DNA from: Flavobacteriales bacterium
GTDB taxonomy: Bacteria; Bacteroidota; Bacteroidia; Flavobacteriales_D; Sanyastnellaceae
DNA length: 64,000 bases
Direction of reading: 5' to 3'
NCBI GenBank assembly: GCA_046336655.1
Contig: JBKDGH010000118.1
Span: 1,224 to 65,223, forward strand
Both the position numbers and the translations under genes were made by a program. Of this stretch, positions 1-64,000 are shown piece after piece (position 1 is the first letter of the stretch; each line of letters starts with the position of its first letter). The notes below the pieces were generated by a model. The model saw only the letters and a program-made list of their open reading frames with translations. It ran no database searches and was not told where the DNA came from.

Positions 1-866
1 TGCGGCTCCACATGAATAAATACATCCGCGATTTCCGGATGCTCTTCCATGATGGTATTCTTAACCGCATGCGCAATCTCGTGTCCCTTGCGCACAGTAT
101 TATCACCGGGCACAGTAAGATGAAGGTCTACGTAGTAATTCATGCCGGTTTTTCGGACGTAGCATTTTTCTGTGTCAACTACACCTTCGACTGTATGGGC
201 GTGTTTTCGGATTTCCGCAATGAGCTCATCATGCTGGTGTTCATCCATGATTTCTCCGAGTGCAGGTCGCAGGATCAGGTAGGCATTGTAAATAATAAAT
301 CCGGATGCAAATAGCGCTGCGTAGTCATCAGCAGCTTCATATCCTTTGCCCATCCATAACGCTATGCTGATTCCGATGAACGCCATAAGCGATGTGATCG
401 CGTCGCTGCGATGATGCCACGCATCGGCTTTCAGAGAGGAGGAATGGGTTTCGTCGCTTCGTTTTGATACAATGCGGTAAAACAGTTCTTTCCAGATGAT
501 TATTCCACCCAAGACAAATAATGTATATGGCTTTGGAGCATGATGAGGGGTTCGGATATGATGAATTGCTTCCACTGCGATGACAGTAGCGGATACAAAG
601 AGAAATGCGACTGTAACAAAGGTTACAATGGCCTCGGCCTTTCCATGTCCGTAGGGATGATTTGCATCTGCCGGACGATTGGAATATTTGAGGCCAATCA
701 GCACAAGCACAGAAGCAAGCACATCCGTCGTGGATTCAATGGCATCCGCAATCAACGCATACGAATTGCCGAGAACTCCGGTAACTCCTTTTATCACTGC
801 AAGTAGTGCGTTGCCTGCAATGCTCAGCCACGAAGTCTTTATGGCCAGTTCGGAGCGGGATGTCAT
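1..866 (-). CDS. cation diffusion facilitator (CDF) family metal efflux transporter; C-terminal end lies beyond the window edge
   Basis: Absent from the ORF track because it runs off the window. My translation of the minus strand from ATG 866-864 gives MTSRSELAIKTSWLSIAGNALLAVIKGVTGVLGNSYALIADAIESTTDVL...HPYGHGKAEA...DAWHHRSDAITS, checked in frame. This is the typical CDF TM2/TM5 metal-site layout. Confidence 0.8.
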   Translation of the reverse strand, partial: MTSRSELAIKTSWLSIAGNALLAVIKGVTGVLGNSYALIADAIESTTDVLASVLVLIGLKYSNRPADANHPYGHGKAEAIVTFVTVAFLFVSATVIAVEAIHHIRTPHHAPKPYTLFVLGGIIIWKELFYRIVSKRSDETHSSSLKADAWHHRSDAITSLMAFIGISIALWMGKGYEAADDYAALFASGFIIYNAYLILRPALGEIMDEHQHDELIAEIRKHAHTVEGVVDTEKCYVRKTGMNYYVDLHLTVPGDNTVRKGHEIAHAVKNTIMEEHPEIADVFIHVEP

Positions 867-1020
867 GCGCTTAAAGGTATGCGTGAATGATATCGGTTGC
901 GGACAGTCAGATTGGGTTAGAAGGGGCTCACCATGCGCCAGATGTCAGCACACAGGAATGAGGCCGGGCTGAAGGGGATTTCATATTCACCAGTTCAGGT
1001 CTTTAATCCGGGATAATTGG

Positions 1021-1365
1021 TCAATTGGGAAAATAATCTGAAATCGGGGCTTTGTGCTCGTGAATGATTTCAAGCACTGTGCGAAAGGCCGCCACCTTTT
1101 GGCCGTAGCGTTCGTTGTGACGGGCTTGTAACGCCGCTGCCGCCAGTTTCTGGTATTCATCGTAGTCGGTCATACTGTGACAGAGGTACTGAATGGCATA
1201 GGTCACGCCACCCTCTTCAAAAGCGTGAACGCGACAAATTCTGTTTTCGAGAAAATATCCCGTTGCCATGACCTCCGGAATGTGTATTTCCTTCATCCAC
1301 ACCAGCCACTCTTCATGAATTGCCTGATCTACGCTTACCGTTACGTTATATAAAACCCGGTTCAT
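1021..1365 (-). CDS. DUF4286-family small cytoplasmic protein
   Basis: 114 aa starting MNRVLYNVTVSVDQAIHEEWLVWMKEIHIPEVM, which matches the Bacteroidota DUF4286 pattern as I remember it. Confidence 0.55.
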   Translation of the reverse strand: MNRVLYNVTVSVDQAIHEEWLVWMKEIHIPEVMATGYFLENRICRVHAFEEGGVTYAIQYLCHSMTDYDEYQKLAAAALQARHNERYGQKVAAFRTVLEIIHEHKAPISDYFPN

Positions 1366-1465
1366 GGGTGCAAGATGGCACGATTTCCTGAATTCGGCTG
1401 TTCCGCGAGGTTATTTGGATTGTGAAGTGCAGGTTTCGCTTAGTTTTACCAAAATTTCAAGCATT

Positions 1466-1912
1466 ATGATGACCGGATTTCTCCATCTTCATTCCGCGCT
1501 TCGCTGGGTTGCATTGATCCTCCTGCTGATTACCGTTGTGGATAATCTCATGAGGATGTATAAGCCGTACAATGGTGCCGATAACAAGCTCGCCTTGTTC
1601 ACGCTTATTTCCATGCACCTTCAACTCGTTATCGGGTTAGTGCTTTGGGGAAATGAACTTGCCGAAGCACTTTCTGCAAACGTGCACATCATGAAAGAAA
1701 AAGCCGCCCGATTCTTTATCGTAGAGCACTTCATCGGAATGATCCTGGCGATAACGTTCGTCACAGTAGGATATGTGCGCCACAAGCGTCAGGAGGACCG
1801 GGCCATCAAGCATCGCATGATTTTTGGTTATTATCTGATCGCACTTCTTCTTGTTTTGGCCTTTATTCCATGGCCCTTCCGCGAAGTAGGTGCCGGCAGG
1901 GGATGGTTCTGA
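1466..1912 (+). CDS. integral membrane protein (about 4 TM), often annotated cytochrome-b-like; function unknown
   Basis: Hydrophobic ORF. The internal start MMTGFLHLHSALRWVALILLL is preferred over the 1364 start. Its stop overlaps the start of the downstream cytochrome c gene (TGATG at 1910-1914). Confidence 0.5.
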   Translation: MMTGFLHLHSALRWVALILLLITVVDNLMRMYKPYNGADNKLALFTLISMHLQLVIGLVLWGNELAEALSANVHIMKEKAARFFIVEHFIGMILAITFVTVGYVRHKRQEDRAIKHRMIFGYYLIALLLVLAFIPWPFREVGAGRGWF

Positions 1913-2262
1913 TGAAAAAGCAGGTTTTTTTTATAGCGGCGAGCTCATGGCTGGTTTTGTTTTCATGCGGGTCATCCGACTCTGCATCTGTGACTGGTTC
2001 TGCATCCTCTGATCAGGATTCATTTATAGTATCAGAATTGTATGCCCAGCGCTGTGCTACCTGTCACGGAATGGAAGGCAATATGTCCATGGGCGGGGCG
2101 AAAAAGCTCACAGAGTGTGTTTCCTCAAAGGAAGAAATCACCGCCCAGATTCGTTATGGAAAGGGTACTATGCCGCCATTTGGTGAAATGCTCACGGATA
2201 AGCAGATCAACGCCCTTGCGGAATATGTCCTCACTTTCCGCACCAAAGGAGCAAAGCCTTGA
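1912..2262 (+). CDS. class I c-type cytochrome, lipoprotein
   Basis: MKKQVFFIAASSWLVLFSCGSS lipoprotein signal, a CATCHG haem-binding CxxCH motif, and a distal Met ligand in GKGTMPPF. Confidence 0.8.
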   Translation: MKKQVFFIAASSWLVLFSCGSSDSASVTGSASSDQDSFIVSELYAQRCATCHGMEGNMSMGGAKKLTECVSSKEEITAQIRYGKGTMPPFGEMLTDKQINALAEYVLTFRTKGAKP

Positions 2263-3494
2263 TCATTACCGCAAAGAAGCAGGAGACGTGCGTGCTGGTG
2301 GGATTGATTTCCCGTCAGCAACCCAAAGAACTCCTCATGGAGTATCTCGATGAGTTGGCGTTTCTGGCAGAAACAGCCCATGCAAAGTGCCTTCAACGAT
2401 TCTGGCAAACGGCGGATCATCCTGATTCCCGCACGTTTGTGGGGGCCGGAAAGGCAGATGAAATCAAGGAGTATGTGCATTCCAATGAGGTGGACATGGT
2501 CATCTTCGACGATGAGTTGTCGCCCTCACAGCAGCGTAATCTGGAAAATCTATTCAACACCGAAGAAAAGAAGGTCAAAATTCTCGATCGCAGCAATCTC
2601 ATTCTGGACATTTTTGCCGCCCGCGCGCGCACAGCACATGCGAAAACGCAGGTAGAGCTTGCGCAATACGAGTACCTGCTGCCAAGACTCACGCGCATGT
2701 GGACGCACCTCGAGCGTCAGAAGGGAGGAATCGGAATGCGAGGTCCCGGAGAGCAGGAAATTGAAACTGACCGAAGGATCATTCGGGACCGCATTGCACG
2801 ATTAAAGAAAGAACTAGAGCTCATTGACCGCCAAAAGGCGACCCAACGTGGAAATCGCGGGGCAATGGTTCGGGTTGCCCTGGTGGGTTATACCAACGCC
2901 GGAAAGAGCACCCTGATGAATCTGCTCAGCAAAAGCGAGGTCTTCGCAGAGAACAAGCTATTCGCCACACTGGATACCACAGTGCGGAAAATCGTGCTGA
3001 AACAGCTTCCTTTTCTGCTGAGTGACACGGTCGGCTTTATTCGGAAATTGCCCCACCAGCTCATTGAGTCATTCAAGGGCACCCTGGATGAGGTCCGCGA
3101 AGCGGATCTGCTCATTCATGTGGTGGACATAAGCCATCCGCAATTCGAGGACCACCTCCGTGTAGTGAATGAAACGCTGGCTGAAATCGGGGCAGGCGAC
3201 AAACCGGTGATTCTCGTATTCAATAAAATCGATGCGTACCGCCACGTGCCAAAGCCGGAAGATGATCTTTCTCCGGCTACAAAGGAGAACATCAGCCTTG
3301 CCGAATTGCAAAGCACCTGGATGGCTCGTAATACCGGAATGGACGTCGTCTTTATATCAGCGGTTACGCGCGAGCATGCTGACCAGTTACGGGATTTGCT
3401 GTATCAGCGTGTGCGTGAAATCCACATTCTGCGTTATCCTTATATCGATCCCGGGAAGGACTGGAATACCCCCGGGAACAGTGAAGAGGTTTAA
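2259..3494 (+). CDS. hflX: GTPase HflX
   Basis: 411 aa with an HflX N-terminal domain, a coiled linker (QYEYLLPRLTRMWTHLERQKGGIGMRGPGE), G1 GYTNAGKST and G3 DTVGF. The TTG start overlaps the cytochrome c stop. Confidence 0.9.
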   Translation: MIITAKKQETCVLVGLISRQQPKELLMEYLDELAFLAETAHAKCLQRFWQTADHPDSRTFVGAGKADEIKEYVHSNEVDMVIFDDELSPSQQRNLENLFNTEEKKVKILDRSNLILDIFAARARTAHAKTQVELAQYEYLLPRLTRMWTHLERQKGGIGMRGPGEQEIETDRRIIRDRIARLKKELELIDRQKATQRGNRGAMVRVALVGYTNAGKSTLMNLLSKSEVFAENKLFATLDTTVRKIVLKQLPFLLSDTVGFIRKLPHQLIESFKGTLDEVREADLLIHVVDISHPQFEDHLRVVNETLAEIGAGDKPVILVFNKIDAYRHVPKPEDDLSPATKENISLAELQSTWMARNTGMDVVFISAVTREHADQLRDLLYQRVREIHILRYPYIDPGKDWNTPGNSEEV

Positions 3495-3901
3495 TCGGCG
3501 TCAGGAGCCTCAATCTTCATCTGCTTGATCTGCATTCCCCATCCTCCTTTTTTCATAAAGAAGGTCACGCGAAACGTCCCCTTTGAAGTGAGCAAATCAC
3601 CAATCCGGTATTGATCATCCAGTTTTGAGGTGCCCTGATGTTTCAGGGTGAAGTCGCGGGGCGGGTTTGCAGTAAAGAACTGACTCAGAATGGTTTTTGC
3701 CTCTCCACTGGAGAATGTACCCTCTTTTCCGTCAACCTCAAGCTCAACCTGCGGCATCATCATCGTGCTGATGGCAATGGCATCTCCTTTTTTTAAAGCC
3801 TCCGCAACCATCGGAGTGATGTCAGACTGGGCATTGGCTAGAAAACCCATGGTAACCAGAAAAAGAGTAGACAAAAGGGTATTCATGATCAAACAGGTCA
3901 T
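3491..3901 (-). CDS. secreted DUF4783-like protein
   Basis: 136 aa with a signal peptide ...GFLANA|QSD and a small SnoaL-like beta/alpha body resembling Bacteroidota DUF4783. An alternative start at 3886 (MNTLL) is possible. Confidence 0.45.
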   Translation of the reverse strand: MTCLIMNTLLSTLFLVTMGFLANAQSDITPMVAEALKKGDAIAISTMMMPQVELEVDGKEGTFSSGEAKTILSQFFTANPPRDFTLKHQGTSKLDDQYRIGDLLTSKGTFRVTFFMKKGGWGMQIKQMKIEAPDAD

Positions 3902-4021
3902 TAATTAACGATCGGTTAACTCCAATGATCGCGCCAGAACAATGATAAGCCATCTTTTCTGCGGTTCATCGGAAAATCATCTTTTTTCAGCCATGGATCT
4001 CTGGAAATGATCAAGAATGAT

Positions 4022-4029
4022 TACCTTTG
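4022..4029 (+). promoter_or_regulatory. candidate Bacteroidota -7 promoter box (TACCTTTG) for yceD-rpmF
   Basis: Exact match to the TAnnTTTG consensus, 22 nt upstream of ATG 4051. It lies inside the track's 4027 TTG-start ORF, which argues for the 4051 start. Confidence 0.35.
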
Positions 4030-4050
4030 CCCTCCCTTAAAAACGGGCTC

Positions 4051-4599
4051 ATGAGAATTGACCGCGCACTCGACGAATATCGCGTGCCTTTCACGGGCCT
4101 TAAAGACGGGCACCATGTGTTCGAATTTTACCTGGGGGACAAGTTCTTTGAGGCGTTTGAGCATTCGGAAATGAATGATGCCGGCATTCAGGTCAATGTT
4201 GAGTTGGAGAAATCAGCGAATATGCTGGTATTCCGCTCAGCGCTGAAGGGTTCGGTGGCAGTTGAGTGTGATCGCTGCACCGAGCTGATCCGCCAAAAGA
4301 TAGAGGGAGAATTTCAGCTTGTGGTGAAGTTTGGTCTGGAAACAGGCAGTACCGATGAGGACGTGCTGGTTATCGGGCCGCAGGAATATCGGGTTGATCT
4401 CTCGCATTATTTTTATGAGTACGCGCACGTGTCGCTGCCGGCCCGGAGGGTGCATCCCGACGTAAGCCAGTGCAACCAGGACATCCTGAAAAAACTGGAT
4501 GCGATGCGCGTGGAAAGTGATTCTGAATCTCATTGGATTGCCCTGAAGGATATGGAGATGGGTGATTCAGAGCCTTATTTGAACGACGAAGAAGAATAG
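4051..4599 (+). CDS. yceD: YceD/DUF177 family protein (large-subunit rRNA accumulation protein)
   Basis: Conserved position immediately upstream of rpmF. Contains the CDRC...Cys pattern and an acidic C-terminus typical of DUF177. Confidence 0.75.
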   Translation: MRIDRALDEYRVPFTGLKDGHHVFEFYLGDKFFEAFEHSEMNDAGIQVNVELEKSANMLVFRSALKGSVAVECDRCTELIRQKIEGEFQLVVKFGLETGSTDEDVLVIGPQEYRVDLSHYFYEYAHVSLPARRVHPDVSQCNQDILKKLDAMRVESDSESHWIALKDMEMGDSEPYLNDEEE

Positions 4600-4622
4600 A
4601 CAACGGATAAACACAAACAGAG

Positions 4623-4814
4623 ATGGCACATCCCAAACACAGAATTTCGCAAACCCGCCAGGCCAAGCGCCGCACGCACTACAAGCTGGAGGCCCCGAAT
4701 GTGTCGACATGCCCGACTACGGGTCAGCCTCACATGTTTCACCGCGCCCACTGGTACGAGGGCAAGCTCTACTACAAGGGCAAAGTGGTGATGGAGAAGG
4801 AAGAAAACGCCTGA
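4623..4814 (+). CDS. rpmF: 50S ribosomal protein L32
   Basis: [22 protein letters not shown] is the canonical L32 N-terminus; 63 aa. Confidence 0.95.
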
Positions 4815-4833
4815 TCAGTACAACAATATTGAA

Positions 4834-4867
4834 GCGCCAGTCCCTGCTTGGGACTGGCGTTTTTTTG
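4834..4867 (+). terminator. rho-independent terminator after rpmF
   Basis: CGCCAGTCCC-TGCTT-GGGACTGGCG perfect 10-bp stem followed by T7. Confidence 0.75.
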
Positions 4868-4961
4868 CCCGTCAGTGTTGGTTTCACACTTTGTGGTTAC
4901 CGCTTATCAGTATCGCTTTACATTAGCGCCTTCGTTTATCTCTAATTAACCGTCAATCGGA

Positions 4962-5960
4962 ATGAATTCGGTCAAAGCCGCGATAACTGCTGTATGTGGT
5001 TATGTTCCACCAGATGTGCTTACCAATCATGATCTGGAGAAGATCGTGGACACCACTGACGAGTGGATCCGGACCCGCACCGGTATCGAGTGCCGCCATA
5101 TTCTCAAAGGCGAAGGTTTGGGCACCAGTGACATGGGTGTCGAAGCCGTTCTCGGACTGCTCGGCAAGCGGGGAATCGGCGCGGAGGATATTGATCTCCT
5201 CATCTGTGCCACAGTAACCCCCGACCATCAGTTCCCTGCCACCGCCAACATCATCTGCGACAAGATTGGCGCGAAGAACGCATGGGGATTTGATATTAAC
5301 GCGGCCTGCTCCGGCTTCATCTATGCACTTGCCACTGCTGCCCAATTTGTGGAAGGTGGCAAGTATAAAAAGGTGGTGGTCATTGGAGCGGATAAGATGT
5401 CATCCATTATTGATTACACTGACCGTTCCACATGCGTCATCTTCGGTGACGGTGCAGGAGCAGTGCTTCTGGAGCCGACCACGGACGGAACTGGTATCAT
5501 GGACAGTATTCTCAAATCCGACGGTCATGGAAGGGTTTACCTGCACCAGAAGGCCGGTGGATCAGTGATGCCGGCATCGAAGGAGACGGTGGAAAAGCGA
5601 CTCCACTATGTGTTTCAGGATGGCCAGCCGGTGTTTAAGGCGGCTGTTGTAGGCATGGCGGATGTCTCGGCCGAAATCATGGAAAAAAATCACCTTACCG
5701 CCGATGACGTGGCTTGGTTGGTACCGCACCAGGCCAACCTTCGCATCATTGACGCCACGGCACGCCGCATGGGAGTCGGACAGGACAAAGTGATGATCAA
5801 TATTCAGCGCTACGGCAATACCACCGCAGGCACCATTCCGCTGTGTCTCTGGGATTGGGAAAAGCAATTGAAAAAAGGCGATAACCTTATTCTCTCAGCC
5901 TTCGGCGGAGGGTTCACCTGGGGCGCCGTCTATGTGAAATGGTCGTATGACCCGTCCTAA
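4962..5960 (+). CDS. fabH: beta-ketoacyl-ACP synthase III
   Basis: 332 aa with the active-site context NAACSGF, HQAN and GNTTAG motifs of FabH. Confidence 0.9.
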
Positions 5961-6013
5961 TTGGATCCCAGTCCTATATTTACCCCTTGCAACCCCAACG
6001 AAAACGAACCCCA

Positions 6014-6511
6014 ATGAATATTACGCAAATTCAGGACCTCATCAAGTTCGTCGCAAAAAGCGGTGTCAGCGAAGTCGAGATCGAACAGAAGGACTTCAAG
6101 ATTACCATCAAAACCCACGAGCCTGAGCGGAAAAACAAAGCACCTGAAATGATCCAGGTAGCAGTTCCTGCTCCTGCTCCGGCAATGCCTCAGGCAGTGG
6201 CTGCTCCGTCACCTGCACCGGCAGCTGCTCCGTCACCGCCCGCCACACCGGCTTCTGCCCCGGCAGGCAATTTAGTGGAGGTGAAAAGCCCGATGATTGG
6301 GACTTTTTATCGTTCTCCTGGTCCCGATAAACCCGCATTCATAGAAGTGGGAGACACCATAAAGGCAGGGGATACCGTGTGCATCATTGAAGCGATGAAA
6401 CTGTTCAATGAAATCGAATCGGAAGTTTCCGGTAAGATTGTGAAGGTGCTCGTGAATGACAGCACCCCAGTGGAATATGATCAGCCGCTGTTCCTGGTGG
6501 AGCCCGCCTGA
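6014..6511 (+). CDS. accB: acetyl-CoA carboxylase biotin carboxyl carrier protein
   Basis: Pro/Ala-rich linker followed by the biotinyl domain with [12 protein letters not shown] (biotinyl-Lys in the AMK motif). ATG at 6014 is preferred over the TTG at 5987. Confidence 0.9.
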
Positions 6512-6536
6512 TCCTAAACCTCAATCCGAATATCCT

Positions 6537-7871
6537 ATGTTCAACAAGATATTGATCGCCAACCGCGGTGAAATTGCACTTCGCGTGATCAGGACCTGCA
6601 AGGAAATGGGCATCGCGACCGTGGCAGTGTACTCCACCGCAGATCGCGACAGCCTTCACGTGCGCTTTGCCGACGAAGCGGTGTGCATCGGCCCGCCATC
6701 AAGCAAGGACTCGTACCTCAAAATTCCGAACATTATTGCAGCGGCTGAAATCACCAATGCTGATGCGATTCACCCGGGATATGGATTCCTATCCGAGAAT
6801 GCAGTGTTTTCCAAGGTGTGCAAAGAGAACGGAATCAAGTTCATCGGTGCGTCTCCTGAAATGATCGATGCGATGGGAGACAAAGCGTCTGCCAAGCAGA
6901 CCATGAAGGACGCCGGAGTGCCCACTATTCCGGGGTCTGACGGACTTCTGGAAGACCTTAAAGAGGCGCGCGCAATAGCGAAAAAGATCAAGTATCCTGT
7001 AATGCTTAAGGCCACCGCAGGTGGCGGCGGTAAGGGCATGCGCGTGTGCAAGGATGAGGCTGAACTTGATGACGCATGGGAAAAGGTGCGCCGTGAAGCA
7101 GGTGCAGCATTCGGCAACGACGGTATCTACATGGAGAAATTCGTGGAAGAACCGCGTCACATCGAAATTCAGATTGCAGGTGACCAATACGGAAAAGCGT
7201 GTCACCTCTCCGAACGCGATTGCTCCATTCAGCGTCGTCACCAGAAACTCGTGGAGGAGACTCCATCGCCCTTCATGACTGATGAACTCCGCGAGCAGAT
7301 GGGTCAGGCTGCCATTAAAGCGGCTGAAGCGGTGCGTTACGAAGGTGTAGGTACGGTGGAATTTCTGGTAGATAAAAACAGGGATTTCTATTTCATGGAA
7401 ATGAATACCCGCATCCAGGTGGAGCACACCATTACGGAAGAAGTAATCAATTACGACCTCGTAAAAGAACAGATCAAGCTGGCAGCTGGTGAGCCGATCT
7501 CCGGACGTAACTACTACCCGAAGATGCACAGCATTCAGTGCCGGATAAATGCGGAGGACCCATTCAAGGGATTTGCTCCTTGCCCCGGAAAAATTTCTGC
7601 CTATCACTCACCGGGCGGGCATGGAGTGCGCGTGGATACCCATGCATACGCAGGTTACGTGATTCCGCCGTACTACGATTCGATGATTTCAAAACTCATC
7701 ACCGTGGCTCAGACACGCGAAGAGGCAATCACCAAGATGCAGCGTGCGCTGGATGAGTATATCATCGAAGGTATCAAGACGACCATCCCATTCCATCAGA
7801 AACTGATGCGGGATGAGAAGTTCAGAAGCGGTGATTTCAACACGAAGTTCCTGGAGACGTTTGAGATGTAA
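6537..7871 (+). CDS. accC: acetyl-CoA carboxylase biotin carboxylase subunit
   Basis: [26 protein letters not shown], an ATP-grasp region with GGGGKGMR, and [14 protein letters not shown]. The start is set at the conserved [12 protein letters not shown]. Confidence 0.95.
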
Positions 7872-7894
7872 TCTTCCCGCATGTGCGGTGAGTA

Positions 7895-8914
7895 TTACTT
7901 GTTGCGGATTCTCCGGAATAATTGTCGGAGCGCGTCGTTGAACTCGGATTCATCCCATTTGGCCTGAATTTGTCGAGCGGTTAGTCCGGTGTTGGACCGC
8001 ACGAGTTCCCAGTGAAATACGAAAGCATTTTCTGCTTCATTTTGCCTGTAGTCCATGCGGCCCCATTTTGCAAGGTAGAAACGCGTGGTATCCTCGTTTT
8101 GCTCACAGAAATACAAGCCCTGTGAAAACCACTGAAGCGTTTTCACTTCCCTGGTGGAAGCAATCGGATCGAGGTGATGAAGCCCGCGCGCATAGCTCAC
8201 AAAATCAACTTCGGGATCATCCTGAAGCACAGAATATTCTCCGATGTAAATGGAATCTGACGTGACAGCCACACCACTCCACAGGATTGAATTGAGAATG
8301 GAAGGCGAAGTGGAAAGGGTGTTGTACGGGATGCCTTTTTGTTCAAGGGAATCGCTGAAGTGCGAATGGGCAATGCCTTTGTTGACCAAAGTAAAACCGA
8401 GATAAACGAGGGAATACGCAGCCCCCAGTTTCGCCCAGCGCAGTCTGCGTGGATTCGTCCGCTTCAAGAAAAGACATACCAGCAACGCGAATAAAAAGGG
8501 GACAGTCCAGAGTGGGTCAACGACCGAGATCGTGTTGAATCCCACGAGGTAATCAGTGAACGGCAGAAACAACTGTGTGCCATACGTGGTGCAGCAGTCA
8601 AGCAGGGTGTGCGTAAAAAAGAACAAGTACCAAACGATATAGCTTTCTTTCCAGGTGATTCTGGATTTCATCCATCGCCAGGTGACCCACGCAAAGGGGA
8701 TCGCCATGAGCAGATGGATGAACATGCTATGGCTGTATCCGCGATGAATGCGGAGCTGATCAATCGGGTCAGTCCAGAATGAATTGAACAGAATATCGAG
8801 GTCCGGAATGGTGCCGCCAATGGCACCAATCAGCTGCGCTCTGTTGCCCATCTTGCGCCCCCAGGCAATTTCGCCCACTGCGGCCCCAAGAACAATCTGA
8901 GAAAGAGAATCCAT
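7895..8914 (-). CDS. membrane-bound metal-dependent hydrolase (YdjM/DUF457-like) with C-terminal extension
   Basis: MDSLSQIVLGAAVGE... is the typical N-terminus of the YdjM family. Several TM segments carry conserved His/Asp (GYSHSMF, THTLLD). Confidence 0.6.
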   Translation of the reverse strand: MDSLSQIVLGAAVGEIAWGRKMGNRAQLIGAIGGTIPDLDILFNSFWTDPIDQLRIHRGYSHSMFIHLLMAIPFAWVTWRWMKSRITWKESYIVWYLFFFTHTLLDCCTTYGTQLFLPFTDYLVGFNTISVVDPLWTVPFLFALLVCLFLKRTNPRRLRWAKLGAAYSLVYLGFTLVNKGIAHSHFSDSLEQKGIPYNTLSTSPSILNSILWSGVAVTSDSIYIGEYSVLQDDPEVDFVSYARGLHHLDPIASTREVKTLQWFSQGLYFCEQNEDTTRFYLAKWGRMDYRQNEAENAFVFHWELVRSNTGLTARQIQAKWDESEFNDALRQLFRRIRNK

Positions 8915-9016
8915 CGGCCGCCAAGGTACTTCAGATGGAATTGCACGGGTGGTGATTTGCAATATTTGTAGTTACAACACGTTAGTTCACAAACCTGTAC
9001 CACATGAAAAAACCGA

Positions 9017-9889
9017 TTGTTACGCTTTCCGGATTGGCTCTTTATTGCCCTGACTTCATTTCTTGGAGGTCGGAAGTGGACTCACCCGAAAGGATTCGAA
9101 AAGTCATTCACATTCATAGAAGGCAATGCGGAGCATACGAGTGGTTTTTTTATGCAGCGAACTGAAGTGTCTAATCTGGAGTACCGGAATTTTCTTCAGG
9201 ACTTGAAAGTGCAGGGCAATATGGATAACTACAAAGCGGCTCTGTGGGATACTGCGAATTGGGTGACCACATTTTCATTCAACGAGCCTTACAAAACATA
9301 TTATCACAGCCACGCGGCTTATGATAACTATCCTGCAGTGAACATCACCCATGCCGGAGCAGTATTGTATTGTGAGTGGCTTGCAGCAGAGCTTAACGGG
9401 GTAAGTGGTCAAGGAGAATACTACTACCACGTGCGCATTCCTTCCCGTTCAGAATGGATCCATGCCGCGTGCAACGGAGATCAGAGATTCGTGTATGCGT
9501 GGGGTGGACCGTATATCCGCAATGCAAAGGGTTGTGCATTGTGTAACTTCATGCACGTAGGTGATGAATGTATTCGCCGAAATGAATCCGGGGAGCTTGA
9601 GTTGGGATGTCAGGGTGGAGATCACCATTACATGGGAGTTGCAGGTTACCTGAGCGATAATGCGGATATCACCGCGCCTGTAGCCTCTTATTCCCCATCT
9701 AAGTGGGGACTCTTTAATATGAATGGAAACGTGGCCGAAATGGTGGATGACGGCACTACTGCCATGGGTGGATCATGGAGATGTCCCGGCTATGACGTCA
9801 GAAATACAAGTGAAATGAAGTTCGATGGCCCGTCAGTGGAAGTGGGATTTCGTCCGGTGGTGACGCTGGTGAAAAGAAAAAGTGTTTAG
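9017..9889 (+). CDS. SUMF1/FGE-sulfatase-domain protein (GldJ/GldK-like fold), secreted
   Basis: FFMQRTEVSNLEYRNFL, YPAVNITHAGAVLYCEWL, GLFNMNGNVAEMV and GGSW are FGE-domain hallmarks. The start is uncertain; see the finding on the A6 tract at 9007-9012. Confidence 0.7.
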   Translation: MLRFPDWLFIALTSFLGGRKWTHPKGFEKSFTFIEGNAEHTSGFFMQRTEVSNLEYRNFLQDLKVQGNMDNYKAALWDTANWVTTFSFNEPYKTYYHSHAAYDNYPAVNITHAGAVLYCEWLAAELNGVSGQGEYYYHVRIPSRSEWIHAACNGDQRFVYAWGGPYIRNAKGCALCNFMHVGDECIRRNESGELELGCQGGDHHYMGVAGYLSDNADITAPVASYSPSKWGLFNMNGNVAEMVDDGTTAMGGSWRCPGYDVRNTSEMKFDGPSVEVGFRPVVTLVKRKSV

Positions 9890-9901
9890 TCCGGCTCGTG
9901 C

Positions 9902-12529
9902 TTAGGCTCCGATAATCTTCCGGATGTCATTGAGCTTCATCAGCGCCTCTACAGGAGTCAGCGTGTTGATATCAATATTGAGCAGTTCATCCCTTACTTG
10001 CGCAAGCGTGGGATCATCGAGTTGAAAGAAGCTGAGCTGCACGGGCGATTGCGCGGACACATGCCCTACTTTACCAGTGAGGTTTTCCCTGCTGTGCGAT
10101 TGTTCAAGTGTCTGGAGCATTTCTTTCGCACGTTCGAGCACCTTGGAGGGCATTCCCGCAAGTTTGGCCACGTGAATACCAAAGCTGTGATTGCTGCCGC
10201 CCTGTTGCAGTTTGCGGAGAAATACTATGCGCTGGCCCACTTCCTTTACACTTACATTGAAGTTATGGATGCGTGCAAATGCCGATGCCATTTCGTTCAG
10301 TTCGTGGTAGTGTGTGGCGAATAACGTCTTGGCTCTTGCTTTCGGATGCTCATGCAGGTATTCCGCAATGGCCCAGGCAATCGAAATTCCGTCATAGGTG
10401 GATGTGCCTCTTCCGATTTCATCCAGCAGCACCAGGCTGCGGTTGCTGAGGTTATTGAGAATACTCGCGGTTTCATTCATCTCCACCATAAATGTGGATT
10501 CACCGCTGGAGATGTTATCGCTCGCACCCACACGGGTGAAGATCTTGTCAATGATGCCTATATCGGCAGATTTCGCAGGCACATACGATCCTATCTGAGC
10601 CATAAGCACGATGAGTGCAGTCTGGCGCAGCACAGCAGATTTACCGCTCATGTTTGGTCCGGTGATCATCATGATTTGCTGCTGCTCATTGTCGAGGTAT
10701 ACGTCATTGCTGACATACTCTTCTCCGGGAGGCAGGCTGCGCTCAATGACCGGATGTCGTCCTTCATGAATGTGCAGGCTGAAGCCATCGTTCAGAGAGG
10801 GTTTGACATAATGGTTTTTCACTGCAACTGTCGCAAAGGACAGGAGGCAATCCAGCCGTGCCACGAGCTGGGCATTCAACTGAATCGCTGAAGTGAACTC
10901 CATGACGGCCGCCACGAGTTCCTGAAAAAGGTGTGATTCGATAGCGGCAATCTTTTCCTCTGCGCCGAGAATCTTTGACTCGTAATCCTTCAGCTCTTCG
11001 GTGATGTATCGCTCCGCCTGTGTGAGGGTCTGTTTTCTGATCCAGTCAGCAGGCACTTTATCCTTGTGTGTATTGCGTACTTCGAGGTAGTAGCCAAACA
11101 CATTGTTATACGAAATTTTCAGGGATGGAATTCCCGTGCGTTCACTTTCGCGCTGTTGGATTTCCGCGAGAAAATCCTTGCCTGACGTGGCGAGTGAGCG
11201 CAACTCATCCAGTTCAGAATGCACTCCGGGGGCAATTACCTGCCCCTTGTTCAGCGCCATCGGAGGATCGGGATGGAGTTCCCTGGCAATGCGCGAGGTG
11301 ATCGTCTCACACGGATTCAGCTGCGAGGTGAGGCTGAGCAATTCCGAATTACTGCTCTTTTTACCCATTTCACGGATGGGTTCAAGGGCTTCCAGGGCCC
11401 GGCGTATCTGCATCAGTTCGCGCGGCGAAATACGCGCTGTGGCTACTTTGGAAATGAGCCTTTCGAGGTCACCTATTTGCTTGAGTGACTGCGAAAGGAC
11501 GGACGCATTATCTTGGTGGTGTGTGAAATATTCCACTACCGCATGGCGCTTCTCAATCGTGGCGGAGTGCTTCAGCGGAAGAAGCAGCCAGCGACGAAGC
11601 ATGCGCGCTCCCATGGGTGAAATGGTTTCATCCAGCACATCCAGCAAGGTGGTTGCATTTTCATGCGAGGAGTGAACGAGCTCCAGATTGCGGATGGTGA
11701 ATTTGTCCAGCCATACGTATTGGTCTTCTTCAATCCTGGAAATGGTTGCTATGTGAGCTACTTTATCGTGGCGTGTTTCTTCCAGATAATGCAGCACCGC
11801 ACCGGCAGCAATAATTCCGAGTTCAAGTTCATCCACTCCGAATCCCTTGAGGCTGCGGGTTCCGAAGTGTTTCTGGAGTTTCTCTCTTCCGAAATCTGAC
11901 GTAAACACCCAGTCATCGAGCCTGAACGTGACGAGTTTGTCGCCGAACGCATCGCGAAACGCTTTGTCGAGATGCTTCTGATAAAGCACCTCGGCAGGCC
12001 GGAAGCCCTGAAGGAGTTTATCCGCATATTCAATTGTTCCCTCTGCACACAGAAATTCGCCAGTGGAAATATCGAGAAACGCGATGCCAGCCTGGTTCTG
12101 TTTGATGGCTACTGCAGCAAGAAAGTTATTGGACGTAGCATCGTACGTTTTATCGTTGTACGACACGCCCGGAGTAACTAGTTCGGTAACTCCGCGCCTG
12201 ACGATCTTTTTGGTAAGCTTAGGGTCTTCGAGCTGGTCGCAGATCGCTACGCGGTGGCCTGCACGAACGAGCTTGGGCAGATAGGTATCCAGCGCGTGAA
12301 ATGGAAAGCCGGCCAGCTCCACGTAGGCCGCAGCGCCATTTTTTCTCCGCGTGAGTGTGATGCCCAGCACGCGGGATGCAACGATGGCATCCTCTCCGAA
12401 TGTTTCGTAGAAATCGCCTACGCGAAAAAGCAGGAGTGCGTCAGGATACTTTGCCTTGATGGCATTGTATTGCTTCATGAGCGGTGTTTCAACCGCTGCT
12501 CCGGTTTCCTCAACGTATTCTTCCGCCAC
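9902..12529 (-). CDS. mutS: DNA mismatch repair protein MutS
   Basis: 875 aa with [30 protein letters not shown], Walker A GPNMSGKS, and [12 protein letters not shown]. Confidence 0.95.
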
Positions 12530-12542
12530 TGGAGTCAGGTTT

Positions 12543-13763
12543 TCACGCCACTTTCAGCTGACTGAGCTTGGAGTGTGAGAACTGTTCGCGCGCATAACTG
12601 AGCGTCACCTTGAACTCCTTCTCCTTGGAAGAAGGCAACTGGTACATCGCATCAGTCATAATTGCTTCGCAGATGGAACGTAGGCCGCGAGCACCGAGTT
12701 TGTATTCCATTGCTTTTTCAACGATGAAATCGAGCACTTTTTTATCAAAGGTGAGTTTGACACCGTCCATATCAAACAGCTTCACATACTGTTTGATGAG
12801 CGCATTTTTCGGTTCTGTGAGAATGCGACGCAGGGTAGCTTCGTCCAGTGGATTCAGGTAAGTCAGCACCGGGAAGCGACCGATCAGTTCGGGTATTAAT
12901 CCGAATCGCTTCAGATCCGTTGGGGTTACATACTGAAGAATATTCTCAGTGTCAATTCGCGCAGCAGTTGCGCCGTATCCGATGGAGTTGAGGTTGATGC
13001 GGCTTTCTATATGCCTGTTGATTCCGTCGAACGCACCGCCGCAGATGAAGAGGATATTGCGGGTATCGACCTGTATCATCTTTTGTTCCGGATGTTTGCG
13101 TCCGCCCTGCGGGGGAACACCTACCGTGGCTCCTTCGAGGAGTTTGAGCAGTGCCTGCTGTACACCTTCTCCGCTGACATCGCGGGTGATGCTCGGGTTG
13201 TCACTTTTACGGGCGATTTTATCGATCTCATCGATGAAGACAATGCCTCGCTCAGCACGCGCCACGTCATAGTCGGCGTTTTGAAGAAGGCGCGAAAGGA
13301 TGCTCTCCACATCTTCTCCCACATAGCCCGCTTCAGTGAGTACGGTAGCATCGGCAATGCAAAATGGTACGTTGAGCATTTTTGCGATGGAGCGGGCCAG
13401 CAGTGTTTTGCCGGTTCCGGTTTCACCGACCATCACGATGTTGGATTTTTCAATTTCCACATCATCGCCGGTGTGCTTCTGGCTGATGCGCTTGTAGTGG
13501 TTGTACACCGCTACGCTGAGCACTTTTTTTGCCTCGTCTTGCCCGATCACAAAGTCATCCAGAAAGGCCTTGATTTCAGCCGGCTTCAGAAGCTGAAGAT
13601 CGCCGGACGGAGAAGTGCTGGGCGCTTTCTTCTCTTCATGCACAATCTGGTGCGCCTGACTCGCACAGTCATCGCAGATGTGTCCGCTGAGACCCGCGAT
13701 GAGGATATTGACTTCGCTTTTTTTACGGCCGCAGAACGAGCAGCTGATTTCTTTTCCTGACAT
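12543..13763 (-). CDS. clpX: ATP-dependent Clp protease ATP-binding subunit ClpX
   Basis: N-terminal zinc ribbon CSFCGR...ICDDC, Walker A GETGTGKT, and IVFIDEIDK. Confidence 0.95.
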
Positions 13764-13849
13764 GCGATGAAAACGACCGGGAGCCTTGATTGTTTCTCAA
13801 ATCCGGACGAACCCCAAAGGTACGACACACTTCCGGAGTCTGTTCGGCG

Positions 13850-16330
13850 TCACACAGGGTCCACGTCTACCGTCAGCCGGACGCTTTTGAAGTCAGGTTG
13901 CTGCCTCAGCATGTGGCAGGAGTCCAGAATCAGCTCTTTGAGGCGCGGCAGGTCGGGGGTGCGGTGAAGCTTGATCAGGATTTGCCGGAGGTAATACGTG
14001 TTAATCCTGGGCACATAGGGTTTTTCTGGGCCCAGCACCTGACCGGGTTCGAGGCGTGTAATGGCGGCTTTGAGTTCATTGCCAGCCCGCTCAGCCACTT
14101 CGTCATCCTTGTGCTTGACGGTGATGCGGATCATTCTTACGAACGGGGGATAGCTGAACTGATGGCGCTCCCGGATTTCATGGTTGTAAAGAGACGTGTA
14201 ATCGCCGCGTTTTACCAGGTCAAGCAGCCAATGGTCGGGTGTATAGGTCTGAATGATCACTTGCCCGCGCTTCTGGCGCCGGCCTGCTCGTCCCGCCACC
14301 TGCATAATGAGCTGAAAGCTTCGTTCCATGGACCTGAAATCAGGATAATTCATCATACGATCAGCATTCATAATACCCACGACGGAAACATGGTCAAAGT
14401 CGAGTCCTTTCGTGATCATCTGGGTGCCTACGAGAATTTGAATTTCACCGGATTCAAAATCGGAGATGATGCGCTGGTAGCTGCTTTTGCTGCGGGTGGT
14501 ATCAAGGTCCATACGCTGGACTCTGAATTCAGGGAACAGGTCAACTACTTCTTCTTCGAGTTTTTCAGTGCCGAAGCCGAGCATACGGAGATCATGATTT
14601 CCGCAAGCCGCGCATGCTGCAGGAGGCGAGCTCGAGTAGCCGCAGTAGTGGCATTTGAGTTGATGATTGTGCTTGTGGTAGGTCATGCTCACGTCGCAGC
14701 GCGTGCACATAGGCACCCAGCCACAGGTGTGGCATTGCCACAGGGGAGAATAGCCCCTTCTGTTTTGAAAGAGAATGACCTGTTCACCTGATTCAAGCGC
14801 TTTCCTCATCGCTTCTACAAGCATGCTTGTGAAATTGCCGGAGAGGGTTTTCTTTTTGATATCTGCACGTATGTCAGCGATGGTGACTTCAGGTAGCTCA
14901 ATTCCGCCGAACCGTTCGTTGATTTCAATCAGGTTGTAGCGGTTGTTTTTAGAGTTCCAGTAGGTTTCAATTGAAGGTGTGGCCGAGCCAAGCACCACCG
15001 GTGCTCCGAATTCCCGCGCCCACACAATGGCGGTGTCACGGGCATGGTAACGCGGTGCTGGATCGTGCTGTTTAAAGCTGTGTTCATGCTCTTCGTCCAC
15101 GATGACCAGACCGGGATTCGAGAACGGAAGAAACAATGCTGACCGGGCGCCGATTACAATGGCCGGCTGTCCGGCCGGCGCATGGAGCAATGACATCCAG
15201 GTGTTACCCCGCTGATTGTCTGAGAACCCGCTGTGATAGACTTTCACCAGCGCACCGAAGTATTTGCGCAGCCGTGTGATCAGTTGAGTGGTAAGGGCAA
15301 TTTCAGGAAGCAGGTAGAGCACTTGCTTGCCTTCCTGAACGGCATCACGGATCAGGTGACAGTAAATCTCCGTTTTCCCGCTTGAGGTTACCCCGTGAAG
15401 CAATGTCACCGGAAGCGTCGAGAAAGATGATTTTATTTCTTCATAGACGCGTTGCTGGGTTGGTGCAAGCCCGGGTAGATTGGGACTGGCATTGGCTTGC
15501 GGTATGCGGTGTGGATCAATCGTGCGTTTTTCGATAATCCCTTTTTCAATGAGTGACTGGAAAGCCGATTTTGAAATCCCTGTGTGCTGCTGAACTTCTT
15601 TTTTCGGTACGCTCCGGCTTTCGCCTTTATCAAAACCGGAAAGGCCCAGAAAGGCGAGAAGTGCATCACTCTGCTTGTGTGCCTGCCGTTTTTCGAAATC
15701 GGAGAAGAGTTGCTTTAATGATCCTTCTGTTGCATAGACCGTATTGAGATCAAATACCTCATCGCGTTTTGGCCTGAATTTCTCTTTGATTTCCTCGTCT
15801 GAGAAGATCATCCCCTTTTCAACTAACCCTTTGAGAATGGGCTGTAAAGTGCGGATGCTGAGCCGCTCACTGAGCTCAGAAATGGCGCAGGGTTTTTCAG
15901 TCAGGGCATGGAGCACAGCGCGCTCCTTTTCATTCAGAGTCGCATCTTCTTCCCAATATTCATCAGCCACCGAGAGCTTGGTTTCACTTGACAGTTTCAA
16001 TGAACCGGGAATGGCGGCATTCATTACTTCGCCCACAGTGCAGGCGTAATAGGATGCAATCCACTCCCAGAATTTCAATTGAGATTCAGTGACAATTGCG
16101 TCTTCATCGAGCAGTCCTTCGATGTATTTTGCTTCATAACCGGAAGGGGGTGTTTGCCCAATGGCCCGTATAATCCCGGTGTAGAAGCGGCTTTTGCCCA
16201 ACGGCACAATCACCCGAAATCCCACCTGAATGCGGTTATTCCATTCAAATGGAATGCGGTATGACAGCGTTTTTGGCAACGCCAGAGGCAGAATGACTTC
16301 TGCGAAGAGGGTGACGCGTTCGGCTGTCAT
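13850..16330 (-). CDS. priA: primosomal replication restart helicase PriA
   Basis: 826 aa with LLHGVTSSGKTE Walker A, the DEEH box, and a Cys-rich zinc insertion CHTCGW...CTRCDVSM...CHYCGY...CAACG. Confidence 0.95.
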   Translation of the reverse strand: MTAERVTLFAEVILPLALPKTLSYRIPFEWNNRIQVGFRVIVPLGKSRFYTGIIRAIGQTPPSGYEAKYIEGLLDEDAIVTESQLKFWEWIASYYACTVGEVMNAAIPGSLKLSSETKLSVADEYWEEDATLNEKERAVLHALTEKPCAISELSERLSIRTLQPILKGLVEKGMIFSDEEIKEKFRPKRDEVFDLNTVYATEGSLKQLFSDFEKRQAHKQSDALLAFLGLSGFDKGESRSVPKKEVQQHTGISKSAFQSLIEKGIIEKRTIDPHRIPQANASPNLPGLAPTQQRVYEEIKSSFSTLPVTLLHGVTSSGKTEIYCHLIRDAVQEGKQVLYLLPEIALTTQLITRLRKYFGALVKVYHSGFSDNQRGNTWMSLLHAPAGQPAIVIGARSALFLPFSNPGLVIVDEEHEHSFKQHDPAPRYHARDTAIVWAREFGAPVVLGSATPSIETYWNSKNNRYNLIEINERFGGIELPEVTIADIRADIKKKTLSGNFTSMLVEAMRKALESGEQVILFQNRRGYSPLWQCHTCGWVPMCTRCDVSMTYHKHNHQLKCHYCGYSSSPPAACAACGNHDLRMLGFGTEKLEEEVVDLFPEFRVQRMDLDTTRSKSSYQRIISDFESGEIQILVGTQMITKGLDFDHVSVVGIMNADRMMNYPDFRSMERSFQLIMQVAGRAGRRQKRGQVIIQTYTPDHWLLDLVKRGDYTSLYNHEIRERHQFSYPPFVRMIRITVKHKDDEVAERAGNELKAAITRLEPGQVLGPEKPYVPRINTYYLRQILIKLHRTPDLPRLKELILDSCHMLRQQPDFKSVRLTVDVDPV

Positions 16331-16361
16331 GGAATGTGGTGTAAAGAAACAACATCAGCCA

Positions 16362-16391
16362 AAAGAAAAAAGGCAGCCTGAGCCGCCTTTT
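16362..16391 (-). terminator. hairpin terminator between adhesin gene and priA
   Basis: GGCAGC-CTGA-GCCGCC imperfect stem, flanked by an A-run on the plus strand (a T-run on the minus strand). Confidence 0.4.
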
Positions 16392-16417
16392 TATGTCTGA
16401 TATGGAATACTATTCCG

Positions 16418-19400
16418 TTATCGGGTCTTAGCCACTGCCTGATGCGCAATGAAATCGCCCTGGACGAACCTGAACCGGTAGATTCCCGATGTCCACTGGT
16501 GGATGGGAACGGTGAGCCTGTATGTGACACCGGAAGTAGCCTCACCGGAGAACGGAGTGGCAATGAGCTGTCCGGCAGTATTATACACTTGCATTTCAGA
16601 ATATCCGGTGGAAGGTGCGCTGAATTCAAGGATGACTTCCTGACCGTTGTTCCCCGCAACTGAGAAAAATGTGGCATCTGTGTCTTCGAAGGAAATCGTT
16701 TGTGTCCAGCAGGTGGCAAGTCCCGCGCAGTTGGTAGCACACCAGGTGCGGAGATAGACTTCATCGCAATCGATACCGCCGACTACTTCTTCCTGATAGT
16801 CGACATTCAATTCGCCAATGCAGCTGTCGAACGCAGTAATTATGGGAATGGGAGGAAGCGGATCACCGCAAGGGATTGTCACATCTTCGGGATAAAGACT
16901 CAACTCAGGCGCGGACTGATCGCCCCCGGTAATTATTTGTGTGGCCTCTGAGAAGTTGCCGCAATCATCCTGCGTGAACCATGTGCGGGTAACAATGAAA
17001 CCGCATTCATCTTCTACAGTGTTTACGGAGAGTCCTACATCTGTAGTTCCGCTGCAGTTATCGAGAGCCGTGACGATTGCAGGGGGGACTGGATCATTGC
17101 ATCCGATGGTCAGGTTTTCCGGCACGCCGATTAGTGTGGGCGGGAGTTCATCAATCACCTCAACCAGCCATGTTTGCTGAATCTGGTTGCCGCATGCATC
17201 GCTGATGGTGTAAATGCGCTCAAGCATGTAATTGCCCGGGCAAAATCCGGGGGCTTCGAAAACTTCTACGCTGATCGTAGGTTCACCGCAATTATCACTT
17301 ACTATGAGGTCGTTTGGCAACTCAATGGGAACTTCATTGCATGCAAATACTCCGTCTTCAGGGAATGACAGGATTTGAGGCGCATCATTATCGAAAAGGC
17401 CGGTGAATTGTTCGAATGTGGTGCTATTGCCGCAACCGTCAGTAACCGTGTAGATGCGGTTGAAGGTTTCGACACATCCATACAGCTCTGTGGTTTCTTC
17501 CACAGTCCAGGTAATGGTGATGTCATCACTGCACGCGTCCACCGCGGTGATCTGGATTTGATCTCCCTCACCGCAGAATACATCGGCAACAGCCGGCCCG
17601 GATACTACAGGAGCTTCATTGTCTTCCACGGTGATGAACTGGGCGTAAATGGCCTGATTACCACACGGGTCGAATGCGCGGAACACGCGGGTCACTATTT
17701 CACCACCACATGAGCTGGGAGTGCTTTCTTCCGTGAAAAAAGTGAGCACTTCTCCTGCACAGGCATCAATTGCAACGGGAAGCACTACATCTGGAAGCGG
17801 GTCGCCGCAAGCGATGGTTATGCTTTCCGGAAGACTCTGAAATACCGGATCAGTTGTATCAGTCCACGTTACTGTTTGAGTCATGAGCGATTCATTGCCA
17901 CATGCATCCAAGGCGGTCCAGCTTCTTATCTCGATCGTTTCGCAATCAGCCTCGGTAACCTCCGAACTGAAGTTGATTTCTGTCACATCCGAACAGGCAT
18001 CAATCACAGTGAATTCGGGCAGTGCTACTTCTTCGCCGCACTCTGCCTGAATTGCGCTGAAGTCACCCACAAATTGTGGTCCTTCATTGTCCACGACATC
18101 AATAGTCAGTACAGCAATTGTTGAATTATCGCAGGCATCAGTTGCTGTGTAGGTGCGGATGATTTGATATTGACCGGGACATGTACCTTGTTCAGTTTCT
18201 TCTGTCATGGTGATATCAAAGTCACTGCACTCGTCAATAAACTGAACTCCGACATCTTCGAGGTCGGGAATTTCATCGCAGCTTACTGTGATCACTCCTG
18301 GAAAGTCTGTTACGAAAGGAGGTTCGTTATCAATGATGGTTATCGTCTGAACAAATTCAGAGGAGTTTTCGCATCCGTCAGTTGCGGTATAGATTCGCTC
18401 GATTCCACCGGCGCAGCCTGTTCCGGTGACATCTTCCATGGTCAGTGTGACGCCGCTGCAATTATCTGCGGCAACCACATCACTGAGCGGAATCTCCCCG
18501 CCGCACTGGATTTCCAGATTTTCCGGAACCACAGTGAAAACCGGTGCTTCTGTATCTGTGAACAGGATCACCTGCACGTCGGTGGTGGTATTACCGCAAC
18601 CGTCGGTGGCAGTCCATGTGCGCACTAACTCTTCTCCGCAGGTGAGCGGATTGGTTACCACTGACAATCCGACTAACGGATCAGCGCTGCAATCGTCGGT
18701 CGCGAATACGACTACATCGGCGACAGTTTCACCGCAATTAAGCACCTGATCTTCCGGAATGCCAGAGAGTGCAGGGCCTTGCTCATCGGTCACCGTGATC
18801 GTCCAGGTAGCACTGACTGAATTGCCGCAGCCATCTGTGGCGGTCCAGGTGCGCTGAATGATTTCGACGACCGGACATTCTCCCGGAGTGGATAATTCAG
18901 TCATTTCTAGATTGAATGATGAGCATGCATCGCTCGCTACCGGCAATGAGCTATCGGCAGAAGGAACACCCGCGCAGTTCACAGTAACGTCAGCCGGAAA
19001 CTCATCGAATTGTGGAGGTGTATTATCCAGCACAGTGATAGTTTGAGATGCAGAAGCCACGTTTCCGCAGTCATCGGTCACGAACCAGGTCCGGATAAAC
19101 AGGTAGCCGCAGTCAAGTGGCTCAGTAGCTGCACTCAAGCCAATGGAAGGGAATTGCGAGCAGTTATCAATCGCAAAGGGCAGAGCATCGTCGATCAGAT
19201 CACCGCAAAAAATGGTGACATCAGCAGGAACATTGAGCAGCTGTGGGGGTGTGGTGTCGCTTAATTCAATGGTCCAGGTTTGAGATACCGCGTTGCCGCA
19301 ATCATCTGTGAGGGTGTAAACCCGAAGCAGGGTGTAGGATCCGCTACATTCACCCGGAATAATGCTCTCTTCTACGCTGAGGGTAGTATTGTCGCAGCCA

Positions 19401-20587
19401 GGGGTAAATGTGATTTGCGGATTGTCGGCAGAAGGAATCTGGTTGCACTCGGTTGCCAAATCATCCGGAAACGAGGTGAATTCGGGTTCGTTGCCACTGA
19501 TACTGATGGTTTGGATCAGCGTCACACTGTTTCCGCAAGCATCACTGACGAGGAAAGTCCGGATGATCTCACCACCGCAGCCGGGAACGATCACCTCATC
19601 GGTGTAGGTGATGATCACTTCCGAGCAGGAGTCCTCCGCAACAGGCGGAATTACAACGGGGTTTCCGCAGTCTTCAGTGACTTCTGCTTCGAATGCAATG
19701 ATGGAAGGTGCTGTGGTATCCAGGACGTGAACATCCTGCGTATAGAAAGAAGAAAGCCCGCATTCGTTGGTCACCCGGCAAACGCGGCTGAAGGTAGTGC
19801 TTCCGCATCCCTGGGGAGGAGCGCTGCATGTGCGGTCCACATTTACGTCGCCATGGCCGGTGACCCATTCCCCCTGGTAGTATCCGGTGTAGTCGAACCA
19901 GCCGCTCAGGCCGTCGTTCGCATTGCGACTATTCGCGGCACCACCTGCCTGAAAGCCAAAGTAATAATTGCCGGGCTTGTGGGTCAGCATCAGCTGGGTG
20001 TTAGATAATTGACCGATTCCCTGAAGCCATGAAAATCCTTCCACCAGTTCATAGTAGGACCAGTTCAGGTATTCATTTCCGGCGAGGTTGAGATCGTCCT
20101 TGTAGCTTCGTCCGAGGGCCGACCATTCTTCCCAGGTGCGTCCGTTTTCGAGCCACAGATTGGCCTCCATTCTCAGCTCCGGATTGCTGACTTTATAGAT
20201 GATTCCCCAGATTCTGGCGGTGCCGTCGCCGTAAGCTTCGAAGAATCCACCCTCTTCAAAGCGCCAGGATACGTTGGCACCATCGATATCGGGAAGCCAG
20301 AAAGCCCAGTCGGGCCCTGGTCCGAAGGCTGTGCCCAACCCGCAGGATTCAGTGACATTGCCTGTTGTACTTTCAAAGGATTCTGTGCTCACGGCACCGC
20401 AGCAAGGCGAAGAACCGCTGCATTCGGCGAATGGCGGAATTTCTTCTCCGCATTCAATGGTGATTTCCGTATCCTCTGAGGAAGATGGAAAGCACAATTC
20501 CTGAGACTTAACATGTCCGGAATTAAAGACCGCCAGCCCTAGTATGAACAGGGACAGCAGAGGTTTCAGAATAAAATTGTATTTCAC
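16418..20587 (-). CDS. T9SS-secreted giant adhesin-like protein with HYR-like tandem repeats and a Por/T9SS C-terminal sorting domain
   Basis: Signal peptide ...GHVKS|QE. A roughly 290-aa unique N-terminal domain. About 14 units with the signature R[TI][WY]TATD.CGN....Q.I.V.D...P. The last ~81 aa (MQVYNTAGQLIA...GIYRFRFVQGDFIAHQAVAKTR) look like a T9SS CTD. Confidence 0.8.
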   Translation of the reverse strand: MKYNFILKPLLSLFILGLAVFNSGHVKSQELCFPSSSEDTEITIECGEEIPPFAECSGSSPCCGAVSTESFESTTGNVTESCGLGTAFGPGPDWAFWLPDIDGANVSWRFEEGGFFEAYGDGTARIWGIIYKVSNPELRMEANLWLENGRTWEEWSALGRSYKDDLNLAGNEYLNWSYYELVEGFSWLQGIGQLSNTQLMLTHKPGNYYFGFQAGGAANSRNANDGLSGWFDYTGYYQGEWVTGHGDVNVDRTCSAPPQGCGSTTFSRVCRVTNECGLSSFYTQDVHVLDTTAPSIIAFEAEVTEDCGNPVVIPPVAEDSCSEVIITYTDEVIVPGCGGEIIRTFLVSDACGNSVTLIQTISISGNEPEFTSFPDDLATECNQIPSADNPQITFTPGCDNTTLSVEESIIPGECSGSYTLLRVYTLTDDCGNAVSQTWTIELSDTTPPQLLNVPADVTIFCGDLIDDALPFAIDNCSQFPSIGLSAATEPLDCGYLFIRTWFVTDDCGNVASASQTITVLDNTPPQFDEFPADVTVNCAGVPSADSSLPVASDACSSFNLEMTELSTPGECPVVEIIQRTWTATDGCGNSVSATWTITVTDEQGPALSGIPEDQVLNCGETVADVVVFATDDCSADPLVGLSVVTNPLTCGEELVRTWTATDGCGNTTTDVQVILFTDTEAPVFTVVPENLEIQCGGEIPLSDVVAADNCSGVTLTMEDVTGTGCAGGIERIYTATDGCENSSEFVQTITIIDNEPPFVTDFPGVITVSCDEIPDLEDVGVQFIDECSDFDITMTEETEQGTCPGQYQIIRTYTATDACDNSTIAVLTIDVVDNEGPQFVGDFSAIQAECGEEVALPEFTVIDACSDVTEINFSSEVTEADCETIEIRSWTALDACGNESLMTQTVTWTDTTDPVFQSLPESITIACGDPLPDVVLPVAIDACAGEVLTFFTEESTPSSCGGEIVTRVFRAFDPCGNQAIYAQFITVEDNEAPVVSGPAVADVFCGEGDQIQITAVDACSDDITITWTVEETTELYGCVETFNRIYTVTDGCGNSTTFEQFTGLFDNDAPQILSFPEDGVFACNEVPIELPNDLIVSDNCGEPTISVEVFEAPGFCPGNYMLERIYTISDACGNQIQQTWLVEVIDELPPTLIGVPENLTIGCNDPVPPAIVTALDNCSGTTDVGLSVNTVEDECGFIVTRTWFTQDDCGNFSEATQIITGGDQSAPELSLYPEDVTIPCGDPLPPIPIITAFDSCIGELNVDYQEEVVGGIDCDEVYLRTWCATNCAGLATCWTQTISFEDTDATFFSVAGNNGQEVILEFSAPSTGYSEMQVYNTAGQLIATPFSGEATSGVTYRLTVPIHQWTSGIYRFRFVQGDFIAHQAVAKTR
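16664..19720 (-). repeat. about 13 full tandem ~78-aa HYR-like coding repeats
   Basis: Recurrent motifs D.TPPxF...P.D.T..C......P...A.D.CS......E....CG....RTWTATD.CGN. Boundaries were estimated from residue counting (aa ~290-1308). Confidence 0.7.
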
Positions 20588-20711
20588 AGCGTAAGGAATT
20601 AAGGTTAGGTATTAACGATTTGTCTAAATGATTCAGACACATCGAAATAAGAAATAAAATAGTGTGGCTCGGGATGAAGGTTACGCGAGTTGTCAACCGC
20701 ATTTTCACCAA

Positions 20712-20735
20712 CAAAAAAGCCACCCGGAGGTGGCC
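20712..20735 (-). terminator. rho-independent terminator of clpP
   Basis: GCCACC-CGGA-GGTGGC stem 20719-20734. The A6 on the plus strand (20713-20718) gives a T-run on the minus strand, 21 nt after the clpP stop. Confidence 0.6.
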
Positions 20736-20755
20736 TTTCGTTCGTGTGACGGTGT

Positions 20756-21439
20756 TCAGGACCTTTTCTTTTCCAGCACCTCGTCAATCATTCCATACTC
20801 TTTTGCTTCGCTGGCGATCATCCAGTAGTCGCGGTCGCTGTCAGCCCAGACTTTGTCATAGGTCTGTCCGGAGTGCGACGCAATAATATCATACAACTCC
20901 TTCTTGAGCTTCTGAATTTCCCGTGCCGTAATCTCGATGTCGGATGCCTGTCCGCGTGCTCCGCCGAGCGGCTGGTGAATCATCACACGGGAATGTTTCA
21001 GTCCGGTGCGCTTGTTTTTTTCTCCGGCACAGAGGAGCACAGCGGCCATTGATGCGGCCATGCCGGTGCAGATGGTCGCTACGTCGGGCTGAATGATCTG
21101 CATCGTGTCGTAAATACCTAGCCCGGCATATACACTTCCCCCCGGTGAGTTGATGTAGATCTGAATATCCTTTTTGCTGTCCGCACTTTCGAGGAATAAC
21201 AGCTGTGCCTGAATGATATTGGCGATGTAATCATCAATCTCAGTTCCAAGGAAGATGATGCGGTCGGCCATAAGGCGTGAAAACACATCGACTTCACGGA
21301 AAGGCATGTTGCGCTCTTCAATTACGGTCCGTGTCATCATTTCCGGACCGTACAGATGGGATATTACATCGTCTACCACCGTTCCGGAGATACCGTGTTG
21401 ACCGGTGGCGTATTTTCTGAATTCTTTCCTGTTCATCAT
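20756..21439 (-). CDS. clpP: ATP-dependent Clp protease proteolytic subunit
   Basis: [29 protein letters not shown], catalytic Ser in GMAASMAA and His in MIHQPLGG. Confidence 0.95.
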
Positions 21440-21522
21440 GGGTTCAAATGGGAATTACGTGGGACCAAAGTAAGCAGAAGGTGTACACTCGACCGGCTAA
21501 AAAAAAGCCAACAGGGCTATGC

Positions 21523-22290
21523 TCATTTCGAGTTGCGGTCGATTTCGCGCTTCATGGACGGCAGAAGGCCTTCGGTGCGATCAATCTGTGCAATCAGCTC
21601 GTCCACAGTGAATTCAGGATTCCTGTTTACCATCGCTGAGTAGAGGGAAGCCAGATGGTCAAAATCCGCGCGCGTGTCGATCGTGAGGCGGATGTCCCTG
21701 CGTATATTCACAGGCGGGGGAACAGGTATGAACAGGGTGCGAAAGTCCGGCCGATGGGTATAGACGTAATTGGTGACGTGCTCGTGAAAAAACGGGTCAG
21801 CAGTGGCTGCGTCAATTTTCCGGAGAAATTCAGCGGTCATGATTTCCGCAAATAACCCGATGTGGGATTGCATAATTGGCGTGCCGTCCGGAAATTCAAA
21901 GGTGGCGTAATCATACGTTCCTTCAGAAAATGCGTCGATGAGTTTTTGGATGTATTCTGCGCGCAGGAAGGGATTGTCCGCACACACGCGGATGACTGTT
22001 TTGAGCCTGAATGCGTCAATTGCTGCGAGGAAGCGTCCGAGGACATCTTTTTCGCTGCCCCGGAAGCATCTGATTCCATGTTGCGCAGCCATCTCTGCAA
22101 CGGCATCGTCATCCGCTGACGTGGTAGTAGCGATAATAAGATTATCTGCCCCCAGAACCGGCTTTAATCGGGTAATGATCAAATCAGGGATAGTCTGCTG
22201 CTCATAAAACGGCAGTCGCATCTTCCCGGGCAATCGGGTGGAATTCGTCCGGATCTGAAGAATGGCGGTGGGTTTCATTTTAGCCTTCAA
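21523..22290 (-). CDS. SpsF-like cytidylyltransferase family protein (copy 2)
   Basis: AILQIRTNSTRLPGKM N-terminal nucleotide-binding motif and VIRVCADNPF. It is a paralogue of 25755-26519. It carries a ~90-aa C-terminal extension. Confidence 0.7.
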   Translation of the reverse strand: MKAKMKPTAILQIRTNSTRLPGKMRLPFYEQQTIPDLIITRLKPVLGADNLIIATTTSADDDAVAEMAAQHGIRCFRGSEKDVLGRFLAAIDAFRLKTVIRVCADNPFLRAEYIQKLIDAFSEGTYDYATFEFPDGTPIMQSHIGLFAEIMTAEFLRKIDAATADPFFHEHVTNYVYTHRPDFRTLFIPVPPPVNIRRDIRLTIDTRADFDHLASLYSAMVNRNPEFTVDELIAQIDRTEGLLPSMKREIDRNSK

Positions 22291-23581
22291 TTAATCCTGC
22301 ACGGATACATTGGTCCACAATATCCTGATAAAGGAAGATGCTTTCATTGCGCAGCTCAGCTACTTCCCTCAGGCTGCTTGCTCCGTCAGCGTAGGCGAGA
22401 AAGTGCATCAGCCTGTGTGTTTTTTCCCGCGCGTCTTCAGGGTTCACACTGTCCGGATACATGCCTCTTCGTCCGAGTTGCGGCTCGCAATACGGCACCG
22501 TGCTTTTGTAGTTGGCATTGAGCTCAAGCGCACGAAGGATTTTTGACACCGCATCCACCGTTTCGGAGAGATGAGGAAAAGAAAGAAATGATTTATTGTC
22601 GAGGGATGTATGATACTCTTTGTATTTCTGATAGGGAGTTCGGATAATCGATCCGACAGGCAGATTGAATCCTGGCGAACAGTATTGCCGTTCATCGCTT
22701 CCTCCCACAGCGAATGGTGTCGTGCGGTGCGCAAACCCTCCGTGCCTGAGCACATGCAAAGCAATATGATCTGCTTCCGAGTCGCCCCGCCGTGAAAGCT
22801 TATAGGTGAGATCTCCGCGATCTCCGCAGCAGGTCAGCACATAGCCCGCTACCAGTGTGTCCTTCAGGCGCATCCCGTGATTCGCGAGATAGGCTATGGC
22901 ACCGATGGTTTCCGGAATAAACAGGAACCGATAGGTGTGCTTCGGTGCAGCCATCTGCATCATTTCTCTGGCCACGAACGCAGCGGCAAGCGGGCCTGAC
23001 AGTTCGTTGTTGGCCATACTAGGGTGACATAGGTAAGTGGAGATGAGCACTTCTCCAGAGCCCGAGCCGGGAATCACAAATTCTCCGTAAGTCAGACTGC
23101 CATTCTCCAGCGTGCTGTCAATCATTACGTGGTATTCACCTTCTTCCGGGAGTGTAGCGAGTTCATTCGCCGAAAGACAGAACCCCCATTTTTCCTTGTA
23201 GTAGCTGGTGATATAAGGAATGGCGTCCGGCATGCTTTTAACTACGTGCAAATGCGGCCGAAGTTCAGCGAGTGTCATTTTCCGGTCTACAGGAATAGAA
23301 TAGTTCACCACATGCAAATTGTGGTCACTGAGTCTGCAGATGACTCTTCCGTCGGGAGTTTTAATCCATGCATCGCGGATATTCCATTCTTTCGGAATGG
23401 TCCAGTCAAATACCGCAGTGCCACTTGGAACTTCTGTTTTCTGAAGCGGAATGAGTTCGCTGATGATGTCCAGGGAGGCGCGCAGACCATTACCCGTAAT
23501 GCTTCGGCAAATAGGCCATAGCCGGTCAAAGTAATGCTCAAGTTCTTGTGCTCTGGTCATCTCCGGATTATTTCTCACCAT
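22280..23581 (-). CDS. aminopeptidase-like DUF4910/DUF2172 protein (M28-like fold plus winged helix), polysaccharide-locus associated
   Basis: FDRLWPICRSITGNGLRASLDIISELIPL...VPSGTAVFDWTIPKEWNI matches my memory of the COG4310-type family found in glycan loci. This is recognition only. Confidence 0.6.
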   Translation of the reverse strand: MVRNNPEMTRAQELEHYFDRLWPICRSITGNGLRASLDIISELIPLQKTEVPSGTAVFDWTIPKEWNIRDAWIKTPDGRVICRLSDHNLHVVNYSIPVDRKMTLAELRPHLHVVKSMPDAIPYITSYYKEKWGFCLSANELATLPEEGEYHVMIDSTLENGSLTYGEFVIPGSGSGEVLISTYLCHPSMANNELSGPLAAAFVAREMMQMAAPKHTYRFLFIPETIGAIAYLANHGMRLKDTLVAGYVLTCCGDRGDLTYKLSRRGDSEADHIALHVLRHGGFAHRTTPFAVGGSDERQYCSPGFNLPVGSIIRTPYQKYKEYHTSLDNKSFLSFPHLSETVDAVSKILRALELNANYKSTVPYCEPQLGRRGMYPDSVNPEDAREKTHRLMHFLAYADGASSLREVAELRNESIFLYQDIVDQCIRAGLIEG

Positions 23582-24393
23582 ACTGTCCAGCCGCCTTCCA
23601 CGAGCATGTTGTCACCGGTGACATAGCTCGATGCATCGCTCAGGAGATAGATCAGTGCAGGTGCCACTTCGTGGTTGTAACTCAGTCTGCGCATCGGAGA
23701 GAACCGTGCGAAGTTGGCTTCAAACTGTGTCTCGTGATTATTCCACACGCCATGTGGGGTGATCATATTGACTCTCACTTTATGAGTGGCCCAGTATGAA
23801 GCGAGATATCTCGAAAGTGCATCAATACCCCCTTTTGAAGCAGAGTATGCTGCCGGACAGCCAAGGGTGGTGCCTTCGTAGAGGTTCTGATTTGGCGCGA
23901 CCACACTGTAGGTGGATGGCAGGTTCACAATGCTTCCGCCACCGTTTTTTGCCATGTGTGTTCCGATGACCTGACACGTCAGAAAGGTGCCTTTCAGATT
24001 GACCTGTACCACGGTGTCCCAGTTATCTTCAGTTACCTGATCGAATGGTTCGAAGATGAGGTGACTTTTATTCTGATGCGCATTGACCAGCCCGTCTACT
24101 TTGCCAAATGCCTCAAGCGCAGCGGCGAGCAGTTCTTGCACGTTTGACTTGTCTGTCACATTAGTCACAAACCCAAGCATTTTGCGGCTATACCGCTGCT
24201 CCAGGTCGCTTGCGAATTCCTGCGGATTGCCCATGTCCGCGACCACAATGTGTGCGCCGAATTGTGCGCAGGCTTCGCAAAAGGCTCTTCCGATAAGTCC
24301 TCCGGCGCCTGTGATGACAATGACTTTACCGGTGAGTTCAAATTTTGAACGAAAGTCAATTTGCTTTGGATCTGTGGTGCGCAATGGGTCCAT
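23575..24393 (-). CDS. SDR family oxidoreductase
   Basis: ITGAGGLIGRAF Rossmann motif and YSASKGG catalytic YxxxK. It overlaps both neighbours. Confidence 0.8.
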   Translation of the reverse strand: MDPLRTTDPKQIDFRSKFELTGKVIVITGAGGLIGRAFCEACAQFGAHIVVADMGNPQEFASDLEQRYSRKMLGFVTNVTDKSNVQELLAAALEAFGKVDGLVNAHQNKSHLIFEPFDQVTEDNWDTVVQVNLKGTFLTCQVIGTHMAKNGGGSIVNLPSTYSVVAPNQNLYEGTTLGCPAAYSASKGGIDALSRYLASYWATHKVRVNMITPHGVWNNHETQFEANFARFSPMRRLSYNHEVAPALIYLLSDASSYVTGDNMLVEGGWTVW

Positions 24394-25739
24394 CAGTTGA
24401 ATTTGCGGAATACGGGTTTGATTGCAGGTCCGGTGAGATAGTGCTCAACGCCTTTGTCCAGGGCTTGAATAAAAATAGCGCAGGTTTCTTCAAATGCAGC
24501 AAGCATCCAGTCGATGTCTTCGAAAGTGTGCGAGTAACAGGGTGAAAGAATGCCCTGGAAGAGGATACCACGGCATATCATTTCCTGCATCACCAGGGTG
24601 CGCAGTTGGAAATCGGGTTGTCCGGCAGCATTCTTGACAATCATGCCCACGCTCCAGTTGAATCCGGTGAGATCGAAGTACGCAGTGAGGTTTTTTTCCT
24701 GAAGAATGCGCTTCATGCCGGCGATGTAATAATCGCCGATGGAGTGGTTGTGTGCAATCACGGGCTCGCGCTCAAACACATCCATGGTGGCGAGGCCTGC
24801 AGCAATCGCATGTGTTTCGCCGCCGTGCGTGGTGCTTACGAGAAAGAGTTTGGGTGTGCCTTCCCGGCTGATACCACCCAGTTGCATGATTTCCTTTTTA
24901 CCGGTGAGCGCACAAAATGAAAATCCGTTGGCAATGCCTTTTCCCCAAGTGGCGAGGTCCGGATTCGCATTGAATTTTTTAATGCTTCCGGGATAGTCGG
25001 TCTTGAATCCGGTGATCATCTCATCCATGATCCAGATTGCACCATGGGCATGTGCGAGCGCTATGGCTTTTTCGTAGAAGTCCGGCTCAAGCGGAATCCA
25101 CTTCTCAGGCTCACTGATCACGCAGGCGATTTGTCCCGGGTATTCGAGGAACATGCGCCCGAGGTCTTCCAGCGAATCCTGCCGGTAGAGGATGGTCATG
25201 TCCTTGATTTCACGGGGTACACCGAAATCACATGCGGTACTGCCGATAAACCAGTCGTCATAGCTGTAAAACGGATGTTCAGCGGGCCGTGCAATGAGGG
25301 TTCGGCCAGTGTAAGCGCGGGCAAGCTTGACCGCAGCAGTGGTGACCACACTGCCGTTTTTCGCGTATTTGATCATGTCGTGCCGAGGCACGAGGGAGAG
25401 AAAACGCTCGGCCATTTCGCGTTCAATGACGCTTGGCCTTGAGAAGTTCACGCCTCTTTCAAGCTCTTCCCGTACGCGTTTGAGCACGGGCTCATAGGCG
25501 TGTCCCAGCGAAACAGCAGTGAGTCCCATAAGTGTGTCAAGGTACTTATTGCCATCCGGATCCCAGCAATAGGCTCCCTTACCGTGGGTGATGGCTGCGG
25601 GTGAATGGATCGGGAACTGGTCGTCTCCTTTGGAGTAGGTATGTGCGCCTCCCGGAATCAGGTTGTGAATGACCCTGCGGTAGTCGTCACTGCGGGCGAA
25701 TTGAGTGATGTGCGGGAGCTGCACGGAACTTTTATTCAT
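24393..25739 (-). CDS. class III (glutamate-1-semialdehyde aminomutase-like) PLP aminotransferase
   Basis: 448 aa with LIPGGAHTYSKG, IWIMDEMITGF, and a candidate PLP-Lys in ATWGKGIANG. Confidence 0.85.
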   Translation of the reverse strand: MNKSSVQLPHITQFARSDDYRRVIHNLIPGGAHTYSKGDDQFPIHSPAAITHGKGAYCWDPDGNKYLDTLMGLTAVSLGHAYEPVLKRVREELERGVNFSRPSVIEREMAERFLSLVPRHDMIKYAKNGSVVTTAAVKLARAYTGRTLIARPAEHPFYSYDDWFIGSTACDFGVPREIKDMTILYRQDSLEDLGRMFLEYPGQIACVISEPEKWIPLEPDFYEKAIALAHAHGAIWIMDEMITGFKTDYPGSIKKFNANPDLATWGKGIANGFSFCALTGKKEIMQLGGISREGTPKLFLVSTTHGGETHAIAAGLATMDVFEREPVIAHNHSIGDYYIAGMKRILQEKNLTAYFDLTGFNWSVGMIVKNAAGQPDFQLRTLVMQEMICRGILFQGILSPCYSHTFEDIDWMLAAFEETCAIFIQALDKGVEHYLTGPAIKPVFRKFN

Positions 25740-25754
25740 TGCTGAATGTGTAGC

Positions 25755-26519
25755 TTATTCATGTACCTGTCTGTCTTCCCGAAGCGATTTAGCATAACCT
25801 TCATTGATGCAGCTTTCCTTGTTGATATTGCGGATTTCGGGGTGGTTTTGCAACAGGCGAATAACATCCTGCATTTCAAAAGATAAGGGGTCTGGGAAGC
25901 TACCGAATATTCGTTCGGTCATGAGGCGGTCTGATTCAGTATCAACTGAAAGTTTGAAGGTATATTGATCGTTGGTTTTTCTCCAGTACTTCGAAAATGC
26001 GGGTGATTGCTTGATGTAAGGCGTGACGTGTTCCCGTTCACTAAGCATCTTGGCCTCAGTCCAGGCTTTTTTCAGCGCAGCGAAAGAGCATATTTCAGTA
26101 TCGAAGCCGTCTTCAAGATACAGCGGCTCATAGTTTGAATTCGAGCAGTAATCCACACCATAATGGAAGTAGTTGCGAATAACTTCGTCCATCGTGGCGT
26201 GGTGGTGTAGCGGGTTGTCACAGCATATCCGCACCACATGTTGCGGTGTTTCGGGAAGGGAAACACATGCCTGATAGAAGCGATCGAGCACATCCCAGTC
26301 GCTGCCCCGGAAGCACGGTATTCCGGATTCTTCGCACCATTTCGCCAGTGCATCGTCTTCCGGGTTGGTGGTGGTGGCTACGATGAAATGAGAGACGTAT
26401 CGGCTTTTCTTCAGACGGTCGGTCATGTGCGCGATGAGCGCCTTTCCGGCTATCGGTGTCAACACCTTTCCGGGAAGGCGGGTGCTGCCCATTCGTGCCT
26501 GCAGGATGGCGCAGATCAT
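25755..26519 (-). CDS. SpsF-like cytidylyltransferase (copy 1)
   Basis: MICAILQARMGSTRLPGKVL and VVRICCDNPL, the glycosyl/acylneuraminate cytidylyltransferase family signature. Confidence 0.75.
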   Translation of the reverse strand: MICAILQARMGSTRLPGKVLTPIAGKALIAHMTDRLKKSRYVSHFIVATTTNPEDDALAKWCEESGIPCFRGSDWDVLDRFYQACVSLPETPQHVVRICCDNPLHHHATMDEVIRNYFHYGVDYCSNSNYEPLYLEDGFDTEICSFAALKKAWTEAKMLSEREHVTPYIKQSPAFSKYWRKTNDQYTFKLSVDTESDRLMTERIFGSFPDPLSFEMQDVIRLLQNHPEIRNINKESCINEGYAKSLREDRQVHE

Positions 26520-26525
26520 GATTGG

Positions 26526-27056
26526 TTAGTTTTTAAATGCACTCATCAGGATTTTATCCACGTACATTCCCTCACAGTACACATGCTCCTTAAGTCTGCC
26601 TTCTTCTGTGAAGCCGGCTTTTTCATAGGCGCGCATAGCTGCCGGATTATTGGAATAAACCGCCAAAAGAACTTTGCGCAGGTTAAGTGTCTGGAATGCG
26701 TAGCGAATCATCATTCCGCAAACCTCTGTACCTATTCCTTTTCCGCGATGATCCGCTGACCCAATAAGGATACCGAGTTCACAGGTACCCGAAATCCAAT
26801 CAATACGATCAAGCTTTACATTTCCGATGTGCTTGCTTGTGCTGCGGTCACAGACAGCCAGTATAACGCAGTCTTTATGGGTTGTCACTGAGGCGATATA
26901 AGCCTTGAGTGATTCCATGTTGGAAGGAAAATTGCCCGCAACAAGCCCTCTCGTGGTTTCCGGATTATTAATCCAGTCGAGGTATTCTGGGGTCGCATCT
27001 TCCATTGAGAGTGCTCTAAGGAAGACGCTGCTGCCATTCAGGAAAAAGCCACTCAT
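26526..27056 (-). CDS. GNAT family N-acetyltransferase (RimJ/RimL-like)
   Basis: 176 aa with the acetyl-CoA site HRGKGIGTE and YEKAGFTEEG. Confidence 0.8.
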   Translation of the reverse strand: MSGFFLNGSSVFLRALSMEDATPEYLDWINNPETTRGLVAGNFPSNMESLKAYIASVTTHKDCVILAVCDRSTSKHIGNVKLDRIDWISGTCELGILIGSADHRGKGIGTEVCGMMIRYAFQTLNLRKVLLAVYSNNPAAMRAYEKAGFTEEGRLKEHVYCEGMYVDKILMSAFKN

Positions 27057-27691
27057 TTATGCTTGATGTTGAGCAGATGGGAATACTTCTGCATGGTTTC
27101 TTTATCCTTCGTCAGGTTGTGGTCGTGCATCCTGTAACGATACAGCGGGATAGGCAAGTTGCAGATGTTGTATTTGCCGCTCCAGCGAATCCTCAGGTCT
27201 TCTTCTTCACGCGCTCTGAATTCTTCGTCGTACAGACCTATCTGATACAGGTAGTCTTTCCGGAACATGATGCCACATGCAATGGGCTCTTCCGCCGCAT
27301 TGGCATGGCGCACGTGCGTTCCTTTTTCATCAACAAGCCAGTAATCGGCCGATACGGCATCAATGGAGGTATTCTCTTCCAGAAATAGCTTTTGTACGTA
27401 GAGCAAATCCCGATGGATGTAGTCATCTGCATCGAGAAAAAGAATGAACTGTCCTTTGGCTTTCTTAATTCCAAAGTTTCTTGCTCCCGCAAGTCCGAGG
27501 TTGGATTCGAGGTGAAAGACCCGTGCATCATCTGCGTAGTTCTCCAGCACTTCTTTGGTGTGATCCGTGCTGGCATCGTCGATTACAAGTATTTCGTAGT
27601 TTCTCTTATCAAGACTTTGCTCCATGGCACTGCGGATAGCCCGCTCGAGATAATGCGCATAATTGTAAGTAGTGATGATCAATGAAACCAT
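27053..27691 (-). CDS. family 2 glycosyltransferase (short, 212 aa)
   Basis: VSLIITTYNYAHYLERAIRS, VIDDASTD and LDADD (the DxD motif). ATGA overlap with the GNAT gene. Confidence 0.85.
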   Translation of the reverse strand: MVSLIITTYNYAHYLERAIRSAMEQSLDKRNYEILVIDDASTDHTKEVLENYADDARVFHLESNLGLAGARNFGIKKAKGQFILFLDADDYIHRDLLYVQKLFLEENTSIDAVSADYWLVDEKGTHVRHANAAEEPIACGIMFRKDYLYQIGLYDEEFRAREEEDLRIRWSGKYNICNLPIPLYRYRMHDHNLTKDKETMQKYSHLLNIKHK

Positions 27692-27717
27692 TCCTTCAGT
27701 TACTTGAATAAACTTGA

Positions 27718-30150
27718 TCAGGGTTTTTTCTTGTTCCGGCTTTTCCTGGTCTTTTTGTCGTCTTCGCCGTAGCCGTATCCATAGCTTCCGTAGCTTGAAT
27801 AACCGCCGTATCCATAGCCGTATCCATAACCGTAGCCGTATCCATAGCGGTATATGTACTTGCCGTAGTAGTACCTCCCGCGCTTGGTCTTAATGTTATT
27901 GAGGAGCAGACTGTTATTCTTCAGATTATTCTGTGAGAGTAAATCTTCAAGATGGCGAACACCCGCTTTTGTGGCCTTTTCGGTATTCATTACAATGATA
28001 CCGGTGCGCACCTTGGACAATAGCACCAGCGAGTCACTGATGAGCATCACCGGCGGAGTATCCACGATGACATAATCGTAGATCTTAGCGGTTTCGGTGA
28101 GCAGTGTATTTACCTTTTCATTCAGCACCAACTCCGAAGCATTGGGTGGCACCGGGCCCGCAGTCAGAACGTCCAGATTCTGAACCTGAGTGGGCAAAAT
28201 GGAATCCCGGTAATCCGTTCTTCCGATAAGGTAAGTTGATACTCCGGTGACGTTCTCAAATCCAAACACCTTGTGCACCCTTGGCTTGTGCAAGTCAAAG
28301 TCGAGGATAAGCACCCGTTTTGAAGCTTTCGCCAAAACCGCAGCGAGGTTAGCGGACACAAACGTTTTTCCTTCTCCCGGGTGAAGCGAGGTGACAAGCA
28401 GAACATTGGATTCGTCGGTTGGCAGCAGGTACTGCAGATTGGTGCGGAGTGCCCGGAAAGCTTCGCTGACATTACCCCGGGGACTTTCCATGAGGGCAAT
28501 CGGATGAATATCGCTGTCCGGGTAGTTGGGCACACCCCCGATCACAGGTATTTTGGTAATGCTCTTGAGTTCGCGGATGTTTTCGATGCGCTCCAGGAAG
28601 ACCATTCGCAATACCCCAATGATCAGGGAAATCAGGAGTCCAATACCTAGCCCGTAATAAATGATGCCTTTTTTGTTTGGGCCCACGACTCCAAGTGATC
28701 GTGCTGATTCGATTACGCTGGTCTGAGGTATGATGGCCGCTTTTGCAATGGCCGTATTGGCTTTCTTTTCCAGAAGGAAGGTGAAGAGCTGCTCATTGAC
28801 ATTCAGCTTGCGCTCAATGCTCAACAAGTCGCGTTCTGATTTGGGAATGGTGCTGAGCGTGCGCTCCAGATCACGGATCTGCCCGTTCAGGTCGCCGATC
28901 CGGAGCCTGACGGATTCCTTGGTATCCGCAGTGTATTTGTAGATACTTGACCGGATCGTATTGATTTCGCTTTCTATGCGTTGAATACGCACGTCGGCAT
29001 CTTTCAGGTCAACGGATAGATTGGCCTTGCGCTGACGAAGATCAAAAATGGCTGTAATCTGATCGCGAAGCGCCGTTTCATCCGCCCCGATGTAAGCCAT
29101 AGGAGGGATCACCGCATTGTCCTTTTCCTTGGTAAGGAAACTTTCCAGCGCATTGATCGATTCGATCTTAAGCTCCAGCTGCCTTTTTTGTCCTTCAGCT
29201 TCAGTCAGCGCGTCAAATGCTGCAGCTTGCTCGCGATTCAGATCCAGAATTTTCCGTGAATCCTTGAAGATCTCGAGACTCGTTTCAAGCGAGTCCATAA
29301 CACGCACCAACTCGTCCAGCTGAATATCAATGTACTTCTGGGTATTCTCGTTGATGGTGAATTGATTTTCGAGGGTGAAGTCGATGTAGACCTGGGCCAG
29401 TGTGTCCAAAAACTGAGTGGCTTTGGTCGCCAGTTCATCATTGCAGGTAATAGACAGAATGCTGGTGTATTCGACGTTTTTGACTGAGAGGTTCTCTGTG
29501 TATTTGTTGATCAGCCAGGACTCAGGATGCACGCGGATCATGAATGTCTGCTCCTGAATGATGTTGAGCCCGGGCTCATCCACCCACGGAGAAAGATTCA
29601 CCTGAATCACGAAATTACCGTCCTCGTAAGCTTTGCCGAATTCGAATTCGCGGTTGTACTGAATGCCTTCGAGGTCATAAGTCACAAGACACTTCTTCAG
29701 ATCGAGCACTTTGATGAAGATCGGATTATTGTGCAGCTTGCTGTTCATCCGCCGCCAGTCGCACTTCACGCTGATCGCGTCAAAGTGATCCACCTGACTC
29801 GTCTTGATCCGACCAACAAGGTAATAGCTGATAGAGAAGTCAATCTTGGAGAGCACACGTTTAATGAGGTCATACGATGTGATGACCCGTTGCTGGTTGG
29901 TAACGTCCTGAAACAACGAGAAGTAACCAATATCTTTGTATATCTTGTTTTGGTAGTCGTACGTTTCGTCGGACTTCAGAAGAATTTCCGTTCGCGCCGC
30001 GTAAATCTCCTGCAGCCGGTGGGTGTAGAAATAGGCAATCGTGAACGAAATCAGGCTGAACAGGATGATCAGATGCCAGTTCTTACCAATAAATTTCAGA
30101 ATGGGCCGCAGATCGTCTGCATCGATAAAATTCGTCCTCTGTTCGGCCAT
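27718..30150 (-). CDS. Wzc/GumC-like polysaccharide co-polymerase fused to a BY-type tyrosine kinase
   Basis: Wzz-like N-terminus with 2 TM flanking a long coiled periplasmic region, then Walker A GEGKTF, A' ILDFDLHKP, B VIVDTPP, and a Tyr-rich tail. The start is set at MAEQRT (30150) because a TATATTTG box lies at 30168-30175, inside the longer ORF. Confidence 0.85.
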   Translation of the reverse strand: MAEQRTNFIDADDLRPILKFIGKNWHLIILFSLISFTIAYFYTHRLQEIYAARTEILLKSDETYDYQNKIYKDIGYFSLFQDVTNQQRVITSYDLIKRVLSKIDFSISYYLVGRIKTSQVDHFDAISVKCDWRRMNSKLHNNPIFIKVLDLKKCLVTYDLEGIQYNREFEFGKAYEDGNFVIQVNLSPWVDEPGLNIIQEQTFMIRVHPESWLINKYTENLSVKNVEYTSILSITCNDELATKATQFLDTLAQVYIDFTLENQFTINENTQKYIDIQLDELVRVMDSLETSLEIFKDSRKILDLNREQAAAFDALTEAEGQKRQLELKIESINALESFLTKEKDNAVIPPMAYIGADETALRDQITAIFDLRQRKANLSVDLKDADVRIQRIESEINTIRSSIYKYTADTKESVRLRIGDLNGQIRDLERTLSTIPKSERDLLSIERKLNVNEQLFTFLLEKKANTAIAKAAIIPQTSVIESARSLGVVGPNKKGIIYYGLGIGLLISLIIGVLRMVFLERIENIRELKSITKIPVIGGVPNYPDSDIHPIALMESPRGNVSEAFRALRTNLQYLLPTDESNVLLVTSLHPGEGKTFVSANLAAVLAKASKRVLILDFDLHKPRVHKVFGFENVTGVSTYLIGRTDYRDSILPTQVQNLDVLTAGPVPPNASELVLNEKVNTLLTETAKIYDYVIVDTPPVMLISDSLVLLSKVRTGIIVMNTEKATKAGVRHLEDLLSQNNLKNNSLLLNNIKTKRGRYYYGKYIYRYGYGYGYGYGYGYGGYSSYGSYGYGYGEDDKKTRKSRNKKKP
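27766..27876 (-). repeat. Tyr/Gly codon repeat encoding the (YG)n kinase tail
   Basis: My translation gives ...RGRYYYGKYIYR(YG)7GYSSYGSYGYGYGEDDKKTRKSRNKKKP. The DNA is an imperfect GTA/ATA-NCC hexamer array. Confidence 0.85.
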
Positions 30151-30167
30151 TCGATGAGTATAGGGCG

Positions 30168-30175
30168 CAAATATA
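30168..30175 (-). promoter_or_regulatory. candidate -7 box (TATATTTG on the minus strand) for the kinase-led glycan operon
   Basis: The plus strand reads CAAATATA, which is TAnnTTTG on the minus strand, 17 nt upstream of ATG 30150. Confidence 0.35.
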
Positions 30176-30291
30176 GCGCAAGACCGCACTTGTGAAGGGG
30201 GGGCATGATTTCACAGACTGGCTGAACTCATTGGGCAGAGCGATTTTCGGATAGTTTTTCGGGGTGTTCATACAGTGAGCAGGATTCTGTT

Positions 30292-30299
30292 TACATTTG
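30292..30299 (+). promoter_or_regulatory. candidate -7 box (TACATTTG) for the XrtF operon
   Basis: Exact TAnnTTTG match, 22 nt upstream of ATG 30322. Confidence 0.35.
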
Positions 30300-30321
30300 T
30301 GAGCCGTTTAGATTAGTCCTA

Positions 30322-30537
30322 ATGAAACGCTTACTTCTCCTGCTGTTTTTTGTGGTGCTGGCCATTGCCGCACTTCCTCAGGCACCAGACCCTCCTGCGG
30401 GTGGCGGCCCTCCTTGCGGTCCGCCCTTTGGCGATCCATGCATTCCCATTGACGGAGGAGTGAGCCTGCTGATTGCTGCAGGTGTGGCATTGGGTGGAAA
30501 GAAGGCCTGGGATGCAACGAGGAGGAAGCAAATCTGA
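30322..30537 (+). CDS. 71-aa secreted mini-protein with a C-terminal P-I-D-G-G / TM / basic-tail motif (putative XrtF sorting signal)
   Basis: MKRLLLLLFFVVLAIAALPQA signal; PDPPAGGGPPCGPPFGDPC core; IPIDGG; VSLLIAAGVALGG TM; KKAWDATRRKQI tail. ATG start, own promoter box, and the stop lies 4 nt before the xrtF start. Confidence 0.6.
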   Translation: MKRLLLLLFFVVLAIAALPQAPDPPAGGGPPCGPPFGDPCIPIDGGVSLLIAAGVALGGKKAWDATRRKQI

Positions 30538-30540
30538 GCA

Positions 30541-31074
30541 GTGCTTAGAAATCCGTTTTACCGGTTCTTGATAGTTGGTACCACGCTGTTCCTTGCGTGG
30601 TATTTCGTTTATGAATGGTACCTGCGTGATCATTCGATGGCGGATGAATGGGTCATTCATCACCTGACTGTCTCGTCAGAGCTGATACTCAAGGGGATGG
30701 GTTACGAACTCACCGACTACGGATTTACCGGTTTACACAACAGGGTCGGCATTGCCAATGCTCCGGGAGTGATGATCGGAGCGGCGTGCGATGGGCTTGT
30801 TCTTTTTGCATTGTTCGCGGTATTTGTGATCGCCTATCCCGGCTCCTCGCGCCACCGCTGGTGGTTCATCCCAACCGGTATTCTGCTCATTCATTATCTG
30901 AATGCCCTTCGCGTGGTGGCACTCACAATCATCATCTCGTGGAAAAAGGAGTGGCTGAGTTTCAACCACGATTACACCTTTACTATTCTCGTCTATTCTA
31001 TTGTATTCGGTTTGTGGTGGATCTGGGTGAAGAAGTTTCCGGCTGAAAAAACCATCGTTCCCGAAACCAAATGA
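30541..31074 (+). CDS. xrtF: exosortase family protein XrtF
   Basis: 177-aa polytopic protein. Exosortase-type conserved residues sit in the expected order and context: Cys83 (GAACDGL), Arg124 (LNALRVV), His143 (FNHDY). Short Bacteroidota-type exosortase, followed by its signature partner gene. GTG start. Confidence 0.75.
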   Translation: MLRNPFYRFLIVGTTLFLAWYFVYEWYLRDHSMADEWVIHHLTVSSELILKGMGYELTDYGFTGLHNRVGIANAPGVMIGAACDGLVLFALFAVFVIAYPGSSRHRWWFIPTGILLIHYLNALRVVALTIIISWKKEWLSFNHDYTFTILVYSIVFGLWWIWVKKFPAEKTIVPETK

Positions 31075-31616
31075 AGCGCAGACTTGTCCTCATTACTTTG
31101 ATTATGAGCGGACTGGCTCTGGGGTTTATGCAGGAGAACTGGAAGGTGGGTGTCAACTTTGTCCTTGAACAGGCAGAGGCTGTTCCGGATTACTGGAACC
31201 TTTCGCCGGAGGCACGCCTGGCAGCGGTGGAGGCAAGGCGCATATTCTCCCCGTTGGATTATTATTACAGCCATGACACCCCTCGTTTTCTGTTCGTTAT
31301 GGAGCGCTCAGAACTCACCGCGCTGAAATGGGCCGTCACGGGAGGGATGATCCTCCTCTTTTTCATCATTAACTCCTCAGTGGCCTTCTTGATTACGAAT
31401 GACCGGCGAGCAATCAGGTGGATGGCTGCCGGATACCTGTTTGTTTTTGTCACCGCATTTTTGATTTACACCGCGGGTTATGCTGCCGGCAATCCGTCAG
31501 CAACTTATGGTATCAGCAGAAAACTGGCGGGAGCGCTGCAGTCGCTTATTCCGATTATGCTGTTTATGCCTGCCTGGTATTTGAATACGCAACGGAACCT
31601 TTCTTCATCCCGATGA
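31071..31616 (+). CDS. exosortase F system-associated membrane protein
   Basis: 181 aa, about 4 TM, ATGA overlap with the xrtF stop. The position and topology match the partner family always found next to XrtF. Confidence 0.65.
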   Translation: MKRRLVLITLIMSGLALGFMQENWKVGVNFVLEQAEAVPDYWNLSPEARLAAVEARRIFSPLDYYYSHDTPRFLFVMERSELTALKWAVTGGMILLFFIINSSVAFLITNDRRAIRWMAAGYLFVFVTAFLIYTAGYAAGNPSATYGISRKLAGALQSLIPIMLFMPAWYLNTQRNLSSSR

Positions 31617-32104
31617 AAACACCTGATCAGCTTGCGGATCACGCCCGGGTCTGGATTTACCAATCCGCTCAGCCCCTTACTCCCGGACAGGCAGAAAAGG
31701 CTTGTCAGATGCTCAATGAATTCATCGCCGATTGGACCAGTCACGGCGCCAGAATGGAAGCTGCTGCAGGGGTCTATCATGGCCATTTCATCGTGATCGC
31801 GGCGGATGAACAGAAAGCCCTGGCCAGCGGATGTGGCATTGACAAGAGTGTTCAGGCTATCCGGAATATTTCTGCGGATACCGGAATGGATTTTTTCGAC
31901 CGGTTGACCGTCCATTACATGAACGATGGTGAGGTCCGGACAGCACCGATGAATGCCTTTTGGGCGCTGCGCAAGTCAGAAGTCGTAACCGGCGAGACCC
32001 GGGTGTTCAATAATCTGGTGAGAACAGTCGGGGAATGGAAGAAGGGGTGGATTGTCCCGTTCGCTCAGAGCTGGCATCAGGAAGCCTGGGGCGGTCCGTT
32101 GTGA
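31613..32104 (+). CDS. conserved Bacteroidota ~160-aa soluble protein of unknown function (often mis-annotated ABC transporter ATPase)
   Basis: MKTPDQLADHARVWIYQSAQPLTPGQ...WTSHGARMEAAAGVYHGHFIVIAADE...SGCGIDKSV. ATGA overlap with the preceding gene. The track's 31418 start is a spurious extension across the upstream gene. Confidence 0.6.
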   Translation: MKTPDQLADHARVWIYQSAQPLTPGQAEKACQMLNEFIADWTSHGARMEAAAGVYHGHFIVIAADEQKALASGCGIDKSVQAIRNISADTGMDFFDRLTVHYMNDGEVRTAPMNAFWALRKSEVVTGETRVFNNLVRTVGEWKKGWIVPFAQSWHQEAWGGPL

Positions 32105-32355
32105 CCATCAGGGATGGCGCTGATTCGCAAGAGGTATTTTCCTTGGATGAAAAAAGTTACACCGATCTGTGGTGATTTGGTTCCTGTGCTGTACTTTTCG
32201 CTTGCTTTTCCTTACTATCTAAATTAGCCGTAAACCGGTGACTGTTGTTTGTTCACGTCAGGAGCAGGGTTGAGTTTCGTGGGGTGGAAAAAGCCTGATT
32301 TGCGCGGAAGCGTATGTCTGAAAGAAATTTTTAACCAAAACCAAAACCCAAACCA

Positions 32356-35300
32356 ATGATCAAAAGGTATACTGCACTTTCGATCTGTACCGCAGCAATC
32401 ACGCTGCTCGGTTCGTGTTGGTCTGCCCTTTCATACGGTCAGACGTTCACCAACCCCGCGCCCATAACCATTAATGCAGTGGGCAATGCCACACCTTATC
32501 CATCCACTATCACCGTATCAGGTGGGCCTAATTCCATCGTATCCGTGGCGGTCACGCTGACTGGTCTTTCTCATACCTGGCCAGATGACATTGACGTGGT
32601 GCTTGTTGCACCCAATGGTCAGGGTCTTTCCATCATGTCCGACTGCGGAAACGCCGCTGATGCCGCGAATGCAAACTATACCATTGCGGACTACGGCACT
32701 GCTCAGTTTGTGAACAATGCGCTGAACGCGAGTGGCACATACCGACCAACGGACTTCGCGCAGGGTATTGACAATATCCCGGGTGCCACTTACACCGCAT
32801 CTGCTCCAAGCGGCGCAGGCACTTTTGCCTCCGTATTTGGAGGTGATAATGCGAACGGAACATGGAGCCTTTACGTGGTAGATGATACGGGCGGAGATGC
32901 CGGTTCAATAAACGGAGGCTGGAGCATTGCCTTCGAAAACATTATTCCAGGTTGCACCAATCCCGGCGCTTTGAATTACAACCCGAATGCAACAGTCGAC
33001 AACGGCAGCTGCATTTTTTGCGGCCCCGGTCAGTCGGCGCTTGTGTTCAATATGTTCGATACGTTTGGTGACGGATGGAACGGTGCCTCATACTTCATTA
33101 CCAATGCGAGCAATCAGGTCGTAGGAACCGGAACACTTGCAACTGGCTCGTCCGGGACAAACACAATCTGTCTGAACCCAGGTTGCTACTCACTCACCGT
33201 CACAGGCGGCACATTTCCTGAAGAAATAGCCTGGAGCATCACGGATATCGGAGGAAATACGCTTCTTTCCGCAACGGCACCAAACGGACCCACCTCAGCT
33301 CCAATAGGCATTGCATGGGCAGGCGCCACAGGTTGTAACATTTCCGGGTGTACGCAGGAAGGTTGTTTCAACTACAATCCATTCGCAGATATCGATGATG
33401 GCTCTTGCGAATGTCCTGTTGCAAACGACGACTGCACGGGTGCTATTGACGTAGGTTGCGGTGTTTCAATCACAGGCTCAATGGCTCTCGCATCTGCAGA
33501 AGACACACCGGTTAACTGCTTCGGTATCGCGGTGACCTCTCCGGGGGTATGGTACCGCTTGATCGGAACAGGACAGCAAGTGATTGCAAGCACCTGTGCC
33601 TCTTCACCAAACGGAACATTTACTGATACCAAGCTGCATGTATATGCTGGTAATTGTGGAGCGTTGACCTGCGTAGGCGCAAACGATGATGATCCCAACT
33701 GTCAGTTCTTCAAGTCAACCGTGGTATTCAATACTATTCCCGGCGTCCAGTACTTCATCCTGGTTTCAGAGTTTGGTGCAGGTCAGGGCATTGACTTCGT
33801 TCTTACAATAGATTGCCTCGATTGCGATACGCCAATTCTGAATGATGACTGCGCCTCGGCGCTGCCGCAGCCTGATGGAGTGCCAACTCCGATGTCATTG
33901 TGCTGCGCAAACCAGGATCAGACTCTGAGCGCCTTCACTGGTGGTTATGGTGTATGGTTTACCATGAACAGCGGTGATGCGGATTCATTCGACTTCGTAC
34001 TCGCAAATGGTAACGGCCCTGGTGTGGATGCCAATGACGGAACCAACGTAGGGATGATCATTTATGAGGGACCATGTACTGCGCTCACTGCAATTGCCCA
34101 GTGTCCTGCTGTGGGTGATGTATGCGCAGGAAGCCTTTCTGCAGCAGGTATCCCGATCGACCAGAATACAGATTACTATTTCCTGGTTTACACCACTGAT
34201 CCTGCGAACTGCGGAGGTGCGTCACTGACTACCTCATTCGTATTCCTCGGATGCACTGACCCGTCAGCCGATAACTACGATCCTCAGGCTACTGAAGATG
34301 ATGGTTCATGTACCTACACGTCAGGTCCTGCGAATGACCTCTGCGCTGACGCCCAGGCACTGGTTTGCAATACCACCATCAACGGATCAACTGGTCTTTC
34401 AACAAACACCGGGGCACCTGCTCAGTGTGGAATTTCTGGTGCCGATAATGAGGGGGTGTGGTATTCAATCGCTGGGAACGGCCAGCTCCACACCATCAGT
34501 ACTTGCGGATCTGCTACAGACACTCGCATTGAAGTTGTTTCGACGTCCAACGGTTGCGCAGGCCCATTTACTTGCGTGATTGGGGAAGATGATGATGGAA
34601 CAGATGACGGCTGTGGATTCTTTGACGCAGATGATGCTTCAGTATCATTTATCTCAACTCCGGGTCTGACCTACTACGTGTATATCACTACAGGGCAGGT
34701 GGACACGAACAATGACGGAATTGCTGACCTGTTTGACGGTCCGTTTGTCCTCGATTACCAGTGCGCGGCTGTGAGCGAAGGTTGTACTGATCCTTGTGCA
34801 TGTAACTTCGATCCGAACGCCAACATCTCTATCGACAACTGCGAATATTTCTCATGCGCAAGTTGTGGTCCGGGTGAAACCACTACCATGCTCTTCATGG
34901 AAGATGACTTCGGTGATGGCTGGAACGGTGCTGACTATACCATCGAAGACCTCGCCGGCAACGTGGTAGCTTCTGGTTCCCTCGATGATGCAGACTGCAC
35001 GGTCGACGAAAACAACTTCGTAGGTCCGGATTTCGGATTTGATATCCTCTGCATCCCGGATGGTTGCTACACAATCACTGTAGGCGGTGGCGTATGGGAT
35101 GTTGAAATTGTTTGGCAGCTTATGGATGCCGATAACAACATTCTCGCAAATGGCGTGGCCGGTTCGGTTGATTTCACCATCGGTTCAGGTACCTGTGGAT
35201 GCACCGATCCGGATGCCTGTAACTTTGATCCCGATGCCGGAACTGACGACGGATCCTGTGAGTACGTTTCATGCGCTGGTTGCACCGATACTGCAGCCTG

Positions 35301-35910
35301 CAACTTTGATCCGGACGCCACCATCCCGGCGAACAACCTCTGCTGCTACGACAACTGCGTGACACTGCTCATGAACGATCAGTTCGGTGATGGCTGGAAC
35401 GGTGCTGTCGCAACGATCTCTTCTCTCACTACCGGTCAGGTAATTGGCACTGCGACCATTCCTGCGGGCACTGGACAGTTCAGTGGAACGGCTTCGTTCT
35501 GTCTGCCTGACGGTTGCTACGGCATCACCTTAACTGCCGGCGCCTGGCCTGCTGAAGTAAGCTGGACCATTCTCGGTGCAAACGGCATCGTTACCGGAGG
35601 TGCTCCTGTGCTCGAGGCAATTCAGTTTTCAGTGGGATCAGGCAACTGTACTCCTGGCTGCACTGAACCGTTCGCTTGTAACTACGATCCGAACGCCGGT
35701 CTCAGCGATTGCACACTGTGCGAATACACCAGCTGTCAGGGTTGTACTTACGAAGAGGCTGTCAACTACGATCCGGCTGCTTTGATCGACGATGGCTCAT
35801 GCATCATCGAAGCTTCGAACCCATGTCCTGCGGACATCAACGAAGACGGTGTAGTGGGTGTGGGTGACCTCATCATCTTCATCGCCGCATTCGGTCAGGT
35901 ATGTAACTAA
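32356..35910 (+). CDS. 1184-aa modular secreted protein: proprotein-convertase P-domain, Cys-knot NYDP motifs, GDGWNG modules, C-terminal dockerin-like Ca-loop
   Basis: Signal ...SALSYG|QT. P-domain (LTGLSHTWPDDIDVVLVAPNG...GTWSLYVVDDTGGDAGSINGWSIAF-type). 8 copies of C[TS].P.A.N[YF][DN]P.A..DDGSC. 3 copies of FGDGWNG...C.P.GCY..T..GG..P.E..W. Ends DINEDGVVGVGDLIIFIAAFGQVCN. Confidence 0.8.
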   Translation: MIKRYTALSICTAAITLLGSCWSALSYGQTFTNPAPITINAVGNATPYPSTITVSGGPNSIVSVAVTLTGLSHTWPDDIDVVLVAPNGQGLSIMSDCGNAADAANANYTIADYGTAQFVNNALNASGTYRPTDFAQGIDNIPGATYTASAPSGAGTFASVFGGDNANGTWSLYVVDDTGGDAGSINGGWSIAFENIIPGCTNPGALNYNPNATVDNGSCIFCGPGQSALVFNMFDTFGDGWNGASYFITNASNQVVGTGTLATGSSGTNTICLNPGCYSLTVTGGTFPEEIAWSITDIGGNTLLSATAPNGPTSAPIGIAWAGATGCNISGCTQEGCFNYNPFADIDDGSCECPVANDDCTGAIDVGCGVSITGSMALASAEDTPVNCFGIAVTSPGVWYRLIGTGQQVIASTCASSPNGTFTDTKLHVYAGNCGALTCVGANDDDPNCQFFKSTVVFNTIPGVQYFILVSEFGAGQGIDFVLTIDCLDCDTPILNDDCASALPQPDGVPTPMSLCCANQDQTLSAFTGGYGVWFTMNSGDADSFDFVLANGNGPGVDANDGTNVGMIIYEGPCTALTAIAQCPAVGDVCAGSLSAAGIPIDQNTDYYFLVYTTDPANCGGASLTTSFVFLGCTDPSADNYDPQATEDDGSCTYTSGPANDLCADAQALVCNTTINGSTGLSTNTGAPAQCGISGADNEGVWYSIAGNGQLHTISTCGSATDTRIEVVSTSNGCAGPFTCVIGEDDDGTDDGCGFFDADDASVSFISTPGLTYYVYITTGQVDTNNDGIADLFDGPFVLDYQCAAVSEGCTDPCACNFDPNANISIDNCEYFSCASCGPGETTTMLFMEDDFGDGWNGADYTIEDLAGNVVASGSLDDADCTVDENNFVGPDFGFDILCIPDGCYTITVGGGVWDVEIVWQLMDADNNILANGVAGSVDFTIGSGTCGCTDPDACNFDPDAGTDDGSCEYVSCAGCTDTAACNFDPDATIPANNLCCYDNCVTLLMNDQFGDGWNGAVATISSLTTGQVIGTATIPAGTGQFSGTASFCLPDGCYGITLTAGAWPAEVSWTILGANGIVTGGAPVLEAIQFSVGSGNCTPGCTEPFACNYDPNAGLSDCTLCEYTSCQGCTYEEAVNYDPAALIDDGSCIIEASNPCPADINEDGVVGVGDLIIFIAAFGQVCN

Positions 35911-35935
35911 TCTCTTTCATGGGAATATTCAAAAA

Positions 35936-35956
35936 GGCCGCGAAAGCGGCCTTTTT
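35936..35956. terminator. bidirectional rho-independent terminator between convergent genes
   Basis: AAAAA-GGCCGCGAAAGCGGCC-TTTTTCTTTT: a GC stem with a GAAA loop, a T-run on the plus strand and an A-run upstream. Confidence 0.7.
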
Positions 35957-35982
35957 CTTTTACTCATAAACTGACGCGTGAA

Positions 35983-37359
35983 TCACTCCTGCTCCGCGGG
36001 AATGCCCGATTGATCGAGAAGATATATCAGCGCGGTCATCGCCGAAGCGCCGAGCTCGAGCTCACGGCGATTGACCTGCTCAAACACATCATTATTGGAA
36101 TGATGATAGTCAAAATAGCGCTGATTGTCTACCAAAAGCCCGAACAATGCCACGCGGTCATTCTTTAGCGGACTGATATCGACACCGCTCCATCCTCTCC
36201 GGAACTGGTGAATATTATACGGCTCAAGAAGCGACTCCAGTGATTGCAGCCATTCAAACTGATAATCCGTTCCCTGCATACTGAATCCGCGGGGAGTGAA
36301 CCCGCCGCCATCACTCTCAAGCGCAGCTGCGTGAACCTCTCCTTTTTCGCGTGCCATTCTCGCGTAAGTCTCCCCTCCGTCATTACCGAACTCTTCATTG
36401 ATAAAAAGCACACAGCGGATCGTATGCCTGGCTTTATACCCGATTGCCTTCAGCGCGCGGAGCACTTCAAGCGACTGCACGATGCCACATCCATCATCAT
36501 GTGCGCCCTCACCCACATCCCATGAATCAAGGTGTCCGCCGACTACAATGAACTCATCAGGCTTTTCGCTGCCGCGCATTTCACCAATCACATTCCATTG
36601 CGTGATCCTCGGAAAATCCTGACAGTCGAGCTCGAGAGTGAATGGGAGTTTCGGATCCTGCTTGAGTTGCTGACTCAGCATCCGGGCATCGACACTGCTC
36701 AGCGCAGCTGCGGGAATTTTCTTCACCCCATCGGCATAGCGCATAGCGCCGGTATGCGGGAAGCGGTCTTCAGCCATCGTCAGCGATCGGATAATGCAGC
36801 CCACTGCACCGTATTTTGAAGCTTCCGATGCGCCATTTGCACGAATGTCATAGGCCCCTCCATAAGCTGCTCCTGTATTGATCAGAAGGGGATCCATCGC
36901 TTTATTGATGAAAACTATTTTTCCTGCGATGCGCTCCGTCCCCAGTGAAGCCATTTCTTCCAGGGATTTTACCTCCACCACCTCGGCAGTGAGCTTTCCT
37001 CCGGTGCCCACTGATCCGCCGAGCGCCACGACAGGCACTTCGGTTTTTTGTTTGCCCAGGCGAAATGACGCCTTTTCAGTGTTTCCCCGAACCCACCGCG
37101 GCACTTCGACGGGCATCAGATACACCGTGTCGAATCCCGACTGAATCATTATAGCCCGCCCCCAGGTAATGGCCTTGTCAGCGGAGGGCGAACCTGCGAG
37201 GCGATGGCCGATGTCCTTGCACAGTGTGCGCAAGTTGGCGTAGCATTCTCCATTGGCCAGTACTTCATCGTAAATCTGCCGGATCATCACCGAGTCACTG
37301 ATCTGGGCTACGCAAGTTGCGGAACCAGCGAGGAATGCAGAAAGAAGAATGTGCTTCAT
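35983..37359 (-). CDS. M28 family aminopeptidase with PA (protease-associated) domain
   Basis: Signal ...ATCVA|QI. Metal ligands in VVGGHLDSWDVGEGAHDDGCG, INEEFG and YHHSNNDVFE. Confidence 0.85.
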   Translation of the reverse strand: MKHILLSAFLAGSATCVAQISDSVMIRQIYDEVLANGECYANLRTLCKDIGHRLAGSPSADKAITWGRAIMIQSGFDTVYLMPVEVPRWVRGNTEKASFRLGKQKTEVPVVALGGSVGTGGKLTAEVVEVKSLEEMASLGTERIAGKIVFINKAMDPLLINTGAAYGGAYDIRANGASEASKYGAVGCIIRSLTMAEDRFPHTGAMRYADGVKKIPAAALSSVDARMLSQQLKQDPKLPFTLELDCQDFPRITQWNVIGEMRGSEKPDEFIVVGGHLDSWDVGEGAHDDGCGIVQSLEVLRALKAIGYKARHTIRCVLFINEEFGNDGGETYARMAREKGEVHAAALESDGGGFTPRGFSMQGTDYQFEWLQSLESLLEPYNIHQFRRGWSGVDISPLKNDRVALFGLLVDNQRYFDYHHSNNDVFEQVNRRELELGASAMTALIYLLDQSGIPAEQE

Positions 37360-37360
37360 G

Positions 37361-38125
37361 TCAGATCATATATGAGCCGTTGTTGATGTCAATCGCCTGA
37401 CCCGTTATGCTGGTCTGGCGGTTGCTGAACAGAAACGCCACCGTTTCTGCGATTTCCTGCGGCTGTGAAAGCCTTCCCAGAGGTACAAAACTCTTCTGCC
37501 TCGCAAGCTCATCTTCGTAGGAAGCTCCCGCACGGTCCGCGAGTTTCTGAATTCCGGCCTGTGCCATTTCTGTTTCTACCCAGCCCGGACAAAGCGCATT
37601 GACCAGAATGTGTTCTGATGCAAGTTCAACAGCCAGCGATCGGGTAAGTCCAAGCAGTCCCGTTTTTGCCGTGCAATAAGCCGTATAATGAGGCACCCCG
37701 AATCGCGCAAGACACGATGAGGTCATCAGAATATGGCGGAATGGCGACAGTGATTTCCGGAGGTATGGCAACGATTCCATGATAGTATGATAGGTGCCGG
37801 TAAGATTGATGCTGATGATTTCATCCCAGCGGTCATCCTTACCGTAGTGATTCTCGCCGCCAACACCGGCATTGGCAAATACGCCATCAAGCCCATGCTG
37901 CCCGATGAACTCATCGTTTGCAAATGACTTCCGGAGTGCCTGCGCGTCCCTGCAGTCGAGATCAACCAACCGGTGAGGACCGGGAGTCATCATGGACAGT
38001 GTTTCTTTCAATTGCGCTTCGCGCCTGCCGATGCAAATGATCCGCGTACCCGCCTGAGCTGAAAGGAGGATCGCAGTGGCTCTGCCCATGCCGCTGCCGG
38101 CCCCGGTGATCAGATATGTTTTCAT
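37361..38125 (-). CDS. SDR family oxidoreductase
   Basis: MKTYLITGAGSGMGRA Rossmann start (the longer 38314 start is rejected) and YCTAKTG YxxxK. Confidence 0.8.
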   Translation of the reverse strand: MKTYLITGAGSGMGRATAILLSAQAGTRIICIGRREAQLKETLSMMTPGPHRLVDLDCRDAQALRKSFANDEFIGQHGLDGVFANAGVGGENHYGKDDRWDEIISINLTGTYHTIMESLPYLRKSLSPFRHILMTSSCLARFGVPHYTAYCTAKTGLLGLTRSLAVELASEHILVNALCPGWVETEMAQAGIQKLADRAGASYEDELARQKSFVPLGRLSQPQEIAETVAFLFSNRQTSITGQAIDINNGSYMI

Positions 38126-38168
38126 AGTGCGAAGAAACACATTGAACGGGCTGCAGGTTTCACAATCG

Positions 38169-38176
38169 TAGATTTG
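38169..38176 (+). promoter_or_regulatory. candidate -7 box (TAGATTTG) for the nitroreductase gene
   Basis: Exact TAnnTTTG, 16 nt upstream of ATG 38193. Confidence 0.3.
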
Positions 38177-38192
38177 CGACCCATTACGGATC

Positions 38193-38780
38193 ATGAAATA
38201 CAACCTCAGCGAGATCACTGATCTGATCAGAAACCGGCGCTCGGTCAGCCCGGAGCGCTTTTCTTCCCGCAAAGTGCATCGGGAGCAGTTGGAGCTTATC
38301 CTCACCAACGCCACCTGGGCACCTTCTCACGGCCTTACCCAGCCCTGGCGATTCAAGGTTTTCACCGGTGATGGGCTGGAGAAACTGGCTGTCCGTATTC
38401 CCGAAATTTACAAGGCTGCAACTCCTGCCGAGTCGTTCCGCCAGCCCAAGTATGACAAGCTGAAGGAGCGCTTTCAGAAACTCTCCGCGGTGATCATCGT
38501 CTGTATGGAAAGAGATTCTTCGGGAAGAATTGCGGAAGTTGAGGAGGTGGAAGCGGTGGCATGTGCCGTTCAGAATATGTACCTTACCTGCACTGCATAT
38601 GGAATGGCGGGTTTCTGGTCTTCTCCATCGTTCATCTATTCGAAGCAAATGCATGAATGGCTGAAGTTGGGAAATCAGGACAAGTGCCTGGGTGTTTTTT
38701 ATGTGGGATACCCGGAAGGAGAGTGGCCGAAAAGCCACCGCAGACCGCTGGAATACGTGACTGAATGGATTACCGGATAA
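38193..38780 (+). CDS. nitroreductase family protein
   Basis: LIRNRRSVSPERF, NATWAPSHGLTQPWRF, and the FMN-binding fold length of 195 aa. Confidence 0.8.
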   Translation: MKYNLSEITDLIRNRRSVSPERFSSRKVHREQLELILTNATWAPSHGLTQPWRFKVFTGDGLEKLAVRIPEIYKAATPAESFRQPKYDKLKERFQKLSAVIIVCMERDSSGRIAEVEEVEAVACAVQNMYLTCTAYGMAGFWSSPSFIYSKQMHEWLKLGNQDKCLGVFYVGYPEGEWPKSHRRPLEYVTEWITG

Positions 38781-39520
38781 CGCAAAATGTGTGGTTGATA
38801 GCGCTGTGCAGCCTGCTCGGCTTATCAGTTAGTGCGCAGGAGCGCGTGACTACACTCGGCGTTCAGTTCAAGCCTATGGTGCCCAGCAAATTCTTCGGTA
38901 CTGCGGGCCAGGAGATCACAAACGGAGAGTTCACGGCGCAGGTTGATCCACGTTTCGGACACAACTTTGGAATGGTGGTCCGCCACGGAATTACGAAGGT
39001 GTGGAGTTTCGAAACCGGTATTTCCCTTGTACAGCGCAACTTCAGAATGAATTGGTCAGTCCCCGGCCTCGATGCCCAATCGTCAGTCAGCTACCGCTTT
39101 GTCAGCTACGAAATTCCCGTTCAGGCACTCGTGTACGTTCGCCTTGGCAAGCAATTGTGGATGAATGCCAGCGGCGGGATGTGCATCGATATGTATCCGA
39201 GTGACATTGCCAGCGCGACCAGCAGCAGGCGTGATACAGTTGTCTATGATTTTGTACAGGACACCTTTCGCAGACGATGGATTCAAATGTCCGTTCTCGC
39301 CAACTACGGTTTTGAGTGGCGATCGAAGGAGAGCGGGTTCTTCTACATCGGCGCCTCGTTTCACCGCCCTTTCCAGGAAATAGCCTATACCCGGACGTCG
39401 GTCACGATCAACTCCAATCCGTCCTCAGCCGTACTTGAAATGAACGGCAGTTACCTTACGCTGGATCTCCGTTATTTCTTCCACGAGGACCCCGAGCGAC
39501 GGCGAAAGCAGTCGAAATAG
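38765..39520 (+). CDS. putative outer-membrane beta-barrel protein
   Basis: Signal ...GLSVSA|QE, alternating amphipathic strands, and an aromatic C-terminal strand region (LTLDLRYFF). Confidence 0.4.
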   Translation: MDYRITQNVWLIALCSLLGLSVSAQERVTTLGVQFKPMVPSKFFGTAGQEITNGEFTAQVDPRFGHNFGMVVRHGITKVWSFETGISLVQRNFRMNWSVPGLDAQSSVSYRFVSYEIPVQALVYVRLGKQLWMNASGGMCIDMYPSDIASATSSRRDTVVYDFVQDTFRRRWIQMSVLANYGFEWRSKESGFFYIGASFHRPFQEIAYTRTSVTINSNPSSAVLEMNGSYLTLDLRYFFHEDPERRRKQSK

Positions 39521-39575
39521 ATTGATAATGAAACTCTTTCATTGTGGATGCCGTATACACCAATATGCCTGAACA

Positions 39576-40100
39576 ATGAACGCACGTCGCTACATTCTTT
39601 TTCTGTTGTTTTCCGGGGTACTGACCGCGCAAGCACAGGCGGATGCCGAAACGCAATCCGTCCGTCTGACGGGTCGCGTCTTGGAAATATCCCTGAAGGA
39701 TTCAAGCGAGTCGTTCATGCCGAATGCTTCCGTGGAAATATGGTCCAATGGTGAGATGCTCAGCACCATTGAAACCAACAGCAAAGGGCGCTACGACTGC
39801 AAGCTCGCCTTTTTTAATTCCTATGTAGTGAAGTATAAAAAGGAAGGTTTTGTGCAGAAAATGGTGGCAATAGATGCCACGGATTTTGCCCTTGAATCCA
39901 GATTGCGGGGCTTCACCATTGAATTGGATATGACCTTGTTCAGGCGCCAGCCCGGCTGCAGGGAATTGGAATTTCTGGGAGAAATTCCAGTCGCACGGGC
40001 ATCCTACAACAAGCCCGCAAATACACTGATGTGGGATAAGAGCTACACTCAAAAGATGAATGAGCGACTCCTCAGCGCAGTGGAAGAATGTCGCAAATAA
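39576..40100 (+). CDS. secreted protein with carboxypeptidase-regulatory-like beta-sandwich, paralogue A
   Basis: Signal ...GVLTA|QA, then LTGRVLEI...ASVEIW...SKGRYDCKL. Similar layout to 40172-40693. Confidence 0.45.
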   Translation: MNARRYILFLLFSGVLTAQAQADAETQSVRLTGRVLEISLKDSSESFMPNASVEIWSNGEMLSTIETNSKGRYDCKLAFFNSYVVKYKKEGFVQKMVAIDATDFALESRLRGFTIELDMTLFRRQPGCRELEFLGEIPVARASYNKPANTLMWDKSYTQKMNERLLSAVEECRK

Positions 40101-40171
40101 CCGATGCATGTTGAAAAGCCGCTGCCGAAGACTTCATAATGAGCTCCTCGCGAATGAACTTTGAATGCAAT

Positions 40172-40693
40172 ATGATGCGGTCCATTCTTCTCCTGTGTGC
40201 TTTCATGATGCCTTTCCTGGCTCAGGCCAAGAAGGATCAGGCCACTGATTTATTCGTCGTACAGGGCCGCATATTCGAAATAGATATCCTATCAGAAGAG
40301 GATATGCCTGCCTCTGAAGTGCAGGTCGTCATCTATCAGGACAAGGACATCTATGTGGCCTTTTACACCCGGAAAAACGGAGATTACGAGTTTCAGCTTC
40401 CACTTGGGCATGAATACGAAATCTGGTTCGGCGGCTCAACCTTTGTTAACAAGAAGGTCTACGTGGATTCACGCAATGTGAAGCCCGGAAAGGGCCAGCA
40501 TGAAATTGCGCTCGATATGGGGCTGTTCAGGCCCATGGACAATTACACCTTTGAACTCCTCGACAAACCCATTGTGCAGTTTGTATGGGACACCGAATTC
40601 GAGCAATTTCTCCCCGATCTGGAATACACCGACGGCGTGTACAGAGAACTCGAGAAGATCTTTCGAAAGATCCGCAAGTCTGGCGGAAAGTAA
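40172..40693 (+). CDS. secreted protein, paralogue B of 39576-40100
   Basis: Signal MMRSILLLCAFMMPFLA|QA, then VQGRIFEI...SEVQVVIY...KNGDYEFQL...IALDMGLFR, compared with IELDMTLFR in paralogue A. Confidence 0.45.
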   Translation: MMRSILLLCAFMMPFLAQAKKDQATDLFVVQGRIFEIDILSEEDMPASEVQVVIYQDKDIYVAFYTRKNGDYEFQLPLGHEYEIWFGGSTFVNKKVYVDSRNVKPGKGQHEIALDMGLFRPMDNYTFELLDKPIVQFVWDTEFEQFLPDLEYTDGVYRELEKIFRKIRKSGGK

Positions 40694-40761
40694 TCATCGC
40701 AACATTTCCGGGTGAGTCTGTCTGAGAGCAGACTACTTTCGCGTTCCCAATCGGTGATTGA

Positions 40762-42609
40762 ATGTCAGAAGAAAACAAAGCAGAGGAGAAGAGAAAGCTG
40801 AAGAAAGAGGATATCGGACGCTCTGTGAGGGTGCTCCGGTATCTGCGGCCCCACTGGCTCCCGTTTGCAGTCGGGTTGTTGCTGCTTGCACTCTCCGCAG
40901 TGCTGGTGGTGTTTATCACGGCCCTGCTGGGGTTGCTGCTTGTCCCGGACTACAGTGGTACAATGCCGGGCGGTGCGATGAGTCAGTGGTTTATTCAGAT
41001 CATTCCGATGAAGCCCGAGTGGGGTGCCACAGGAACAACACTCAGCGTGCTAGTGGGATTGCTGATCATTCAGGGCGTGTTTTCATTCTTTCGGGTGTAT
41101 CTGTTTTCATACGTCTCAGAACGCGCGATGCTCGCACTGCGCAGTGATACCTTCCGCAACATTATTGCCATGCCCATGCAGTTTTTCAACGAGCGGCGGG
41201 TGGGTGATCTGGTGAGCCGGATTTCTTCTGATATCACATCCATTCAGGAAACGCTTACCGTAACTATGGCGGAATTTATCCGTCAGACCATCATCATCGT
41301 GCTGGGTATCGGCTGGCTGGTTTCGCAGTCATACAAGCTCACTCTGGTCATGCTGTGTTCTCTGCCGGTAATCATAGTACTCATCGCGGTGTTTGGCAGA
41401 TTTATCCGCAAACTCGGCAAGCAGACTCAGGACAAGGTAGCTGAGTCAGGCATTATCGTGAACGACGCACTCACGGGCATCATCAATGTGAAGAGTTTTG
41501 CTAACGAGACCTTCGAGACATCGAGGTATACCGACAGCGTGCGCAGAATCCGTGATTTCGCAATGAAAAGCGCCGTGTGGCGAGGCATGTTCGGCACGTT
41601 CATCATCATTTTTCTGTTCGGTGCTCTCGGGCTTGTAATGGGAGTTGGCGCATGGCTTCAGCAAACCGGTGAAATGAGTAAAGAGGTGCTGCCTCAGTTC
41701 ATCATGGTAACCGGTTTGGTTGCAGGATCCATCGGCGGGCTGGCGGCCCAGATGGGTAGTCTGCAGAGGAGCTTTGGAACGATCTCGGCGGTGATGGAGC
41801 TCCTTGAAATGACTCCGGAACCGCTGGCCCATGAAGCAAAGCGAATCATACCAGGATTCTGCGGCCATATCACGTTTTCCAACGTGCGGTTTAGTTATCC
41901 CTCGCGCAAGGACGTGGAGGTGCTGCGTTCCGTGAGTTTTTCTGTAAAAGAAGGCGAGCAGGTAGCGCTGGTGGGTTCATCCGGCTCGGGGAAATCCACG
42001 ATTGCTTCTCTGCTGCTCCGCTTTTACACCCCTGATAGCGGCGAAATCCGCATTGATGATAAACCGCTGGATGGGTACGACCTCACCGCTTTAAGAAGTC
42101 AAATGGCATATGTTCCTCAGGAAGTTATCCTGTTCGGAGGTACTATTCGTCAAAACATCGCCTACGGCAATCCGGATGCAACGGATGACGAAATCAGAGC
42201 TGCCGCTGAAAAGGCCAATGCATGGGAATTTATTCAGTCATTCCCTTCAGGTATGGAGACGGTAGTGGGCGAGAGGGGAATTCAGCTTTCAGGCGGACAG
42301 CGTCAGCGCATTGCAATTGCCCGCGCTGTATTGAGGAATCCGGCCATCCTCATTCTGGATGAAGCGACAAGTTCACTCGACAGCGACAGCGAAAAACTCG
42401 TGCAGGCCGCGCTGGATGGCCTGATGAAGGGCAGAACGAGCCTCGTGATTGCGCACCGCCTGTCCACAATTCGCAATGCGGACCGCATTGTGGTGCTCGA
42501 TCAGGGACAGGTCCGGGAATCGGGCACGCACGCCGAACTGATGGCTCTTTCCGACGGCACATATCGCCGATTGGTGGAACTGCAGTACGAAAGTGATCAG
42601 TCAGCGTGA
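40762..42609 (+). CDS. ABC exporter, fused permease/ATPase (MsbA-like)
   Basis: 6-TM domain followed by Walker A GSSGSGKST, signature LSGGQRQR and Walker B ILILDEATS. Confidence 0.9.
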   Translation: MSEENKAEEKRKLKKEDIGRSVRVLRYLRPHWLPFAVGLLLLALSAVLVVFITALLGLLLVPDYSGTMPGGAMSQWFIQIIPMKPEWGATGTTLSVLVGLLIIQGVFSFFRVYLFSYVSERAMLALRSDTFRNIIAMPMQFFNERRVGDLVSRISSDITSIQETLTVTMAEFIRQTIIIVLGIGWLVSQSYKLTLVMLCSLPVIIVLIAVFGRFIRKLGKQTQDKVAESGIIVNDALTGIINVKSFANETFETSRYTDSVRRIRDFAMKSAVWRGMFGTFIIIFLFGALGLVMGVGAWLQQTGEMSKEVLPQFIMVTGLVAGSIGGLAAQMGSLQRSFGTISAVMELLEMTPEPLAHEAKRIIPGFCGHITFSNVRFSYPSRKDVEVLRSVSFSVKEGEQVALVGSSGSGKSTIASLLLRFYTPDSGEIRIDDKPLDGYDLTALRSQMAYVPQEVILFGGTIRQNIAYGNPDATDDEIRAAAEKANAWEFIQSFPSGMETVVGERGIQLSGGQRQRIAIARAVLRNPAILILDEATSSLDSDSEKLVQAALDGLMKGRTSLVIAHRLSTIRNADRIVVLDQGQVRESGTHAELMALSDGTYRRLVELQYESDQSA

Positions 42610-42643
42610 TTCCGGTATGTGGCGCTGACCTATTTTTGACCAA

Positions 42644-43732
42644 ATGAAGAAAAGAGCTCTCATCACCGGAATTACCGGTCAGGATGGTGCATACCTCGCT
42701 GAACTGCTCCTCTCCAAGGGATATGAAGTCCACGGTGTAAAACGGCGCAGTTCATTGTTTAATACCGATCGCATCGATCACCTCTATAAAGACCAGCACG
42801 AGTCAGGCGTCAACATGTTTCTCCACTACGGTGACATGACCGACAGCACCAACCTGATCCGGCTGGTTCAAGAGACGGAGCCGGATGAGATTTATAATCT
42901 GGCAGCACAAAGCCACGTGCATGTGTCGTTTGAAACGCCGGAGTATACCGCTAATGCGGATGCTACCGGTGCCCTCCGGTTGCTCGAAGCCATCCGCATT
43001 TTAAAACTCGAAAAGAAAACGCGTTTTTATCAGGCGTCAACCAGTGAATTGTACGGACTTGTTCAGGCCGTTCCTCAGGATGAAAACACACCGTTTTATC
43101 CGCGAAGTCCTTACGCAGTGGCCAAGCTTTATGCCTACTGGATTACACGCAACTACCGTGAGGCATATGGCATGTTCGCCTGCAATGGAATATTGTTCAA
43201 TCACGAATCACCACTGCGCGGAGAGACTTTTGTAACGCGAAAAATTACCCGCGCTGCGGCTAAGATCAAACTCGCATTGCAGGATAAACTCTTTCTCGGA
43301 AATCTCGATGCACAGCGAGACTGGGGCCATGCGCGCGATTATGTGCAGGGCATGTGGCTGATGATGCAGCAAGAACAGGCTGATGATTTTGTGCTTGCCA
43401 CAGGAGAAACACACACCGTGCGCAGATTCTGTGAACTCTCCTTCCAAAATCTCGGAATCACGATTGAATGGAAGGGCAGCGGGGTGGAGGAGAAAGGACT
43501 GGATGCAGCCAGCGGCAAAATCTTGATTGAAGTTGATCCGCGCTACTTCCGACCCACTGAAGTGGAACTGCTGATCGGTAATCCGGCAAAGGCGAAGCAC
43601 ATTCTGGGATGGAAACACACCTGCACGCTGGAGCAACTGGTTGCTGAAATGGTCAAGGCTGACCTCGATTTGTTTACACGGGATCAATACCTCAAAGACG
43701 GTGGGCACAAAGTAATGAACTACCACGAATAG
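42644..43732 (+). CDS. gmd: GDP-mannose 4,6-dehydratase
   Basis: [39 protein letters not shown] and [17 protein letters not shown], which are near-invariant Gmd motifs. A TATTTTTG box lies at 42631-42638. Confidence 0.95.
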
Positions 43733-43736
43733 ACGG

Positions 43737-45092
43737 ATGTCGGCAGATCACTTTCACACCCGAAGAAACTCCCTGCTTTATGCTGTGCTGAGGCCATTGG
43801 TCAAGGCAGGCGTATTGCTGTTTCATCGGAAGATTGTCATCGGCGGCGCGCACCATTTGCCTGCGGATGGTCCGGTACTGCTCGTTGCGAATCATCAGAA
43901 TGCAATGCTCGATCCGGTGATTCTATGCGTGTTGTTCAACAGACAATTGCACTGGCTCACCCGCTCCGATGTGTTCGCCAACCCCACCGTGCGCAGGATT
44001 CTGTACCAGTTCAATATGCTCCCCGTGTACCGCGAGCGCGACAGAGCGCGTATACCCGATTGGTCAGAGCGCAATCACCGGACGTTTGACACCTGCTATG
44101 CGAGGTGGAAGGAAAATGCTGTGGTGGCAATGTTTCCCGAAGGAACACACCGCGGCAAAAAACAGTTGCATCTCCCGCTGAAAAAGGGTGCCGCGCGCCT
44201 GGTATTCGGCGCTGCCAAAAGCGGTGTTCCGATGTCTGCTTTTCGTATCGTGCCCGTCGGAATCGATTACAGCGATTATTTCAAGGCAGGCGGCAAGCTC
44301 ATCGTGAGCATCGGCAAGCCATTGGCTGTGACTGACATTCTGAATGACTATTCAAACGATGAGACCAGTGGCGGCAATCAGCTCACTGAAGAGATTCAAC
44401 AGGCGCTGACTTCCGAGATGATAGACATTCGCGCGGGACATGATTACGATGAGTACATGGCATTGCGCGGTCTGAGCGAAGAATTATCTGGAAAGAAGGA
44501 TGACCACCAGCGCCTGCAATGGTATCTCGAAGTACTCAACTACCTCCATCACCGCGCGGACGATGAAGACAAGCAGCTTATCAGGGATTACGTGCATGCC
44601 ACCAGGCGTCTGAAGCTGGATGAAACAGGGATTTCATTTGCGTCGGAAGCTGCCGCAACGCGCTTCGCGGCAGTGCTATTCCTGTGGCTGGTGTTTCCGG
44701 TACGCACCGTTGCCCGACTCATTTGGATGCCCTTCACGTCTCTCGTGGAATGGGTTATTTCTACCCGCATTAAGGATGCTCTGTTCTTTAATTCAATCCG
44801 TTTGAGCGCATGGACGTTTGTGGCACCACTCTACGCAGCTCTGCTCGCATTGCTCACTTATATGTTTACCTGCAACCTCTCGTTCGTACTCTTCATTATT
44901 CTCACATTGACCGTTGGCGGATGGCTCACCTTGAAATGGAATCACTTGTTTCATCTCGTGCGCAAGAGCCGTCGGTTCCGTCTGGTGAGCAAATCACCCG
45001 GAAGAGAGATGCAGGAGTGGAATGAGCTGCGTGCACTTCTTTCAAAAAATCTACGACACTGGCATGAAGAAAGTTCCAAAGCCCGCCGTTAA
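43737..45092 (+). CDS. PlsC-family (lysophospholipid) acyltransferase with C-terminal membrane domain
   Basis: ANHQNAMLDP (HX4D box), FPEGTH, and about 3 C-terminal TM helices. Confidence 0.7.
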   Translation: MSADHFHTRRNSLLYAVLRPLVKAGVLLFHRKIVIGGAHHLPADGPVLLVANHQNAMLDPVILCVLFNRQLHWLTRSDVFANPTVRRILYQFNMLPVYRERDRARIPDWSERNHRTFDTCYARWKENAVVAMFPEGTHRGKKQLHLPLKKGAARLVFGAAKSGVPMSAFRIVPVGIDYSDYFKAGGKLIVSIGKPLAVTDILNDYSNDETSGGNQLTEEIQQALTSEMIDIRAGHDYDEYMALRGLSEELSGKKDDHQRLQWYLEVLNYLHHRADDEDKQLIRDYVHATRRLKLDETGISFASEAAATRFAAVLFLWLVFPVRTVARLIWMPFTSLVEWVISTRIKDALFFNSIRLSAWTFVAPLYAALLALLTYMFTCNLSFVLFIILTLTVGGWLTLKWNHLFHLVRKSRRFRLVSKSPGREMQEWNELRALLSKNLRHWHEESSKARR

Positions 45093-46134
45093 CGGCCTTC
45101 AGCACATCGGCCTCGCTGTGCAGGATATGGATCACTCCCTGCGGTTTTTTCGCAAATTCATCGGGTTGGACATTCCTTTTTTTGATTCGGTAGCGCCGGC
45201 ACCGTTGATGCGGGTATACACCCGGGATAAGGTGATTACCAAGCGCGCCAGTATGGTTATGAATTTGGCCGGAGGAGCGGCGATGGAGGTGATTCGCCCG
45301 ACCTCGTTCGAACCGGTTAAACCATCTTCGGAGACACAGGCAGGGGATATCGGAATCTTCATGGTACAAGTAAAATGTCCTGACGTAAATGCCGCTCATG
45401 TCCACTGCCTGAGTCAGGCACCTGAAAGTACCTCGGCACTTAGTAATGATCCTTCAGGTAATCCTTCGTTTATTCTGCGTGACCCCGACGGACATTTCTT
45501 TCAGTTTGTTCAGTCTGCCGGATGGTATACCACGCCGCGCTGTCACTCGGGCGGCTTGCGCGGACCAGTGGTGGGTGTGACCGATATCGAACGATCACTC
45601 GGTTTGTATCAGAAGCAACTTGGCTATGATAAAGTAGTCTATGACCGCACAGGTACTTTTGATGATCTTGCTTCCTTGCCTGGCGGTAAAGGCACGTTCA
45701 GAAGAGTACTGCTCATGCAGTCACAGCCGCCGCGGGGCGGATTCGCCCGTGTTACCGGTAACACAACAATTGAGTTGGTGCAGGCCACAGACCGCACACC
45801 AGCCCGCATTTTCAAAGGCCGTATCTGGGGAGATACAGGCTTTGTGCACATTGGTTTCGATGTAAAGGGCATGACAGCATTGGGCGAATCATTAAGCCAG
45901 GCGGGATTTACATTCCGGTGCGATAGCAAACACGTGCTGGATATGGGCAATACCCGCGTGCACTGCACCTACATTGATGATCCTGACGGAACACTCATAG
46001 AGCTGATTGAGGTCTATAAAGTTCCGATTGTGGAGAAGTGGGGCATTTTTCTGAATGTGGAAAAACGCGATCCTGAAAAGCCATTGCCCGATTACTTACT
46101 AAAGGCACTGCGCTTCAGTCGCATCAAAGACTGA
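45064..46134 (+). CDS. VOC (glyoxalase/bleomycin-resistance/dioxygenase) superfamily protein, two tandem VOC modules
   Basis: LQHIGLAVQDMDHSLRFF and GVTDIERSLGLYQ..LGY repeat the VOC beta-alpha-beta-beta-beta start. The MKKVPK start is preferred. Confidence 0.6.
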   Translation: MKKVPKPAVNGLQHIGLAVQDMDHSLRFFRKFIGLDIPFFDSVAPAPLMRVYTRDKVITKRASMVMNLAGGAAMEVIRPTSFEPVKPSSETQAGDIGIFMVQVKCPDVNAAHVHCLSQAPESTSALSNDPSGNPSFILRDPDGHFFQFVQSAGWYTTPRCHSGGLRGPVVGVTDIERSLGLYQKQLGYDKVVYDRTGTFDDLASLPGGKGTFRRVLLMQSQPPRGGFARVTGNTTIELVQATDRTPARIFKGRIWGDTGFVHIGFDVKGMTALGESLSQAGFTFRCDSKHVLDMGNTRVHCTYIDDPDGTLIELIEVYKVPIVEKWGIFLNVEKRDPEKPLPDYLLKALRFSRIKD

Positions 46135-46135
46135 A

Positions 46136-46933
46136 TCACCGCGGCGATTGCTTTCGAATAATCGACCTGAACAACTTCGGAAAGAAGCGGTGTAGCCAGA
46201 GCGCATTCAGTTCTTTCCCGCCCACTCCGAATTCTTCTTTTCCTGAAAGTGCGCTTTTTAGTATCAGCTCTGCGCACTTTGCCGCAGGCATTCCTTTCGC
46301 CTGATTGGGATCCATTTCTCCGCTTGCGTTGCCGTGCGCATCTACTGCATGCGCTGAAATATCCGTGGCTATGAAGCCGGGAGTGACCAGCGCCACACGT
46401 AAGCCTTTGGACTCATTTTCGAGACGCAGCGTTTCAAAGAATCCGTGCAATGCATGCTTGCTTGCGGCGTAGGCAGAACGCTCGTAGAAGCCCCATTTAC
46501 CTGCGAGACTGCTTATGACGATGAGCAGACCGCCCCCGTTTTTCAGCATATCAGGTACAATGCGCTTGGTGAGTTCGACCGGACCGAAATAATTCACATC
46601 CATCAGCAACCGGTCTATTTCCATGGGTGTGTCAAGCGCATACGAGCGCTGGCTTCTTCCACCGTTGTGAATCACGATATCGGGCACTTTGGCCTCTGTA
46701 CGGACGCGAGATACTGCGTGTTCAATGGATTGAACCGATGCGAGATCCATAGGTACTACCGTGACCTCCTTTGCTCCTGCGCAACGCGATTTGACCCGCT
46801 CAAGAGCGTCCTCATTGCGGGCAGATAGCAGGAGCGCCGCCCCGCGGCGTGAACACGCATACGCCAGTTGTTCGCCGATACCGGAGCTCGCCCCCGTAAT
46901 CCACACGAGGCGTGAGGAGAGATCTGTGTTCAT
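46136..46933 (-). CDS. SDR family oxidoreductase
   Basis: VWITGASSGIGEQLA and YAASKHAL. Confidence 0.85.
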   Translation of the reverse strand: MNTDLSSRLVWITGASSGIGEQLAYACSRRGAALLLSARNEDALERVKSRCAGAKEVTVVPMDLASVQSIEHAVSRVRTEAKVPDIVIHNGGRSQRSYALDTPMEIDRLLMDVNYFGPVELTKRIVPDMLKNGGGLLIVISSLAGKWGFYERSAYAASKHALHGFFETLRLENESKGLRVALVTPGFIATDISAHAVDAHGNASGEMDPNQAKGMPAAKCAELILKSALSGKEEFGVGGKELNALWLHRFFPKLFRSIIRKQSPR

Positions 46934-46950
46934 TTGCGTTTAATTTTGAT

Positions 46951-46986
46951 TACATCCGTAAGGTTAAGGCATCATTAACCTGAACT
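46951..46986 (+). promoter_or_regulatory. 11-bp-phased direct repeat TTAACCTGAAC/TTAACCTGACG plus an upstream inverted copy AGGTTAA; candidate response-regulator box
   Basis: TTAACCT at 46965-46971 and 46976-46982. AGGTTAA at 46951-46957. Located just upstream of the -7 box at 46992-46999. Confidence 0.35.
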
Positions 46987-46991
46987 TAACC

Positions 46992-46999
46992 TGACGCAA
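46992..46999 (+). promoter_or_regulatory. candidate -7 box (TAAATTTG) for the response regulator/kinase operon
   Basis: Exact TAnnTTTG, 43 nt upstream of ATG 47043. Confidence 0.35.
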
Positions 47000-47042
47000 G
47001 GTAAATTTGTGCGGTAATAATGGTGCATTATCCGAAGGAATC

Positions 47043-47720
47043 ATGAGAAAACCGAAAATACTGTTGGTAGATGATGAGCAGGACATTCTCGAAATGATCG
47101 CCTTCAATCTCGAACGTGAAGGTTTTGAAGTGTTCACCGCTCCGAACGGAAGAAAAGCCCTGGAGGTTGCTGAGGCCAACATACCCGATCTCGTGTTACT
47201 GGATGTGATGATGCCTGAAATGGACGGTATGGAAACCTGCCGTGAGATGAGGGATAATCCGCAGCTGAAAAATGTGAGAATTGCATTCCTCACAGCGCGC
47301 AATGAAGATTACAGTCAGATTGCCGGATTCGATGCCGGCGCTGATGATTACATCTCAAAGCCCATCAAGCCCAGGGTGCTTATTTCACGGGTCAAGGCTT
47401 TGCTTCGCCGGCCAGCCGGAGGTGAATCAGGTCCGGATCTTGCGGATACTGCAGGTATTGTCATCGATAAGGAGCGTTACGTGGTGTATAAGGACGGCGA
47501 ACAACTCTCGCTGCCAAAGAAGGAGTTTGAGCTCCTTGCATTGCTTACTTCTGCGCCTGGACGGGTGTTTACCCGCGAAAATATTTTATCCAGCGTATGG
47601 GGCAATGACGTGATTGTTGGTGACCGTACCATTGATGTGCACATTCGGAAACTGCGGGAAAAACTCGGAGACGATTATTTTAAGACCGTAAAGGGAGTGG
47701 GGTATAAATTTGAACCGTGA
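47043..47720 (+). CDS. OmpR/PhoB-family response regulator
   Basis: KILLVDDEQDI, LVLLDVMMPEMDG (phospho-acceptor Asp), and the winged-helix C-terminus DRTIDVHIRKLREKL...VKGVGYKF. Confidence 0.9.
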   Translation: MRKPKILLVDDEQDILEMIAFNLEREGFEVFTAPNGRKALEVAEANIPDLVLLDVMMPEMDGMETCREMRDNPQLKNVRIAFLTARNEDYSQIAGFDAGADDYISKPIKPRVLISRVKALLRRPAGGESGPDLADTAGIVIDKERYVVYKDGEQLSLPKKEFELLALLTSAPGRVFTRENILSSVWGNDVIVGDRTIDVHIRKLREKLGDDYFKTVKGVGYKFEP

Positions 47721-48763
47721 AAGCGGAACGTACTCCCGGTGGAGTGGCTCTGGCCTCTGCACTGCTCATCACCACACTCACTGCTGTCTCTTACACAGCA
47801 ACAGTCTATTTTCTTGATCACAATCTGGAGTGGATATGGGTAGCTATACTGATAGTACTCGGATTTCCCATTTCGTACTTCACCATTCACTTCTTCATCG
47901 AAAAGTTTCTTTACCATAAGGTAAAAATCATATACAAGACCATCCACCAACTCAAGTCACGGGGCGAACGCACACGAATCAGCATGAGTTCGGACGTGCT
48001 CGGACAGATCAATCAGGAAGTAGCGGACTGGGCCGAAGAGCGCATCCGGGAAGTAAAAACCCTGCAAGCGACAGATAATTTCCGTCGTGACTTCATCGGC
48101 AATCTGGCCCATGAGTTAAAAACCCCGCTGTTCACCATCCAGGGTTATCTCGAAACGCTGATTGAAGGTGACCTCGAGGATCGGGAAACCATTCGCAAGT
48201 TTCTCGAGAAGGCGAATTCGAGTTGCGAGCGTCTTTCGGATCTGATCAAGGACCTCGATCAGATTACACGGTTTGAAAGTGGAAATATGCCGCTGAAGTT
48301 ATCGCGGTTTGATATTGTGGAATTGTCCCGAATGTGCATTGAAAGCCTCGATCAGCGGGCAAGGGAGAAGAACATCAAACTTACTCTTCGCAACCAGAAC
48401 GAGCGGCCGATTTACGTCAACGCAGACAAAGGCCGGATCGAACAGGTTATTCTCAACCTGCTGATCAACAGCATTTCCTACGGCCGGGAGGGAGGTGAAA
48501 CGCGTATCCGCTTTTACGATATGGCCGACAATATTCTCATCGAGGTGGCGGATGATGGAATCGGCATGGCTAAACACCACCTGGCACGGGTATTTGAGCG
48601 GTTTTACCGCGTGGATACGAGCAGAAGCAGGAATGAGGGTGGCTCGGGGCTCGGACTTGCCATCTGCAAACACATCATCGAAAGCCATAAGCAGACCATC
48701 GACGTGAGAAGTACCGAAGGTGTGGGAAGCACGTTTGCGTTTACGCTTCAAAAGGCAGCGTAA
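47717..48763 (+). CDS. sensor histidine kinase (PhoR-like)
   Basis: 2 TM segments, H-box FIGNLAHELKTPL, N box LINSISY, G boxes DDGIGM and GGSGLGLAI. ATGA-type overlap with the regulator gene. Confidence 0.9.
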   Translation: MKAERTPGGVALASALLITTLTAVSYTATVYFLDHNLEWIWVAILIVLGFPISYFTIHFFIEKFLYHKVKIIYKTIHQLKSRGERTRISMSSDVLGQINQEVADWAEERIREVKTLQATDNFRRDFIGNLAHELKTPLFTIQGYLETLIEGDLEDRETIRKFLEKANSSCERLSDLIKDLDQITRFESGNMPLKLSRFDIVELSRMCIESLDQRAREKNIKLTLRNQNERPIYVNADKGRIEQVILNLLINSISYGREGGETRIRFYDMADNILIEVADDGIGMAKHHLARVFERFYRVDTSRSRNEGGSGLGLAICKHIIESHKQTIDVRSTEGVGSTFAFTLQKAA

Positions 48764-49401
48764 GTGGCGCTCACAAACGGGTTGGTGTGCTTTTCATGCC
48801 CCACAGTCGTTTCCGGGCCATGCCCCGGCAGTATCACAAACTCTTCCGGCAACGTGTACATCTTTTCACGGATGCTCTTCACCAGCTGCGCAGCATCGCA
48901 CAGCGGCAGATCCGTGCGCCCTACGCTGCCCAGAAACAGCACATCTCCCGAGAATACTCGCCCCATTCCGTAATGCACAAATGCCACGTGTCCGGGGGAA
49001 TGTCCCGGCACATCAAGCACCTTGAATTCCATATCGCCGGCCGAGACAACATCTCCTTCGCTGACGAACTGATCGGGCAATGGTGACTCGCGGTAAGGTA
49101 CGTCCCACATCAGGCTGGCGGATGGCGCCCGCTCCAGCATGGGAAGTTCATTCCTGGAGGCAATCAGTGGCACAGAATAGCGTTCCTTGCAGGATTTGTT
49201 TCCGAGAATGTGATCCAGATGGCAGTGCGTATTCAGAATAAATTTCGGGGTGTATCCCGCATGTTCGATGAAGCCGAAGAGGAAGTTGTCTTCCTGCTCA
49301 TCCAGCATGCCGGGATCAATGATGACACAGCAGCCATCCGCATCCGCCGCGATATAGGTGTTTTCCTGAAAAGGGTTGAAGGTGAACACATGGATTTTCA
49401 T
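48748..49401 (-). CDS. MBL-fold metallo-hydrolase (glyoxalase II-like)
   Basis: NTHCHLDH (HxHxDH), VPGHSPGH, and the start MKIHVFTFNPFQENTY. Confidence 0.85.
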   Translation of the reverse strand: MKIHVFTFNPFQENTYIAADADGCCVIIDPGMLDEQEDNFLFGFIEHAGYTPKFILNTHCHLDHILGNKSCKERYSVPLIASRNELPMLERAPSASLMWDVPYRESPLPDQFVSEGDVVSAGDMEFKVLDVPGHSPGHVAFVHYGMGRVFSGDVLFLGSVGRTDLPLCDAAQLVKSIREKMYTLPEEFVILPGHGPETTVGHEKHTNPFVSATYAAF

Positions 49402-49529
49402 GGTGCAAAGATGAGCGAACACAAGTGGGGAGTAGCATGCACTTATTGTATTGTGTTGAAAGAGTCCTCGCAGCGCTATGAGCCTTGCCGAGCCGCTTCG
49501 TCGATTATCTTTACCGGACCGCAGCCCGC

Positions 49530-52500
49530 ATGATCAGAATTCTCCCGATCCTGGTATTTCTTGCACTCACTTCTCGGGTGTCCTATTCCCAGTTCTATCA
49601 GGGATCAAATGTGGAATTCGGTAAAAACCGCATTCAGTATAAGGATTTTGAGTGGTTCTATTATCCCGGTGAAAATTTCGAGGTCTATTACTACCTCGGA
49701 GGCGAGCAACTCGCCCAATACACGCTGGTGTCGGCGGAGAAGAATCTGGTGGATATTCAGCAATTCTTTGACTATGCGCTGGAGGATAAGGTGCAGATTC
49801 TCACTTATCTCAAACAATCCGAATTCAGGCAGAGCAACATCGGAATCACCGGTGATGATCAGTTTAACATCGGCGGCTCTGCGCGTATTATGGGTAGCAA
49901 GTTATTTGTGTATTACGAAGGCGACCATCGCAAAATGGAGCGACAGGTGCGGGAGAGTATTTCCCGATTGGTCTTTTCGCAAATGATGTATGGAGGTGAC
50001 TGGAAAGATGTGCTTAAGAGCTCCACATTGCTTTCGATTCCAAAATGGTATGAAGAGGGAATCATCCGCTACGCCGCACAGGGAAGCACTTCTCAGGCGG
50101 AATGGTTCATGCGTGATAAAGCCAACTCGCCCCGTTTCAAATCAATGAACAGGCTCTACGGAGAAGAGGCTGCACTCGGCGGTGAAGCCTTCTGGAGTTA
50201 CATCGCGGAGGTATACGGTTCCTCTGTGATTCCAAACATCCTCTACATGGCCCGGGTGAGCAGAAATGTGGAAAGCGGGTTTTTGTTTGTGCTCGGACAG
50301 TCCATGGATTCGCTCACCAGAGACTTCATCCGGTATCATCAGTCCAGATTCGACGGTCCGCGGCTCAATGCATTGCCCGGTGAACCGGAACAGCCTGAAG
50401 GCAGCGATAAGCAGGCAGTTGCGGAATGGAGAAAGCGCTCCCGGCAAATGGGTCAACTCGGTGTGAAGTACAAAAAGAAATACCGCTACACGCATTTCAG
50501 CCTGTCGCCTGAAGGCAACGTCATGGCCTATGTGACCAATGAAATGGGGCAGTACCGCGTGTGGCTATACGACCGGTCTTCGGGCAGCAATAAATGCATC
50601 CTGAAGCGCGAGTACCGGTTGGATCGTATTCAGGATGAAAGTTTCCCCGAACTGGCCTGGCATCCGTCGGGTGAGATACTCACCATCGTAACGGAAATGA
50701 AGGGAAGGGCATTCATCGGTCAGTATAGCCTTGAAGAAAAGAAGTGGAATGAAAAGGAGCTTTTCCGGTTAGAAAAGGTTATTTCCATGGACTACAGCCG
50801 TGACGGGAAGAAGATCATCATGAGCGGCGTCAACCGCGGTCAGACGGATCTCTACCTCTATCAGGTCATAGGCAATAACTATGAGCAATTGACCAATGAT
50901 ATTTACGATGACCTCAATCCGAAATTCATTGGAAATGGTGAATCAGTGATTTTTTCGTCCAACCGCACGGATGATACACTTCGTAAGGACGTGCCGCTGA
51001 ATGTGTATGCAACGAAAAAGGACATTTTCATTTTTTCTCTGGAGAACCGCTCGCTGGAGCAATTGACACGCACTCCGGAGGTGGATGATGATTATCCCTC
51101 TGGCTACAGCAACAAGAATTACACGTACCTCTCCGAGTCCGGCAACGTCAGTAACAGGTATTTGTCCCGCGTGGACAGCACCATTGCGCGCGTGGACACC
51201 GTAATTCATTACCGCTACTTCACCGTAAGTCAGTTGCTTTCGGATTTCCCCCGGTCACCCGACCACTACCTGTTTAATGAGCTCGCAGGCAACTATGCGC
51301 TCACATTCAAACGGGGAATGAAACCGGTGGTGTATTTCGGAGAGCGTACAAGAGATAAAGCCTTCGGAAATGCACTTTCCACTGAGCCTGTGATTCGTCA
51401 GGAACAGACTTCACAGGAAGGTAGTCTTCAGTACGGGGGTGAGGACCTGCCTCCGGATCAGGTGAATATCAGAAGTTATGAGTTTGAAGACGAAAGAAAG
51501 GATTATCAATACAACAAGCAAACTGTGCGAATGACTGAGGTGGGGTCTCCGGCAGCTGCTGCAAAGACGGATACGACAACGGCTTTTCAGCTGCCCAAAT
51601 CGCGCAACTACAGGTTGAATTTCGCAACGGATTATGTGCTTACTCAGGTAGATAACAGTTTCACCAGTGCGTTCTATCAGAATTTTTCAGGCCCGACGAG
51701 CATCAATCCCGGTATATCAGGATTGATCAAAGTGGGTGTGAGCGACCTGTTTGAGGATTATAAGGTAGTGGGTGGATTTCGCCTGAGCGGCGATTTGCAG
51801 AACAACGACTATGGCGTCAGCTTCGAAAACATCAAAAGCCGGTGGGATAAGCGGATCATGTTCCAGCGCCAGTCTCAGTTTCAGGCAGTGCAATTCAATT
51901 TCTTCAAGGTCAATACCCACAGTTTCACCTGGCAATGGCGCTATCCCTTCTCCGAGCTTTCGTCGGTGCGAATCACAGGATTGTTACGGCATGACCGCAT
52001 CGTGCTGCTCTCAGTTGATCCGCAAAGTCTTTCCACACCCAACTTCAATGAGTACAACGCGGGTGTAAAGCTGGAATATGTATTTGACAACACGATCAAC
52101 CGTGGGCTAAATCTCTACAACGGAACACGCTATAAATTCTGGCTGGAGCGCTATCAGCAACCCGATAAATGGGAGCAGCGAACGGACTTTAATGTCGCGG
52201 GCTTCGACTTCAGACATTACCGCAGGATTCACCGCGAATTGATTGCCGCTGTGAGATTAGCCGGTGCAACTACATTCGGATATTACCGTCTCATTCATTA
52301 CCTCGGAGGGGTGGACAACTGGTTATTCCAACGCATAGATGACGCCACACCGATTTCCAATGAACAGAATTACAGCTTCCAGAGTTTCGCCGGGCCGATG
52401 CGTGGTTTTCTGGTGAATGCGCGAAATGGTAACTCGGTAGCCATGGCAAGCTCAGAGATCCGCTGGCCGGTATTCAAGCACCTGCTCAACAAACCGATTC

Positions 52501-52790
52501 GCAGTGACTTCGTGGAGAATTTTCAGGTAGTTGGCTTTCTTGATGCGGGCTCGGCATGGACAGGACGAGACCCTTATTCAGATGAAAACTCGTTCAATCA
52601 AACCGTAATCGAACAGAATCCGGTGACGGTGACCGTGGACAACAACCGCGAACCGATTATATACGGCTATGGATTTGGACTGCGCTCGCGTGTGTTGGGT
52701 TATTTCATGCGTGCTGACTGGGCGTGGGGTGTTGACGACGGCCAGATTCAGCCCCGCGTATTCTACCTCAGTCTCAATCTCGATTTTTAA
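49530..52790 (+). CDS. large outer-membrane protein: TolB-like PD40 beta-propeller region plus C-terminal Omp85/BamA-like barrel
   Basis: Signal ...SRVSYS|QF. PD40-like strands (LSPEGNVMAYVTNEMGQYRVWLYD, YSRDGKKIIMSGVNRGQTDLYLY). C-terminus GFLDAGSAW...YGYGFGLRSRVLGYFMRADWAWG...LSLNLDF. Confidence 0.5.
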   Translation: MIRILPILVFLALTSRVSYSQFYQGSNVEFGKNRIQYKDFEWFYYPGENFEVYYYLGGEQLAQYTLVSAEKNLVDIQQFFDYALEDKVQILTYLKQSEFRQSNIGITGDDQFNIGGSARIMGSKLFVYYEGDHRKMERQVRESISRLVFSQMMYGGDWKDVLKSSTLLSIPKWYEEGIIRYAAQGSTSQAEWFMRDKANSPRFKSMNRLYGEEAALGGEAFWSYIAEVYGSSVIPNILYMARVSRNVESGFLFVLGQSMDSLTRDFIRYHQSRFDGPRLNALPGEPEQPEGSDKQAVAEWRKRSRQMGQLGVKYKKKYRYTHFSLSPEGNVMAYVTNEMGQYRVWLYDRSSGSNKCILKREYRLDRIQDESFPELAWHPSGEILTIVTEMKGRAFIGQYSLEEKKWNEKELFRLEKVISMDYSRDGKKIIMSGVNRGQTDLYLYQVIGNNYEQLTNDIYDDLNPKFIGNGESVIFSSNRTDDTLRKDVPLNVYATKKDIFIFSLENRSLEQLTRTPEVDDDYPSGYSNKNYTYLSESGNVSNRYLSRVDSTIARVDTVIHYRYFTVSQLLSDFPRSPDHYLFNELAGNYALTFKRGMKPVVYFGERTRDKAFGNALSTEPVIRQEQTSQEGSLQYGGEDLPPDQVNIRSYEFEDERKDYQYNKQTVRMTEVGSPAAAAKTDTTTAFQLPKSRNYRLNFATDYVLTQVDNSFTSAFYQNFSGPTSINPGISGLIKVGVSDLFEDYKVVGGFRLSGDLQNNDYGVSFENIKSRWDKRIMFQRQSQFQAVQFNFFKVNTHSFTWQWRYPFSELSSVRITGLLRHDRIVLLSVDPQSLSTPNFNEYNAGVKLEYVFDNTINRGLNLYNGTRYKFWLERYQQPDKWEQRTDFNVAGFDFRHYRRIHRELIAAVRLAGATTFGYYRLIHYLGGVDNWLFQRIDDATPISNEQNYSFQSFAGPMRGFLVNARNGNSVAMASSEIRWPVFKHLLNKPIRSDFVENFQVVGFLDAGSAWTGRDPYSDENSFNQTVIEQNPVTVTVDNNREPIIYGYGFGLRSRVLGYFMRADWAWGVDDGQIQPRVFYLSLNLDF

Positions 52791-52794
52791 TTGG

Positions 52795-53847
52795 TCACTT
52801 CGTGTGGTATACGACGTGCATCAGGGTGCGCCCGACCGCTTCAAGCGTGGCCGGATCAATGTTCTCCAGATTGTCGCTGTGCGTGTGGTGAGTGTTGCCG
52901 AACTCATAACCCCCAAATCCCATCGCCTTGGTAGCAGGCCGCATGTCAATGATGTCAATCGAGCGCACACCTGCCATATTCATAAAGATGTGATCATCCG
53001 TGATCTCTCCGGTTACGGGCTCCTGAAACAATTCCGCATAACCCAGTTGAGCCGCAGTGGACCACACGCGGTTCACCACGTCCGGCGCCACTTGCATGGA
53101 AACACCTTCCCGGTTGAAGCGCGCGTTTTTGCCTCCCACCATGTCGAGCAGAATACCGAACATCGCCTGATATCCGGGCCGGTGCGGATTCTTCTGCCAA
53201 TACTGTGATCCGAGACACCAGAACAGGTAGTCCTCCGGACTGTCCCCGCTGTCCCACTCTGGCCGCCCGTAATCTTCCGCATCAAAGAAGATGATGTCTA
53301 CCCCAATCGAAGGCGGATTAGCCTGAAGCAAGCGCGCAAGTTCCAGCAGCACTGCCACTCCGCTCGCACCGTCATTCGCACCGTCAATCGGTCTTTTCTG
53401 CTTCGCCGGATCAGGGTCTTTGTCGCCATACGGACGGGTGTCCCAGTGCGCGGCGAGCAGAACGCGCTTGCGGGCGTTGGGATTGAATTCAGCAATGATG
53501 TTGCGCATGCGAAGCGGTGTGCCGTCCCACGCGTTGACCGTTGTCCGCTGTTCAATTACTTCAGCACCGTATTGCTTCATGCGCGCCTTTATCCAGTCTC
53601 CTGTGCGTTCGTGTGCTTTAGTATTGGGAACACGCGGACCGAAGTTCACCTGTGTGGTCAGGAAGAACATCGCGGAATCAGCATTGAATGGAGGTACGTT
53701 GACCTTTGGTTCGGCATGTTTTTCAGGCGGATCTGGAGTGTCTCCTCCGGTTTTTGGGATTCCTGAATCACAGGTTTGCAGCACCATTACTCCGGCGAAA
53801 GCCGCCAGCAGAAACAATGCAATCAGTCGGGTGCGTTTACTGCTCAT
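52795..53847 (-). CDS. M28-fold lipoprotein, probable type II glutaminyl cyclase
   Basis: FNADSAMFFLTTQVNFGPRVPNT.AH, LLAAHWDTRPYGD, GANDGASGVAVLLELARLL and FFDAEDYG. The size and motifs resemble Bacteroidota glutaminyl cyclases; an aminopeptidase is not excluded. Confidence 0.6.
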   Translation of the reverse strand: MSSKRTRLIALFLLAAFAGVMVLQTCDSGIPKTGGDTPDPPEKHAEPKVNVPPFNADSAMFFLTTQVNFGPRVPNTKAHERTGDWIKARMKQYGAEVIEQRTTVNAWDGTPLRMRNIIAEFNPNARKRVLLAAHWDTRPYGDKDPDPAKQKRPIDGANDGASGVAVLLELARLLQANPPSIGVDIIFFDAEDYGRPEWDSGDSPEDYLFWCLGSQYWQKNPHRPGYQAMFGILLDMVGGKNARFNREGVSMQVAPDVVNRVWSTAAQLGYAELFQEPVTGEITDDHIFMNMAGVRSIDIIDMRPATKAMGFGGYEFGNTHHTHSDNLENIDPATLEAVGRTLMHVVYHTK

Positions 53848-55309
53848 AGGTCCACGTTGCTCCTTCTTTCGTATCTTTTATCTGCACGTTCAGCGAAGCC
53901 AACGTGTCTCGTATTTTATCGGATGTGGCAAAATCTTTTTTCTGTCTCGCTTCCGCGCGCAATGAAAGTATGAACGACATGAGCTGATCGGTGAGTTGTC
54001 CGGTAGCGGAGTCTGAAGCTTCTTCCTTCAATCCGAGAATGACCAGGGCGTAATCGTTGAACAGGTGTTTGAGTTCTTTGATCTGACTTTCCGTGACGGT
54101 CTGATGTCCCTCTGAACAAGAATTCACAATCCTTACCGCCTCAAACAAATGCGCAATCACCACGGGCGTGTTGAGGTCATCATTCATCGCTTCCCTGCAC
54201 GCCTTGCGAACCGCTGACACATCCACAGATCCTTCCGCGGCCGGCCGCAGCTTGCTTACAGCTGCGATGGCGCTCATCAGCCTGCGATATCCTTTTTCAG
54301 CAGCCTGCAGTGCCTCATTGCTAAAATCAAGCGTACTGCGGTAGTGGGCCTGAAGCATAAAGAAGCGCACAACCATCGGCGAATAACCCTGAGCGAGCAA
54401 TTCGTGGCTTCCTTCGAATAGTTCGTGAGGAAGAAACGAATTACCGAGTGACTTGGACATTTTCTGTCCATTCACAGTGAGCATATTTCCGTGAAGCCAG
54501 TATTTCACCGGCCCGTGGCCGCAACATGCAGTGTTCTGAGCGACTTCTGATTCATGGTGCGGAAACTTGAGGTCCATGCCGCCGCCGTGTATGTCAAAGC
54601 GATCACCGAGGTATTTCGTACTCATTGCTGAACACTCGAGGTGCCAGCCGGGAAAGCCTTCTCCCCAAGGACTGTCCCAGCGCATAACGTGCTCCGGTGC
54701 CGCTTTCTTCCACAAGGCAAAATCAGCAAAAAACCGTTTTTCATCTTGTCCGTCGAGCTCGCGTGTATTTTCAAGAAGCTCGTCCACATTCCTTCCGCTC
54801 AGTTCGCCATAGGGGTATTGCTTCATATACGCCTGTACATCGAAATACACACTGCCGTTCACCTCATAGGCGAGGTCTTTGGCCAGAATTTTTTTAACCA
54901 TGTCAATCTGCTCGATGATATGGCCGGTGGCGGTTGGCTCAATGGAAGGCGGCTCGGTGTTGAGCTGCTGCAGCACCCAGTGAAAATAGACCGTGTATTT
55001 ATGGGCAACTTCCATCGGCTCGAGTTGCTCAAGTTTTGCCTGTGCTCCGATGCGATCTACGCCTTCATCAAACTCAGAGGTAATGTGCCCTACATCGGTA
55101 ATGTTGCGTACGTACCTCACTCGGTATCCAAGGTATTTCAGATAGCGGTAGAGTATATCAAAAGTGACGTAGGTTCTCGCATTCCCGAGGTGGGCATAAT
55201 TGTACACTGTGGGGCCGCATACGTAGAGTCCTACAAAGGGAGGGCGAATCGGTTCAAAGACCTCTTTTTGTCGGGTCAGGCTGTTGTAAAGAAGCAAATC
55301 AGGTTGCAT
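53837..55309 (-). CDS. cysS: cysteine--tRNA ligase
   Basis: [18 protein letters not shown] (HIGH-type), the KMSKS motif in [10 protein letters not shown], and [10 protein letters not shown]. Confidence 0.95.
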
Positions 55310-55399
55310 GGGTACAAAGAAAAGAAACCCCGGCAATCTTGCCGGGGTATATCTGGATTATCAATACGAAGCCAGTGTTGAAGACTCAGGACGGCGCAC

Positions 55400-56302
55400 T
55401 CACAAATCGGCCTCCGGAATAACTCCCGTGCCTACGAAGCGTCCGTTTTTATAGATTTCGATGCGCACGAGAATTCCATCGTTGTTGTACTTGAATATTT
55501 TCCCGTTCATCAGGCGGCCTTTGAAGAACTCTCCTGTTTGGGTAATGTCGCCGTTTTTGTTGTACAGGGTGTTAAAACCATTGGGCTTGAATGATTCCGC
55601 TGCATTTGGTTTATCCACCGCAGTCTTGCTGCTCTTTCCGACTTCCCCGTCATATGGGTCAATTGTTGGAACTTCTTTCTTCGCAATCTGGCTGGAGTGC
55701 ACCACAAGGCTTCCCGGCACCATGATTCCTTTCTCAAAACGCTTTTCTTCCACCAGCGTGCCGCGATCGTCGTAGCGCTTGCTTATGCCGTTTTCCTGAC
55801 CATTGACCAACACCACTTCAAGTTCAGTTAATCCGTTTTCATGGAAGTACTTCTGCACCCCGTTGCGCTTTCCGGATTCATTGAACACAAAGAACTGTTG
55901 AGGATTGCCATTCGGATGAAATCGACGGAATTCGCCAATGTTTTTGTTGACTACCCACGTTCCGGTTTCCTCAGTATTGCCGTTTTCGTAGTACAGGGTA
56001 TACACGCCATGAGGTCTTCCTCCGAGGTATTGAATCTGACTTCTGAGCTTTCCGCCCGGCCAGTATTTCTTCCATACCCCTTCCCGGCGGTCATCCCGGT
56101 ATAAGCCCTCTTCCACGGTCTCGTCAGGAGCGTACGACCGGTCATTGGACATGAACCCATTGATCACCCAGTAGCCCTGGCGTTTTCCGAATTCATCGAT
56201 CTGATTTTGCCCGCCTCCATATGAGGCAATCGCCTGCAGGCTGGCCATCGCGGCCGCCACCAGTGTAAGCAGAACGGAGAGTGAAAATGTGCGTCGTAAC
56301 AT
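55400..56302 (-). CDS. secreted MORN-repeat-variant (YwqK-like) protein
   Basis: Signal peptide, then repeated G.W..Y..NG....E..Y..G..HG units such as GVWKKYWPGGKLRSQIQYLGGRPHGVYTLYYENG. Confidence 0.6.
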   Translation of the reverse strand: MLRRTFSLSVLLTLVAAAMASLQAIASYGGGQNQIDEFGKRQGYWVINGFMSNDRSYAPDETVEEGLYRDDRREGVWKKYWPGGKLRSQIQYLGGRPHGVYTLYYENGNTEETGTWVVNKNIGEFRRFHPNGNPQQFFVFNESGKRNGVQKYFHENGLTELEVVLVNGQENGISKRYDDRGTLVEEKRFEKGIMVPGSLVVHSSQIAKKEVPTIDPYDGEVGKSSKTAVDKPNAAESFKPNGFNTLYNKNGDITQTGEFFKGRLMNGKIFKYNNDGILVRIEIYKNGRFVGTGVIPEADL

Positions 56303-56348
56303 GGCTTTGAGGCAATGATTTGTATGCCTTCTACGCCATGCAACTTCT

Positions 56349-57314
56349 TCAGGTTACACTCATGGCTGATTTTTTCTTTCGGATCTCAGACAGCATTTTT
56401 TCGGTCAGCCTCGACAAATCGAACTGAGGCTTCCATCCCCAGTCAGTGCGCGCAGCGGAATCATCAATGCTGTCGGGCCATGAATCGGCCAGCTGTTGAC
56501 GAAAGTCCGGGCGGTAGCTGATGGTGAATCCAGGCAGGTGTCGCGCGATTTCCGCGCTGATGGATTCCGGCGTAAAACTCATTCCCGCGAGGTTGTAACT
56601 GCTGCGGATCTTTACTGACTCAGCCGGTGCTTCCATCAATTCAATGGTGGCCCGGATGGCGTCTTCCATCATCATCATGGGCAGCATGGTTTGCGCCGAA
56701 AGGAAACATTCGTAATGGCCCTTTTCAAGTGCGGAATAGAATATATCTACGGCATAATCCGTAGTGCCACCGCCAGGTGCAGAACGGTAGCCGATCAATC
56801 CGGGATACCGGATGCTGCGCACATCCACGCCATACTTGAGGTGGTAGTACTCGCACCAGCGTTCGCCCGCTTGCTTGGAAATGCCGTATACGCTGGTTGG
56901 CTCCATTATAGTGCGCTGAGGAGTCATTTCCCTCGGCGAGGTGGGTCCGAATACCGCAATCGAACTGGGCCAGAAGAGCTTTTTTACTTTTCCGGAACGG
57001 CAAAGTTCAAGGAGAATGAACAGACCGTTCATGTTCAGATTCCAGGCCTTGTCAGGAAAGCGCTCGCTGGTCGCCGAGAGAAGCGCAGCCAGCTGATATA
57101 CTTCTTCAACCTGAAATTTGTCAATGGCTGCAGCAACGGCTTCTCTGTCAAGTGTATCAAGAGTGATATACGGGCCTGCAAGCAGGTCGGGATTGTCTGT
57201 CTCCCGGAGGTCCGCCGCAATCACGCGGTCGTTGCCCCATTTTGCTCTCAGAGCCAGAACAAGCTCGGTGCCGATCTGCCCCGAAGCTCCGATAATCAGT
57301 ATGTTTCCCTGCAT
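56349..57314 (-). CDS. NAD-dependent epimerase/dehydratase family, L-threonine 3-dehydrogenase-like
   Basis: ILIIGASGQIGTEL and YGISKQAGE (YxxxK). The extended-SDR length and N-terminus resemble short-chain TDH. Confidence 0.7.
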   Translation of the reverse strand: MQGNILIIGASGQIGTELVLALRAKWGNDRVIAADLRETDNPDLLAGPYITLDTLDREAVAAAIDKFQVEEVYQLAALLSATSERFPDKAWNLNMNGLFILLELCRSGKVKKLFWPSSIAVFGPTSPREMTPQRTIMEPTSVYGISKQAGERWCEYYHLKYGVDVRSIRYPGLIGYRSAPGGGTTDYAVDIFYSALEKGHYECFLSAQTMLPMMMMEDAIRATIELMEAPAESVKIRSSYNLAGMSFTPESISAEIARHLPGFTISYRPDFRQQLADSWPDSIDDSAARTDWGWKPQFDLSRLTEKMLSEIRKKKSAMSVT

Positions 57315-57528
57315 AGTAAATGCACCAGGTTCATTGCACTGGTATGGGCCAAATGTAGCAAAGCGCTACACTTAACCAAAAGGAGTTAGACGGGTGGGTG
57401 AGGTGCAGGTAGCAGCTTGTTCCGATATTCACGGCGGATAATTGGCCTTACTTGTGCATTTTTACATTTTTTACTGACCTGTGATCTTTTCATTGTTCTC
57501 CCCCTCCGGTACTGATGGCGAACTCAGC

Positions 57529-58014
57529 ATGGCTGAGTACAAGGGGTTGTTTGATCAGTTTTTCAAACCCATCCGGAATTATATCTACTACCGTTGTGGT
57601 GATCCGGATATGGCACAAGATATTGCACAGGATGTTTTTCTGAAATTGTGGGAAATGCGCTCGCGCATTGACCGGCGCACAGTGAAAGCGTATCTGTATA
57701 CGATCGCGCTGCACATGACCATTAACCAGATCAAGCGCAGACAACTTCATTTCCGGTTTGTAAAGACGAAAGGAGAGGACAAGGAATTTGATACTCCCGA
57801 GAAGATTGCAGAGATGGATCAGTATCACATCAGGCTTCAGGAGGTCATCAATTCACTACCCGAGGGTGGTCGTGAGGTTTTTCTCATGAATCGTTTGGAG
57901 GATCTCACCTACAATGAAATCGCCGCGCGCCTGGGATTGTCTGTGAAGGCAGTGGAAAAAAGAATGAGCAAGGTGCTGAAGATTCTTCGTGATCAACTCG
58001 GCACAGAGCTATGA
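57529..58014 (+). CDS. ECF-type RNA polymerase sigma-70 factor
   Basis: Region 2 DIAQDVFLKLWE and region 4 LTYNEIAARLGLSVKAVEKRMSKVL. The stop overlaps the receptor start (ATGA). Confidence 0.85.
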   Translation: MAEYKGLFDQFFKPIRNYIYYRCGDPDMAQDIAQDVFLKLWEMRSRIDRRTVKAYLYTIALHMTINQIKRRQLHFRFVKTKGEDKEFDTPEKIAEMDQYHIRLQEVINSLPEGGREVFLMNRLEDLTYNEIAARLGLSVKAVEKRMSKVLKILRDQLGTEL

Positions 58015-60626
58015 CACGCGGACTTTTGATCGTGCTGTGCGTGATGGCAGGGCTGCTATCCTCCGCGCAGGTTGAGTCTGCCCGCATTACAGGCGATTAC
58101 GGCCCGATGCCACTCGAGACTTTTCTAAGTGAAATAAAAGCGTCTTACCCTGTGAAATTCGCCTATGACCCCGGCGTAATTGAAGGAATTGAGGTTGCTG
58201 TTTCTTGCAACGGGACTCCTCTCGGGGAGGTACTCGATGAAGTACTTCTCAATACAGGGATTGGTTGGAGGACTGTCCGAAAAACAATCGTACTCTTTCA
58301 AAACCCCGCTCAGCCTGAGCTTAACCCCGCTCCTTCAGTTCAACCCTTGGCACAGTGGAGTGCAGTTATCGCGGATGCAGAATCGGGGGAGGGGCTCCCG
58401 TTCGCAGTGGTGAAGCTCAGCTGTCTGCCGGGTGCAATTGCTTCGAACGAATATGGCCAGGTCAATGTATTGGATATTCCATCGGACACCTGCATCGTCT
58501 CTGTGTATTACACCGGTTACGAAACGCGGTCATTCCGCCTCAATTCGGCATGGGCTCAGAAGCGAACGGTAACAATGAAGCCCTTGCGCACTTTTCTTCC
58601 TCAGGCTGAAATCGTGGCTGAATATTCCGAACTGATAGAAACCGGAAACAGTCCGGGTGTGATTTCTTTTAATCCTGCAGATCTTCAAGCCATCAATACC
58701 AGCGGTGAGAACGATGTCATGCGCGGAGCGCAGTTGCTGCCAGGAGTTTCAGGTACCACCGAAAGCAGCAATGGGATCATCATCCGGGGTAGCGATCCGG
58801 ATCAGACGCTCGTTCAATTTGACGATTTCACGGTCTTTCACCTCGATCATTTCTTCGGCAATTCGAGTGCGATTAACGCAGATATGGTGAAGCAGGTAAG
58901 AGTATACAAGGGAATTTCGGATGCAGCATTCGGCGGCCGCACAGGCGGTCTCGTGAGAATCACAGGAAAGGAGGGAAACAAACTCAAGCCTTCTGCATCG
59001 GTCACTCTCGGCACGCTGTCAGGGAGCGTGCTGCTCGAATCACCGGTGGGCATGCAAGGCGCATTAATCCTTGCAGCTCGCAGATCGTACACCGATCTTA
59101 TACCTTCACCTGCATTTAAAAATTTGTACACGAGTTCGTACAATCAGGGCGGCGTTCAATCCATCCAATCGGAATTATTCAGCGCTGATAACCGGCCTGA
59201 TTTTTACTATCAGGACCTCACAGCCAAGTGGTCAACGCGCAGCAAATCCGGCGACCGGTTCAACATATCAGGATACATCGGACGCGACAAACTTTCCCAG
59301 ACAATCCGCAAGAACGCAGGCGACGAAGCCTTTACTGTAACGCATTCGGATGAGAGCCAGTGGGGCAATAGCGGACTGGGTGCACGATGGCACCGAGAGC
59401 GCAAGAAGGGAGTGCACATGCTCGTGTCCTCCGGAATCAGCAGGTATCAGAGCAACTATTTTTCATCAGACTCCATTGTGCAACCAGCCACTGGCGTTCC
59501 TCAGCGCATTTTCAGTGACGAGCGCTTTCAGCTCACAGATTTCAATTTGCGCGCGGAGCACGGTCGCCGCACGGGTTCGTGGAGAATCCGCATGGGCGCA
59601 CACATCAATCGATCGGCTATCAGAGCTTCGGCTTTGCCCGGCTCAGAGCCAGGAAATGAAGAGGTTAATAGGGTGTCTTCGCTCTACCTGCAAACAGAAG
59701 GAGTCTGGAAGTCACTGGAAATCTCAGCAGGCCTTAGAATCGGGCATTTCTCGGAAGATGGCAATTGGTATCCTGAATGGAGATGGTCAATCTCACACGC
59801 AATGGGAGAACATTTCCGGCTTAAATCAGGCATATTCCGCACACACCAGTTCATTCACCGGTTGCGTCCGCAGAGTCTCGCACTTAATCATTCGGATTTA
59901 TGGGTATGGTCTGGCACCACGAACGTTCCGGTGCTGCAAAGTGATCAGTTTTCTGCGGGTTTCATCTATTCCAGAAAGGCCTGGACACTCGATGTGGAGG
60001 GATACTTCAAAGGCAATCGGGGAGTAATGGAATACCTGCCACCGTACTTGAACGCCATTATTCCGGGCGACTCGCTGCTGTTCGGATCCGGCAAGGCCTC
60101 AGGGGTTGATGTGTTGCTTGGATATAACCGGAGAGGTCATCATGTATGGCTGGCCTATTCACTCATGAAAACCTCCAATAACTTTGGCAATGACGTGGGC
60201 ACCACAGTTCCGGAGTGGTTTGATCAGCGGCATGAAGTAAAGATGACATATCAGTGGGAGAAAACCAACTGGGAATTTGCGTCGGCGCTCTTCATCGGTA
60301 CCGGAAGGCCGTTCACTCCGCTACTCGGCTCATTCGAGATACCACTTGAACAGGGCGGGTCAGTGACTTCTCCTGTGTTCGGCCCGCTCCACTCGCTGCG
60401 CATGAGGCCTTACTACAGGCTCGATCTCGCAGCGGGCTGGAAAGCGGATTACAGAGGCGTCCGCTACGCTATGAGAGCAACCGTTTTCAATGCATGGAAT
60501 CAGACCAACGTGCGTGATATCCGGTACACCGGAGTTTACAACGGTGCAGGGAACGAAGTCTTTATTGAAAACAGAATCAACATGACAGGGATTATTCCGG
60601 GGATTCAACTTCTTGTAAAATGGTAA
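58011..60626 (+). CDS. TonB-dependent receptor with N-terminal STN signalling domain and CarboxypepD_reg domain
   Basis: Signal ...LLSSA|QV. STN-like LETFLSEIKASYPVKFAYDP...GEVLDEVL. Plug DVMRGAQLLPGVSG...IIIRGS. C-terminal barrel ending in an aromatic residue (LLVKW). Confidence 0.85.
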   Translation: MTRGLLIVLCVMAGLLSSAQVESARITGDYGPMPLETFLSEIKASYPVKFAYDPGVIEGIEVAVSCNGTPLGEVLDEVLLNTGIGWRTVRKTIVLFQNPAQPELNPAPSVQPLAQWSAVIADAESGEGLPFAVVKLSCLPGAIASNEYGQVNVLDIPSDTCIVSVYYTGYETRSFRLNSAWAQKRTVTMKPLRTFLPQAEIVAEYSELIETGNSPGVISFNPADLQAINTSGENDVMRGAQLLPGVSGTTESSNGIIIRGSDPDQTLVQFDDFTVFHLDHFFGNSSAINADMVKQVRVYKGISDAAFGGRTGGLVRITGKEGNKLKPSASVTLGTLSGSVLLESPVGMQGALILAARRSYTDLIPSPAFKNLYTSSYNQGGVQSIQSELFSADNRPDFYYQDLTAKWSTRSKSGDRFNISGYIGRDKLSQTIRKNAGDEAFTVTHSDESQWGNSGLGARWHRERKKGVHMLVSSGISRYQSNYFSSDSIVQPATGVPQRIFSDERFQLTDFNLRAEHGRRTGSWRIRMGAHINRSAIRASALPGSEPGNEEVNRVSSLYLQTEGVWKSLEISAGLRIGHFSEDGNWYPEWRWSISHAMGEHFRLKSGIFRTHQFIHRLRPQSLALNHSDLWVWSGTTNVPVLQSDQFSAGFIYSRKAWTLDVEGYFKGNRGVMEYLPPYLNAIIPGDSLLFGSGKASGVDVLLGYNRRGHHVWLAYSLMKTSNNFGNDVGTTVPEWFDQRHEVKMTYQWEKTNWEFASALFIGTGRPFTPLLGSFEIPLEQGGSVTSPVFGPLHSLRMRPYYRLDLAAGWKADYRGVRYAMRATVFNAWNQTNVRDIRYTGVYNGAGNEVFIENRINMTGIIPGIQLLVKW

Positions 60627-61384
60627 GGTATCTGTCCGGTATAATGGCACTTGGTATGTTCTCCTGCACCGCTGAGAGTGTTTCGTCGCTGCGTGAGGAA
60701 GAACTCATCGTCACCGCAGTGTTTCGCGCAGGCGGGGAGTCGCAATCGGTATCGGTAATTGCACTCGATCCGGCAACCGGCATGGCCATTCCTGCGGCCG
60801 GTGAGTTGCGTGTTTTTAATGGTACATCCTGGACTACTTACGCTCAGGAGGAGCAAGTATACGTGTCTCCTGCGGATGCAGAGCCCATTCCCTTTGAGAT
60901 CGAAGGAAAAGTGATATTTGAGCACGCGGGGAATATGGTGGAGGGCGTGTTCATCACACCCGAAGCGTTGTCTCCCGGCTTCACCACGCCTTTGGAATTC
61001 GCAGTGGAAGCAGCATTACCTGAACAGATTGTGTTTTCAGCTAACTGGAATGCCCTGTCCGGCTACGAGTACATCGCGAGACTGAGTTGCCTCGAAGACG
61101 CGCCGCTGGCGATTCCTTTCTCCGGACAAGCAGGACTGTTTGAAGCACGGAATCAGGGGCCGTTTCTCGCTCCTGAACTGTCCATACGGGGCAATGATTT
61201 TCGGTATTACGGAACGCATCTGCTTGAGATTGTGGCCGTGGATGCATTGTACCGCGATGCCCATTTCTTCAATCCTGTGTCGTTGTCCGGCGACTTGCTT
61301 TCGTTTCCCTCCAATGTCTCCGGGGGATTGGGTTTCGTCACAGCAACCAGTTCATTCAGTCTGCAGCTTGAAATTTTACCTTGA
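60620..61384 (+). CDS. DUF4249-like lipoprotein (usual partner of this receptor class)
   Basis: Lipobox ALGMFSC. Size and position immediately after the receptor, overlapping its stop. Confidence 0.55.
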   Translation: MVRYLSGIMALGMFSCTAESVSSLREEELIVTAVFRAGGESQSVSVIALDPATGMAIPAAGELRVFNGTSWTTYAQEEQVYVSPADAEPIPFEIEGKVIFEHAGNMVEGVFITPEALSPGFTTPLEFAVEAALPEQIVFSANWNALSGYEYIARLSCLEDAPLAIPFSGQAGLFEARNQGPFLAPELSIRGNDFRYYGTHLLEIVAVDALYRDAHFFNPVSLSGDLLSFPSNVSGGLGFVTATSSFSLQLEILP

Positions 61385-61441
61385 AAAATCAACAGAACAG
61401 GTAGGGTAATTCAACCAGCCGATGTAAAACCAGCGAATACA

Positions 61442-62287
61442 ATGGAAAGCAAGAACGAGAAAGAGAAGTATCAGCACATTCTGAAGTCTTGGGAGACGCC
61501 TTTTACGCGCACCTCCGGAGAATCCTGGAAAGAGCTGGAGATGAAGTTGTCGCAGGCGGTGCCGGTGAGGCCAATGAATACACGCCGGGTATGGCAGTGG
61601 GCGGCAGCAGCAGTCGCTGTGATAGCGCTGGGCACGGGTATTTTCTGGTCGTCTGGTTTGGGTAAAGCAATGCAGTATGCCACTGCAAACGGCCAGACCA
61701 CGGAGGTCAGTCTTCCCGACCAGTCGCAGGTTTGGCTGAACGGATCCTCTTCAATCGCATGGAGTAATTCATGGGATGAGCGGGCTGTTGAGTTGAGCGG
61801 ACAAGCGTTTTTCAGGGTTTCCAGAGGAAACACCTTTACGGTTAACACAGCGGCAGGAAGCGTGGAAGTAATAGGTACATCATTTGACGTCAATGCGATG
61901 TCTGGCGGCCTTTCTGTGGAATGTCACACCGGAAAGGTGCGGGTCATAACCGGCGGTGAAACGATCATGCTGTCTCCCGGTGAGCGGGCGGAACTTGTTG
62001 ATGGATCGCTCAAGGTCAATGCATTTGAGCCGGGTAACCCGGGCTGGCTCACCGAGGAACTAGAGTTTGCAAAGGCCTCACCTCAGGAGTTGTTTCAGAA
62101 GTTGGGAACGCACTTTGGCTTTGAAATGGTGCTGGAGGGAAACGCCACAGGCGAATTCACCGGATCCGTGAACACTTCAAGCATCGATGAAGCGCTGCAG
62201 ATTGCTTGTCTGCCCCTCGGTCTCAGCTATGAACTGGATTTGACCGCTGAGCGGGTGCGGGTGTTTAAAGCCACCGCAAAGCGTTAA
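61442..62287 (+). CDS. FecR-family anti-sigma factor / transmembrane sensor
   Basis: Single TM WQWAAAAVAVIALGTGIFW, then the FecR domain LPDQSQVWLNGSSSI...LSGQAFFRVSRG..FTVNT..GSVEVIGTSFDV. Confidence 0.85.
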   Translation: MESKNEKEKYQHILKSWETPFTRTSGESWKELEMKLSQAVPVRPMNTRRVWQWAAAAVAVIALGTGIFWSSGLGKAMQYATANGQTTEVSLPDQSQVWLNGSSSIAWSNSWDERAVELSGQAFFRVSRGNTFTVNTAAGSVEVIGTSFDVNAMSGGLSVECHTGKVRVITGGETIMLSPGERAELVDGSLKVNAFEPGNPGWLTEELEFAKASPQELFQKLGTHFGFEMVLEGNATGEFTGSVNTSSIDEALQIACLPLGLSYELDLTAERVRVFKATAKR

Positions 62288-62445
62288 GAGGTGTTAACCT
62301 GGCGGGCCGGTGCAACATTTGCCCGAAGATCGGGTTCATATAAATAGGCGGGTAAAACCCGCACATGAAAAAGTAAGTAACAATCCCCGAAGCGTTCATT
62401 CTGAACGCATCAGATAGTATAGTTAGTTTTAGTTAAGGTTTAGAA

Positions 62446-62480
62446 ATCAGGGCCGGAAACGTCTGGCCCTGATTTTTTTT
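62446..62480 (+). terminator. strong rho-independent terminator in the fecR-queA spacer
   Basis: ATCAGGGCC-(10-nt loop)-GGCCCTGAT, a perfect 9-bp stem followed by T8. Confidence 0.8.
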
Positions 62481-62528
62481 ATGGCCTTCTGCCGCATTTT
62501 CAGTGCAGGCGCAGATTAGTTTAGCGCA

Positions 62529-63746
62529 GTGACTCCGAGCGAAATCAGAATAGAAGATTACGATTATTCACTTCCTGAAGATCGTATTCCGCACCAGCCC
62601 CTACCGGAGAGGGCTTCATCTAAATTACTTGTCTGTCAGGCAGGCGCGATTTCTGATCGCGTATTCAGGGATCTTCCATCGCTGCTTCAGAGTGGAGACC
62701 GGATTTTTCTGAATGAAACACGCGTCATTCCCGCGCGATTGATTTTTTTTCGCGAATCCGGAGCGCGCATTGAAATATTCTGCCTGGAGCCTTATCAGTC
62801 GGAGTATCAGCAGGTCATGGAGAGCCGCAACAGCGTGCGCTGGACATGCCTCGTAGGCGGTGCGAAAAAATGGAAGGAGCGCTACTTGAAAATGGTGCTT
62901 TCAGGGGTCAATGAGGATCATGAACTGGTGCTTTCTGCGGAACGTGAAGCGGACCTTGGCGATGGACAATTCGTGATCCGCTTTTCATGGAGCGGATTTT
63001 CTTGCGCGTTTTCAGAAGTGCTTGAGCGTGCCGGGCGAATTCCTCTGCCTCCTTATTTTCACAGGGAGCCTGATATTGCAGACAGCGATCGCTATCAGAC
63101 GGTATTCGCAAAGTTTTCGGGATCGGTGGCCGCACCTACCGCCGGACTGCATTTCACTCCCGAAGTGCTATCGGAACTGGCTGATAAGGGCGTAGAGATT
63201 AAAAAGCTCGTCCTGCATGTCGGAGCCGGTACCTTCAAGCCTGTGAGTGCCGGATTGCTGCGCGACCATCTGATGCACGGCGAATGGTTTAATGTGAGCA
63301 GAGAGGTACTCATCGATCTCACGCGCAAATCGCAGGGGCGAAGAATCGCCGTTGGCACCACCAGCATGCGTACGCTGGAATCACTCTACTGGATAGGAGT
63401 GAAGGCATCACTCGGTCAATTGGGAGATATGGCGCTGCTCGGACAATGGGAGGCCTATGAGTTGCCGTCGGACATGACCTGGGAGCAATCAGTCAGCGCT
63501 CTGCTTCAGTGGATGGACGGGCATCAGATGCATTCATTGCGCGGAAACACAAGCCTGCTTATTGGCCCCGGCTACGAGTTCAAAGGATGTGATGCGCTGA
63601 TCACCAATTTCCATATGCCTAAAAGCACCCTCCTTGTGCTGGTTTCTGCACTGATCGGTGGGCAGTGGAGAGCAGTTTATGATCATGCGTTGTCTCATGA
63701 CTATCGCTTCCTGAGTTACGGCGACAGTTCACTACTCATTCCCTGA
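62529..63746 (+). CDS. queA: S-adenosylmethionine:tRNA ribosyltransferase-isomerase
   Basis: DYDYSLPEDRIPHQP, SVAAPTAGLHFT, VGTTSMRTLES and FRFLSYGDSSLL. GTG start. About 50 aa longer than typical QueA because of internal insertions. Confidence 0.9.
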   Translation: MTPSEIRIEDYDYSLPEDRIPHQPLPERASSKLLVCQAGAISDRVFRDLPSLLQSGDRIFLNETRVIPARLIFFRESGARIEIFCLEPYQSEYQQVMESRNSVRWTCLVGGAKKWKERYLKMVLSGVNEDHELVLSAEREADLGDGQFVIRFSWSGFSCAFSEVLERAGRIPLPPYFHREPDIADSDRYQTVFAKFSGSVAAPTAGLHFTPEVLSELADKGVEIKKLVLHVGAGTFKPVSAGLLRDHLMHGEWFNVSREVLIDLTRKSQGRRIAVGTTSMRTLESLYWIGVKASLGQLGDMALLGQWEAYELPSDMTWEQSVSALLQWMDGHQMHSLRGNTSLLIGPGYEFKGCDALITNFHMPKSTLLVLVSALIGGQWRAVYDHALSHDYRFLSYGDSSLLIP

Positions 63747-63750
63747 CACC

Positions 63751-63782
63751 AAAAAAAAGCCCCGCCTTGGAGGCAGGGCTTT
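63751..63782. terminator. hairpin terminator between convergent queA and the downstream minus-strand gene
   Basis: A8-AGCCCCGCCT-TGG-AGGCAGGGCT-TT. One C-A mismatch. The T-run is strong on the minus strand and weak on the plus strand. Confidence 0.5.
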
Positions 63783-63800
63783 CTAATCCGACTGATGCCG

Positions 63801-64000
63801 TTAATTTCGTTCGTAGCGGTTGTCTTCTACTTCTCCGTATTCACGGAATGAGTTGAAGATGGACATGGCCGCGCGAGCCTGGTAACCTTTTGTGAGGTTG
63901 TCGCGATCGCTGAGGTATCCGTCCTGTGATTCAACAAGAGCCACGTCAGTTGAACGTTGAATTACATATACACCTCCTTCGCCTTTAATTGGCGAAGAAA
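63801..64000 (-). CDS. 3' end of an unidentified gene (possibly a PpiD/SurA-like chaperone C-terminus)
   Basis: Own translation: ...SSPIKGEGGVYVIQRSTDVALVESQDGYLSDRDNLTKGYQARAAMSIFNSFREYGEVEDNRYERN*, with the stop at 63803-63801. The N-terminal part lies outside the window. Function is only guessed. Confidence 0.4.
   Translation of the reverse strand, partial: SSPIKGEGGVYVIQRSTDVALVESQDGYLSDRDNLTKGYQARAAMSIFNSFREYGEVEDNRYERN

Follow-up and report, generated by a model that had tools for sequence, protein, structure and literature searches.

Identification of a short open reading frame beside an exosortase gene

A very short open reading frame (ORF) immediately upstream of an exosortase gene raises the question of whether it encodes the target of that enzyme and, if so, to which sorting system the pair belongs. 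The window, meaning the whole 64,000-nucleotide stretch of DNA that was analyzed, contains such a 71-codon ORF on the forward strand (30322..30537). A preliminary description had taken its product as the substrate of an adjacent exosortase of the XrtF type, with a C-terminal signal that might be new.

The ORF starts with an ATG at 30322, stops with a TGA at 30535-30537, and encodes the 71-residue product MKRLLLLLFFVVLAIAALPQAPDPPAGGGPPCGPPFGDPCIPIDGGVSLLIAAGVALGGKKAWDATRRKQI. Reading the sequence again, we found the described segments in the same order: a signal peptide (about residues 1–17/21), a Pro/Gly/Cys core (residues 22–41; 30385-30444), the motif PIDGG (30445-30459), a 13-residue hydrophobic helix, VSLLIAAGVALGG (30460-30498), and a basic tail with five Lys or Arg residues, KKAWDATRRKQI (30499-30534), which ends the protein. 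The stretch from the motif proline to the C terminus comprises 30 residues. Sequence and hydropathy place a tripartite design, consisting of the motif, a hydrophobic segment of transmembrane length, and a basic cluster, at the extreme C terminus of this mini-protein, and a pattern search of all six reading frames of the window revealed no second tail of the PIDGG type.

At the N terminus, MKR precedes a 15-residue hydrophobic run that is kept in the homologues, as judged by inspection and a crude hydropathy scan. This hydrophobic N terminus agrees with the signal peptide of the preliminary description, but the cleavage site assigned to it after Ala21 is probably wrong. Proline at +1 blocks cleavage by signal peptidase I, and cleavage after Ala21 is unlikely because proline would fall both at +1 and at −3. 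The homologues share the consensus A-x-A|QPGPP at the end of the signal peptide, and their alignment suggests that the mini-protein may instead be cleaved near AIA|A or AIAA|L, at residues 17–18.

The ORF also appears to have its own promoter. A Bacteroidota-type −7 box, TACATTTG (30292-30299, forward strand), which had been noted previously, begins 30 nt before the ATG, and the pattern TAnnTTTG is found upstream of homologous mini-ORFs in 37 of 55 nonredundant regions, mostly starting 24–31 nt before the ATG, compared with 2.4% of random 80-nt windows from the same loci. From this conservation, we infer that TACATTTG may function as a promoter.

The mini-protein belongs to the PID-CTERM family

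To assign the product to a family, we compared it with NCBIfam release 20. The one family reported was NF046080, "PID-CTERM protein-sorting domain," which matched residues 42–61 with a score of 34.5 bits (cutoff 26; E = 1.2e-8); no other CTERM model, including those for PEP-CTERM and GlyGly-CTERM, matched at E ≤ 1. NCBI already gives several homologues the name "PID-CTERM protein-sorting domain-containing protein," and PF28310 (Pfam) is among their precomputed annotations. The possibility that a PID-type C-terminal signal is novel is therefore set aside, since curated models (NF046080 and PF28310) already exist and the name is in use at NCBI. By these model matches, the locus in the window is the curated PID-CTERM/XrtX system, which is already known. 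The consecutive accessions NF046080-NF046083 suggest joint curation of signal, enzyme, and associated protein as a single system. Our search of the literature on PID-CTERM, on XrtX or exosortase X, and on XrtY found no relevant paper or experiment; the PID-CTERM/XrtX system is known from database curation only.

The family consists almost wholly of small proteins of 53–130 residues, which fits a dedicated one-target system. A first homologue search returned 57 mini-protein homologues, all 60–119 residues long, and a profile built from 48 homologues, run against 1.84 billion representatives, gave 292 matches at E ≤ 1e-10. The best 150 of these 292 matches are 53–117 residues in length, save for one 1046-residue protein. 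That protein, P0194, was rejected as a long family member, being a repeat-protein false positive. Residues P42, D44, G46, L50, A52, A53, G54, G58, and K60 are invariant in the alignment of mini-proteins, and C32, C40, I43, and K61 are nearly so, with C40 missing in P0139, P0141, and P0291.

The adjacent enzyme is exosortase X

The gene that follows the mini-ORF (30541..31074, forward strand) has a GTG start and encodes a 177-residue protein. Among exosortase and archaeosortase models, the best match is NF046081, "exosortase X," at 174.8 bits, only ≈5 bits above its cutoff of 170. The model for XrtF, TIGR04128, ranks second with 77.6 bits (cutoff 90), the TIGR04178 signature matches at 51.4 bits (cutoff 23), and the ArtA model gives 18.9 bits. 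The identification of the enzyme as XrtF thus fails at the curated cutoff, and the score on NF046081 assigns it to exosortase X (XrtX). Three proposed catalytic residues, located by alignment, are Cys83 (30787-30789), Arg124 (30910-30912), and His143 (30967-30969). Consistent with the preliminary description of an intact Cys/Arg/His set, C83, R124, N142, and H143 are invariant across an alignment of 29 XrtX homologues. According to a crude scan of hydropathy and charge, XrtX has its N terminus inside, and three of its helices carry Cys83, Arg124, and His143 in their periplasmic halves. A profile search of the PDB found no relatives of XrtX.

Could the enzyme nonetheless be XrtF, such that the mini-protein reveals the missing XrtF sorting signal? 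The question is a natural one, given that JGI annotations label many homologues "exosortase family protein XrtF," a use of the name in older annotations that explains the earlier label. XrtF is also the second-best model for the window enzyme, XrtX and XrtF are both small Bacteroidota exosortases that are each followed by an associated membrane protein, and the substrates of XrtF are still unknown, with no cognate sorting signal identified (PMC10936215). In Flavobacterium johnsoniae, where XrtF (TIGR04128, Fjoh_1448) and the dedicated membrane protein after it (TIGR04127, Fjoh_1449) show this same arrangement, xrtF and its partner gene are both required for biofilm formation and surface colonization (PMC10936215). 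This result, the experimental evidence closest to XrtX and PID-CTERM, suggests a cell-surface role. The window enzyme, however, not only falls below the XrtF cutoff but scores 97 bits less on that model than on the XrtX model, all 15 enzyme homologues scanned, down to 34% identity, score best as XrtX, and TIGR04127, the model for the XrtF-associated protein, does not match the product of the next gene at E ≤ 1. We consider an XrtF assignment very improbable. Because the enzyme is XrtX, the window is silent on the XrtF substrate.

A mini-protein gene is conserved next to XrtX

To understand how regularly the two genes occur together, we used an alignment of XrtX homologues for a profile fetch of 80 metagenome loci, to which we added one locus from a Flavobacteriales MAG, and restricted the upstream survey to the 73 loci with at least 220 nt 5′ of the enzyme. 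In 70 of these 73 loci, a small ORF with a PID-type tail ends 3–93 nt before the enzyme match. Of 11 loci that were negative by the pattern screen, eight proved to have a tail that either was a variant (PIEDG or PIDGV) or had been hidden by a spurious match ahead of it, and the three loci that have no PID-type ORF upstream (L030, L037, and L040) come from one subclade. The reverse search gave the same picture: four distant homologues of the mini-protein (P0134, P0136, P0142, and P0135) all have an XrtX-like gene directly downstream, and in all four loci, a 138–165-residue membrane protein is directly downstream as well. The same layout of mini-protein, XrtX, and membrane protein recurs in L092, a locus reached through P0080, a homologue of the enzyme. 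In L089, the called gene at 2916..3440 on the reverse strand (174 aa) is spurious and the true XrtX ORF is 2802..3386 on the forward strand; the exosortase is missing from the context tables for this locus because the gene caller chose the opposite strand.

The expectation that relatives would carry a short ORF upstream of the exosortase is thus borne out, for XrtX loci, in 70 of 73 cases, and these loci, the four found through the mini-protein, and L092 together support a one-to-one pairing of the mini-protein with the exosortase encoded immediately downstream, as judged from gene neighborhoods.

The mini-ORF is a real, conserved gene. Over its full length, it differs from its counterpart in L002 by 23 synonymous and seven nonsynonymous changes (dN/dS 0.08), and over residues 22–71 by 16 synonymous changes and one nonsynonymous change (dN/dS 0.02). 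Ratios of 0.02–0.08 relative to close relatives are indicative of strong purifying selection. A skeptic might still see in it a chance ORF or a small peptide of another sort, such as a lipoprotein, a RiPP precursor, or a GlyGly-CTERM/rhombosortase target: the ORF is short, its composition is rich in Pro and Gly and looks like low complexity, the intergenic leader is GC-moderate, the opposite strand has long ORFs of its own (30308..30517 and 30331..30663), and the PIDGG motif contains a Gly-Gly. Against this, the substitution pattern in the forward frame is that of a selected protein, and conservation of the protein extends to loci in which XrtX shares just 37–45% identity with that of the window. 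A lipoprotein was discarded for want of a lipobox Cys at the end of the signal peptide, a RiPP precursor because there are no RiPP enzymes nearby, and a GlyGly-CTERM target on the model search described above. An Rfam scan of the window gave no match. Conservation and substitution pattern effectively refute the chance-ORF reading, and we regard this whole group of explanations as having a negligible chance of being correct.

The mini-protein gene probably heads a compact operon next to a glycan locus

The genes that follow the mini-ORF are closely packed. The preliminary description had placed the mini-ORF 4 nt from the GTG of the enzyme gene; the two are indeed adjacent, but the spacer is 3 nt (30538-30540), four being the difference between the coordinates. 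The XrtX gene in turn overlaps the next gene by ATGA at 31071-31074, and that gene overlaps the one after it, again by ATGA, at 31613-31616. The third gene (31071..31616, forward strand) encodes a 181-residue protein with four hydrophobic segments by hydropathy, probably the XrtX-associated membrane protein. It matches one model only, NF046082 ("XrtX-associated membrane protein"), and its 44.1 bits fall short of the cutoff of 75; synteny supports the assignment. The homologue in L001 reaches 54 bits on the same model and 16.6 bits on TIGR04127 (cutoff 35). Given the low NF046082 score and the narrow XrtX margin, the window lineage lies on the fringe of what the current seed alignments cover. 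The fourth gene (31613..32104, forward strand) encodes a conserved 163-residue soluble protein that has no NCBIfam or Pfam match. In view of the ATGA overlap and the downstream synteny, it may be a fourth member of the operon in this lineage, so far unrecognized. The mini-ORF is thus probably the first gene of a tight operon encoding the mini-protein, XrtX, the XrtX-associated membrane protein, and the 163-residue protein, a reading that we hold jointly with the PID-CTERM/XrtX explanation and weigh with it below.

Among loci with enough flanking sequence, 51 of 60 have a homologue of the associated membrane protein after XrtX, and 43 of 45 have a homologue of the 163-residue protein downstream. 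A protein with a P_proprotein domain, 1184 residues long in the window, is found downstream in 26 of 31 loci. In the window, this protein (32356..35910, forward strand) also contains eight copies of a C..P.A.N[YF][DN]P.A...DDGSC module.

Upstream, on the opposite strand, lies a gene for an 823-residue Wzc-type polysaccharide co-polymerase and tyrosine autokinase (27718..30189, reverse strand), recognized by its Wzz, GNVR, and AAA_31/ParA domains and by synteny. A gene of this type occupies the same position in 48 of 51 loci and is present in the distant L092 clade as well; loci L082-L089 have no Wzc neighbor and instead have SHMT, an SLT-domain protein, a T9SS cargo protein, and BamA. The C terminus of the Wzc-like protein (27718..27850, reverse strand) is formed by a YG repeat of unusual length, YRYGYGYGYGYGYGGYSSYGSYGYGYG, and a Lys-rich tail behind it, as in the homologue in L001; the repeat is presumably an extended cluster of autophosphorylation tyrosines. 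Behind the Wzc gene are genes for a GNAT acetyltransferase (26526..27056, reverse strand) and a family-2 glycosyltransferase (27053..27691, reverse strand), and 28 related loci likewise have a gene of the latter type at their edge. With these two genes, the glycan locus extends leftward from the XrtX operon. These neighborhoods lend some support to a link between the mini-protein system and the adjacent glycan locus, and the conserved divergent Wzc gene suggests that the product may act in or on a Wzc-dependent exopolysaccharide layer.

Sorting signal variants and an XrtX subclade with no adjacent target

The homologues fall into three forms. Class A, to which the window protein belongs, comprises proteins of ≈70 residues with a signal peptide, the sequence QPGPP..PPCGxPFGxxC(I)PIDGG, the helix VSLLIAAGLAYGG, and a KK..RKK tail. 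The other two forms are marine and carry a Cys-rich domain ahead of the signal, with a total length, for both classes together, of 106–130 residues. In class B (120–130 residues; L054-L068, L074, and L078, apart from the class C loci in that span), this domain is followed by C[IV]PIDGG-LGFLIAGGLGMGV-RRRKE, and in class C (≈114 residues; L066, L069, L071-L073, L077, and L080) by CLTIPIEDG-IPFLIIAGGVFAYY-RLREKK. Two class C mini-proteins (L069 and L077) have, immediately before the sorting signal, one copy, C.EDPDC.NYNP.AGC, of the module that is repeated in the 1184-residue protein, which hints that the XrtX target and its large neighbor might share a domain.

On NF046080, whose cutoff is 26, the class B protein of L059 scores 21 bits and a PIPLDGG variant in L081 scores 24 bits, whereas the class C mini-protein of L069 has no match to this model. 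The curated model thus looks too narrow for the marine PIEDG forms and the Cys-rich PIDGG forms. For enzymes next to the PIEDG and the Cys-rich PIDGG forms, the best model is XrtX, with scores of 176.9 and 165.1 bits, on either side of the cutoff of 170.

A P0021-like subclade of XrtX (L030, L037, L040, L090, and L091) has no PID-type ORF upstream. No PID-type gene was found in L090 and L091 within up to roughly 5–6 kb of flanking sequence, nor in the shorter sequences of L030, L037, and L040. The enzymes of this subclade score about 168–173 bits on the XrtX model. In place of a PID-type ORF, the subclade has a 1355–1372-residue CarboxypepD_reg protein upstream.

Comparison with known sorting systems

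The window locus matches the PID-CTERM/XrtX system (NF046080, NF046081, NF046082, and PF28310) in motif, helix, basic tail, C-terminal position, and small size, as well as in the gene order of mini-protein, XrtX, and membrane protein and in its Bacteroidota (Flavobacteriales-like) origin. Nothing essential differs, apart from the score of 44 for the associated protein against the NF046082 cutoff of 75.

Other systems are more distant. PEP-CTERM proteins and exosortase A (EpsH) share with the window a tripartite signal that opens with a Pro-containing motif and an enzyme with Cys, Arg, and His residues, and the tie of PEP-CTERM to exopolysaccharide loci (bioRxiv 10.1101/2023.06.07.544157) has its equivalent in the conserved Wzc neighbor. 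In that system, however, one enzyme serves many scattered and often large targets, whereas the window has one tiny adjacent target; its motif is PIDGG rather than PEP, it matches no PEP-CTERM model, and XrtX, at 177 residues, is much shorter than the 8-TM EpsH type. The PGF-CTERM system of Haloferax volcanii uses archaeosortase A, whose enzyme family is homologous and conserves the same triad, but the system is archaeal, has a different motif, and acts on a large S-layer glycoprotein, and the window enzyme is far from the ArtA model (18.9 bits). Signals of the MYXO-CTERM and JDVT-CTERM kind resemble the mini-protein in having a nearly invariant Cys just before the motif and helix (C40 in the window), and JDVT-CTERM also occurs as a dedicated system of adjacent genes (bioRxiv 10.1101/2023.06.07.544157). 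The enzymes that process these signals (myxosortases) are Rce1-like glutamic intramembrane proteases, not exosortases, and the Cys before PIDGG is not strictly invariant in the PID-CTERM family.

Proposed mechanism

Proteins with a C-terminal tripartite signal lose it to a cognate sorting enzyme; a set of Cys, Arg, and His residues is conserved in exosortases and archaeosortases alike, and dedicated systems encode enzyme and target as consecutive genes (bioRxiv 10.1101/2023.06.07.544157). Experimental support for removal of the tail coupled to lipid attachment is best for archaeosortase A, with ArtA needed for both steps (bioRxiv 10.1101/2023.06.07.544157), and we took this enzyme as the mechanistic template for XrtX.

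On this model, we infer that the precursor would be exported by Sec and its signal peptide removed. The C-terminal helix would hold it in the inner membrane with the basic tail in the cytoplasm, a topology with which the hydropathy and charge pattern of the mini-protein agrees in a crude scan. PIDGG would then sit at the periplasmic face of the membrane, level with Cys83, Arg124, and His143 of XrtX, which would cut at or near the motif via a thioacyl intermediate. A peptide of roughly 20–25 residues would be released or, more likely, passed to an acceptor. We put the probability at about 0.8 that the mini-protein is a PID-CTERM substrate of the adjacent XrtX, encoded first in a packed operon, with a product that is cleaved or transferred.

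Some features fit this model less well, among them the P0021-like subclade with no PID-type gene, the score of the third gene under the NF046082 cutoff, and the narrow margin of XrtX. The transmembrane helix, too, is unusually conserved for a segment to be discarded: L50, A52, A53, G54, and G58 are all invariant. The mini-protein might alternatively be a stable single-pass subunit or regulator, either of a complex of XrtX and its associated protein or of the Wzc machinery, with the PIDGG motif and helix serving as a docking element. Such a role would suit the tiny extracytoplasmic part of the protein, the strict one-to-one stoichiometry of the genes, and their packing, which resembles that of translationally coupled genes, and we found no published experiment on cleavage of the mini-protein. 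Its architecture, however, is the standard tripartite signal that is removed in sortase, exosortase, archaeosortase, and rhombosortase systems, XrtX retains the full set of Cys, Arg, and His residues, which would imply catalysis, and in the marine classes, the same tail is joined to Cys-rich domains of 70–90 residues, as if it were a transferable sorting module. We therefore consider a permanent subunit unlikely, though it is the most credible of the alternatives, and favor the XrtX substrate.

What the mature product might be is a further question. If the Pro/Gly peptide with its Cys-x7-Cys loop is the entire product, XrtX could join it covalently to a lipid or to a polysaccharide of the Wzc pathway, a speculative proposal that we think is rather doubtful. 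A peptide-capped or peptide-anchored glycan would result if it were true; we know of no description of this kind of molecule in Bacteroidota. Most of the ≈20-residue core (PPCGxPFGxxC) is conserved along with the PIDGG motif, and it may belong to the recognition element rather than to the cargo.

Implications

The preliminary interpretation was right in kind, namely a cognate target of the adjacent exosortase, and wrong in subfamily and novelty, so that it is partly supported. It argued soundly from the raw sequence and arrived independently at a one-enzyme, one-target system that is already curated. The annotation of the window is corrected accordingly: a hypothetical ORF beside "XrtF" becomes a PID-CTERM protein next to XrtX and a probable XrtX-associated protein. 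To the curated system, our analysis adds a quantified one-to-one synteny, a conserved Wzc neighbor, two more genes conserved downstream, forms of the signal that escape the current model, and an XrtX subclade with no adjacent target. A one-enzyme, one-target pair with a substrate of roughly 70 residues would be an unusually tractable model for learning what exosortases attach their targets to, a question that concerns the whole superfamily.
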